A DNA stretch of 64,000 bases from the NCBI GenBank assembly GCA_964247055.1, contig OZ176058.1, positions 2,046,001 to 2,110,000 on the forward strand. The letters run 5' to 3'. The position numbers and the translations under genes are program-made. Below, one piece after another: positions 1-64,000 of the stretch (position 1 is its first letter; each line of letters starts with the position of its first letter). The notes under the pieces are model-generated. The model ran no database searches and was not told where the DNA came from. It worked only from the letters and a program-made list of their open reading frames with translations. Source of the stretch: Paragordius varius (Eukaryota; Animalia; Nematomorpha).

Positions 1-296
1 ATTTTAAGGGTAAAACTAAAGCTAATCTTTTATTTGATTTACATCTAACATTGATAGAAATAGAAAAAGTGCTCTATTTTGTATTATTTTTAATTATACC
101 ACTGCAGACATGTCACGTTCACTAAATTTTTACCTTTTGGTTTTAGCTTAAAAGAAATCAAATAATTTTTAAAATATTTATATATTTCGGTTTATTATGT
201 TATATAAGTGCCAAGTTTTGTCATGGTTTCGATTCCTTCCATATTTAAAGAATTTAATATTAAACAGGCCTGGGGTATTTAAGCTGTATCCAGGTG
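1..296. mobile_element. piggyBac-like (TTAA, CAC...GTG) MITE, partial copy at window edge
   Basis: Matches the body of the 55029-55595 copy. Ends ...TATCCAGGTG followed by TTAA (297-300). Confidence 0.6.
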
Positions 297-300
297 TTAA

Positions 301-562
301 TGGAAGCTATAATAAAAAGAAAGTTCACGTACATTGGTCACATTTTAAGAAGTACATCTCTTGAGAAGCATTTGATTTTTGGAAAAGTTGAAGGGAAAAG
401 AAAAAAAAGGAAGACCAATGTTAAGATGGCTGGATACTATAAAGAAGGATATAAAGGAATTGAAAGAAACTGAATGGGAAAGAGACAAGTGGAGAGAATT
501 CGTCATTTTAATATCCAAGGGGTCGAACTCGACCTAAGGAATTACCTACCTACCTACCTACC
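301..562 (+). mobile_element. 3' end of an RTE-clade (BovB-like) LINE with (TACC)5 tail
   Basis: Translates (with a frameshift) as MEAIIKRKFTYIGHILRSTSLEKHLIFGKVEGKR..GRPMLRWLDTIKKD...RDKWREFV. This matches the RTE C-terminal pattern YFGH..R...LEK.L..G..EG.R.RGR...RWLD. Microsatellite tail at 543-562. Confidence 0.8.
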
Positions 563-2520
563 TAATTCATTTACAAATAAAAAATTTTATTTAAAAACCA
601 CTTTTTCGTGTGCCAAAATTTTGAAATCATTTTAATGTAGGGAAATTTTTCTGCATTTCAAATTGGGTAAAAAATAAAAATTAACAAATTTAAATCTGAA
701 AATAATTAATATTAAAATAAGCGAAAATTCGTTTTTGTGTATTTTAAAAATTCATTAATTAAAAAAATAATAAGTATCAATATGGTAAGACACTCTTTGT
801 AAGTTTATATTTATTTTGTTTTTAGCAATAAATACATTTTGATAAATAAAATATGTCAAAAACTGGTTAAAAAAAAAGTTTAAAAAAGCGCATAAAATTG
901 GGGGATATAAAATAATATATATATTTGTTAGTAAATTACATCAGGATAATCGTGATAACAATTTGGTTTGAGAATCATTACATTTTTTATTTTTTTGTAG
1001 GAGATGGCATTTGGGTTATTTAATACCATGTTGTTTTGGAAAGTTTAATTAATTAAGATTATTCTTCGTTATTTTAAAGATTTTATATTTCTATATAAGT
1101 GTGCGAGCCTTGAATAGTTTTCGGAAAACGTATAAGCCTATTCTAATTCCAATGTGAAACATCTTCGATCATTTTTATGCAGTGACAAAGTCCCATTTTT
1201 AAATTAAATCTGCATACCACCCCTTGTTGAAATCGGGGTTTATAAAAATGAATGTTCCTAAAATTTTAAGTATAAAGGATGTAACTTGTAGGCCCACTTA
1301 GTTTCAATAGTATGTTTTTTGTTATACGAATGGGACAATATTGCAAAGCCTTTTCAAAATTAGCACCTCAGTATTGCCCCGTACTTAATGCGAAAATGGC
1401 GTTTTTGTAATTTTTTTAAATTATGCAAAACGTGTAAAGGCAGATTAAACAATGAAGCGGTTAGTTATAAAAACAAAACAAAATTCGCATTTTAATTTTT
1501 ATGTGCTCCCAAATTGTAATCGATTGCTGAAGATTGCTTTAAACTCAATTAACTGAACAATTTTGGTCTCCAAAATTAAATTAAATAAAGAGACTGTCAT
1601 AAATAATTAGGCATATATATAAATAATTTAAAGTTATTTTATACTCTTTCCAAGCTCCAGAATATCTCAAATATTATCTATAAATTAAGTTTCATGCAAA
1701 TAATTATTAGAATTTTTTTATATTATATTTTAGCCTTTAATATAAATTTTTTGGGCAATTTAGGCATTGCGAGCTTATTCAACACAACATAATTTATTAT
1801 GTGCAATGATATTTATGGCTTTTTTAACCAGGTTATTTACTATTGTTTGAAAAGTTGTTTCTACTTGAAGTTTTTTATATGATACCATAAATTTACTGAT
1901 CAATTTTATATTATTTGTATTTTGCAGCCCTAATATGCATTTGTTTGTCTGTTGTATTCATAATTCGTCAAAATTAGGAAGTAAAATGGCGGAGAAAAAG
2001 TATGAGATTATTATAATTTTACAATACAATTGTTACACATCTAAAAGCTCAAGAAAGAATATTTTGAATTTTAATATTATAATTATAAAGTTAGAGTAAA
2101 AAAGTCGAAATTTGTCTTAAGAATGCCCATTTGGAGCGGAATAAAGCTTCACCATCGGGGTCCATATCTTTAATACTTATAAAAGTTTTAAGTACTTATG
2201 TTGTGATAAAATATAGAGTTTTTTGAAATAAACCATTAGAAACATACCAAAAAAATACTATCAAAAAAGCGCAAATTTTGATATTTTTTGACATAGATTA
2301 GTTTAATTGATATAAATACAGAAATAAAGAAATAATTAATAAATGGTACATTTGCATGTTATAAAATTTAAACATCATTTGTGCAAATCAATTCTTTTAA
2401 TTTACTGAATATTTTAAAAATAAACCCTTATTTATGTAACAATTCAAAAATATTCTAAAAACATAAATTTTATAATAATATTTAAAAAATATTTATTTTA
2501 TTTAAATTTAATTATCCATA

Positions 2521-2706
2521 TTACAATCTAACCACTTTATTGAACATCAACCGTTTTATGACTACATGTTATGCAAGTAAGTGGCTTTCTTTTTCTTTTA
2601 AATTTACATATTCTTGGATCAAATTACATTCTTTTCTAACTTTATGCGCAAGGGAGAAACAAGATCAATCTGACTTCTAATCTAAATCGAACTAATTCAT
2701 TTTGGC
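2521..2706 (+). repeat. ~190-210 bp conserved module of unknown nature (6 copies)
   Basis: TTACAATCTA...CAA|GTAAGT...TTCTTGGATCAAA...AAG|GG...TCTAAATCGAACTAA...TTGGCC. Other copies: 6862-7063 (+), 10178-10386 (-), 15730-15929 (+), 18100-18299 (-), 24346-24530 (+). Confidence 0.75.
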
Positions 2707-3649
2707 CAATTGTTATATTTTATATATAATGTCTAATAAATTTTTTTCAAATTTATTATTTATCATATATGATGCCTTTGTATAGTTTTTGTCATATTAA
2801 GTCTGTTGTCGTAATGTAATAAATATTAGAAATGTATTAGATATTTCAAACACTGACTATATAATTCAGGTTATCTTGCATCTGCTTTATTTAATTTAAG
2901 AGGAGCCGCGTAGCTAGCTTTAAAAAATTGAGATACAGCACTGTTAGTAAGATAAGGGTTTAAAAGGTCTTATATCCCCTTAAAAAGAATTTTTTAGCCC
3001 ATTCAAGTATGACTGCAAATGCAAACAGCTTTCAAATATTTTATCGTATTTCCGATAAAAATATTTTTTGGCCTTTTTATTTTTTTATTACCATTGATTA
3101 AATTAAACCTATATAAAATATAGTTTCCTAACACTTGATAAAAATATATGTCGTTTTAGAAATCATATATAAAATAATTTTTCTTTCCTTGTATATCAAA
3201 AGACTAAAACTATTCCATGATTTTTTTATTTTTTGTAGTTGACATATAGTGGTATATCCCAGCGCTCATTTTTGTAAACAACCGTTTTAAAAGTTATTTC
3301 AGCTAGAATTTAATAATCAAACATTGTTCTTATGTATTAGATAGAAAGGCTTAGACTTTTACAGGTTTGAGACTACTAGAGTCTAATACTGGTACAATCC
3401 CAAGAAACTATTAAACTAAACAGCTGATTCTTAATATTAGTATTTAAAAATGAATGAAAGTTATTAAAATTAATTATTTACATTTAAATACATTTACTAG
3501 CGTAAATCTCGGGGTGCTACGCTGCCCGATGTCTTTCGGACTTCTTGTAAGGTGAGAAGTTTGTCTTTATAATCTTATATGGCAAAAAATATTCCCCAAA
3601 ACATATTGTTCGAAACATTATTTAATAGTTATGATCTCATAGGATTTTC

Positions 3650-4870
3650 AAAACTGTGCATTCATACTAATATTATATAGTTTATTGTGTGAAGGCCCCA
3701 AATTGACGGCTGCAAAAACCGCTATACAATAATTTTATCTTTTTATGTGTATTATTTTTAAGCCTTTATAGAACTCGTATGGCTTCCTAAGCTTTATGAA
3801 AATTACCCCCCAAACTAGCCATTTTTGTATGGCGTATCAGTTTTAAACCGGTATCCCCTACCCATTGGCTTATAGAAAAAGGGCTGAGTTAAATTCTTTG
3901 CCTTTATACAAATATTTAGCATCCTTGATACCATCGTCTCATGGGTAATTCGAAAAATACCTCAACATTAAATAATTGTTATATAATGGCGTATATTTAG
4001 GGCATAAGGCTCCAAATTAACGGCTAAGAAAAAACGTCTACCTTATTTTTTAACTAGTTACGGGTAATATTTTAACCTTAAAAGGGCCGACTTCATAAAT
4101 TTTCTGTAAATTCCAAAACAACGCAATTTGTATATAGTGGCGGAGTTAGCGGGTTAGGTAAAGCGTTGGGCAAAATTTATGCCTTTGTATTGGGAATATC
4201 TGGACCCTGGATTCCATGTGTTCCTATAAGTTTTTGGAAATATTGCTTCAAAACTAAAAAGTTGTTCTATGGCGGCGAATTAGGGCGTACTTTATATAGC
4301 GACTCATTAAAATCCCCTATAGAAAAATATTTGTTTTTTAAGGGGTAACAAATATTTTCGGCCCTTATTCCACATAGTCTCATAGGTTTGCTGAAATTTG
4401 GATACGAAGGCATGCTGTAACGATATGGTGACGCAGTTTTACAGGGGTAGCCACCTAACCAGGGGCGAAAGAAAAAACACTCGATTATAATTTTTGCCCT
4501 AATTAGATACATGGAATAATGATTGATTCCATATACCTCGTATGATTTTCACCAAATTGCCTCAAAACTTAAAAATGATTCTATGAGGCGTATTTTTCAG
4601 GGCGTAAAAGGCCTAATTATCGTGCAATTAAAAACCGCACGACCTAAATTTTTTCCTATTTACGGGTAAAACCTTAAGCACCTATTAAACTCATATGGCC
4701 TGATAGGTTTTCACAAATTTAGGAACGCCATTTCGATATGATGAGGCAGTTTTTAGCGGGTAGCTCTTTACTCAGCAGCCAATACAAAAAAGCATGACTA
4801 AAATTTTTGCCTTTTAACAGGGTATACCTGGAATCATTAAATTTTTACGGTCTCATACCTTGGACGAAAA
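3650..4870. repeat. Degenerate internal tandem array in the Helitron (~150-bp subunit, ~300-bp higher-order unit)
   Basis: GTTTTA(A/G/C)..GGTA anchors at ~3840, 4146, 4436, 4749. GGCGTA-like anchors recur about every 150 bp. Confidence 0.6.
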
Positions 4871-5136
4871 TAGATTGTTTTTTTAAAAAAAATGCATATT
4901 ACGGGGGGAGCGGGTAAAAAGAGGTCCTAAACTAAAGCGAGACAACTATGTTCGGCGCAATCGAAATAAACAAAAACCATATTTGAAATTGAATGGTCCG
5001 ATTTCTCCGGAAAATACTTTCAAAGACACTATTTTTGTGGACTTCTCCTTTCAAAAAAAACCGTTTTTCACACAGGTTGGGCCTGAACTGGGCCTAATTT
5101 AAAAAAAGGGCGAAGCTATTGTCGGGGCATTCATTA

Positions 5137-6255
5137 CATTAGACAACAAATTTTAACTTTTTTTAACTGCCATTCTTGTAAATTTAAAATTTATTTCATT
5201 AAAGTACATAATTAGTATATCTAAAAGAAAATTGGTCTAGCATGGAAGAATTTTTTTATATTAGAGTTTATCGATAATTTTTGGCCCCGATTTAACATTA
5301 AACTCAAAAATTTCTAAAATTAAAAGTTTTAAATCTGAAGCCATGTATTTTATATCATTCGAAAGAGCTCGAAAAATTGCATCTTTTAAAGGGTAGTAAG
5401 TCATTTAAATCAATCGGATGTAAAAATTATTTAGATTTAAATGGTCAAAATTTTCAATCCTTAAATAAGTCAAGAATTTTCACAGACAAACTAATTTGAA
5501 AATCATATAAATTATTTTAATAAAATTATTAGGGTTATATTAGTATTTAATATAAAAAAATGTTTGAAAAAGCTTTTGGTTTGCTCTTTTAATAAAAATT
5601 ATTATTATCATAAATATTTTGCCTAGTGGATACTAAAATGCATAGTTATAACTGTAAATTTATTACATAATGGCTATAAAAGATCAAAAATACCTTAAAC
5701 TTTGTTTTTATCTTTAAAATTTCAAAATTATCAGCCTTGTAAAGAAAATAAATTAATATTGATGAGATGGTAATTTTCAAAAAACAAAAAACTTAAAAAT
5801 AGCTGTTTTGAGTGACATAAAAGCAAAAAAAAATGTTTTAATCAAAAAAAACTTTCTTGCGTTATCTTTTTTGGACATTCATCTCCATCTAAACAAAGTT
5901 TGAGCTATTTTCATCCATTAGTTTTAATATAAATTAAAAAAAGTGCTCTCGCTTCGCGCGTTTGTCGCTCTTTGTGTCCAATATTAACTGTCGATGTAAT
6001 ACATATTAGTATGCATTTTATAGAGTTTTTAATACTCTTTCGAATGATATATTACAAATGGGCATTACTTGTTTATTTTCAAAGAAAAACATTTTTTAGT
6101 AAAATTTTGATAAAGGGGGCGCATAATCAAAAAAATCAATTTATACAAAATTCTTCCATCCAGTTAAAATTTTTATTTCAGATTTACTGTTAAAATGATA
6201 CTAAATATCAGAAAATGCAAAAAACTCGAGTGGCAGAAAAATTTGTTGTCTAGTG
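5137..6255 (+). mobile_element. Chapaev3-type non-autonomous element (~1.1 kb), copy 1
   Basis: TIRs CA(T/C)TAGACAACAAATTT...AAATTTGTTGTCTAGTG. TTA duplicated at 5134-5136 and 6256-6258. Near-identical inverted copy at 16118-17228. Confidence 0.88.
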
Positions 6256-6861
6256 TTATTGATTAGATTTTTTCGACCTTATTTGAATGGGTCAACCGGT
6301 TTTCCTGAAACAGATCACAAAGCCAGCTTTTTCCATTTTATAAATATATAGATATGCCTGTTGCATTAGCGATTTAAAAAAGTTAATCGAGATAAATGGC
6401 GGCAAAAATTTTAAGATGGGGTTTTTTTACTTTAATTTTTTTTCTATAATGCGCCTAAAATAACGCATATTTTTAAATTAGACATATCTTTCTACTTTTT
6501 AAGATATTCAAATTTCCTGCTCTGGGATATACTATAAAAGGTATGGAGTTTTAAGGCAAGAATATAATATTAATTCGGAAGATTGAACAAACCTAAGCAG
6601 CAGTTTATCAAAATTTTTACAGGCCAAATATGTTTTCTGTCTAAAGGGATACCCATAAATATTACAGGATGTTTGACACATATTCAATTTAAAATAATTT
6701 CCTTTTAATTTTGGCTAACATCCAGCTAAAATATATTAATTAAATTAGAATATTTTTTTAATTATATATTATTATTTGTTAGCTTATTGTAGGCTTTAAA
6801 ATTAAGCGATATATATGTTTATTTTTTATAATATTTTTTATAATTAAATATTAACGTTCGA

Positions 6862-7520
6862 TTACAATCTATCCATAAATCTTTTGTTAGCCATTTATGA
6901 ATACATGTCGACATGCAACACCTTCAAGTAATTGGATTTCTATAGCCATCAATTTATTCTTGGATCAAATTTTTACATATCTTTTTTAATTTTGTGCTAA
7001 AGGGTGTGGCACTTCCGTCACTGTCCACAAAAATTATCTAAATTGAACTAACAAATTTTGGCCACTGTTATTTATTTACATGTATTACATTTATTTCAAT
7101 AAATATTAAATTTTTTTAAACTAAAATTGTATTATATTGTTGCACTTGTTTCGGAGTAATTTTAGAATATATAACATTTGGCGATTAAACATCGTAGCCG
7201 GGTGTTTTATTCCAATTTATTTCGCTTTGTACTGTAAAAACAATCTCGTTTCTGATTGTATGGGCCTTTTTAATGGTTAATTTTGGTATTATTTTTATCT
7301 TGTGAGAATGTATCGCTTTTTTTACACAAAGATGAATTTGATCATATGCAAATAACTAACTTACTGATACACTAACCGTAACCCACATTATACCTGGGGT
7401 CCGTAGGTTTACCCTCAAATATTAATTTGAAATTTGTGCATAAAGATCTATAAGTAATTGTTAATAAACCGATGTTTTTGGGTAAATACCACGGATATAA
7501 GCTGAAAAAGGAACATTGAT
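6862..7520 (+). repeat. Duplicated block matching 15730-17530 (that copy is interrupted by the 1.1-kb element)
   Basis: Shared conserved module plus downstream anchors ATCGTAGCC, TCGCTTT.TACTGTA, GTAACCCACA, TTTTGGGTA.ATACCACGGATATA. Confidence 0.7.
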
Positions 7521-8847
7521 TTTTTTAATAATATAATGCATATACTAAAATTTTTTAACGTTATAAAGATTAAAATTAAATTTATCAGTCAATATTTTTG
7601 CTCTAATAAAACTCGTGGCTAAATCTTATTGTTATGTATATTAAATGATAATGAAGTACTATGATTAATTTGTACGCGATAAGTTTGGAATCTACAAAAA
7701 TATATATAGGTTAAAAAGGGTAAACCAATCATTTTCAAATACATGTGTTAAAAATCTTATTGAAATTGATATATTTTGAACATATTTAGATGAAAAAGTC
7801 TAAGTCTGGAAGCTAGAAAAATTGTAATAGTGTGTGTATGTGTGAATTTTACAGTTTTATGCTTAAAATCTAATAAAATATTTTAAAACCCCACACACAC
7901 ATATATATATATATGTTTCAAATGCGGCCCACGAAGCCCGTTGGACAATCCTGGTCTAAAATTTTCATTGTTTTTAATTTATAGTTGTCCATAGATAATA
8001 AATAGAGGGCTCATTTATAAATTTCAATCCTAGTATTAGGAATTTTTTATGTAAAAAATTAATTTTGTTTAGTGAATATGAAATAATTTATCATATGTCA
8101 AAATAATTTAATGAAATAATTTGAACTAAAAATTTTTTTAAAATATATTTTGATAAACGTAGGCATATAAATGCTGTGATGATTGGTTCGTTTGACATTT
8201 GATTTTCGCAAAATGATAGATTTTATTTTACCGCCCCAGTCTGAGCCATGCATAAAATTTTATAATTCAAATTTAAATTTTATCTAGAAAAATTTAATTA
8301 TACCAGCGCTCCTTAAACTTTCGAATTTCTTAACGAACCCAACAAATATAAAAGAAAAATAATGGTTTCTTCGAAATAACACTTTGAAATTGAGTTAATA
8401 ATATTTATCAGGATTATTTCGGTTTTGAGAGATTTACAAAAATGAATCTACACTTTTTATAAATTTTTATAACATTTTCTGATTCATAATAAATTTATAC
8501 AAAGTCTCACCGATAAATATTCTTAATAATTTGCAATAAATAGAGTTAATGAAGATAAAAAATAATAATAAACATATTTAATAAAAAGATTGTCTTTAAT
8601 TATTCTTTTACGGATTTTTACATAGAATATTGTCCACTCGAAATTCCTTATTAAAGTTAATATTCAACTATCATTGGATTTATTTTGAAAATTTTCGTTT
8701 TACGAAATCATGGTTAAAAGTTTTAATTTAAAATTGTGTTCATACAGCTGGGATCAAGGGATATAAAAAGTAAATCATTTGTGGTCCCTTTTTAAAAGAA
8801 AGAGTGATATTATACAAATTCCCCAGAAATGTGATTAACTGAACTGG

Positions 8848-9699
8848 TATGGCCTATAGGTTTTTTGAAAATTAGCTCCAAACTACGCCTATTTTGTATG
8901 GCGTCTCAGTTTTAAACCGGTAGACCCCTACCCATAGACCTATATGGAAAAAGCGGTGAGCTAGATTCTTTGCCTTAATAGGGCAAATATTTGGAATCAT
9001 CTTTAATACCATCGTCTCATGGGTTATTGAAAAAATACAACACTAAATAATCGTTATATGATGGCGTTTTAGGGTATAAAGGCCCCAACGGCTAATAAAA
9101 AACCCGACCTTAATTTTTACTTAGTCACGGTAATATTTCTAGCTTTTAATGAGCTCATTGGCTTCATAAATATCTGTAAATTAGCTCCAAAACAACGCAA
9201 TTCTATATAGTGGCGCAGTTTTAGCGGCTATCTGTTTACCCAGCAGCCAATATTAAAAAAAAGCAAGACTAAATGTTTGCCTTTTAAGAGAGAATAACTC
9301 GAATCTTCAATGAATTTTAACGGTCTCATACCCTGGGCAAAAAATTATTTAGTTTTTTTAAAAAAATGGTATTTTACGGGGTGAACGGGTGATAAGAGTG
9401 CCTAAATTAAAAAGTAAGCCGACGACTAGGTTCGGCGCAATCGAAAAAAAGTAAAAATAATCATTTTAAAAATCGAATAGTACAACACGTTTTCCGGAAA
9501 ATTGTCTCAAAGACACGATTTTTCTGGACTTCTGTTTTCAAAAAACCCGTTTTTTACACGGGGTGGGCCCTAACTGGGGGCCTATTTAAAATAAAGGCTA
9601 GGCTATTATCGGGGCATTCATTAATGATTATATTTTTTTGATGGGTTTTCCGGAAACAGATCACAAAGCCAGCATTTTCCATTTTTATAAATATATAGA
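8848..9699 (-). mobile_element. Helitron of the same family, 5' ~850 bp only
   Basis: Same 5' terminus (plus strand ...CATTTTTATAAATATATAGA|T at 9699) and body matching 3760-5136. No nested MITE, so it shows the empty site GGGGCATTCATTAATGATT. Confidence 0.8.
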
Positions 9700-10649
9700 T
9701 AAATAATGTTATACAAAGCAAACACAAAATTTCTTAATTTATAGACTAGTAAAAAGGGAAAAACAAATTTAGCCAATAAAATTGCCCTTTTGCAAAGAAA
9801 ACATAAATGTTAAAATGTCCTTACAAAAAAATTATCAAAACAAACTCAATTTTTTTAAAACTAAAACCAACATTGTTAAAAACATTTTAAAAAAGACGAA
9901 AATTTCATTTACTGAATAGCAGTTTATTATTTCTTAATATTACGATTGCGCATACTTGCTTACATTATATTTGTAAAAGGCAGGATAACCTGAAATCAAA
10001 TTAAATACGTAAACCGGCTAAATAGAAATACGCTAAGGAATGGGAATAAATTTACACGATATGTAAACTTATATTACATATATAGAGCTATATAAAAAAA
10101 ATTATGGTATATAATGCAGATAATATTTATTTAAATATCAAAGAAATAATATATACAATGAACAAATATATATACAGTTGTCCAAAATATGTTAGTTCGA
10201 TTTAGATTATACTTGACACTCTGTGTGTACAAAGGGGTGTAACCGTGCATTTGCATAAAAAGAAGATAAGTTTAGAAATTCCATCCATAAAAATTTGGTT
10301 GAATCAAAAAGAAATCCAATTACCTGATGCATGACATAAGTTTTTCATAAAGTTAAAATGGCTGAAATAGATTAATGGATAGATTGTTTTTTACGTAATA
10401 CAAGTTAATTGTTTTTAAAAATTCAATTAAGTTTTGTTTTTTAAAAAAATATTGGTTATTTTTATGAAAAATGACTACAGAGAATAGATTGCTTACTGAG
10501 TATCGGGTGGATTAACTAACATTTATTTAAATAAAAATTGTTGTTAGAATAAATAGTTTATAAATTGTGAATTAAAATCACATATCGTATTATTTAAAAT
10601 TTACCAGAATTTTATTACATAAGGCAAAATTGAGATTAATTTTACTATA

Positions 10650-11063
10650 TATAATAAAAAATCTATAACCTGCAAAATTTAGAGTTAATAAACCAAAATG
10701 TAAAAAAAGCAAAAACACTTGATATTACTTATTTTAAGCTAAAACCGAAAGGTAAAAATTTAGTCAACGTGTGTGTGCAATACAAAATAAACCGCTCTTT
10801 CTAATTATATCAATGTTAGATGTTATTTAAATAAAAAAATTAGCTTTAATTTACCCTTAAAATTAAATGAAGACGATATTTTGGAAAAATTTTGTAAAAT
10901 AAAAATGGCGTCGAAGTAGTTAACAAAATTTTATTAAGATATTTTGGCATATTAGGATAGAGGCATGAATTTAAATTGGGACCGTTTCCTTCAATAATTT
11001 TTTTTAAAAATATTAATTTAAATTTAGTCTGGGGTATTTAGATACCCTAATTTGAATCAGAGT
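10650..11063. mobile_element. piggyBac-like MITE, truncated copy
   Basis: Family core AAAATAAAAATGGCGTCGAAGTAGT, AAATTGGGACCGTTTCCTTCA, CTGGGGTATTTAGATACCC. Right end followed by TTAA. Confidence 0.6.
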
Positions 11064-12198
11064 TTAAGTAGCAAACAAATTACTGTTCTGAAAAATTATT
11101 TATAACATTATGTACAAAATCGTAAGTAAAAGTAGCTTGATGATATAATTTAGATTTAAAAGTGTATTAGGATCTACTTTTGGTTTTGGTTCTTACAATT
11201 GGTAAAGTAAAGTTGAACAATTTTTATATGCTACATATCAGAAATGGCATTCAACCACCTTTTATGGAATTTTGATGAAAGCTAAAAGCTTCTTCCAAAA
11301 TATATGACTAAGTTATATCATAAACTGCTTAAAAACGAATCATTATTTTTCGAATATTTTAATTTTTAGATGAGGACTCTGAAAGTCATAAATTTTTTTG
11401 GTCTTCTCAACGCTAGTTCCTTAAAAATAAAAGCCGAAACAAAGTTTTGAAAATTTTTAACTACATGCTAAATTGTGGCATAAAAAATTTATTTTATAAA
11501 ATGTATACTTATAAAAATTCAATTTTTACAAATTTTGTTGACGCTTATTTTCTCTTATTTTTGGGCAGGAAGAAACGGTATAAAAAGTTTTGATATTGTA
11601 ACACTATTTCTATATAATTTGAGGCTGAATATTACCACCTGTTAATTTAATTAAAAGGTTCGTTTACTTTGAAATTTATGTTTATATTCACACATTCTTC
11701 GATATAAATTTGGAGACAAACAAATATTCTTACATAGTTCTAAGGTGATAGAAATCAGATTATATTATATAGAAAAGGTGCTTCTATAATATCTAAAAGC
11801 GTTTTTATAGCGTTTTAACCATGCCCAAAAAATTATGAAGTGGGGTCCAATATTTGCTATAAACTAAATTATGATAAAAATGGGCATTAAAAAAATTTTA
11901 ATGTCAATTAATATTAAAAATTTTATTGCCGCCATTTTGCGTTTATTTTAAAAGAACTAGCCTGATTTCAAATAGCAAAAGATTTTGGGTTATTGGGAGC
12001 CAACATTTAAAAATTTAAAAGAAGCCTAATCGTGTAGATTTAATTTTGAATAAATGTTTTTTATCTAAAATTACTATAACATTATAGAAACAAAAAAGTC
12101 GTTATTATTAATATGTGTACCAATTCACACATGGTATTCAAATATTTTTTAATCAGTATTTTATTATATTTTGGTTTATTAATGTTATAAGTTTAGAC

Positions 12199-14485
12199 CA
12201 GTGATAGGCCGCGTGCGGCCCTAAGAGTGCTTTAAAATTGCCCTATGACCATATTGATACTTAAATTATTTTTTATTGGTAATATTTAAAATACACATAA
12301 AAAAATTTTCCCTTATTTAATATTAATTTATTTTTCTTAGATATATATTTGGTATTTTTTATTTTTTATCCAATTTGAAATGTATAAAAATTTTTCTACA
12401 TAAAATTGATTAAAAACTTTGGCACACTTTGTTTCTTGTGTATTCCATTTTCTTTCTATTTTGAAAATTTTGTATTTAAGCAGCCCCTCACCCAAACTTG
12501 CATATATTTCATTGCTATCCTGCATCATTTTTTATCATTTACATAAAATATATTTCAAATCAACATCATTTAATTTCGATCTGTTTTTTCATAGCATAAT
12601 TCAAATTATATTCCTATTTTTTTTAAAAAATTTACGTAATATTCCAACAAATTTAAAGGATGACATCTAATCATAAATTATCCGATGAAAATCGCTTCTT
12701 TAAAAAGAATCGGAAGAAATTTTTTTGTCGTTTTAATAAAAACGTTACCTGCCTTATATGTAAAGACAATATAATTATATAAAATACAATTTATGATTTT
12801 ACAATCCATCATCATAAATTACCGAAAAATCATGAAAAAAGAAACAAAAAAATATAAAAAAGATTAAGTTATACGAAACAAAGATCTATTTTGTCCAGCT
12901 TCGTGTGAAAATTTGCTATATTTTAAAAATGAAACCTTTTACTGATTCCCAACTAATAAAAGAGGGTCTAATAAATGATTGCCCTTTTTTATTGATAAAT
13001 TTCATAATAAAGATAAAATCGTGAGACAACATTGAATATATGTCAAAATATATTTTTAACAATATATTATTGGCTCTAAAAACCTGCAACTTTTAGTATT
13101 GCTATTGATTCTAGCACGAGGATTATATAAATTTTACCAATGAATAATATCACGAAAGGACAATTTTCTTTAAATAATTAGCAATTTTTTCGTTAATAAT
13201 GGTATATCAATGAAAAAATTAATTTCAATCTGCACAGATGGCTGTCCCTCTATGATTGGACTAAAAGGATTTATTTCTCTTTTGGAAAACAAATATAATT
13301 TGAAAAATATTTTATCCTCTCACTGCTTCATTCATCAGCAAAACTTATTTTCGACTGTAAAAGATGAATCACTCGATTCGGTAATTAAAACGGTAGTGGA
13401 TATATTTAACCACAACCGTGGCAGAGAACTCAACCGCCGTAAATTCCAAAACCTTCTGAAAGATATCCTTAGTGATGATGATATTCTTTTGTAATCCGCA
13501 GTGAGATGACTAAACCTGAGCAAAGTATTAAATAGATTTTTTGTGACATGAAATAATATTTGTTAAAGATAACAGAATTATTAACGAGGAAATAAATAGT
13601 GACAAATGATGGGTTTTATTTGCCCACCTTTGCGACATTATTTATAAACTTATTATTTTTAATAGAAGTCTTCAAGGGAGCAATATAATAGCCCAATTCG
13701 CTGATCAAATATTTACTTTTGAAGAAGAATTAATAATATATAAACAAGATATCATAATTAAAACACTCCTAAAATTTTCAACACTTAAAACGATTCATGA
13801 AGAAAATATGGAATTTACGGCGAGATTTATTTAATAATAGACCTTTATTTAACATTTTTAATTAATGAGATGATATTCAGATTTCAAGAAATATGAAATA
13901 ATAAAATTTGCTTAAAACTCCTTGAAAATCCATATATCCATGAGCAACTTGAGCATTTTTGGTTTAGATCAGGCGCATATAAATGAAGAATTTGTAGATT
14001 TTAAAAATGATACCAATTTAGAGGGTATACAAAGGATAATCGTAGAGAAGAAATTTATGTAGAGTTTTGGCAATACGATATAAATATGAAAATATAATAA
14101 AATTTGCTCAAGTTATGCTAACTGTTTTTCCCTCAACTTACACATAACAGAGTATTCGAAAATGAAGTATGTCATGAATACATACAGAAATCGCTTAACC
14201 AATGATTATATGGACGACTTATTAAGATTAGCCTGTCATAAGGCGAAACCAAATTTGTCAAAAATTATTGGTTAATATTAATATAAATGTAGTTATCAAA
14301 ATATTTTAATTTTTTTGAACTAAATGGTTTACATGCGATCCGCACAAAATTAATTGTGCTGATTAGAGTATGAATATGGGCATATGTGTCAATTAGCTAT
14401 GAAACATTTGCCATATAAGGTTCATGGCCCTCGAAAAAATATATATTTTATTTGGCCCGTCAAATTTTTTTGGTGAGTACCACTG
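12199..14485 (+). mobile_element. hAT (Buster/Charlie/SPIN-like) DNA transposon, defective
   Basis: CAGTG...CACTG ends. Perfect 8-bp TSD GTTTAGAC (12191-12198 and 14486-14493) with the central TA typical of Buster targets. Subterminal GGCCGC.TGCGGCCC motif. Confidence 0.9.
12580..14275 (+). pseudogene. hAT transposase pseudogene (GTF2IRD2/SPIN-like)
   Basis: ORF 13210-13494 has SICTDGCPSMIG...SHCFIHQQNL (DG.P.M.G and HC.IH motifs). C-terminal dimerisation-like FW...FPSTY...SKMKYVMNTYRNRLTNDYMDDLLRLA. Many stops and frameshifts. Confidence 0.85.
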
Positions 14486-16117
14486 GTTTAGACTTTCGAT
14501 TCCTTGCAATTTATATTTAATTTTAATTAGGTTGGGACATATAACTATCCCAATTAGAATTGAATAACTGAAATGAATGTGATGTATGCAAGTGTTGGGA
14601 AAACTAACTTATTTTAGAAGCGCAAAAAATTTGGGACTTATGGAGCCCTCAAAAAAAATTTTTCTAAATATTCTTATGATTTTAAAAGTAGTTTATAATA
14701 AATTATAGTATTTTTTGGAAAAAGGCACTTGGTTTTTACCAGTATAGTTAATTTAAAAAAATATGTGCGAATTTTACCCTTTTCTGATATGGAGCACTTG
14801 CCACAAAGGTGTAAATTTTAAAAATAATAAGCTTCATAAGCCCCATGAAATTTTGATACATTTTTTCATCAGAATATATTTATTTTATCAAATATCTTTT
14901 CATAGCCACAGATTATGTACATTCTATCATAATATATTAGATTTCGTTAGCCTTAAAATATCATACAACTCGACACAACAAAATTAAACAAATTTAGTGA
15001 TGTCAAAATTTCATTAATTTTTAAACCCAAATTTTTTATATTTATTTTAAAAAAACTGGTTTGTTGTAGTAGGACATGGGTACTTTCGGAATGTGCAACT
15101 AAAAAAATTTTTTTCGTATGCTGCTAATATATTTTAGCAGTAGTTTTTAAAATTAAGCTAGCTTTCACCAAAAAAATATTTAACTAAATGTCTCAAATAA
15201 TGACTTATTTCTGATCCGGAGCAGTAACCACAAAAGTGTATAACTTTTTTAAATCCGTATAGCGCCAACGAATTGACCAAATTTTCTTGGAAGATTATAT
15301 ATTTCTTGGTGATTATTGGTGGACACTAGAAGTCCATGCAATTATTATCCCTAACTTTCAATTAAACCATTTAAAACGCTAAATAAATTGGTGGATAAGA
15401 CTGGATAAATTGTTTCGAATCCATCTGAATTATATGCAAATTTGGATTAAACAATAGCTAAATAAACCACGGCCCTATTTTTTTGGTTTATTTAATTTGT
15501 TATACTTGTTTTAATTAAATATTTGCAAATGTGTAAGGCAGCTATCTATAAAATTTTTGTCCGTATTATATTGTGCGCCTTAGACGAGAGAAATAAGGCC
15601 AATATATTTCGAATATTATCTATTAAAAAATAATTATTTGCGATGTAAACGATAAATGATTATACTATATATATTTTATTTTAATTTTCTCATTTTTTTT
15701 AAAAAAAATTATTTAAATTTAAGGTTCGATTACAATCTATCCACAAATCTTTTGTTAGCCATTTATGAATACATGTCGACATGCAACAAAGTAATTGGAT
15801 TTCTATAACCATCAAATATTTATTCTTGGATCAAAATTTTACATATCTTTTTTAATTTTGTGCTAAAGGGTGTGGCACTTCGGTCACTGTCCACAATATA
15901 TATCTAAATCGAACTAACCAATTTTGGCCTCTGTTATTATCTATTTATATTTGTTTTATTATATTCAATAAATTTTCATTTTTTTATATAGTTGTATTAT
16001 AATGTTTTACTTGTGTACGTATTGTTCGAAATTTTTGAAATTTGATCATTGTACAACCATCGTTAATCATTTCCGATTTCCATTGAAAAATTGTATCAAA
16101 CCGATCTTTTTGTATTA

Positions 16118-17228
16118 CACTAGACAACAAATTTTTCTGCCACTCGAGTTTTTTGCATTTTCTGATATTTAGTATCATTCTAACAGTAAATCTGAAATAA
16201 AAATTATAACTCGATGAAAGAATTTTGTATAATCTGATTTTTTTGATTATGCGCCCTCTTTATCAAAAATTTACTAAAAATGTTTTTCTTTGAAAATATA
16301 CAAGTAATGACCATTTGTAATATATCATTCGAAAGAGTATTAAAAACTCTATAAAATGCATACTAATATGTATTACATCGACAGTTAATATTGGACACAA
16401 AGAGCGACAAACGCGCGAAGCGAGAGCATTTTTTTTAATTATTATATTTTTAAAACTAATGGATGAAAATAGTTCAAACTTTGTTTAGATGGAGATGAAT
16501 GTCCAAAAAAGATAACACAAGAAAGTTTTTTTTGATTAAAACATTTTTAATTGCTTTTATGTCACTCAAAACAGCCATTTTTAAGTTTTTTGTTTTTTAA
16601 AAATTACCATCTCATCAATATTAATTTATTTTCTTTACGAGGCTGATAATTTCGAAATTTTTAAGATAAAAACAAAGTTTAAGGTATTTTTGATCTTTTA
16701 TAGCCATTATGTAATAAATTTATAGTTATAACTATGCATTTTAGTATCCACTAGGTAAAATATTTAATATAATAATAATTTTTATTTAAAAAGCAATCCA
16801 AAAGCTTTTTCAAACATTTTTCTTAAATTAAATACTAATATAACCCTAATAATTATATTAAAATAATTTATATGATTTTCAAATTAGTTTGTCTGTGAAA
16901 ATTGACTTATTTAAGGATTGAAAATTTCGACTATTAAATCCAAATAACTTTTACATCCGATTGATTTAAATGACTTACTACCATTTAAAAGATTCAGTTT
17001 TTTGCGCTCTTTCGAATGATATAAAATACATGGCTTCATATCTAAAACTTTAAATTTTCGAAATTTTGAGTTTAATGTTAAATCGGGGCCAAAAATTATC
17101 GATAAACTCTAATATAAAAAAATTCTTCCATGCTAGACCAATTTTCTTATATACTAATTATGTACTTTAATGATATAAATTTTAGATTTACAAGAATGGC
17201 AGTTAAAAAAAGTTAAAATTTGTTAGTG
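16118..17228 (-). mobile_element. Chapaev3-type non-autonomous element, copy 2 (inverted relative to copy 1)
   Basis: TTA|CACTAGACAACAAATTT...AAAATTTGTTAGTG|TTA. Reverse complement of 5137-6255 throughout. Confidence 0.88.
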
Positions 17229-20213
17229 TTATCGTAGCCCAAGCTCAAATTTAAATCGCTTTATACTGTAGATTATATAGGTCTCTTTGGTTAATTTAAG
17301 TAAATTATCAATTCTTGTAAGATTATATTCCTTCCTACAAAAAATGAATATGATTATATGTACGTAGTTGACGGTATCCAAACTGTAACCCACAATGCCT
17401 GCAGCCATAGTTTGGCCCTGAAATATGTTTTAATTTTTATCTGCATAAACAGCTATAATTATAATAAACGTCCTTTAAAAAGTTTTGGGTATATACCACG
17501 GATATAGGCATTGCTGTTGAATTTTAAATTTATATTGCAATATATTTATCAGCGATGGGGCCCGCAAATAAACTATCTATAATTTGTATTCTTTAAAATC
17601 ACATTTCTCACACAATTTTTTTTTAATTATTCTATTGGCAATTTGTTAAAATTGTTCCATTGTGTTTAAATTATATTTGAAATTTAATATATTATATATG
17701 ATTGCCTACATATATTTACCCAGCGAAGCCATTTAAGTTGCAGACCTGATTAAACTGATATATTTTGACGGACATTCTTTTCTACACATTTTGATCATAA
17801 ATGGAATTGAAAATAAAATCATTTTTACAAAGAATAAACTAAACTTAGAAAAATTAATGTAATCAGTTTTTCAACTGCTGCAGGTTAACCCAGATTAAAA
17901 TAATTTGACAATTCAATATGTTGAACCCAGGGACAAGCATTCGAATCTTAAGCAAAAAAGGTTTTAGAACCGTTACCTTATCCTAACCTATGTTAAAAGT
18001 ATTTGACATACAACCAAGAATAAATATAAATATATTATATAAAAATAAAAGATATTTATTATATTAACAAAAATATATTACAATAATAAATTGACATATG
18101 GCCAAATATTGTTAGTTCGATTTAGATTAATATTTGCGGACAGTGGCAGACGGATCGCCATACCCTTTAGCAGAATTAAAAAGAAAAATGTAAAAATTGG
18201 TCCAGGAATATATGTTTGATGAAAATAAAGTAAAATCCAATTACTGTTGCATGAAATTTGGTCATAAAATGGCTGAAATGGTTTAGTGGTTAGATTGTAG
18301 GCTTATATTTATTTTGTTTTTGTCAAAAAAATAACAGTTGATTAAATAAAATTAATTCAGCAAAATTTAAAAAACGGCTAGAAACTGGTAAAAAAGGGAT
18401 AAATATTCAGAGCCAATTTAGCAAAGTACATCAAGATATACCTGATAATAATTTTGTTTGGGAATACTCATTTTTTAATATTTGTAGGCGATGGCATTAA
18501 GAATAGTTTGTTACTAAATTTTTTTAGCAAATTTTAATTATTGATAATTATTCTTAGGTACAATAATAATTTATATATTTATCAATAGAAAGAGTATGAA
18601 CTTTAAATATTTTTTTGAGAAAATGGACAAACCCATTACAATTCCAAAGTGAAAAATTTTCGATCATTTTTAAATGCCCAGTGACTAAGTCAATTTTTTA
18701 TATAAAATCCGCAGTTTTTCTCCACTTCTCGTGTAAAGGGGCGATTTAAAAAATGAAAGTACCCAAAATATTTTAAGCATAAAGGATGCAACTTGTAGCC
18801 CTATTTAATTTCAATTGTATGATTTTAATTGTTATATGCGACTATCTAGGCTCTTTTATAAAATTAGCACCTCACTGTTGCTCTAACTTATGAAAAAAAT
18901 GGGTTTCGGAAGATTTGCTTTTTAAATCATTTCGAAAAGTGTGGGCGAAGATTTAGGTAAACAATGGGGCGGTGAATAAAAGTTTTAAAACAGAAAAGTA
19001 TTGCATTTAAAGTTTTATGTGGGCACCTCACAAATTGTAATCAGCTGCTGAAGGTTGCTTTAATAAAATATTAATTAAAGAATTTGTTGGAATTCAAAAA
19101 AATTAAATAAAAAACCATTTTTAATAAAGATATATTGACAACTTTATTAAAAACTCTTTCCAATCTTAAAAAACCGTCTCAAATATTATGCATTAAATCA
19201 GTTTATAAAATTTTGTTTAGAATTTTTCGATGTCATAGCTCTTAATGTAAGTTTTTTTCGGCAATTTAAGCATTTGAGCTTATTCAACACAACATAATTT
19301 TATTATGCGCAATGACGTTTGATTTTTATACCTAAGTAGTTTACATCACTGTTTTGAAGTTTGTTTCTACCTTGAGAATAACGGATTCATATAGCTCAAA
19401 TCATGATTAACATAATAAGTTATTATGATAATATCATAAATTTACTGGTGAATTATATATTATCAAAAGATAATTATTTTTTTCAACCATAATATTCATT
19501 GGTTTGATGGGGGAGAAAAAGTTATCTATTTTTTACAATATAATTTTTATGCACCTAAAAAGCTCAAGTAAGATTACACTGTGCAACAAAATATGGGGTC
19601 AATTTTCTGGACTCAATTTTCTAAATATTTTCTGATTCCTTATAGTATTGTGATCAGATTTGTGTAAAAAATTTTTTTACTTACCCAGCTCGTTTTCGAG
19701 ATATGGGACTTTTTCCATATTTGGACATATCCAAAATTTTCTTGTTTGTAAATATTTTTCGCTATGTAAACAAATAATATGTGGCTTACATAAGTATTTT
19801 TACTGGAAATTACCAATTTATCTTCAAAATAAAAAAAAATTTACTCAAAATATCCAATACATTTTGTTTTAGGGGGCAAAAACCCTCAAAAATTGGGTAA
19901 CTTAACATTTTTTCACACAAATATTTTTTATCAATTTATTAAAACAAAACAAACTTTATTATATGTTCTTGGATGTTAATAATGTTTGTTCAAATATAAA
20001 TATCACTTTGTAATAGCTTTGTGGACTTTTATTTTTAAAAATAAATTTAATTTTTACAGCTTTTTTGTTGCTTTTTTTATGTAAAAAATGATTTAATTTT
20101 ACTCAGCTGCATATAATATATTCTTTATTTCTTATGATATTTTTAAATATTTCCCACACTTAAATATACTCCATATCAGTTTTTTCATCAAGAAATATTA
20201 TTATATACCCAAA

Positions 20214-20803
20214 ATGTACAAAAAATATAATTACTACCCAAGTATATATATATATATTTATTATTTTAGGATAGATAAAAATATTGTTTGCCATATATGT
20301 GGACAATACACAAAAAAACTAATAGTATAAACATTACCACTTACATAAAAAACTATTTTTTTATATAGATTTGGGCCCCGAACACCGTATTTCGGACATG
20401 TAGCATTAGTTTAGGAGCATGGTACCACAAAACCGGACCTGGACTCCCTTGGGGTATCCCTATGTGGCGAGAGCCAAAATCTAATTCTGAATGTTTTTGT
20501 GCAGTTCCAAAACCATTTCTTATTAACATTACCAAAAAAAACAAGAAACCTATCGAATATCCAAACTTTTCCTGTGCAATTCGTCCTGTTTATCATTCCA
20601 TTGACCTTCCCGTACCGTCATCTCCAACCATTCATATCGATTTATTTGATATGATGGATGATACTGATTTGGAATTTTATCATCAAGATATAAAGGACAC
20701 TAATAAATTAAGTGGCACTGAGGTGATATCCCTAATCAAAAAATTACATCTTAAAACGGTATTTTTAGAAAACCCTTCGAAAAAACCTATCGAAACAATA
20801 TAA
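20214..20803 (+). pseudogene. Chapaev3 transposase N-terminal fragment
   Basis: CHICGQY...WAPNTVFRTCSISLGAWYHK..LPWGIPMWREPKSNSECFC...KKPIEYPNFSCAIRPVYHSIDLPVP. Homologous to FCICCG...WAPQKICDAC...PMIWRIP...CYFC...IVYP..PTAIKPV in the 60071 transposase. Confidence 0.85.
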
Positions 20804-21861
20804 ATTTAATTTGCGATTATATATATATATATATATATATATGAATAAATAAATTATTATTTTATTTTTTCTACACCTAATTTACTTTATATAAAGTCTA
20901 GATTAGATTATCCGTGTCTACATCTGTACACCAAAATAAATTCTAAATATTCACTCTAACAACTGATTATAATTTGGATTTGCATATAGTTTAATATATT
21001 ATGATGAAATTATTTATTAATGGTATTATATTTTATTTAAACGTTTTTAATAAGATAAGGCATATCCAATTTTCTCTGCACAGACGTCCATATTGAAAGC
21101 TAATCTATTATGTGATATACAAATTGTTGCGATTGGGTACTTTGTCATGGTAATATAACTACCTGATCGATATTTTGTTTTTATAAGAAATGAAAGAAAT
21201 CAATAAAATACTTTTATATGGCAGACGCCAAAAGCGAATTGGTAAATAATTTTAAATACTTGGGCGATGTCATACATTGCCTAGGTAGAATAAACCAATC
21301 AGTTAAATATAGATCCTAACAGGCTGGGGTAAAATATCATTAACTTAAATTTATGTTTAAAAATAAACACATATCAGCAAAAAACAAAGGTTTGATTAGA
21401 GTTGTTGATAAGCGACAATAGTTTAAATTAAATGAAACGTTAACGACAAAAAACAATAATTACCGAAGAGACGATAACCCAAATAAAATTTATAAGAATA
21501 TATGGTTAAAATTATTAAAAATATAATTTAGTATAGGAGGGTGCTTTCCTTTGATTTCCCTGTGGCATACGTACTGTTCTAAACAACTGAAATTTTATGG
21601 GTGATTACACTTTAATTAAAAAAGAATTCATTTCTAAGTATCGTAAAACTTCATCAGGGTAATAAGCTTCTTTAGATTGCACTCTTGACAAAGAGGGAAT
21701 CATCCATATCCCTAAGTATATATATATATATATATATATATATAATGTATTTGATGGAATCAAGGTGTGTTCTTCTCTTATCCAAAAGGCAAAAGTTTTT
21801 TCCGATTCAGAATTCAATTACAAATTTATATAAGAATCATTGTCCATTTCATATTATTATA

Positions 21862-23355
21862 CCATTTTTCAGGCAAAAACATCATTTTTTCAAGCAAACG
21901 CAACATTTTTTCAAGCAAAGGCAACAATTTTTCAAGCAAATGCAACATTTTTTCAAGCAAAGACAACATTTTTTCAAGCAAACGCAAAATTTTTTCAAGC
22001 AAACGCAACATTTTTTCAAGCAAACGCAACATTTTTTCAACCAAATACAACATTTTTTCATTCAAACGCAACATTTTTTCAACCAAAGATAACATTTTTT
22101 CAAGCAAAAACAACACTTTTTTTAACATTACAAAGAATTACTATTTATTGTTAATAATTAAATATTTATTAAATTTTAAGTTAATGTAATTTATTTTTAG
22201 CGTTGAATTATGATTTTTATCGTTTTATCATCAATATTTGATGGTAAAATTGATTTTCAAACATTTTGATTTTGCCCATAAATTGCCTTATTTATTTATA
22301 TTAATTATATTTTTCTTTTACAATTTTAGTTTCGCCTATAATCAATTTATATAATTTTCACTTCAAGAGTGTCTTTGTAAGTTTAAAGTTGTCCTTCACT
22401 TTGTTTTTAACTTTTATTAATTAAATCGAAAATAATTTATCTATTTTATTGTTTTTAACCTATTTTTTTATTATTTAACATAAATTTTAAATCGATATCA
22501 ACTTTTAATCTTAGAGAAACCGTATATTAATTAATAATTTTAGATATTTATAACACGAAAAAAATATATGAGTTTTCTGGGTTATTAGAAATTTTTCATT
22601 AAAAACATTAAAAGTTAATAATTTTGTTCAATTAAAAAAAATATTTTGAAATAAAAAAGTGGTTTTTCAAAAAATTTTAAATGGATAAATACATAATAAA
22701 TAAAGAAAATTAGGTTAATAAATAATAATATTAAAAAATAAATGCAAAAATTAGGGTAAAACAAAATTTATAAATTTTAAGACCAACTTAAAGAGTTCAA
22801 GGACCAACTTGAAATGTTCAAGGACCAACTTGAAGTGTTCAAGGACACTCTTGAAGTGCAAATTAAATAAATTGATTATAGGCGAAACTAAAATTGTAAA
22901 AGAAAAATATAATTAATATAAATAAATAGGGCAATTTATGGGCAAAATCAAAATGTTTGAAAATCAATTTTACCATCAAATATTGCTGATAAAACGATAA
23001 AAATCATAATTCAACGCTAAAAATAAATTACATTAACTTAAAATTTAATAAATAATTTATAATTAGCAATAAATAGTAATTCTTTGTAATGTTAAAAAAA
23101 GTGTTGTTTTTGCTTGAAAAAATGTTGTCTTTGGTTGAAAAAATGTTGCGTTTGGATAAAAAAATGTTGTATTTGGTTGAAAAAATGTTGCGTTTGCTTG
23201 AAAAAATGTTGCGTTTGCTTGAAAAAATGTTGCGTTTGCTTGAAAAAATGTTGTCTTTGCTTGAAAAAATGTTGCATTTGCTTGAAAAATTGTTGCCTTT
23301 GCTTGAAAAAATGTTGCGTTTGCTTGAAAAAATGATGTTTTTGCATGAAAAATGG
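21862..23355. mobile_element. Foldback-like element with inverted arrays of a 21-bp repeat
   Basis: TATA|CCATTTTTCA...TGAAAAATGG|TATA. Arms ~21862-22400 and ~22850-23355. Unit TTTTCAAGCAAACGCAACATT, about 11-12 per arm. Confidence 0.85.
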
Positions 23356-24807
23356 TATATAAAATATTTAAAAAGGAAGCAAACGAATCAACATATCTGA
23401 CACCATATATTGTCAAAATTTAAAAATTGTGAAAAAATGAAATTAGTATTTACAGCTGAGTAAATTAAATTATTTTTTACATAAAAAAAGCAACAAAAAA
23501 GCTGTAAAAATTAAATTTATTTTTAAAAATAAAAGTCCACAAAGCTATTACAAAGTGATATTTATACTTAAACAAACATTATTAACATCCAAGAACATAT
23601 AAAAAAGTTTGTTTTGATTTAATAAATTGATAAAAAATATTTGTGTAAAAAAATGTTAAGTTACCCAATTTTTAAGGGTTTTTGCCCCCTAAAACAAAAA
23701 GTATTGGGTATTTTGAGTAATTTTTTTTATTTTGAAGATAAATTGGTAATTTCTTGTAAAAATACTTATGTAAGCCATATATTATTTGTTTAAATAGCGA
23801 AAAATATTTACAAACAAGAAAATTTTGGATATGTCCAAATATGGAAAAAGTCCCATATCTCGAAAACGAGCTGGGTAAGTAAAAAAAATTTTTATGCAAA
23901 TCTGATCACAATACTATAAGGAATCAGAAATATTTAGAAAATCGAGTCCAGAAAAAGTTGTGTCACAGTGTTATTTTTAAATTTTTTAAATTGTTTATAT
24001 CTTAGAGTAACAAAAAGGTCAAAAAATATTACGAACTCTCCCACGGGGCCCATATATACATACGCTGCAATAAAATATATAGTTGTTTTTAGAAATGAGC
24101 CATGCTCACCAAAAATTATTATCAAAAAAGCGCAAATTTGTTATTCCTTTTAATTTTTTCTTTCAAAAAATATAATATTTAGTATATTTGCATGTTATAA
24201 AATTTTAACATAATTTATGTGAATCAATACTTTTTATACTATTGAGCATTCTTAAAGATAAACCGTGTAATGCATCCATTTAGATATAATATTATTTTTT
24301 AAATATTTAAAAAATATATATTTTATTTAATTTTAATTATCCACATTACAATCTAACCACTTTATACATCCACCCTTTTATGAGTACATGTTATGCAAGT
24401 AAGTGAATTTCTTTTTATATTGAACTTACCTATTCTTGGATTAAATTACATTCTTCTTCTTATTTCATGCACAAGGGAGAAACAAGATCAATCTGACTTC
24501 TAATCTAAATCGAACTAATCCATTTCGGCCAACTGATATATTTGTATTTTTTATATATAATATGCCAATAAATTTTTCAAATATATTTTATACATATGCC
24601 ATTTTATAGTTTTTGTAATTTGACAGTTGGGTGTAATAATGTACGAAATGTTTTTAGTTAATTTTCACTTGATTCATATAGTATAGAAACTAATTCTCAT
24701 ACTAATTTAGATCATCCTACATATTCTTTTCTAATTTGAGAGGGGGGATACCTAGCTCTAAAGTTTCGAGATAGTGCCCTCAGTGATTTTTACAAGTTTT
24801 AAAACAG

Positions 24808-24865
24808 TAATCCTCAAACCGCGGCTCACGGTCCGCATACGCCCCCCCCCCCCCCCCCCCCCCCC
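24808..24865 (+). repeat. hAT-MITE-like end fragment followed by C24 homopolymer
   Basis: CAGTAATCCTCAAACCGCGGC...CGGTCCGCATACG then 24 C (24842-24865). Confidence 0.55.
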
Positions 24866-25957
24866 AAAAAAAATAGTGATTTTATGAGTAAGTATATCTT
24901 CGAATGTGTCAAACATCTATCAAAATATTTACCGGTATTATCGCCATAGAAACAAAAAATATTTTTTTAGTCATTTTAATATTTTTAGGCACCATTGAAA
25001 ATATATGGTATACATTAGTTCCCAAACTCTTGATAATAATATGTCGTTTTAGAATTAGATTTAACATATACAAGCTAATTTTTTTAAAACTTCCTTGATA
25101 TCTAATAACTATAACTACTTCATGACTTTTTTACTTTTTTGTCGTAGTTGACATATTGGGGTAGTTAATATCCTAGCGCTCAATTTTGCAAATTACTGTT
25201 TTAAAAGTTATTTTTGTTAAAATTAAATAATCAATTGCTCTTATGTATTTAGAGGGAAATTTTACAGGTTTGTTAATTCTAGAGTCTAGTATTAGGACAT
25301 CCCCAAAATAATAATTAAAATAAACAGCTGATTTTCAAATCACTAAACCTGAAAACTTATTAAAGTTAATTATTTTTTATACAATTATTTGCCTGTTGAA
25401 TTGTTAGCGTAAATTAATCGAAAAAAAAGGCGGCGAAAATGTTTGAGTTAGGGATTTTTTTATATTTTAATTTTTTTTCTATAATGATGAGCCTTAACAG
25501 AAAGCATGTCATAAATTGGGCTTAATATCTTAAATATTTTTTAATATATTTAAATTTCAAGTTGTCCTGGGATATAAAACTACACACAAGATGGATTGTT
25601 AAAAGGACTATATATAATGTTTATTTGGAAGATTGTAAGTTTGGCAATACCCTTAAATTTTTATGTTATAAAGGCCATACCATATAAGTCAAATTTATAT
25701 TTTAATACTTGACAGCCTAAAAACAAAATAAAGCATTCAACGTAAAAATTTTACGGTGTAAATATAATATCTTTATTATTATTGCAATTATAATTCAGCT
25801 AAAATTGAATAATTATATTAGGGTAAATTTTCAATTATTACAAGTAATCTTTGTCAAATGTAAAAATAATAATTAAATATAAACTAAAAATCTAAGTGTA
25901 AATAAAAATTATTCACTGAGAAATGCAACTAAAAAAACATGTGTGTAATGTTATTAA

Positions 25958-26476
25958 CACTTGGATACAATACATTCATTTCAGTCCTTCGTTCAAATTG
26001 GGGTAGTTGGATACCTTAGGAGGAATTGACACCATAAATATTTGCACATTTATAATATTAATGAATCGAAATATATAAATAATTTAATTTATATATATTC
26101 GTTAACTATTTTTAGGTAAAACCTCAAGGTATAAATTTAATCAGCATGTGTGTGCATTAGCTAGATTTAAAAAATATAAAATAAACCAATTTTTCTGTTT
26201 CTATTTATGTTAGATGTGATATAAAAAAAATTTGTTTTCATTTTAGCTTTAAAATCAATTAAACACGATATTTTCGAAATATGTTGTAATATAAAAATGG
26301 CGTCGAAGTAGTTTGATATGGAACTTTTTTTAAAACCAAATTTTATCTAGATATCTCGGCTTATTTATATATTTTATATTAGGATAAAAGCATAATTTTA
26401 AATTGGCACCGTTGTTTTTTATAAATATAAACTAAAAAATAGTCTGAGGTATTTTACCCCAATTTGAATCGAAGTC
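25958..26476. mobile_element. piggyBac-like MITE, near full length
   Basis: TTAA|CACTTGGATACAATACATTCATTTCAGTCCTTCG...CCCCAATTTGAATCGAAGTC. Other copies at 28437-28795, 39586-40161, 40166-40485, 40490-40810, 55029-55595 and ~56400-56920. Confidence 0.65.
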
Positions 26477-27225
26477 TTTAGAAAAAGTTTGTGATGTTAT
26501 TTATATTGTTAAGATGTTTCTTTCCGTTCATTATATTTTATTCTTTGTTTTTTCTTTTAAAATTATTTTTGTTCGTTGTCTTAAGGGTTAGCATACCCAC
26601 AAATATTGCATAGATGTTTGACACATATACATTTTAGAATTTTTTACGGGTCGCATATAATTCGCAAATTCTATCCTTATGCCATTTAGTTGATTTGAAA
26701 ATAAAAATAATTTGATAAAACCATTTATTAACAATTCATATAAGTTGAAATTTAATATTAAATTAACCAAAGTTATGGACACAGTAAAAATTAAAATTAT
26801 ACGGACGAAATGTGAAAATATAAAGACAAATATTTTTTCTAAAGACAACCATACTTTTTTAACTATAAGTTATTATAAAATGTATAGTTACCACTGTAAA
26901 ATATAAATTAACTTTATTTCATAGTTTACAAATTTAAACAATGTTATATATTAAAAAAATCACGATTGAAAAAGTATGGTATTGTCTTTTTGAAAAAAAT
27001 ATATTTGTCTTTACATTTTTACGTTTTGTTCGTATAATTACTGTAAAATAAAATAATTGTATTCCTATTATTTATTTAACCATTTACGGATAATTTTCGT
27101 TTTTAGCAATAGATGCCGTTTATATATGTTATTAAAAATTGATAATCATAACCCTGGAATTATTTTTAAAAAATAGTAAAATATAAAATAATTTTATAAA
27201 GCGTATAAATAGATGCCCAAAATTA

Positions 27226-27513
27226 CAGTAAAAATTGAAATGTTACGGACAAAACGTGAAAATATAAAGACAAATATTTTTTTCTAAAAGACAACCATAC
27301 TATTTTAAACCTTAATTGTTTTAAATATAAGCAATTGTTTTGAACTATAAAGTATAATATAAATTGTTAATTGGTAGCACAATCACTTACATTTTTTACG
27401 ATTTGTCCGTCTTTAATAGGATGAATTAAGTTTGAAAAAGTATGGTTGTCTTTGAGAAAAAAATTTTGTCTTTATATTTTTACGATTTGTCCGTATAATT
27501 TCAATTTTTACTG
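27226..27513. mobile_element. Palindromic ~285-bp MITE (TA|CAGT...ACTG|TA, Tc1/mariner-type ends), exemplar of about 16 copies
   Basis: CAGTAAAAATTGAAA.TATACGGACAAAACG...CGTTTTGTCCGTATAATTTCAATTTTTACTG. Other copies near 26782, 28810, 30100, 36280, 38620, 40944, 42430, 42995, 43995, 44748, 47279, 48110, 58809, 59515, 63505. Confidence 0.85.
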
Positions 27514-29658
27514 TAAAAAAATATCACATAATAATCAGTTAAAATTTATCATTTTTATGCATTTTTAAAGCCTCTCTGCGTACTATAGATAAAATTAGCT
27601 TAAGTAATATGAATAATTGGCATTAGAAAAATAATTTTAGCGGATTGAATATAAAGTTTCAGCATGTCCTTTATATTTAAATAAAATTGACAGTCAATAT
27701 TTTAAGATATTATTTTATTACTACTTGTTTATGTTTTGTATGTATTAAATAATATACAGCATTTAAAATTAGTATAGATAAATCAGGAGTGTGCAACACA
27801 CGTGATTCTCCAAAATATTTTTGCAGTAGGTATGTAATAGATATCATCTTAAATTCAAAATTTTACGTAATCAATCTAATTAAATTTAAAATTTTCTTAA
27901 ACAAATTTTCCGATTATTCTTGGCAAAGAATCAGGATTGATAAATGCATAGTAGTTTTTTACCGTCGTAAGGTCAAAAACTTAATAAAATATTTGTTATT
28001 GCATTTTTCAATCCAAAAATGCGACTGCAAAGCCATTTGCGTTGAACATCCTTCCTTGCTTTATAACTAATAAAATTACTGCAAAAATCAATATGGTGTT
28101 TAAATTAATTTTAACTAACAAAAGGAATGACCCCTTAATTTTGATGAAAATTAATTAAAAACGAGAAATTTATTTTAATATATATATACAGTCATGTATG
28201 CTTAATTTTATCAAAAATTTATTTTTTTTGTTAAATAGGTATAAATATTTGGTAAAGAATGGAAAAACATGATATGGTAATTCTTATACTTTTTTGATGA
28301 ATATGATATTGTTAATACCATACAGCTCTTTTTTTCCATTTTTAACAAAAATTTATACCCATTTAACGAAAAAAATAAATTTTTGTAAAATAAAGGATAC
28401 ATGACTGTATATCTTTTTATTCAATATTTTATTTATCACTTCGATTCAAATTGGGGTGTCTAAATACCCCAGGCAATTTTTAAATTGATGTTTAAAAGTA
28501 CTGAAAGAAACCGTTTCCAATTTAAATTTATGCTTATCCCTATAAAAATTGTATAAATTTTAAAAAAAGTTCCAAAGCACTTCGACGCCATTTTAATACA
28601 TTTTTGCAAAATATCGGCTTTATTAAATTTTGCTAAAATTAAAGCTATTTTTTTATATATTTGCATTTAATATTGACAGAAAATTGGTTTATTTTGTTTT
28701 ATTTTTAATTATGCTATTGCACACGTCATGTTGTCTTTACCCTTGGGTTTTTAAAATCAAGTATTTTGAACAATTTTTTAACATTTTGGTTTATTATTGT
28801 TATATATAGTAAAAATTAGAATTATACTGACAAAACGTAAAATTATAAAGACAAATATTTTTTTAAAAAGGCAACCATACTTTTCAAATCGTGATTTTTT
28901 TATTTTACAGCGAACAATGAAATAATGATGTATTTCGGTAACACAATTAATTATATATTTTACAGTGGTATATCTTTTTATAAAAAAATTAAGGTTTAAA
29001 AGTATGTGGTTGTCTTTTAAAAAATAATATTTGTCTTTATAATTTTACATTTTGTCCGTATAATTTCGATTTTACTGCAAGTGCAATTTTTGCCATCGTT
29101 GCAATTCCTTCCATATTTTTTGATGTATTTAATTTTAAATAGGCCTTGGGGCATCTGAACTACCCCAATTAGAATAGAAGGACTAAATTGATTGTGATTA
29201 AGTGTTAAAATATGATTTGTTGTTATAAAATTATTTTAAAAATTAATCAGCTGTTTGACACATTTTGCATTTATTTCGCTTATATGGCGTTGACATTAAC
29301 ATGTCGAATTAGTAATTATTTATTCAGACTGTTTTTTAAAAAAACTGTAATCTCAAACTTGATTATAATCAAATAAAAATTAATAAATTAGATTTATCTA
29401 TACTAATAATTTTTTATTTTGAACGAATATAATTAATATTGTGATGTTCAACGCGCCATCTATTTTGTATTAAAAAATAAATTTTCTATGAATTGTTCTA
29501 AAGCAGAGGATATAACACGCGACTGACCCGTTGAAAATTTGTAATTCCATAATTTGTAAGAATATACTGACAAAATTTCAGTTAAAAATTGATATATTTT
29601 TTAAACATTTTATCTAAATAAGTCTATACAATTGAGAAATATGGTAAAATGTTATATA

Positions 29659-29900
29659 CCATTTACAATTCAAATTCATCCTCCAATACCATTTACAATT
29701 CAAATTCATCCTCCAATTCAAATTCACCCTAAAATACATTATGTTTTATATTTAAAAATTTCCTATATTTTTATATCTTTAAAAAAAAAAACTTTGTATA
29801 AATTAAAATTATACTGAAAAATAAATAAACTAAGCCATAAATATATATTTGATGTAAATAATGACCGAAAACATAATTTATTTTAGGGATTTGAATTGTG
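29659..29900. mobile_element. TATA|CCATTT 21-bp-repeat MITE, degenerate copy with duplicated terminus
   Basis: ATACCATTTACAATTCAAATTCATCCTCCA occurs twice in tandem. Similar copies at ~30585-30822 and ~48730-49020. Confidence 0.6.
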
Positions 29901-31013
29901 AATAATCTTAACAATTATTTATGAATATCCATATATATAAGGAATTGACATATAAAGACAATTATTTCTCTTCAAAATATAATTTAAGTTTTTTAGCCTT
30001 TAATTTATCTATTATAAAGGATAATTGCAATCGTAAAATATATGATTGATTGTGTTACCAATATATATATATACCAATTTCATACTTTGCTATTCCAAAC
30101 AATAGTTTGTTCAAAAAATCAAAATACATAAAGTATGGTTGTTTGTCATTAAAAAAAATATTTGACTTTATATTTTTACATTTTGTCCGTATAATTTCAA
30201 TTTTTACTGCAAAATTTTTATTTATCGTTTTTTTAATGTTAGGGTATTTATGTCATAATCAGATTTTATAAATTTAAAAAAAACATAGATTAAAAAGTAA
30301 TATACAGTATGAGTAAGTATATACATTGCTAGAGAGTTATAAATTGTTGCCAAATAGCATAAACAACAAAGGGCAGTATTATTGGCCTATGGTTATTTTT
30401 TTCCATTTTTATCATTAATAGCCAATAATACTTCTCTTTGTTGTATTTACTATTAGGCAATAATTAATAACTTTCCAGCAATGTATACTTTATAAAAAAA
30501 TCTGTGTATACTTTCTTAATTTCTTTAAAACTATATTTTTGTTTATAAGGATTTTATCAATTAACGGCAAATATATTATTTAATATTCAAATTCACCCTT
30601 GAACAATTCAAATTCAACTTGAAAATAAATTATGTGTTTTTGGCTGATATAGCTCATCATTAATATCAATATATTTTTATGGCATATTTTCAGTATGATA
30701 TTAATTTTAAACAAAATTTAAATTTTTTAACAATAAAAAAATATAGGTATTTAATTTTAAAAAAGACATAATTTATTTTAGGGAATTTGAATTGTTTGAG
30801 GGTGAATTTGAACTGTAAATGGTATATCTAAAACTATTAATTTTAAAAAACACAAAATTAAATAAATTTATTTTATTTTTTATAGTATAATATATATATT
30901 AATTGGTAAAACTCAATAATATTTTAGCAATAAATGCGCCATCACTTTCGCCGACTATCACCGGTTACGGTATAATCCAAATCAGCTGTTTTCTTATATT
31001 TTCAAACAATTCT

Positions 31014-31072
31014 TTACAAAAACAGAACAACCAGAATACTTATAAATAGTAGGATTATCACCATCCAATATG
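31014..31072 (-). CDS. STX8: STX8 exon 8 (tail-anchor TM helix and stop)
   Basis: tatatag|CA TAT TGG ATG GTG ATA ATC CTA CTA TTT...TTG TAA. Confidence 0.9.
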
Positions 31073-32868
31073 CTATATATAAAAAATAGAAATTATTTAA
31101 AAATAAATTATATTAAATTTTTTTTTTTAAATTTTATAAAAAAATGAAAATATTGAATAATAACTAAAAATGAAAATAAAAGAATGATTAATTTTGAGGT
31201 GTAATGGTTTTCAAATAGTGTCATTAACTTTTGAAATAATATTATGAATAAATATATAAAATTTTATTTATATTAAATTCAAGAATGCATCAAAGTAAAA
31301 GTTTAATTTTGGATAAAATAAAACATAACAAGAACTTTATTTAAAATAAGGATTGATATTAAAATAAAGATTGAAATATATATTATGTATAAATATATAT
31401 AAAATATTTTTAATATTAATTTTGGAGGTATGCGTTAAATTTTGGATAAAATTAAAAAAAATTAACAAAATATTTAAAATAAGGATTAATATTTTTAAAA
31501 TTTAAGGGTGTTATAAAAAATTGATGTTTAGATTTATATATTAAAAAACACATGTTTTTTCATTCAATAACGCAATATTTTCGTTTGCCGATTTTTAATT
31601 ATTCATAATTTGCTTAAAATATAATATCTACAATTCAAATTCATCCTTGAAAAATTTAAATTTATTCTCAAAAAATTCAAATTAATCCTTGAACAATTCA
31701 AATTCACCCTAAAAATAAATTATGTGTTTTTGGGGTAATATAACTCATCATTAATGATAAAAATATTATTATGGCATAGTTTATTATTTTTTTATTTAAA
31801 TTAAACAAATTTCATTTTTAAAAAGATTAAAAAATATAAAAGTAATTTTTAAATTTAAAAACACATTTTATTTAGGGTGAATTTGAATTGTTCCAGAAGG
31901 GTGAATTTAACTGTAAATGGTATATAGATGGATAGTTTTATATATTATTTTAAAAATTATTGGATATATAAACTTTTTTAAAAATATCAAAAAGTTATGT
32001 TAAATATACCTTATAAAATTGAAAACAGGAATATAAAAAATATTTATTATATATATTTTTAATATTTTTAAAAATTAAGAATCGTCTGCGAACGTTAACC
32101 GTTAGGATAATTTTTTCTGTGCGCAGACGAAAGTTTTATTTAAAATTGTTTTAAAAGTATTTATGTCAGTTAATAGGAATATACGATAAGATTTTGGAAT
32201 ATATCTTAATTCTTGGATAAAAGAGAGGTATTTTTGTAGATTTTTCTATTTTTATCAATTTTTTAATTCTTTGTGCAGACATAAGCTTTGTTTATAATTG
32301 GTGATAAAATTATTATTTAAATACAAGTTGTAGTTGAAATTTTATATATATATAATTCTCGAAATAGAGGGTTATATATTTATCATCCAATTTCAAAAAC
32401 GATGATATTTTATTATTATTTTAATTCTATATTTCATTAAAAAAGCTTGATATGCAATATAATTTTAGGTTAAAATCACATTTATTACCAATCCAATATC
32501 ATATACTTCATATGTTTTTTCCAAGATTAATATTAATTTAAAATAAAAATAATATAAGAAATTATATTTCGAAAAAATTAATTAAAGTGAAAAATTTAAA
32601 ATAAAATATATTTAAGTTTAATATTTTTTTAAAAAATTATATTATTATTATTGTAATTAAAATAACAATTAAAATAAAAATCACAATAGAATAATAAAAT
32701 ATATATAAAATTTTTATATTAATCAATTACTTAGTTAAAAATAATAAAACGGTTTATTAAAAATTAATAAATATCAATTTTTTTATATAACATTAGATCT
32801 TTTCGCTAAATATTTTAACTATAAAATTAAATTATTTTAATAAAAAATTAAATGATAAAATGTATATA

Positions 32869-32908
<40 letters not shown>

Positions 32909-35900
32909 AAATAAAATTAATATTTTTTAAAAATTTATTTCTTCCAAAAAATAAATTAAAATAAATTACGGCAAGTAGACTTGTTTTGTCTCAAGTATTG
33001 TCTCACATTTCGAGTTTGTGCTTCGAGTCTGTGAGTAAGGCCATACATGCCCACACTTATATTATCAATAATTTCTAATTTAAAAATAATTTTTTTTATA
33101 ATTATTAATTTTAGAAAAAAATCAAAAATAGATTTATAAAAATAATAAATTTTAACTTTTATAAAAATATAAAAAATGGTTTAATTTAATATTTAAAAAA
33201 AATTTAAGAATTTCTTATGTATTATCGATAATTTTCAAATTTTATATTTAAAAGTATAAGAAAAAAAATTATATAAAAATAATACGAATTAATGTCATAT
33301 CCACAATTAATTATTAATTTTAATTATCTTCAAAAACATTTTTAATTAGTTTTTTTTTAATTTTATAATAATATTATTTACTACAAAAAAACTAATAAAA
33401 ACTTACAAAAAATAAAAAAAAAATTGAAATATATTAAAATTAGGCATCTTAAAAATAATTCATTAAAAAATATAAATATATTAATAATTCTGATTAAAAA
33501 GATTGAAATTAAAATAATATAGGAAAATTTTAAATATTAATTTAATTTTTTTTATTTTTTTAATTTAAAAAATTATAATTCTTATAATTAAAACCATTTT
33601 GGTTTTGGACTTCACTGTGTATCATTTGCGCAGCATTTTTGTGTTGGCCAATTATATTAACCAGGTGAGATAATTTATTTTCCTGATCTAAAATAATTTA
33701 TTAATAAATAACTATATAAAATAAATAATTAGATTGAAAAAAATTAATTATTAAATTCATTTCTAAATAAAATAAAAATATTTAACATTAAAATTAAAAA
33801 TTATAATTTTTTTTATAATTTATTAAATTAAAAAATATTAGAAAAAAACATTTAAATCAAATTCAAATATAAATCAAGAGTTTTTATAATATTTTTAATT
33901 TAAAAATAATAACATGCATATGGTATCAAAATTTATATTATATTTAAAAATGTTTTTTTTATTTTTTTCGCAAAATTAATAATTAAAAAAAAAATTAGGA
34001 AATATTAAATAATATATTAAAATTAAAAAAAATAATTATTTTAAAATCAAACCTAATTCTATCGTATCCCGTTGTGTTGAACTTAACAGTGCAGTTCTGT
34101 CATCATCAATATTTTCATTATAATCATTTTCATTATAATTATTTTCAATATTTAAATTATTTTTATTATAATTAAAATTATTTTTATTAAAATTATTATT
34201 GTTTTCAAAATCATATGTTTCCAAAGAATTTTTTCTTAACGTTTCTTTATTTTTTTCATGGAAATTTAAATTATTTTTATTATACATATTATTAAAATTA
34301 TTTGAATCAAAAATATTATTTTCAATATCCCAATCTTCGATAGATAGTAGAGATCTAAAATATATAAAATAAAAAAATTAATTATAAATATATATTTATA
34401 AAAAAAAAATTATAATATATATAAAAAGTATTATTTTGAAAATAAATAAAAATTATTAATAAATTTACATTATTTATAAAAACAGAGTTTAACTCTATCT
34501 AATAAAATATTTAAACAAAAATTAATGAAAAGATAAAAAATTTCAATATATAGTCTAAAAATATAATTGACAATTTTTAGACTAAAATATTTTATAGAAC
34601 AAAAATTAATGAATTAAAAATTTCTCAATATTTTAGATTATAGTATTAATAAAGATAAAAAAATTAATAAGTTGACATTATTCTAGACTAAAATATTATA
34701 TAAAAAATTTATAAATTCCCAATAGACTAAAATAAATATATTAGAAAAATAATCAAAAAATTAAAAATTTGTAAATATTTTAAACTAAAAAATAATTAAA
34801 AAATTGAAAATTACTCAATATTTTAAACTTAAATATTTAAAATAATATTTCAAAGTATTATAAATTTAAACCCTAATATATTAGACTAAATATATTAGAA
34901 AATTAAATAAATCAAAAAATTAATAATTTCCTAATATTTTAGACTCAAATATTTTAAAAAATATAAATTTTAAAAAAATAGACTAAAATATATTAAAAAA
35001 TAAAATAATTAAAAAATCAAAAATGAAAATATTTTAGACTAAAATATTTTATTAAACAAAAAATAATTAAAAATTTCCAATATTTTCGACTAAAATATTT
35101 TATTAAAAATAATCAAAAATTAAAAATTCTTAATATTTGAGACTAATATTGAAATTAAAAATTATTAAAAAATTAATCCAATATTTTAGACTAAAATATA
35201 TACAAAATAAATAATTAAAAAATTAATAAATTGAAATGCTTTTCGACTAAAATATAATAAAAAATAAAAATATTTAAAAAATTATTAAGTTGACATTATT
35301 TTAGACTAAAACATGTTAAAAAATAAAAATAACCAAAAAATTAATAAGTTGTCATTATTTTAGACTAAAATATTTTATTAGAGTAAAATAATTAAAAAAT
35401 TAAAAATTTCCAAATATATTTGAGTAAAATAAATATATTAAAAAAATAAAAAATTGTCCAATCTTTATTTTATCTATCATAATAAATGATAAAAACGATA
35501 ATATTATCGATTTTTTACAGCCTTTTTTTACACATGTAAAACCATTAAAAAATAAATTAGTTTTTTATTGAATGTTGTTTGTTTTCAAGGTTATATTAGG
35601 ATTCCAAAAAAATATATTTTTAAATTTCAGAAAAAAAATTCAGTTTCTTGGTCTTAATAAAATCCATTTAAAAAATCTAAAAATATATACCATTTACAGT
35701 TCAAATTAACCCTTAAACAATTCAAATCCACCTATGAACAATTTAAATTCACCCTTAAACAATTCAAATTTACCTTCGATCAATTCAAATTCACCCTAAA
35801 ATAAATTATGTGTTTTTTAATATTAAATTATACCTATATTTTTCATTTTTTTTACTGGTATCTCAAAATAAAACTGAAAAAATAATAACATTGCCATAAA

Positions 35901-36834
35901 AATATATTTTTTATAATGAGTTATAATGAACCGAAATTTCATAATTTATTTTTAGGGTGAATTTGATTTGTTCAAGGGTGAATTTGAATTGTTTGAGGGT
36001 GAATTTGAATTTTCAAAAGTGAATTTGAATTGTTCAAGGGTGAATTTAATTTGTTCAAGGATTTTGAAAAAATGGTATATAATGTTTTTGAATATTTATA
36101 AATGTAATGGTTTAAATTTAAGATAAAAACAATGTGTGGGCCCCTCTCAACAAAATAATTAAAAATTTAAAAAATATTTTTTGTTACAAAAAAAACTAAG
36201 GACATTATTTTAGAAATTTAGTGGCTATTTATTTCGATTCAATGTTATTACATTAACTATAAAACAAAGGTTTTATAACTGAGAAATTATACGGACAAAA
36301 CGTAAAAATATAAAGACAAGTATTTTTTTCTATTATTATGTTTCACTAAAACTCATTGTTTTAAATGAAGTGTAAATAGAGTAGATACTATATTACTAAG
36401 ACAATCAATTCTATATAATCTTACAATTGTAACTAAATAGTTTATATGAGAAAAAAATAAGGTTTGAGAAGAATGTTTGTTTAAGATATTTGTCTTTAAA
36501 TTTTTGCGTTTTATCCGTAGTATAATTTCAATTTTTACTGTATTTTAAATATTATCAACATAATTAATAACCATAAATCAAACCTAAAATCATATCTACA
36601 AATTCAAAAATTATTTTTTCAGGTAAAAAAAATTATAAAAAAAGTCAAGGAGCAGCAAGTGAAACCAAAAAGTCACGTGCACATGATTCAAGTGGGCGAC
36701 ATATATTCAAATAAATATAAATATATATAGTTAAAATCCATATTATGAATTTTTATATTTATCAATTGGAAATTTTCAAGAAATAACTTTTAAAACATAT
36801 AATTAGTAAAAATATATATTTATAAAATATATAA

Positions 36835-36865
<31 letters not shown>

Positions 36866-37835
36866 CTAGATCTTACAATTTAAATTCCCTTTTAAACAAT
36901 AATTCACCCTTAAACAATAATTCAAATTCACCCTCAAATAAATTATATGTTTTTTAAGATTAAATATTACATATATTTTTATATGTTTTCAAAATATGAA
37001 ATTTGGTCAAAATTTATAATAAAACTGAAAAAATAATAACCTATGCCATAAGAATATACATCATATTAATGATAAAATATATTAGTTCGAAAACACATAA
37101 TTTATTTTTAGGATGAATTTGAATTGTTCAAGGGTAAATTTGAACTGTAAATGGTTAATTTTAATAAATTATATGAAATATATATATATATATATCTATT
37201 AAAATTATATTAAAAAAACTAAAAATTATATACCCCTTAATACTTTTTTGACTAGTATGATAAGGTGAATAATTTGAGTTTTCATCGTTTGAAGCATTTG
37301 TTAAATTTGTTGTATGACTGGGAGAATTAAAATTATTTTTATCAAGTTTATTTTCAAAATTAATTTTATTTTCAAAATTTTGAAAATTAATTAAATTATT
37401 TTCATTATTAATATCTAAAAGTAATGTTTGATTATTGGTTTGATTTTTTTGTTCAAATGTGAACAATTCTGATTTATAAAGGCTATCCATAAAATTGTGT
37501 TTATTCAACAGGTTATTTATATGGTTGGTGCGTTGATTAAATTCATGATTTGTTCTGCAAATGGTTAAAAAATAAAAAAATAAAAAATATAAAAATATTT
37601 AAAAAAAATAAATTAAATATTACGTATATAAAAGATTATTATTGAAAATTATAAATAATTATTTTTAATATACTAAAAATTTAAAATAGCAATCAAAAAT
37701 TATTCCAAATTTTCAGCATTATGCCTTTATTTATCACCATTAAACTTCTCTTAAAATATAAATTTTTTTACAAAATTTATAAATTAAAACTTTTGAAGAT
37801 ACAGATATAAATATAACAAAAAAACATTTTTATAA

Positions 37836-37881
<46 letters not shown>

Positions 37882-39477
37882 ATATATAAATAATTGGCAA
37901 CTTAAATAAATAATGATATACCATTTACAGCTCTAATTCACCCTTAAACAATTGAACAATTCAAATTCACCCTCGAACAATTCAAATTCACCCTTGAACA
38001 ATTCAAATTCACCCTAAAAATAAATTATGTGTTTTCGAACTAATTTAACTCATAATTAATGAGTAATATATCTTTATGGCATAGTTTATTATTTTTTCAG
38101 TATTATTTAAATTTAAAACAAAATTTTTATTTTTTGAAAATATAAAAAAATATTGGGTAATTTTTAATCTAAAAACATATGTTTTATTTGAGGGTTAATT
38201 TGAATTGTTTAAGGGTGAATTTGAATTGTTCAAGGGTGAATTTGAATTGTTTAAGGGTGAATTTGAATTGTAAATGGTATATATATTCACCAATAATTTC
38301 CATTGCTTGGCCTTTTTAATTTTCATTATTAGAAAAAAAATTTCAAAAGGTAAAAATGAAAAGATTGGGATTAGTTATATAAAATAAAATTTTTATAGAA
38401 ATTAGGAATCCTAAATATTCAATAGCCAAAAAATTAACAATTAAAAATTAAAAAAGATTAAAAAAAATATATTAAGATTATTTTACATTTTTCCACATCT
38501 TAGATCGGAGCTGGCCTGAATTTTAAGATGTTTAATATCAGTGGCAAATTGCTGTAAATTAATCCGTATTTTTGAATAAATCTAAAAAATTAATTAGTTG
38601 TATTAAAAAAATGAATATAAAAGAAATTGCAATTATATGGACAAAAGATAAAAATATAAGGACAAATATTTTTTTTAAATCATACTTTTAAAATTCATTT
38701 AATTAATTAAATAATTTTTTTGGAGGAAAATTAAGGTTTAAAAAATGGTTGTATTTTAAAAAAAATATTTATCCTAATATGTTTACGTTTTATCCGTAAA
38801 ATTTCATTTTTAATATATATCGTAGAAATAACTAAAATTAAGGTGTTAATCTTTTAAAGGGCCGTCAACAATTTAAAAAGAAATTGTTTTTTAAAGTTAA
38901 ACAAACTTTAATAAATAAAAAAAATATATATAAACCAAAATTTTGAAAATATGAATGAATAAATTTGTTAAAAACCTAAAATTAAAAAAACTTAAAATAT
39001 TATAATAAAAGCATTGCACTGAAAAAGATCCTAAAAATACATATTCTAAATCAATCAATTATCAATTTCTGAAGTCACATTAATTAGTCGATGAATTCTA
39101 ATATTTTGAAAAACTAAATTTTTAAAAACTATATAATTCCAGTATAAATTTGCACGAGTTATATTCATACATATTATTAAAGACTGCAAAATTATAGTTT
39201 TTTGAATTGATGTGAAGATTAAAAATGGATTTAAAACAAAATAATTTTTTGTTAAAAAATAAAATTATACTTTATTTAAGTCATTAATATCCTGTGAATT
39301 AGACGAAACTAAGGTTTTTGATTGCCTTGAAGCATCTTGAATTAAACCAAGAAGCAATTGAGATCTCTCAGATAACTTGTCGTAATTCGTGGACCTGAAA
39401 TATTTTAAAACATAAAAATTATTTTAAAGAAAATATAAAATAGATAAAATATACCATTTGTCTTTAACCAATGCCAT
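31014..39477 (-). CDS. STX8: Syntaxin-8-like Qc-SNARE, 8 coding exons, 373 aa
   Basis: complement(join(31014..31072,32970..33074,33595..33687,34053..34354,37234..37554,38487..38581,39271..39394,39455..39477)) = 1122 nt, no internal stop, all introns GT-AG with matching phases. N-terminus MALVKDKWSTNYDKLSERSQLLLGLIQD. SNARE motif DQENKLSHLVNIIGQHKNAAQMIHSEVQNQNEIIDNISVGMYGLTHRLEAQTRNVRQY resembles human EQDAGLDALSSIISRQKQMGQEIGNELDEQNEIIDDL. C-terminal TM STCPYWMVIILLFISILVVLFL*. Confidence 0.92.
31625..31920. mobile_element. 21-bp-repeat MITE in STX8 intron 7
   Basis: GAACAATTCAAATTCACCC arrays inverted. Ends ...AACTGTAAATGG|TATA. Confidence 0.75.
32970..33074 (-). CDS. STX8: STX8 exon 7 (C-terminal half of SNARE motif)
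   Basis: 105 nt, phase 1-1: (E)IIDNISVGMYGLTHRLEAQTRNVRQYLRQNKSTC(P). Confidence 0.92.
33595..33687 (-). CDS. STX8: STX8 exon 6 (N-terminal half of SNARE motif including the 0-layer Gln)
   Basis: 93 nt, phase 1-1: (D)QENKLSHLVNIIGQHKNAAQMIHSEVQNQN(E). Confidence 0.92.
34053..34354 (-). CDS. STX8: STX8 exon 5 (Asn-rich linker)
   Basis: 302 nt, phase 2-1: SLLSIEDWDIENN...DDDRTALLSSTQRDTIEL. Contains track ORF 34036-34287. Confidence 0.85.
34480..35450. repeat. Degenerate AT-rich minisatellite (~55-65 bp unit) in STX8 intron 4
   Basis: TTTTAGACTAAAATAT core recurs about 15 times. Confidence 0.75.
35690..36075. mobile_element. 21-bp-repeat MITE in STX8 intron 4
   Basis: TATA|CCATTTACAGTTCAAATT...AAAAATGG|TATA. 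A second copy lies at ~36870-37154. Confidence 0.8.
37234..37554 (-). CDS. STX8: STX8 exon 4 (Hc helix plus Asn-rich extension)
   Basis: 321 nt, phase 2-2: TNHEFNQRTNHINNLLNKHNFMDSLYKSE...SQKSIK(G). Confidence 0.85.
37921..38277. mobile_element. 21-bp-repeat MITE (cleanest copy, 357 bp) in STX8 intron 3
   Basis: TATA|CCATTTACAGCTC...TTGTAAATGG|TATA. Arms of GAACAATTCAAATTCACCCTT. Another copy at 49427-49687. Confidence 0.85.
38487..38581 (-). CDS. STX8: STX8 exon 3
   Basis: 95 nt, phase 0-2: IYSKIRINLQQFATDIKHLKIQASSDLRCGK(I). Confidence 0.85.
39271..39394 (-). CDS. STX8: STX8 exon 2
   Basis: 124 nt, phase 2-0: (W)STNYDKLSERSQLLLGLIQDASRQSKTLVSSNSQDINDLNK. Confidence 0.85.
39455..39477 (-). 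CDS. STX8: STX8 exon 1 (start)
   Basis: ATG GCA TTG GTT AAA GAC AAA TG|gtatat followed by a 60-nt intron. MALV..W start resembles insect Syx8. Confidence 0.8.
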
Positions 39478-39585
39478 ATATTCGAAAAATTAAAATTGTA
39501 AGAAAAACCACCTATTATATTTATGTTGCATATGAGGTAAATCTTTTAAAGAGGTGCATGTGTTATTAAAACTCTGCTTTTTTAA

Positions 39586-40810
39586 CACTTGGATACAACA
39601 CATTCATCAGTTCTTCGATTTAAATTGGGGTAGTTGGGTACCCCTGACCTGTATAAAATTAAATAATTCAAAAAATATGGAATGAATTGAAACAATGGCA
39701 AAATTTTGCACTGATATAACATTGATACACCAAAATATATGAAAAATTTTACTCAAAAATACTTGATATTACTTATTTTTAAATAAAATCAAGGTAAAAA
39801 TTTAGTCAACATGACATTTGTGCATTAGCTAATTTAAATATAATTTAACATAAACCACTTTTGCTGTTTCTATCAATCTTAGATGGGATCTAAATGAAAA
39901 ATTAGCTTTCATTTTAGCTATAAAATCAAATAAACACGATATTTTGCAAAAATGTTGTAAAATAAAAATGGCGTAGAAATAGTCTGAAACGGAAGTTTTT
40001 TCAAAACGAAATTTTATTTAGATAATTCGGTTTATTTATGCAATTTTTATTAGGGTAGAAGCATAAATTTAAATTGGGACCGTTTCTTTCAGTAGTTTTT
40101 CTATAAATTTCAACTTAAATATAGTCTAGGATATTTAGATACCACAATTTAAATAAAAGTGTTGACCCTTGGATAACATATTCATTTCAGTCTATCGATT
40201 CCTATTGGGGTAGTTGGATACCCCGGGCTAAAAAAAATCGTTAAAATATACGGAAGAAAATGGAAACCATGGCAAAATTTTGCACTTATATAACATTGAT
40301 ACACCGAAATAGATAAAAAATTTTATCGAAAAATACTTGATATTACTTATTTTAAACTAAAACTGAAAGGTAAAAATTCGTCAACGTGACATGTGTGAAA
40401 TGGTAAAATAAAAATAATACAAAATAACCGCTTTTTTTATTTCTGTCAATGTTAATGTTATTTAGATAATAAATATTAACTTTAATTTCCTTATTTGATT
40501 CAATTTGGGGTATCTAAATACCCCAGACTAAATTTGAGTTAGGATTTTTTAAAAAATACTGAAGGAAACGGTTCCGATTTAAATTTATGCTTCCATCCTA
40601 ATCAAAATTATATAAATATGCCAAAATATCTAAATAAAATTTTGTTTTGAAAAAAAAGTTCCATGCCAAACTACTTCGACGCCATTTTTATTTTGCAAAA
40701 TTTTTGCAAAATATCGTCTCCATTCAATTTTAGGGGTAAAATTAAAACTTATTTTTTATTTAGATTACATTTAACATTGATAGAAATAGAAAAAGCGGTT
40801 TATTTTGTAT
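39586..40810. mobile_element. Cluster of three piggyBac-like MITE copies (tandem plus inverted)
   Basis: TTAA|CACTTGG at 39586. Junction AAGTG|TTGA|CCCTTGG at 40161-40166. Inverted partial copy at 40490-40810. Confidence 0.7.
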
Positions 40811-41329
40811 CAAAATCTAGGGTTTAATAAATTAATTTCATTTGAATTTTACTTAGCTTATATTAAATCGCATCATTTACATTATTATTATAGACCCATT
40901 CGTTACCTACTCATTAATCAACTTCCGAAACTTCTTGATAACAGTAAAAATTGAAATTATACAGACAAAAAAAGACAAAACACATGTTTTGCAAAACAAA
41001 AACATCCATACCATGATTTCCTTTTTGGGGTGCAAAATAGGGAATATGTGTAAATTGGTAACTCGATTTATATTTTAAAATTGTAATTAAATAGTTTATA
41101 TGGGAAAAGTTAAAAAAATATGGCTGTCTTTAAAAAATTCTTTTAATTTTTACGTTTTAACTTTATAACTTCAATTTTTACAGTAAATCATTTTTCCATG
41201 CCACTATAAAATGCTCCTAAATTTTTGATAAGTTAATTTAACTCATTAATCCTTTTTTACACAATAAAAGAGCTGGTCAAAATAACCGAATGGTTTTATT
41301 ATTCTACAACGAAGCGTTATTTGTGCGTT

Positions 41330-42021
41330 GATTACGATATCGATGTTCTTCACTTTGTCTCCATATACCGAGTATATTTCTTCTAAAAACATTTCAAAAG
41401 CGTTAATTCTTTTCATGTCATCACTTTTAATGATTCAGTTTTCACAGCCGTATAGCATGATAGGAAATATTTGCGTTTATTAGTCTGATTTTGTTTTTAG
41501 ATTTATATCATAAGGATTTCTATATTTTGTAATGTGAGACCAAAGCGTATTTGGCGATTTCTATGCGTCTTTTTATGTCTTGTGAACTGAAACTTGATTT
41601 GTTTATAATGCTTCCAAAAATGTGTATTCGTTGACCACTTGAATTGTTTCGTTATTGATCCGAAAGCCCTAGAAATAGGGGAATTGATATGTAATAGTTT
41701 CGTGTTAAAATGTATTTGCACATATTTATAAAAGTTCGGAGACTGTTTTCAAGGCTTGTTTGAGAAATAATAAGATTACCGTGTCGTCGGAGTAAGGGAG
41801 ATTGGAGTTATTTCTGACATATTTAAATCTCTCGTGATGCATTTCAGATAAATGAAGAACATGGGTAAAATGCAGCTTTGATGCAGACCTATGTTTATTG
41901 GGCTCCAAGAGGTCGGGCCATATGAGGTAATAAGTAATAGGTATGCGTTGGAGTATATGGATATATAACTTTCCAAAATGTCACTGCAAAAACTATCTGT
42001 AAAAACCCACGACAGAACCAA
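41330..42021 (-). pseudogene. RTE-clade LINE reverse-transcriptase relic
   Basis: Fragments YGPTSW..IGLHQSCILP.FF (GVRQGCILSP), LPYSDDTVIL (YADD), QDIKRRIEIAK, KTKIRL...IFPIMLYGCE, KRINAFEM. Confidence 0.8.
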
Positions 42022-45000
42022 GGAGAGGAAGTTTTTCTATATAACAGCTAATGGTCGATAATCGACTACAAGCTTAACAACAGTATGAGTAAGTGTACAT
42101 TGCTAGTTTATGTTTATTGGTGCCCATATACAACAAAGAAGGCTAATCTGTAAATATTGCCAGATAAGTATTCACACTAAAGATAAATATTTTAACAAAA
42201 AAATACGTTTATTTAGAACAACTTTTAGCAATAAATATTTCTTTCTTTAGTGCAAATTCTGATATTTTAAAATATAAGGATGTGTAATATATATTGGTAG
42301 TTTTTTTATTAATTTGTCAAATAGAACCGATATACTATAGCAAAGAAAAATATTATTTGCTTAAGCTTATTTTTACGCCTTTTCTTGGTGGTAGTCTAGA
42401 AAGAATTAGAAAACTATCAACGCAAAGTGTGAATTAAAATTATACAGACAAAAAAGACCGTGCGCTGTACGTTTTTAAACTTATTTTTTTAAATAAACCT
42501 GTTTTAATATGCAAAGTATGAAATAAAGATGTTAAATGGTAACACAATCAAATAATATATGTATTGCAATTGTAATTAATTATATAATTATATATAAATT
42601 TATTAATATATCTGTCTTTATATTTTTACGGTTTGCCTGTATATGATTTCTGTATCTATTGTATTTTTATTATTGTTTAAATGGTACCAAACTTTTATAT
42701 AGATGGCGTATAATTATCTAAATTTAATTTCTATTCAAAATTTATTAAGTTATCTAACATAGGAATAGGTTAAAAGTCACAGGATTATTGCGGTTCAACC
42801 TTAAAGAAATATTAAAAATTATAAATTAGTTTAACAGATTGTATATATGAGTGCAAACAAATGTAAGAGTTTGCAACCCAAAATTTTTTTTTTGTGGTGT
42901 TAAAAACCAATTTACATCTCTATTCCTATTTAAATTTTTGACAAATTTAATTATTCTTACTTAATAAAAATAATTAATTTGTTAATTAGAGTACTGAAAT
43001 TATACGGACAAAAATAAGTCAAATTTTTTTCTAAAAGAATCTTGATTTTTTATATAACTCATTGTTTTAAATGGCAAAGTATGAAAAAAAGATATATATT
43101 ACTAACACAATAAATTCAATATTTTACAATTATAACTAAATAGCTTATATGAGAAAAAATAAGGTTTTACAAAGTATGGTGGTTTTTTAAATAAAAATAT
43201 TTAAATTATTACTAACACAATAATTTCTATATTTTCAATTTTAACTAAATGCTTATATAAGAAAAAATAAGGTTTTACAAAGTCATTGTGTGCAAAAATT
43301 TTTAACAAAATAATTATTTTCATGAGATAGCTTATGACCAGCGAATTATTTGCCGCAAAAATTGTTATTTGTTGAGAACCTAGTTTTTAAATATTAAGAG
43401 AAATTTGAAATCGGGCAAAAGGTGAAAATTAAGGGTAATTAAGGATAAATTAAAAAATATGATGAAAGTTGATACGATTTTTTACATTGAGATATATCCA
43501 ATATATAAATATCAATCATATAATTATGGTTTCTATAAAATATATGTCAAAAGATGACGTTTTTCATTTAACATACTTAAAAGTCAAATTTTATAAAACT
43601 ATATATATTTTTTTAATTATTTACTAGCTAAAGTCACTAATAATTCAACTTATATTATACCAGAAAAATTTCAGCATATGGTGCACAAATTTTGTGATAT
43701 GGAGCAGCACAAATCTTTTAATTAAATCACTTGTAAGGTCCAAAACCAAAAGCACCATAAAAATATTGATATATTTGTCAATTAAAATATTCATCAAGAT
43801 ATTTTTATACCCCCCGATTTCGTGCATCATGTTACGATCAGACTGTGAATTTATCGATAATAATTAACTGGTAATCGCAAGCAACTTTTAATTTATATTA
43901 TTAAAAAATTATCTATTAAAAGGGGCAGCCCCAATTTATAAAATATGCTATCTTATTAAATATTGTAAATAACCCAAAATATATATGCAAATCAAATTTA
44001 ATTTTATACAGACAAAATGTAAAATCATGGACAAAATTTTTTTTCTAAAAGACCGCTATATTTTTTTAATCATGTACCAATTAAGATGTTAATTAGTAAT
44101 ACCAATCAATTATTATATATTAATAATTGTAATTAAATATTTTTTATAGGAGCAATTTAGTTTTGCAAAAGTATGGTTGTTTGGAAAAAAATTTATTGTA
44201 TTTCTTATTACATTTTGTATGTAAAATTTTAATTTTGTCTGTACTTTGATGCCCCTGTTCCTTTCTAATGTTCGTTTTGTCTTATGTACGAAAACCTCAT
44301 CATGATTTTTTTAAGATTTTATATCAGAATCTTCAAAATTATTATTTGCATAAAGTTTTACGCATAAAAAATAATAAAAAAAATAATGCATAAACATTTT
44401 TTAATTAATTTTCGTCAACTACCCAGAGCGTTTTTGGACGGAATTCGGATTGAATAGAGGAATCATAAAATTAATAAATTATTCTTTAGAGATACTCTCA
44501 TTATATTTGCAAGCCCATTTTTTTGTCCCTTTATCAGTAATGTAAGAGGGTATGCTTCAATGAAGATATTATGTTTTACGGTAAAAAATATTGTTATAGG
44601 GACAAAATGAAACTAAAAAACAAATAATTCTTTAAAAAGACAACTAAACTTTATGAACCTTGACTTTTATAAAGTAAAACTCATCGCTTCTAATTACAAA
44701 ATAAGGAATAGAGATGCGAATTGGAAAAACACTTAAATATTTCACTAAAAAGTATACGGACAAAACGTGAAAATATTAAGACAAAACTTTTTTTTTCAAA
44801 AGACAAAACCATATTTTTTCAAATCGTGATTTTTTTAATTTACTTCATTGTTTAAATTTGAAAACTATGAAATAGAGATGTATTTTGGTAACACAATCAA
44901 TAATATATTTTACAGTTTTATTTATTTTATAAGAAAAATTAATATTTTAAAAGTATGGCTGCCTTTTAGAAAAAAATCTTCTTTATGTTTTAACTTCTTG

Positions 45001-45785
45001 TCCAAATAATTCCATTTTTAGTGTAATTTGGAACTGTAATTTATAGTTTATGTAGGAAAATTAAGGTTTGAAAAAGTATGTTTGCCTAAAAAATATTTGT
45101 ATTTTAGTTTTTATCCATATAATTTCAATTTTTTGTATATTTCGCCGTAAAATAATATTCCAATATCTTTTATGGTTGGAAAAGTGTATATTTTAATAGT
45201 GTTTGCTCACTTAAAAAAATACATTTTTATTCAAAATTTTACGGACCTGTGTAATTTTAATTATTGAAACAACATCAGGCCCAAAGAACTATTTAATTTA
45301 TTAAGGTACAAAGACCATTTAATTTTAACACAGATGTTTCCTTATACATTGTCAATGTGTTATTTGAATCATATTTTTGGAAATTCTTGCTATATAATTT
45401 TGGTGAATCGTTTTACTGTTTCAGTCTATATTAAAACTTCCTTTAGAATCAAAGATCAAATCTTTCCTATCCAATAAACCACCGAGCTATTTGCGCAAAA
45501 TAATTATTAAAAGTCAAGGAAGTGAATGTTAAATTACTTTTTGTTATAGTTTGGATTTAATATAATTTCATTTCTATGGGCCGATTAAAAAATCCCTTAA
45601 ACCAATAAAATATTCTTTGCAATAGTTTCGGATTTTTTTTTATCAAGCACCTAAAGGAGACAAAACTTTTTCATAAGATTTTATTTTTTGATAAAAAAAC
45701 ATGCAATTTTGATATTGAATCATTCATTTATTTTATTCAATATATTGTACATCGTCTACCACACATTTGTTCATTTCTCAGTTAA

Positions 45786-46125
45786 TCTATATATATATAA
45801 AAATGGAAAGTTGTGGCTTTGTGATCTGTTTCCGGAAAACCGGTAGACCCATTTAATGAATGCCCCGACGATAGCTTCGCCCTTTTTTGAATTAAGCCCC
45901 CAGTTCGGGCCCACCCCGTGTAAAAAACGGTTTTTTTGAAAATACAAGTCCACAAAAAACATGTCTTTGAGACAATTTTCCGGAAAACGTGTTGGACCAT
46001 TCGATTTTAAATATAAATTTTTTTACTTATTTTTGATTGCGCCGAACATAGACGGATCGCTTTTTTAATTTAGGCCATCTTTTTACCCGATCCCCCCGTA
46101 AAATGCCATTTTTTTCCAAAAAATG
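45786..46125 (+). mobile_element. Helitron 5' fragment (same family)
   Basis: A|TCTATATATATATAAAAATGGAAAGTTGTGGCTTTGTGATCTGTTTCCGG, the reverse complement of the 9350-9699 region. Confidence 0.8.
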
Positions 46126-46127
46126 TT

Positions 46128-47235
46128 ATTGATATGCTCCTCTGCGAGGTGGCGTTCCATTGACACGTTAGATTCGTCAAATCACTGGTCAAGAGAGTTT
46201 AGCGGATTCAAAAGATGTTTCTATCGAAACAATGTCATAGTGTCATTCACCGGTTCCTTTATATAAAACCGTCCTGTGGCATGTTTTATAACATTCGGTG
46301 GTTTTTCGATTAATGTACGAGTCATTTATTGACCATAGCGTTGTGATTGTGTGTTTACGATTTCACTGGGTTTTAAAAGTGCATTATATAACAATATGGC
46401 TCTAGTTTCGCCTTAAACATAGCACGTGGTTTTCTTGCTGAAGCGATTTGGAATTGGTGTTTTTAGACAGGCTTGACACAATTTTTCTGCTCAGGATTTA
46501 AAAAAGAGAGAAAGAGCCATTTCTAATCACCCATTTCAATTCGATGCAAAAATGATTCAACTCGTGACGTTGAAGCAAGATTATACGAGCAAATTTGCGA
46601 TTTTCGATTTGACGTTCATTCAAATTGTAAGAAACCGAATTAGTTTATTAGTCTTTTTCATTGATTGTAGGCTATAAAAAAGTTTTTTTGTGATATATGT
46701 AATGCTTCTGCCAATTGTTGTAGACGAGTAACTTTGCGATTTTCGATTTGACGTTCATTCAAATTGTGTGAAACCAAATAAGTTTATTAGCCTTTTCCAT
46801 TGATTGTAGACTATAAATAGTTTTTTGTGTTACATGTAATGCTTTTGCCAATTGTTGTAGACAAGCAACTTTGCGATACCCGATTTGATGTTCATATTCA
46901 AATAGTATGAAAGCGAATTAATTTATTAGTCTTTTCCATTGATTGTAGACTATAGATTGTTTTTTGTGAAACATGTAATGCTTGTGCCAATCGTTGTAGA
47001 GTATGGGTTATCAAATAACTCTTGCATTTGATTGTCTTTGCAGTTGTCTACAAGAGCGCCCACATTCTTTCTCAAAAAATCATAATATTTGAAACTATGT
47101 TTTACATAATCAATAAAGCATTTTCACCATATGTTTCTACCAACAAACGATAACTTTCAACAGCCATTTTTTCGGATTTAATGTGTGCCGCAAATTTTTA
47201 TTATTGGGCACAAAATTTTGAATGATAAATACAGG
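46128..47235 (-). pseudogene. Mariner (Mos1/mauritiana-like) transposase relic with internal ~138-bp triplication
   Basis: Fragments FVPNNKNLRH, ESYRLLVETYGE, QQLAKALHVTQK, ERQIENRK, LLQRHE..FLHRI..GD.KW, PNRF.KK, SMERHLAEEH align to the recalled Mos1 sequence. Confidence 0.85.
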
Positions 47236-47278
47236 ACGTTAGTTTTTGGTAAACTTATTTTGTGTGTGTTGACATTTA

Positions 47279-47560
47279 CAGTAAAAATTGAAAATATACG
47301 GACAAAACGTAAAAATATAGAGACAGATGTTTTCTTCTAAAAGACAACCATATTTTTCAAAACCTTAATTTTTCTCATATAAGCTATTAGTTACAATTGT
47401 AAAATATAGATTGGATTGTTAATATATATCTCTCTATTTCACACATTGCCATTTAAAATAATGAGTTTTGATAAAATCTTGATTTAAAAAGTATGGTTGT
47501 CTTTTAGGAAAATTTGTATATATATTTTTACGTTTTGTGCGTTTATTTCAGTTTTTACTG
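47279..47560. mobile_element. Palindromic TA-CAGT MITE, full copy
   Basis: TA|CAGTAAAAATTGAAAATATACGGAC...GTTTTTACTG|TA. Confidence 0.85.
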
Positions 47561-50471
47561 TAATATAAGAAAAAGTGTATAACACTAATCGTCTGCCTAC
47601 TTTCGATGACGTCTTTTCTAAACCTATTAAGTATATATAATTTATTCAAAATTAATGGGCCTAAAATAAATTTTTAGGATAAAATTTAAAAAAATATATT
47701 TAGGTTAAAAATTTAAAAAATAAATTAAAAAAAATTACTTTTGTCTCTAATGCAAAATAACATATTTTTCTTTTGGAGTGTAGATTTACCAAATTTAAAT
47801 CCGTCAAAGCTGGCTGTGATATGATCATTTTTTTTGCTCAAAAAAAAACTTTTGACTTTAATGGCTTCAAAAAATTTTTTAAATGGGCAATTAATCAGCA
47901 TAATGCGAATACTTTGTACATAAGTATTGAAAAAAAATTCAAATTTCTTTTGAAAGCCAAAAAAAAGTCTCAAGATTTTGAGAGGCAACATATCACACCA
48001 ACTTTAACCGTTTCATATTTGAGATTAATCATATAAGGCGTTTTTTTCACTAAAAAATTCGGAATTTTTAAACATATAGGAATACAGCAGTGAGATAAAT
48101 ACGGTGAAAATTGGAATTATACGGACAAAACGTAAAAATATAAAAACAAATATTTTTTTTAAAAGACAACCACATTTTTTACAAGTCGTGATTTTTTTAA
48201 TTTACATCATGGTTTAAGTTTGCACACTATGAAATAGAAATGTATTTTGGTAACACAATTATTTATATATTTTACAGTGGTAATTATTTATCTAATTATA
48301 ATGTAAATTAAGGTTTAAAAAGTATGGTTGTCTTTTAGAAAAAAATATTTGTCTTTATATTTTAACATTTTGTCCGTATAATTTCAATTTTTATTGTATT
48401 ATTGGTTATTTAATTGGCGAACAGTTTTATATTTGAGAAAATAGGTAGAATATTCGGAATTTCGATGGAAGAAAGGTTTTAATTATGTTATATTGCATTG
48501 AAATAAATGCTTTTAAAGGTAATTTCTATATTTGAAAAAGTAGAAATAAAATTTATAGTCCAAATATTTGCGATTTTGATGCAGTAGAAAAAATATAATT
48601 GGTTATAGGGGTATTTAATTGGTGAATAATTTCATATTTGTAGTAGGAATTATAAAATACCAAAGAAATACATAAAAATTATGGTTTTTTTGCTAAAAAT
48701 TCGCGAATTTTGATTTATATGTAATCTAAATGAACCCTTAACATTTTAAATAATGCCTAAACGGTTCAAATACACCTTCAAAGATTACGTATTCACCCTA
48801 ATAAATTATGTTTTTGAAAATTAAAAATTACTTCTATTAAATATTTCTAGGTGAAATTATATAATTAACAACACAGAAAAAAAGAAAAACTATGCCACAA
48901 AGATGTATATTTCATACCAATATTGAATTAATAAATTAGCCCAAAAACTTTAAATTTAGGGTGAATGTGTAATATGTTTAAGGGTGAATTTAAAATTTTC
49001 TAGATAGATTTGTAACGTTCAAAGGCCAGTTGAAATGAATGATATATAATATATATAATGGCAAATTTACTTTAAAGAGAATATGATTATCATAAAAATT
49101 CAAAGGTAGACCTTGTTTTTTAGAAGACAGCCCAACCATACTTTAAATTTTCCTTGATAATTTAAAAATTACAATTGTGAAATACATTATAGAGAATGTG
49201 TTAACAATTTACATCTATGTTAACTCCAAACTATAGTTATAATTAAAAAATTAACGGTTAAATAATTGTTTTTATGTTTTTGTATTTTTAATAATATTTG
49301 CCTTAATTTTTACATTTTGTCTTATAATTTCATTTTTCGCTTAAATGGTTTAATGTGTAAGATTTAAAATATAAAAAAACTCTTAATATACCTTTATATC
49401 CAATAATATTAGTCTTCTTTAAATATCCATTTACAATACAAATTCACCCTCAAATAAAATATATATTTTTAAAAAATAAAAATTTTTATTTTAAAATAAT
49501 ACTGACAAAATAATAAACTATGCCATAATGGTATATTTCATATTAATAATGAGTTATATTAGTTTGAAAACATTTTTTTAGGGTGAGTTTGAATTGTTCA
49601 AGGGTAAATTTGAATTGTTCGAGGGTAAATTTGAATTGTTCAAGAGTAAATTTGAATTGTTCGAGGGTAAATTTGAACTGTAAATGGTATTATATATGCC
49701 ATATATATTTTCATAAAATCGGCCTGAAATACACAAATAATTTGTGATTGATGGTTTAACTAAAAGAGTAAAATTGAATCTTTCCAAAAAACCTTCAACC
49801 ATTCCAATTGGCTGTGATATGTATTTTTTGGTGACTGATTGGACACTCTTTTGAATTTTTTGCGTTTCAAATTTTAGGGAAAATTTGAAAACAAAATTTT
49901 TTTTTCAAATGACCAATCTAATCTACAGACATATAACACAAACCGAACTGGAACTGTTGAAAATTGGTATCTAAAACATTTCTTTAGTAGGATTCGATAG
50001 AATAATAAAGGATGAATATTGGGTAAATATAACTTTTAAATGTAATTAAATTTTTTGAAATATATATACATATATAAATATTAATAACATAAAAATATAC
50101 GAGCGAGATTCTAGAATTTAATAAAAATATCACAAAAATTGTCAAATTTAAATTTTTTACCTTGCTTTTGTCCATCAGAATATATTTGAATAAAGTGTTA
50201 GAAATCATATGCAGCTCTAATTTTTAACTTTAAGGTTTATTTAAATATTTTAAAAATATTAGATAAAATTTGATTTTTACAAATATAAATATATATACTA
50301 CGGTAAAAATAATCAATCAAAATCAATCATTATCGATAAATGAAAATCTATAATATATTGATTGGTAAATCTAAAAAAGGGGGATTTCATACAGATAATA
50401 AAATCTCTAAGCAAAAAGGAAGCCTAAATAGGAAAGGAGGGGGTAAAATTATTACATAATAGTTTAACTTA

Positions 50472-50587
50472 CAGTAGCGTATGGTAAAGAAAAACAAATG
50501 GTTGAAATTAAGCATTATATTCTCTATTTTACATTAATTTAGCTAACTTAATAAGGAACAAATTTTGTTTTATACCATACGCTACTG
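50472..50587. mobile_element. ~117-bp MITE (TA TSD), copy 1
   Basis: TA|CAGTAGCGTATGGTAAA...TATACCATACGCTACTG|TA. Confidence 0.8.
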
Positions 50588-50877
50588 TATTATATTCATT
50601 CAATGAAATAAAATCCCCCTAACGCTCCACCCTAGGATATATAATTTAAAGATTCAGAGTGCACAAAAAAGAACCATTTTAATGATAAAATGTTCATATT
50701 TTAGCCTCGTATGCCTTTTGAAAAGTATCATTGATTGTAAATGGTAGTAATATATAAATTTTCCTAAATTAATCAATAAATAAATATATTATAGTTTAGA
50801 TAATATTACCCCTCTTTCTCTAGTGGAAAAAAATCCCTGTATATTACTGAATCTTTATATGGATATAAATTTAGGTA

Positions 50878-50996
50878 CAGTAGCGTATGGTAAAAAGGGA
50901 AAAATGTTTGAAATTAAACAATGTTTCCTCCATATTTTAACATTAATTCTGTCTATTTAATAATGGACAAGATTTGTTTGTAACTATACGCTACTG
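50878..50996. mobile_element. ~117-bp MITE (TA TSD), copy 2
   Basis: TA|CAGTAGCGTATGGT...ACTATACGCTACTG|TA. Confidence 0.8.
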
Positions 50997-51806
50997 TAAA
51001 AAATCATATATAAAAAAAATAAAAATTTCATTTCAAATTTTTCAAAATCAATAAATTTAAAAACGAGGGGGATAGATAAATGCCTGATTTGTGGGTTTTA
51101 AAAAATAAAAAATCGTAAAATATACCTCTACTTCTCTGAATATAAGGAATAATAAAATTTTCAAAATTAATAAAATTACGTTTTTATATTCAAAAATAAG
51201 AAATCTATAATTACTAAAATTTAAATCATAAATGAAAAAAAAAACACAGAAAAATGTTTTATCCAGGTGGAAAAATAAGTAAAGAATATATTATTTTATG
51301 TTTTATCTGAAAAAAATATGTCTATACGTAATATATTACATATATATTAATGATAATTAGGTCACACTTTTATACCATCTCTCAAAGAGAATTTGAAAAG
51401 ATAAATAAAAAAAAAATTAATAAATATTGCAAGATTATTTAAAAATTTCAATAAACTTTTTAAACTTTTTTAACTTTAAAAGAATTAATTGCTTCATAAG
51501 GCAGCATTTGCAATTTAAGGTAAGAAGAAAAGAGTTCAACAATACTTAAACATATATATATAAATCACACAGAATAAAATTATAATAAAAAAAGATAATT
51601 TTTAATTTTAAAGTCATATAAAAATATGGATCTTTATTTCGTTTTTTTGAGTTCATTGTCACTTTAACCTTATTTATGGTATAATTTATTTTTCATCAAT
51701 GCATATCAGCTGTTCTGTGACAAAATATTAAATAAATCAAATAAATCCTATTAGAAAAAAATATGCAGACAGGTGTGTTGTATTAGTAAAATATTAACAT
51801 GGTGCA

Positions 51807-51851
<45 letters not shown>

Positions 51852-54800
51852 CAATTTATAAAAAATTAGATTTTTTATAATATATATTAAATTTATTGAA
51901 AAACAGCTAAAAAAATTCGGCATTTTCTAGATGTTAACATCAAAAAAGCTCACAACTGAATAAACAAAAAGCTTAACCTCAAAAAGGGTTAAAAAATTTT
52001 CATTAAAATATCAAACTATAATTAATAATAAAATATTTAAATTTTTTAGATTTTTCAAAAAAATGTGTAATAAAACATATTTCAGATCTAAAATCATTTT
52101 AAATGGTGTGCACGTGACACCAAAACTCGTGATATTGTATAAAAACTAATATTCTCTCAATGAAGCAGTTATTATCATACATTTTAAGTTGAAAAAAAAC
52201 GTTGTATTTAGCGGTGAAATATATGTATTATAAATAAATATAATGTAGGTAACTAGTTTTCTAGGTTAGATACAATACAAATCATCACATGATAGTTTTT
52301 TTAATATATATAAAAAGAAAATATATTCCTGAAACCTAAGATATATAGATATATCATACATTGATTGACTTGATTTATTTGACTGCGCTGTGTGTGCATT
52401 AACCAATTAACCTAAATATCATATTTTTATCGGTTAATAGAAAAGCAATAACTTATTTTTTAACATTAGAGCGATTTGATTTTGGTGATTTTGTAGAAAC
52501 CTGTCGAATAAACTAAAAAAATGTTAGCTAAATTTGATTTGTTTTTAAATTTATATGTTTAGAATTATTTTATCGTTAATATAAATTAGCAAGGAGGAGA
52601 GATGTTAAATGCACTTTGTAGAATCAATCATAAAATTAAATTGTTTTCAGTTAATTGCCTTTCCACATTCATTCTAGAGTGAGTTTCATCAATCTAAATT
52701 TGTTTGTTAATTTACAAACTAAAATATTCTTTAAGTTAGTAAATAAACTGAAAACAATGATACAGTTAAAACGGTATGCATGCATATATATAAGCCAGGA
52801 GGTAAACGATTTAACAAAAAACAAAAAATAATTCTAGCAATATATAATAACTAACTAGGAAAGGAATAACTTCTTTGCACCACACCATGTGGATTTGACT
52901 GTTAAAAATTTGTTAAAAAACTTTTTTTTAGTTTTTAAAAGAAAACACAGCTACGTTAAAGCCTCGTATTTTAATAATAAGAAATAGTGAATGTACCTTC
53001 TTCTACTCTAATAAACCAAAACATAATTATTTCTTTTGATAATCCTCGTTAACAATTATAATATTAAAGCGGAAAAGTTCAAATGTAATCCGTTAAATAG
53101 AAAGCTTTTTTCTCAAAGACAAATCGTTTAACTTAAATTAATTTTTAAATCTTAAAAAACTTTATAATGTTATGTAGTTAAATTTAATTTATATTTAAAA
53201 TAGGTCTTTTTTGCCGATATTGTTTTAAGTATCTATGTTCGTCTGCCTCTCGGTACCATGAACCTTATTTGTGAACTATAATCAATTATTAACAAAGAGC
53301 AGATGATAAACGCAATTTATATTAATCTTGCACAAAAAACGATTACAGTTGAGAATATAGTTTGAAAGCGGTGAAAAAGCCAAATTAATTAATTAATTCA
53401 TATAATTCAGTTCAACGCAATCAATCTAGCATTTATATATTCTAATTTCGCTTCTTTAACGCAATCAAAATATTCTCGACTGTTATTTAACTTATTTATA
53501 GTTAAAATATATTAACACACATAAAAAGAAGATAAACTAATTAATGAGAGGCAAACGGTGTAAAAAGTTAAAACGAGAATATAATTTGACTTAGCAATTA
53601 AATAAACTTGGCTGTATCGATATAACATTATATAATATAAAAAGAGAACATAGGAATCAATCAAAAAAACTTTTGTTAAAAAAATGTGGTTGTAGAGTTA
53701 GGTAATCTAAAAAAATTGACATATTTGGTTAACATGATGATAAAAACATCAATCAATTCTATTGGATTAGCATTACCCAGAAACCTCTAAAGTCAATAAA
53801 TTTCAATTTTAGCGGTTTAAAAAAGTCTAGTAGCCAAAATCCTGAAAAGCAATTTATAAAGTTTGAAAATTGAATATATGAATCATTTGAAACATTTTAA
53901 CGAAAGAATTTAAATTATTTATTTTATAATCATCTTATTTTTATTAAAATGATGTAATTAAATTATTATATGGAAAGAATATTCTTATTTATTTATATAT
54001 TTAAAAAAACAAAGAGAGAAAATGAAAAAAAAACCTAAATAAAGTGCATTTACCTTAAAAAACGCGTAATATATTAAATGCAACCTACTTTCGCATCTTT
54101 CTTACTTAGCTTCGTATTTTTAACATTATGAAAAATCTTTTTCGATATATAAACATCTTATATGAACCATATATATTATATATCATCATAACTAACTAAA
54201 ACAGATAATAAAGTTTGGGTAAATAATAAATATTGCTTAAATCCAACGTATCTTCACAGAATATAAAATTAATTTAATCAAAAATTTAAATGCACAAAGC
54301 ATCAATAAAAAATATATATGTCCTAGTTTTAAAAATTATAAAAAAATGAATTTAAGAAAGTTATATATTTAAAAAATATATATTTTTTCAACTTATATAT
54401 ATTTAAATCATTTATAAGTACCCCAAAAAAATTTTTACGTTTTTTTACGTTTAAGCCATGTGGAATGTTGAATTGGTCCTCGAAAAGTGTATATTTTACC
54501 AAAACCATGTGTTAATTATATTTAGATTTTTTAACTTAAATTTTAATTATAATGTAGCCTGCTGATTGATAAAAAACAAAAATAAGATTTGGTATGCCTA
54601 ATTTACCCATCATATAAAAGGGGATAATTTAATTTTCTACAATCTGATTAACAGAATAGAAATTATGTAAAAATTTGACGGGCCTATGCGTGTTAATGAT
54701 AATGTATTATTACCATTGTAAAAATTTGCAACTTAGTCCAAAATTGATATTATTGCTTTACACTGCGTCTAAAATCGTGGGTAAAAAACTGGTAAAAATA

Positions 54801-55028
54801 TATAATATTTACTATGGTATTTTTAGTATTTACGAATCATTGTTATTAGTGTGGTAAGTGCCATATATCAGAGAAAAATATGCACCTATTTTTGGATTTT
54901 TTTGATAAAAGCTAGCTTCCCTCAAAAATACGCTTTTATCAAAATATTACAATAAAAAGCAAAGTAATATTTCTAAAAATTTTAAATTTTTAGATGTGTT
55001 CCCCGAAAGCTCCAAAATATTGTCATAA

Positions 55029-55595
55029 CACTTCGATTCAAATTGGGGTATCTAAATACCCCAGGCTAAATTTATATTTTTAAAAAACTACTGAAGGAAA
55101 CGATCCCAATTTTAATTTATGCTTCCATCCTAACAAGAATTATATAAATATGCCAAAATATCTTGATAAAATATTGTTTTGAAAAAAAAGTGTCATCTCA
55201 AACTACTTCGACGCCATTTTTATTTTACAAAATTTGTGCAAAATATCGTCTTCATTTAAATTTAAGGGTAAAACTAAGCTAATTTTTTATATAGTTTACA
55301 TCTAACATTGATAAAAATAGAATAACGCGGTTATTTTGTATTATTTTTCACTTTTACCCACACATGTTACGTTGACCAAATTTTTACCTTTCGGTTTCAG
55401 CTTTAAAAAAGTATTATAAAGTATTTTTGAAAATTTTTTTTATATATTTCGGTTTACTAATGTTATGTAAGTGCAATTTGCCATGGTTTCGATTCCTTCC
55501 ATACTTTTTAAGGTATTTGATTTTAAACTGGCCTGGGGTATCCATCCACCCCAATTTGAATCGAAGGACTAAAATGAGTGTGTTGTGTCCAAGTG
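55029..55595. mobile_element. piggyBac-like MITE, full length (567 bp)
   Basis: ATAA|CACTTCGATTCAAATTGGGGTA...CCCCAATTTGAATCGAAGG...CCAAGTG|TTAT. Inverted subterminal TTCGATTCAAATTGGGG. Superfamily inferred only from TTAA-like flanks. Confidence 0.7.
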
Positions 55596-58500
55596 TTATA
55601 AAGGCTAATTCTCTTTAAATTCTAAAAGTCCTACAGTTGTCAATTTTTTTTAATTATGTTAGATTTTAATAAAAACTAAAAATATATTTAAAAATAAATA
55701 AATTTTCCAAAATTTAATTTTTAGCAAAATTTGAGGCATTTATATTATTTTGAGGCAAGATGGAAACGCTATAAAAACGTCTTAATTATTATACAAACAC
55801 TCTTTCTGCAGTTTCAGAGTTTATTTCGTTCTAAATATTGGTAAATTCTTGTGAAAAACAACTTGAGTTTATTGACGACCGAATATTTAATCATAATTAT
55901 GTGACTTAGAAACGTTTTATCCTCTTAAAAGATATTTTTAAAATATTTTTTATTCTCACTATTATGCCTCATATATAAAGTACGCTTCAAAATTACTTGA
56001 AATGGATTAATAAAAATTCTTTTAGAGATTTAGCATATATTTAAAATTTTTATTCGGTTTTTTGATACAACCAGCCCATTTTAGAAAAGCTAAGATTTGA
56101 GACTTTTGGAGCCCACATCTAGAAATTTTGTATTTTACATGAAATTATAGGATATTTTAGTAATATTTTTTGTTATGGAGCATTAAGCTTTTACCAAAAA
56201 AAATTAGCTAAAAAAGTGCTCAAATTTTGCCATTTTTGAGATATAGAGAACTTAATAAAATGTAAATAACTATCCTAAATCATCCGTAAGTGTTACAATA
56301 CCATCAGGTAATGCTAATAATTTCCTTTTCGAAATAATATATTTTTTATATTTTTTATTTACCCCGATAACTGACGCGTAATATGATAAAGGATTTACTC
56401 TTAAAGACAACACACTCATTTCAGTCCTTAGATTCTAATTGGGGTAGTTGGATGACCCAGTGTTTAAAATAAAATAATTAAAAAATTAGGAAATTATAAA
56501 ACCATGCCATAGGTTTAAATTTATAAAACATTAATAAACCTCCAAAAAAATTTATTCTATTGAGAGCTAAAATTCTAAGGTAAAAATTTTGAAAACCATC
56601 ATGTGTACATAAGTTAAATATATAAATATGCAAAATACTCCTTATTTTCTTATGTCAATGTATGTTTGATTACACAAAAAAGTAAACTTAAATTTAGGCT
56701 TAGGTTCAAATAATCATGATATTTAAAATGTGTAAAATAAAATGGAGCACAAGTATTTTGATACAGAAATTTTTTCCAAATTAAATTATTTAGATATGGA
56801 TTATTATTAATTTTTATTAACATACGCATAAATTTAAATTTAAACCTTTTCTTTCAGTAGTTTTTTAAATATATTAATTTTAGTGTGGCGTATTTATATA
56901 ATCGAATTTAAATCAAAGTGTTTGACAAATATTGATAATACTACTTAGTAAATTTTCAGGCTTGACATATATCATAAATTAATGCGTCATAAACGTTTTT
57001 TCAGTCGATAAATTAAAAATAATTTTCTTCATTAAGGGTAGAATCTAATGTTTTTATAGAAAGTTGTGGCAAAAGCAATTAAAGACACAAAAATATCTAC
57101 TAAGAAAAGTTTTATATACACCGTGTCCAAAATACCGGAGTATGATTATATTTTCTGACAGATAAATAAATGGTTTATATATGGTTGGTTTTGGTTACGC
57201 GTGATATAAAAAAGTTAGAGTAAATTATGGATATCTTAAAATAGCACATTATGTGTGATAAAAACTTTTGTAAAATCTTAATGTTCTTTTTAAAAAGTAC
57301 CATAATATATTTTATTAAATATTATATTTTAACACCAAAACAAATTTTTATAAATTTTTAATTTTTATATGTGAGGCTTAAAATCTCCAATTTTTGCCCC
57401 TTCAAAAATAAGTTAGATTGTAAAATAGCAATAATGCCGAGATTTCGCGATATGTTTTAATATATGAGTATTTTTGAAAAAATGCATACATTGTTTGAAA
57501 GTTTAATCTTTAGCAAATATTGAAGCTACTTCACACTATTTTAGGCTTGTGTATATTGCTAATATAACGTTAATATTGTAAGAAGCCTCTTACATAATTT
57601 GATGAGGCAGAATTCTATTACAACAGATTTTAATTGAAACATTTGTTCGTCTTTTATGCCAATACTCAATTACTTTGGGGTAGTTTTGTATCATGAAGTG
57701 ATTTGATATTTGAATATATTAAAAAGTAATCAAGGCATTACCAAATTTAAGATCTGCTTTATTTAGGCTTTTATATAATTTTTTTTTAAAAAATCCAAAA
57801 TGGTAAAAACCACATTTCAAACCTTTCTGCCCCTATTATTTATCTATAAATGTTTTTAAATGGCTAATGCAAAAGGCAAATAAATGTATATTCTATTTAA
57901 AAACTGTAAATAATTATGTTCAAAAGTTTTCATGCTATATTTTACCATCAAAACTTAATATATTTTGATATTATCAGCTGATTGTTACAATCATGTTTTG
58001 GAGCTGTCCCAATTTTTTATAGAAGTCACAAAACTGTGGAAAATATAAACTTTTTTATAACACATGAGAACAATGTTTAATAATTAATTTTTATCTAAAT
58101 TAACTTTCAAAACTGTGGTTTATTTACAAAAATGAGCTCTGGGATACAAAACTACCCCAATGTGAATCTAGGAAAAAAACAAAAAGGTATTTAAATTACT
58201 AAATAGAAATTGTTTTTACCCCAATTAAGCAAACGAACTTTTAAATTAAAACTCTGATTAGAATTATTCGGCATCATCAAATTATATAGAAATATATATA
58301 TAAATATAATTAAAGTATTTTTATACCGGTTCCACTTAGCTTCGAAGCTCCTTATAATTTTGTTATTAAAAAAAATTAATATTTAAAATATTTATGGTGC
58401 AATGGCCTGGCCCTTCTCCTTAATTAAAAAACTTGCCTGTTTTCGACAAGTCAGCCTTTGATAAAAAATTAATATTTAGCAAAGTCAAAGAACTAGTATC

Positions 58501-59899
58501 GGAAGTGATGATTCAAATGAACAAGTAAAATTTTATATTTTGCAAGTGTGTTTGAGTTTAACATATTTGCATTATTTATTTCAGTTTGTTTTTAAAAATA
58601 AATAGTATTTGAATTTTTGTTGCGAAAAAAACTACACATTATTCAAATAATAGGAGGTTTCATAAAAACACTATATGTTTTATCATGCAACAAGTTTTTG
58701 GGGCGATTGTTGAAACTTGAAGGGACTATCCAATTAATATCATCTATAAATTATTACATATTAATTATTTAAATGAAATAAAAATTATAAATAAAGATAA
58801 AAAGCACTACAGTAAAATTGAAATTATAAGGACACAAAAAGTAAAAATAAAAAGATTAATATTACTATTTTTTCAAAGAACAAGCTGATATTACATCATA
58901 TCATTCTAAAACATACTGATTCAGCCTAATACATAAATCAATACCTTTTTATACCAGGTTTTTATATATTATTTAATCAAAGTGTGAAATAGACACATAA
59001 TTACTTATACAATCAATTCTATATTTACAATTGTAATTAAAAAGCTTATTTGGAAATAATTCATAAAAGTATGGTTATCTTTTAGATAAAATATTTGTTA
59101 TATTTTTACGTTCAATTTTTACTGTGGAAGACAAATATTTTTTAAAAATGACTGTCCTACTTTTTGATTAAAGAGATTCAGATATAAATTGGTAACTCAC
59201 CTAATGATTTAAATTTTAATCATAGGTGATGCATTTGAAGGGTTAAAAAATGTGATCTTTTAGAAAAAAATATTTGTCTTTATATTTATACACTTTGTCT
59301 CTATAATTTCAATTTTATTGTACTTTGTAAAACCAAATATATTTTATTTTTCCTAGAGGTATAGAACTCTTAAAATTATATACTTTATTACTATTTGGGG
59401 TAATTTTTTACCGCACAATGATTTAATATTCGAATATCTTAAAATGTCTTAAGATATTAGGCCTAATTTAAAGTTACGGATTTTTTAGCCATTTAAACGG
59501 ATGATTTACAAGTAAAAACCGAAATTATATTATGGACAAAACGTAAAAATCAAAAGACAAATATTTTTTTTCAAAAGACAACCAAACTTTTTAATACTTT
59601 AATTTTTGCTATATAAAGTAGGTAATTACAATAGTAAACTACTTACTTGATTGCGCTTGCACTTTAAAACAATCAGTCATATAAAAAAAATCAAGATTCA
59701 AATATATGGTTGTCTTATAGAAAATAACATTTATCTTTATATTTTTACGTTTTGTCCGTATAATTTAAGTTTTTTTTGTAAAGATATATTTTATAAAAAA
59801 TGTAAATTTTTATACATTTCTAACATGTTGGCGGCCATTTTTTTTGAATTTTATCTAAGCCGCTAATCCAAAGGTAAATAAATGTATATAGTCAGAATA

Positions 59900-62881
59900 C
59901 ACTAGTCAACAAGGTTTTGCACCACCCCATATTTTTGTATTTTCAGATACCTAATATGATGGAAAGGCCAAAACAAAAAAAAATTTTGAGGCCACCAATA
60001 GGAATTTTCCAAAATTTAATTTTCAAATTTGTATTTAATTTAAAAAAAAACAATCATTCCTCGTGTACATATGTTTAAATATTCAAACGAGCAAGTCGAT
60101 ACAAGTAATATTCCAGAGCCAGGTATTTTCATTATAATTTTAGTACGAAAATGCAAAAATGATCCAAATAAATTTTGCATCTGTTGTGGTAAATATATAT
60201 TTAAGAACAATAACTCGCGGAATATTGATGTTATTACTGGAAAACTTTTTACAAAATATTTTGATACCAAAATTGATAATGACAGAGCATGGGCCCCCCA
60301 AAAAATATGCGACGCATGCCGAATCCTTTTGCACGGTTGGAAGAATCATAAAAATATAATGCCATTTTCCGTACCCATGATATGGCGTATCCCATCAAAT
60401 CATGATCAAGGTTCCCATAACATATATTTTAGAGTGCTATTTTTGTCTTTTTGATCATTTCAAAGCTTTTCGAGCAAAGCGATATAAAAAACCAATTGTT
60501 TACCCCGATGTACCTACCGCTATCAAACCAGTACCAAATGATCCAAATATACCAGCCCCAATATACGATGCCACAGATGATATTTTTATTGACGAAGACT
60601 CTACAGAAAATGTTATTGATGATCCATTAAATAAAACTTTATCTGAAAATGCCGTTGATCTTTATATTAAAAAATATAAACTGCCTAAAAATGCTGCTGA
60701 AGGGTTATTATCTCTTTTGCATGAGACAAACGTTATATCAAGCGGGAACGTTACTCGACATAGAAATAGACAATCGAAAATTTCTAAATTTTTTACGGAA
60801 CTTGATAAAATTATCCACTGCAATGATATAAAAGGATTAATGGAGGAGCTTAATACTTCCTACAATCCTGAAGATTGGGCTCTTTTCGTGGATAGCAATA
60901 TGGTTTTACTCTTATATATAATATTTAAAAGCTGAGTTTGAAGATGATATTACTCCATAAAACTAATGCCAAGAAACCAGTGGTTATTGTATATGGCCGA
61001 AAATGTAAAGAATCTTACCAAGTTTTTAAAGATACACTGGAAAAAATATCTTACAAAACTCATGGTTGGAATGTTGTGGGTGATTTTAAAGTAAAATCCG
61101 TGATATATTTTAGGTTTTATTAATGCTGGCAGGTCTTCAGGGTGGATTCCCTAAATACCACTGCTTGTTCTGTCTATGGAATAGCAGAATGAGGCACCAG
61201 CATTATGTAAAGAAGGGCTGGGGTGCTCGAAGTTATCTGATTGGAAATTTCAATCAAATTTTGGAGCCCCTTATAAATATTGAAAAAATATACATCCCTC
61301 CTCTGCATATATTGCTGGGAATTTTTTCAATATTTATAAAGAATCTTGAAAAAGATTCGGAGTCTTTTATTTATTTTCACAACCATTATAATCTCAGCAA
61401 AGCCAAAGATGAGGCTGGGGTTGCTAATGGCCCATTAATCAAAAATTTTTTTGAAGATAAATCTTTTTTAAACTTATTATCTATAAAAGAAAAAAAGGCT
61501 TTTGAAGCTTTAAAAAAATTCAACAGTGGTTTTTTAGGTATAATATATTTTTAAATATTAGGTTCACATAAGTCAGAAAATTATAAAATATTAGCTCAGG
61601 AGCTTGTAGAGAGTTTTCATCGGATGGGTATATTATTTCATAAAATGTAGGCTGTAATATGACCATGAAGCTACACGTAATACATGAACATATCGAAAAA
61701 TTCCCGCTCAATAACATTAGCGATCAAGTAGGCGAGCGTATGCATCAAGATATAAAAAGATTTGAAGCCAGATACAAGGCCCGAAATAATATTAACATGA
61801 TATCTGATTTTATTTGGAATTTTAATGCTATATAATTATTATTTTAATTACATACAATAAATAAATATTCATTTTATTTGATATATTATTAAAAATTTAT
61901 AGTTAAAAAGAAAATTTATATATAGATAATAATTTTAATATCTATTTATACAATTTTTTGTAAAGTACCTATATCCGAATAAATGGATATATAGTAATCA
62001 ACACAAAATTTGTACAAAAAATTTATTTGCATGAATAACAAAAGTCTAGGCATTAAATAAGATACTAAACAAGCTAAGAGCCATAGAATTAAAAATCTAA
62101 AAGGGCTTATGTATAGAGCTTTGCATATCCCCAAGCGATCCTATAATTATGCCACATATGGCAAAGATAACAATAAGTAAAATTGACATGTCAAATTACC
62201 AATTCACAGAATAAAGTTTGATAAATTCTACAATTAAATCGAATAAATAGATTAGGTAAATACAAATGGTCCAATTCCATCACAGTAAATTCTACTAAAA
62301 GTGGCTACACAACATCCATCTGAAATTCAAAAATAAAACAACCAATAAATTTAAAAAATACAGTATATCCCCTAGGAAAAAATAAAGGATTTTTTGTAAG
62401 AATCAACTCAAAAGTAAAGCCTAATAACTACTCGAAAGAACGAAAAATAACAAAAAAAATATAGCCTATCTAAAAGCCGAAGGTTTAAACCATGGAATGC
62501 CTTTTTTAGTATTTTTTTAAAAATTTTTTATACGTATTAAAAATTCACTTGAAGGAAAAAGGCGGAATTTTGGCGTTTAAGTCCGTACTATTTTTTTCTC
62601 TCTGATATTTAAATGACATATTTATATTCAAAAGATAGAGTTTAAAACGCTTTATTAAATGATATTAAGTTTATAATATAATAACATTTTATTATAAAGT
62701 TATTTTCGATTTTCTCTCGATTTTCTCTTGTTTTTGAAAAATTGAAAAACCTATAATATTTCAAAATCCTGATTGGCGGGATCAAAAAATTTTTCAGATT
62801 CGGTTTTAGAACACTGAAATCAGTCATAATTTAAAATTTTGAGTGGTGGTGCTCGAAAATGTCCAAATTTGTCGACTAGTG
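59900..62881 (+). mobile_element. Chapaev3-like (CMC group) DNA transposon, apparently full-length and autonomous
   Basis: ATA|CACTAGTCAACAA...TTGTCGACTAGTG|ATA (12/13-bp TIR match, 3-bp TSD). Subterminal GCACCACC at both ends. Encodes a complete transposase. Confidence 0.88.
60071..61835 (+). CDS. Chapaev3-type DDE transposase, 540 aa, 7 exons with six 21-29-nt introns
   Basis: join(60071..60122,60144..60410,60433..60902,60932..61090,61114..61537,61562..61627,61651..61835) = 1623 nt, open throughout. N-terminal Cys-rich CKNDPNKFCICCG...WAPQKICDAC...NHDQECYFC. Core WALFVDSNMLSLKMILLH, WNVVGDFKVLLMLAGLQGGFPKYHCLFCLWNSR, PPLHILLG, FLGSHK, MGCNMTMKLH, SDQVGERMHQDI. Confidence 0.88.
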
Positions 62882-63056
62882 ATATGTAAATAACTAACTT
62901 AAGAGAGATTTAAACTACATAGTATCAGCAAATTATTGATGTTTGAATATTTTAAGATCAGATGTTTATAATAATCGGTTTTTGCTTTCCAAATTTTAGA
63001 CTCTATTAAAAAACTTTAAAAATATAGTTTTTTATCTAATTCAGGAGAACAATGCT

Positions 63057-63058
<2 letters not shown>

Positions 63059-63098
<40 letters not shown>
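63059..63098. repeat. (TA)n microsatellite, exemplar
   Basis: Other (TA)n runs near 20818, 21718, 32860, 36845, 37840 and 51812. Confidence 0.9.
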
Positions 63099-63102
<4 letters not shown>

Positions 63103-64000
63103 TCAAAACTTAAATCAATTTGAAATTAAGCTTGGGTAAAAATTAACCCAAAGTGGAATAGCCTACAAAAAGGGTAATAAATTCATAAAAAAAATTTAGA
63201 AAATATTTAAAAAATATCAAAACTCGGCGGTTTTAAAATTATTTTGAAGGAAATTACTTATAACGGATGCCGGTTTACATGAAATTTCCACACCCCCAAA
63301 AAAATGTGTTAGCACAAGAATAATAAATAGACAATTCAATTTCATAGTTTTAAGCACCATACTTTAGAATAATTTTAAAGTTTTTTAATTTTTTTAAACT
63401 AAAAAAGCAAAAAAAAAATAAATATTTGACAAAAACTGTGTCACATCTATAACAATGCGGACGGCAGGCTAGGTTATATTGCTTTTTTTATAACCAAAAA
63501 ATGTGCAGTAAAAATGAAATTATACGGACAAAATGTACAAATATAAAGACCTTATAAATGTAAATTTTTTAAAAATAACTCATTTTTTAAATATTAAACT
63601 CTAAGATAGAGCTATTAAGACTAACACAATCAATTTTTTATTTTACAATTCTAACTAAATAGCTTATATAAGAAAAATTAAGGTTTTAAAAAGTATGGGG
63701 TTGTCTTTTGGAAAAAAATATTTGTCTTTCGTTTTATCCGTATAATTTCAATTTTCACTGTAATAAATGAACATTTGACGAGCATTTTAAATCTGAACAA
63801 AAACAAAATTGAGTTTTAACTTTGGACAATATAATAATTAAGTTACTTATTAGTAAATGGCTTCGCGGGCCGCATTTTAAATACATGGTATTCAATTTCA
63901 TTAGATTCCAAACATATTGACTATAAAATGCACAATACAATACAATAATTTTTTTCTAGTTCGTTAACACACCAGTTAAATAGACGACTACAGAAAATTT

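Follow-up and report, generated by a model that had tools for sequence, protein, structure and literature searches.

Is the transposase gene at this locus of the horsehair worm Paragordius varius a broken remnant, or an intact gene divided by introns so small that it merely looks broken? The window, a stretch of 64,000 nucleotides from contig OZ176058.1 (positions 2,046,001 to 2,110,000), holds the gene near its right end. An earlier note had proposed that six GT...AG segments interrupt an otherwise complete frame, and we reproduced all six at exactly the coordinates it gave (listed below). Taking them out yields a 1,623-nt coding sequence running from the ATG at 60071 to 61835 and encoding, as claimed there, 540 amino acids, followed by TAA, with no remaining frameshifts or stops. 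The described effects on the frame also hold: four segments shift it, the one of 24 nt contains a TAA in frame, and the 21-nt segment is in frame, stop-free and could be read through. Each of the four shifts runs into a stop after 10-17 codons. The junction motifs that had been quoted (NHDQ/ECYFC, DSNM/LSLK, GDFK/VLL, FLG/SHK and RMG/CNM; a slash marks the junction) are all present and match conserved blocks of the relatives. The gene thus very probably looks broken to ORF finders yet is intact, provided that the host splices introns so small.

Features of the element (window positions, strand; exons and introns as predicted; sibling contigs are copies 86-99.5% identical)
59897..59899, +, left target-site duplication ATA, with A before it; repeated beyond the right end
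59900..59912, +, left terminal inverted repeat (TIR) CACTAGTCAACAA; 12 of its 13 nt match the right end in reverse complement; read depth climbs here
59919, +, subterminal GCACCACC near the left end
59913..60070, +, 5' non-coding region from the TIR to the frame's first ATG, presumably promoter and 5' UTR; within the high-copy terminal part
60071..60122, +, exon 1, ATG, 17 codons + 1 nt; N-terminus unconserved
60123..60143, +, probable micro-intron 1, 21 nt, GT..AG, phase 1, a multiple of three, stop-free; could be read through
60144..60410, +, exon 2, N-terminal Cys-rich (Chapa-like) zinc-finger region; weak zf-AD match; the family profile weakly resembles the RAG1 N-terminus
60411..60432, +, micro-intron 2, 22 nt, phase 1, interrupting the conserved DH../DCYFC block; retention gives a stop; sibling contigs cross it with 0 gap letters
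60433..60902, +, exon 3, variable linker followed by the first RNase-H strand, which holds catalytic candidate D260 (FVDSNM)
60903..60931, +, micro-intron 3, 29 nt, phase 0, three codons past D260
60932..61090, +, exon 4, from the SLK..LLH block to the GDFK block, which includes catalytic candidate D314
61091..61113, +, micro-intron 4, 23 nt, phase 0, two codons past D314; crossed by sibling contigs (runs X2 and X6)
61114..61537, +, exon 5, GLQGG..C333xxC336 (C(2)C), L380-H381 (LH), helical insertion domain
61538..61561, +, micro-intron 5, 24 nt, phase 1, with in-frame TAA, interrupting the conserved NFLG/N block; crossed by sibling contigs (X1 and X5)
61562..61627, +, exon 6, 66 nt
61628..61650, +, micro-intron 6, 23 nt, phase 1, interrupting the ..MG/C.MS block; crossed by sibling contigs (X2 and X6)
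61651..61835, +, exon 7, H488x4H493 motif, catalytic candidate E508 (GERMHQ), TAA at 61833-61835
61856..61861, +, AATAAA, candidate polyadenylation signal by sequence, 21 nt past the stop
61862..62868, +, 3' non-coding region; from ~62040 onward part of the very high-copy deletion derivative
62845, +, subterminal GGTGGTGC near the right end
62869..62881, +, right TIR, ending TTGTCGACTAGTG; depth is 0 past it; the loose ends that begin at 62881 differ widely in sequence
62882..62884, +, right target-site duplication ATA, with T after it

Introns or random insertions

In any DNA transposon family the majority of copies are dead, and the locus might be a decayed pseudogene in which six random insertions happen to be bounded by GT...AG and are never spliced. 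We consider this very improbable. With G at ~0.12 and T at ~0.38, a random insertion is bounded in this way in ~0.2% of cases, and six in a row would be expected at < 1e-12. The coding sequence is otherwise undamaged, and its alignment to relatives is gap-free at the junctions (see below). The segments are also compositionally distinct, with 17.6% GC in the six together vs 33% in the exons, and divergent sibling copies largely keep the lengths of introns 2, 4, 5 and 6. Finally, we used dynamic programming to search both strands of the window for stop-free chains of codons, allowing any GT-N(18-32)-AG jump. The transposase locus is an extreme outlier, with a chain of 605 codons against 184 for the runner-up anywhere in the window, and the search found five of the six segments again. 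No other micro-intron gene stands out in the window by this search, and the longest other ORFs there have no convincing Pfam match.

The segments resemble spliceosomal introns at their boundaries. All six are GT..AG, three end in TTTTAG, five have a G before the donor, and at least three Ts lie within the last 9 nt before the AG in five of the six. Sibling contigs cross introns 2, 4, 5 and 6 with 0-3 gap letters, and one sibling variant is missing 3 nt from the interior of intron 5. Splice-site bases are absent from the 40 variant positions listed (258 more positions lie beyond this list).

Short, AT-rich segments of 21-29 nt also recall the short class of internal eliminated sequences in Paramecium, and one could imagine that they are removed from the DNA by a ciliate-like programmed elimination rather than from the RNA. 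Their boundaries are GT/AG, with a short T run before the AG in five, and not TA/TA. The joints listed for four runs, all DNA-like, include none of micro-intron size and show the joined form in no DNA contig, and many contigs keep the segments. The exons are also stop-free under the standard genetic code, which argues against a ciliate with reassigned stops. Together, we regard elimination from DNA as extremely improbable.

The element, its ends and its copies

The gene lies within an element of 2,982 bp (59900-62881) whose inverted ends are CAC...GTG and which is flanked by a target duplication of 3 bp. Published Chapaev3 elements are recognised by CAC/GTG ends, a TWA duplication of 3 bp placed between A and T, and the transposase motifs C(2)C, LH and H(4)H (Zhang et al. 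2014, PMC4079192). Both termini of the element fit this pattern: it begins with 5'-CAC in CACTAGTCAACAA at 59900, and the complement ends with GTG-3' at 62881. The duplication of the window copy does lie between A and T, but reads ATA, unlike the published TWA; in other copies, the loose-end consensus past 62881 begins TAAT, equivalent to TAA + T. The spliced product would carry C333-x2-C336, L380-H381 and H488-x4-H493, in the same blocks as in the relatives. The left end (CACTAGTCAACAA) is also similar to the relatives' CACTGGTCAACAA, and relatives carry CACTG[GT]NCAACAA.

The element shares its ends, 3-bp duplication, motifs, DDE triad and single transposase gene of ~540-560 aa with the known Chapaev3 elements (Merrow, Garfield and Conan; Repbase Chapaev3). 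As in Merrow, Garfield and Conan, the element falls within 2.3-3 kb and has abundant deletion derivatives. Along with the RAG1/Transib-like fold of the family described below, these features support the proposal of the earlier note that this is a Chapaev3-type DNA transposon. However, published Chapaev3 transposases have one exon, or two in Merrow and Garfield, whereas the window gene appears to have seven, separated by introns of 21-29 nt.

Read data from four DNA-like runs show the termini ~100x deeper than the element core, and the reads contain deletion joints at 60115->62028 and 60115->62041. Internally deleted derivatives of ~1 kb, retaining only both ends, are ~100-fold more abundant than the full element. 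The identity of read pieces to the element ranges from <90% up to >99%; in run X1, 268/1,845 pieces are at least 99% identical, with many different flanks past 62881. By sequence criteria (an intact gene, both ends, a target duplication and near-identical copies), the element appears complete, autonomous and recently active. 

No further copy of the element was found by blastn within the window, and the window's two largest ORFs are absent from the public gene index by exact look-up. Near-identical pieces also occur in runs labelled as four other organisms.

Relatives and predicted fold

The piece encoded by exon 5 has 1,286 homologues, the full-length ones being 504-618 aa long with the region at the same relative position. 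None of the proteins in a library of 1.84 billion representatives is more than 51% identical, and the nearest relatives found share 35-43% protein identity. We compared the spliced product with 27 full-length relatives (15 from databases and 12 metagenomic ORFs), to which it is 30-40% identical. It is colinear with full-length relatives over aa 18-537, a range spanned by single HSPs in tblastn, and it keeps the DDE candidates and the Chapaev motifs; the earlier claim of an intact transposase thus agrees with the alignments. Once the segments are removed, junctions 2-6 run without gaps across conserved motifs in all 27 comparisons. Since the alignment is gap-free exactly at these junctions, introns 2-6 are supported as micro-introns. 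Intron 1 is probably one as well; it lies in the unconserved N-terminus, keeps the frame and is stop-free, and the earlier note had already allowed for its being read through.

D260, D314 and E508 align with conserved D, D and E columns in two alignments of relatives (A1, 34 rows, and A2, 9 rows, the latter also used for the related-locus search), with the consensus FIDxS, DxKV and GERFHQ. We examined the fold through an AlphaFold model (pLDDT 92) of P0020, a relative 39% identical to the window protein, rather than of the window protein itself. This model has structural matches in the RAG1 core, HzTransib and BbRAGL that span ~540 columns (probability 1.0, E ~1e-7), with sequence identity of just 9-14% and a TM of ~0.45. 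The equivalents of the three residues fall on strand 250-256, strand 305-308 and a late helix at 504-519. The window transposase is therefore predicted to carry a DDE triad on an RNase-H-like core, with these residues as the catalytic candidates.

The N-terminus of the family has a conserved Cys/His pattern, for which the family profile finds only marginal matches among PDB sequences (RAG1 N-terminal chain, E = 0.11; ZAD domain, E = 0.005). Pfam and NCBIfam searches with the exon pieces, and Pfam searches with ten full-length relatives, returned no family model and just weak zf-AD matches. Chapaev3 has been placed within the Transib superfamily, with an N-terminal 'Chapa' zinc-finger domain shared with RAG1 (Kapitonov and Koonin 2015). 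The family resembles RAG1, Transib and ProtoRAG (BbRAGL) in its predicted fold, which matches nearly full length, and in ends that begin CAC, as does the recombination signal heptamer. Unlike the RAG1 systems, the element has no RAG2-like partner gene, and its duplication is 3 bp.

Origin of the predicted introns

The relatives appear to lack these introns. The 12 metagenomic loci contain uninterrupted ORFs of 519-585 aa; eight of them have TIR candidates (CACTG..CAACAA), with 3-bp flanks of only T and A in seven of the eight. One more uninterrupted ORF, with CAC..GTG ends, lies on another DNA contig (L081). Thus, in 13/13 relatives whose DNA was read, the ORF continues across all six intron positions, and nine of these have inverted ends. 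Every other full-length database relative that we checked is called as one continuous ORF. As the relatives' ORFs are uninterrupted, the micro-introns were most likely gained in this lineage.

The introns could instead be real but ancestral, having been of ordinary size at the same positions in an older Chapaev3 lineage before shrinking here and being lost from the sampled relatives. The window protein has the longest end branch in our tree and falls outside the DNA-verified intronless clade, as such a history would allow, and the Merrow and Garfield families have two-exon transposases. Nonetheless, the unbroken ORFs in every relative examined speak against it, as does the observation that Chapaev3 transposases are mostly single-exon (PMC4079192), and we consider ancestral introns unlikely. 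In the tree, 15 of the 29 inner branches are open. Because it leaves the branching point of this lineage open, the choice between gain and loss rests on parsimony and on this literature statement. As for the fuller proposal, that a family with a single exon in other sampled hosts gained five or six spliceosomal introns of <30 nt in this animal lineage, our confidence is evenly divided.

Two mechanisms of gain were considered and rejected. Tandem duplication would leave introns resembling their surroundings, but they are no more like the flanking 40 nt than shuffled sequences are (with a marginal p = 0.046 in one of 12 comparisons). An introner-type origin is also rejected, as segments of 21-29 nt are too short to hold a mobile element.

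Splicing, and comparison with known short introns

Overall, we think it likely that the window holds a complete, autonomous Chapaev3-type element whose gene carries GT-AG introns of 21-29 nt and encodes, once spliced, an intact RAG1/Transib-like transposase. The host spliceosome would remove five, and probably six, of the introns; it would have to act, because keeping even one of introns 2-6 in the transcript introduces a premature stop. Translation of the spliced mRNA would then give a 540-aa RAG1/Transib-like DDE transposase with all family motifs, which may mobilise both its own element and the far more abundant ~1-kb derivatives. The introns would have been gained inside the host lineage, while elsewhere the same gene is a single uninterrupted exon.

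Splicing might also be poor or restricted to certain tissues, such that the introns throttle transposase output and most transcripts contain premature stops and are degraded. The third intron of the P element, which is spliced only in the germline, offers an analogue. Five of the six introns would each introduce a premature stop if kept, a pattern that in Paramecium has been tied to nonsense-mediated surveillance of tiny introns (PMC3464196). Very short introns in Microsporidia are spliced at ~25% efficiency (PMC13644364). The locus is also absent from the RNA-labelled runs of this species, but these assemblies are tiny (1-30 million letters), so the absence is uninformative. We hold such a throttle to be a tentative possibility, one that could apply alongside the main explanation instead of replacing it.

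Introns below 30 nt have been published for just two animal groups, the dicyemids and the myxobolid myxozoans (Hadjez et al. 2026, PMC13644364), a paper in which horsehair worms go unmentioned. The introns described here are like theirs in being GT-AG, 20-30 nt long, found in an animal genome and deduced from conserved exon junctions. They differ in setting: the dicyemid and myxobolid introns lie in host genes of compact, transposon-poor genomes in which nearly all introns are short, whereas these lie in a mobile element of a repeat-rich genome with 24% GC. Both the GC content and the abundance of repeats fit published hairworm genomes.

The literature consulted agrees with the earlier suggestion that such introns are unreported in an animal DNA transposon; yet predicted introns are already described in the transposase ORFs of the Paramecium Tc1/mariner elements Sardine, Thon and Anchois (Arnaiz et al. 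2012, PMC3464196). There too a mobile element would rely on its host to splice tiny introns, which average ~25 nt in Paramecium. Those elements, however, belong to a ciliate and to another superfamily, have one or few predicted introns at most, and are eliminated from the somatic genome. Dependence on host splicing is also shared with the P element, Ac/hAT and CACTA En/Spm (PMC4158355), where intron number likewise differs among families of one superfamily, although their introns are of ordinary size, from 50 nt to kilobases. The trend in plant CACTA elements is towards intron loss (PMC4158355), whereas gain appears likelier for the window element.

Implications for the family and its host

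Standard gene-model tools, with minimum introns of 30-40 nt or more, and ORF tools would class this element, like the rest of its family, as dead. The genome's repeat landscapes and its counts of 'potentially active elements' would be wrong as a result. The element is also a rare case in intron evolution: since its relatives are intronless, it probably started out with no introns at all. Every micro-intron could then be dated as a gain, and comparing copies and subfamilies would allow the mechanism of gain to be studied.

If the introns were indeed gained, new micro-introns would arise frequently in any gene that this lineage transcribes, including those of mobile elements, and transposon copies dated by their divergence would provide both a clock and a natural experiment on how, and how fast, micro-introns arise. 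The transposase would also be usable solely in hosts able to splice introns of less than 30 nt. Horizontal transfer is known for Chapaev3 elements (PMC4079192), and reliance on such unusual host splicing would restrict where a genomic copy works after transfer. As the family is structurally related to RAG1 and Transib, its intact members are of comparative interest.

Six predicted micro-introns and the restored reading frame

The earlier note had proposed six GT-AG micro-introns in the transposase gene. All six segments are present at the stated coordinates, each with GT at its 5' end and AG at its 3' end:

60071-61835, + strand: transposase gene
60123-60143: intron 1, 21 nt
60411-60432: intron 2, 22 nt
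60903-60931: intron 3, 29 nt
61091-61113: intron 4, 23 nt
61538-61561: intron 5, 24 nt
61628-61650: intron 6, 23 nt

Joining the seven exons without these segments gives a 1,623-nt frame from the ATG at 60071 to the TAA at 61833-61835, bearing out the claimed 540-aa ORF. The predicted effects of retention also held: introns 2, 3, 4 and 6, said to shift the frame, lead to stops within 10-17 codons if kept; intron 5 contains the in-frame TAA ascribed to it; and intron 1, thought to be readable through, is in frame and stop-free. The segments have a GC content of 17.6%, against 33% in the exons. Three of the six end in TTTTAG, and in five of six the donor is preceded by G. As a chance test, we searched both strands of the whole window for stop-free chains, allowing jumps over any GT-N(18-32)-AG. 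This returned a 605-codon chain at the transposase locus, recovering 5/6 segments, while the next best chain anywhere in the window was 184 codons. Run searches found no RNA runs containing the locus; from the sequence, we infer that the host splices these micro-introns.

Junctions compared with relatives

With the exon-5 piece as query, an exhaustive HMMER search recovered 1,286 homologues, of which those of full length measure 504-618 aa. In homologues of ~540-560 aa, the exon-5 region lies at residues ~310-460, a position matching the spliced product. We aligned the spliced product with 15 full-length relatives and, separately, with 12 uninterrupted ORFs from metagenomic DNA. Family motifs had been said to be restored without gaps, and junctions 2-6 are indeed gap-free in both alignments, within these conserved blocks (slash, junction):

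Junction 2: DH../DCYFC
Junction 3: FIDSS../SLKAVLLH
Junction 4: GDFK/V..L.GLQ
Junction 5: NFLG/N.RS.NY
Junction 6: ..MG/C.MSLK.H

In the comparison with the 12 metagenomic ORFs, single tblastn segments cover aa 18-537. Junction 1 falls within a 17-residue N-terminal extension that the relatives do not have, and is hence beyond the reach of homology. Downstream of the two candidate catalytic aspartates, intron 3 follows the first after three codons and intron 4 the second after two.

Assignment to Chapaev3

Neither Pfam nor NCBIfam yielded a model that matched the exon pieces or their relatives. In the definition of Zhang et al. (2014, PMC4079192), Chapaev and Chapaev3 elements have termini of the form CAC...GTG, duplicate 3 bp of target (TWA, flanked by A and T) and encode a DDE transposase, with C(2)C, LH and H(4)H as its motifs. 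The spliced product contains C333xxC336 (C(2)C), L380-H381 (LH) and H488x4H493 (H(4)H), and D260, D314 and E508 align with conserved D, D and E columns. The element housing the gene is 2,982 bp long:

59900 onwards: left inverted end, CACTAGTCAACAA
Up to 62881: right inverted end, complement of CACTAGTCAACAA at 12/13 nt
~20-30 nt inward from each end: subterminal motif, GCACCACC
59897-59899 and 62882-62884: target-site duplication, ATA, with A before and T after
21 nt past the stop: candidate polyadenylation signal, AATAAA

Judged by sequence, all the defining features are present, the sole departure being this copy's duplication sequence, ATA. The element is a new member of Chapaev3.

An AlphaFold model of the relative P0020 (pLDDT 92) was built from a 34-row family alignment that included the window's exon pieces. 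Its best matches among solved structures were the RAG1 core, the Helicoverpa Transib transposase and the amphioxus RAG-like protein (~540 columns, probability 1.0, E ~1e-7, TM ~0.45). This predicted fold agrees with the assignment of Chapaev3 to the Transib superfamily (Kapitonov and Koonin 2015, PMC4411706). The N-terminal Cys-rich region (positions 32-105 of the alignment profile) matched a RAG1 N-terminal chain marginally (E = 0.11) and a Drosophila ZAD domain slightly better (E = 0.005). These matches would fit the 'Chapa' domain that has been proposed to be shared with RAG1 but are too weak to count.

Genomic surroundings

At least six copies of a dispersed 45-80-nt repeat unit, whose core is approximately GTCTTTATATTT..TAC..TTTGTC..TATAATTTCAATTTT, surround the element in both orientations:

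Left of the element: 58808-58851, 59256-59326, 59531-59612, 59679-59773
Right of the element: 63500-63550, 63699-63760

Since these units lie on both sides and reads also show the left flank (59800-59906) to be high-copy, the element seems to have inserted within another repeat family. A (TA)n microsatellite of ~45 nt (63055-63100) lies just beyond the element. The window is repeat-rich with 24% GC, which fits published hairworm genomes (~27% GC, 64% repeats, DNA transposons predominant). An 8-kb stretch (30001-38000) has only 14-19% GC against the window mean; blastn aligns it weakly with the AT-rich 3' part of the element, apparently through low complexity alone. At 21685-22189, several frames on both strands contain overlapping ORFs of 100-140 aa, one with a sub-threshold match to the beta-roll repeat family LbR_Ice_bind (26 bits, cut-off 30); the region is probably not a gene but a simple or tandem repeat.

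Copies and deletion derivatives

Blastn found no second copy in the window. The element family is large, with numerous non-autonomous derivatives beside its autonomous core. We placed Logan contigs of four runs, two with the window's species label and two with other labels, on 59800-63000; all four behave as DNA. Read depth at the termini (59907-60120 and 62047-62900) is ~100-fold above the coding core, and joints from 60115 to 62028 and to 62041 mark deletion derivatives of ~1 kb. Past 62881 depth is zero, and many different loose-end sequences start there; their consensus begins TAAT (TAA + T), matching the published target pattern. Identity of the placed pieces ranges from <90% to >99%.

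Contigs of copies 86-99.5% identical cross introns 2, 4, 5 and 6 with 0-3 gap letters, other-label runs included, and no micro-intron-sized joint is among the joints listed for the four runs. Sibling copies therefore retain these segments at the DNA level. This partly addresses the comparison of sibling copies proposed earlier, for introns 2, 4, 5 and 6. One variant lacks 3 nt inside intron 5, and no splice-site base is among the 40 variant positions listed out of 298.

Runs X5-X8, labelled as four other organisms (B-E), contain 11-33% of the element's 31-mers (59800-63000), and some pieces on contigs of B and C that cross the micro-introns are >99% identical. The source could be closely related species, parasite DNA carried over into other samples, or horizontal transfer, of which Chapaev3 offers documented cases (PMC4079192).

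Intron-free relatives and the direction of change

A scan of metagenomes, in which 537 candidate stretches encoded a relative, yielded 80 loci. Twelve loci have uninterrupted ORFs of 519-585 aa. Window-like inverted ends (CACTG[GT]NCAACAA) bound 8/12, and in seven of these eight the 3-bp flanks contain T and A alone (TTA or TAA in most); these ends and flanks indicate that the eight loci are genomic elements rather than transcripts. The relative P0149, whose place on the tree is among the closest to the window protein, lies on a genomic contig with an uninterrupted 510-aa ORF and CAC..GTG ends. P0010, P0020 and P0034 were called as continuous ORFs exactly as long as the protein. More broadly, soil, gut and other metagenome assemblies (loci L001-L011, L024 and L081) contain many full Chapaev3-like elements, 2.3-4.6 kb long, in which an intact transposase ORF occupies one exon. 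They have CACTG[GT]NCAACAA ends and mostly TTA/TAA flanks, and presumably derive from invertebrate DNA in the samples.

A quick maximum-likelihood tree, of poor resolution, gives the window protein the longest terminal branch and places it outside the well-supported clade of DNA-verified intronless elements. Because the relatives' ORFs are uninterrupted and most Chapaev3 transposases are single-exon (PMC4079192), intron gain in this lineage is the more parsimonious reading, though not proven given the resolution of the tree. As to how introns might have arisen, we saw no sign of tandem duplication of exon ends, and the segments are too short for transposon-derived 'introners'.

The predicted gene structure and its possible working

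No close transcript-derived or annotated protein was found in the representative library (best identity 51%, over a fragment). For the P element, Ac and CACTA elements, it is classical that expression of the transposase depends on introns. The intron structure of CACTA elements is treated in PMC4158355, and Paramecium Tc1/mariner transposase genes have predicted introns in a tiny-intron host (PMC3464196). Among animals, published introns of <30 nt are confined to dicyemids and myxobolid myxozoans (PMC13644364), in a paper with no mention of Nematomorpha or transposon genes; the word 'intron' is absent from two hairworm genome papers.

Transcription would start within the 171-nt left end region, and the host spliceosome would excise the micro-introns to yield the 540-aa enzyme. 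This would bind full-length and deleted copies alike at their CAC...GTG ends and move both, leaving 3-bp duplications. The predicted gene structure is new: an animal DNA transposon carries numerous ultra-short introns, and its relatives lack them. Since 5/6 introns, if retained, would be visible to nonsense surveillance, a pattern described for tiny introns in Paramecium (PMC3464196), splicing efficiency could limit the supply of transposase.
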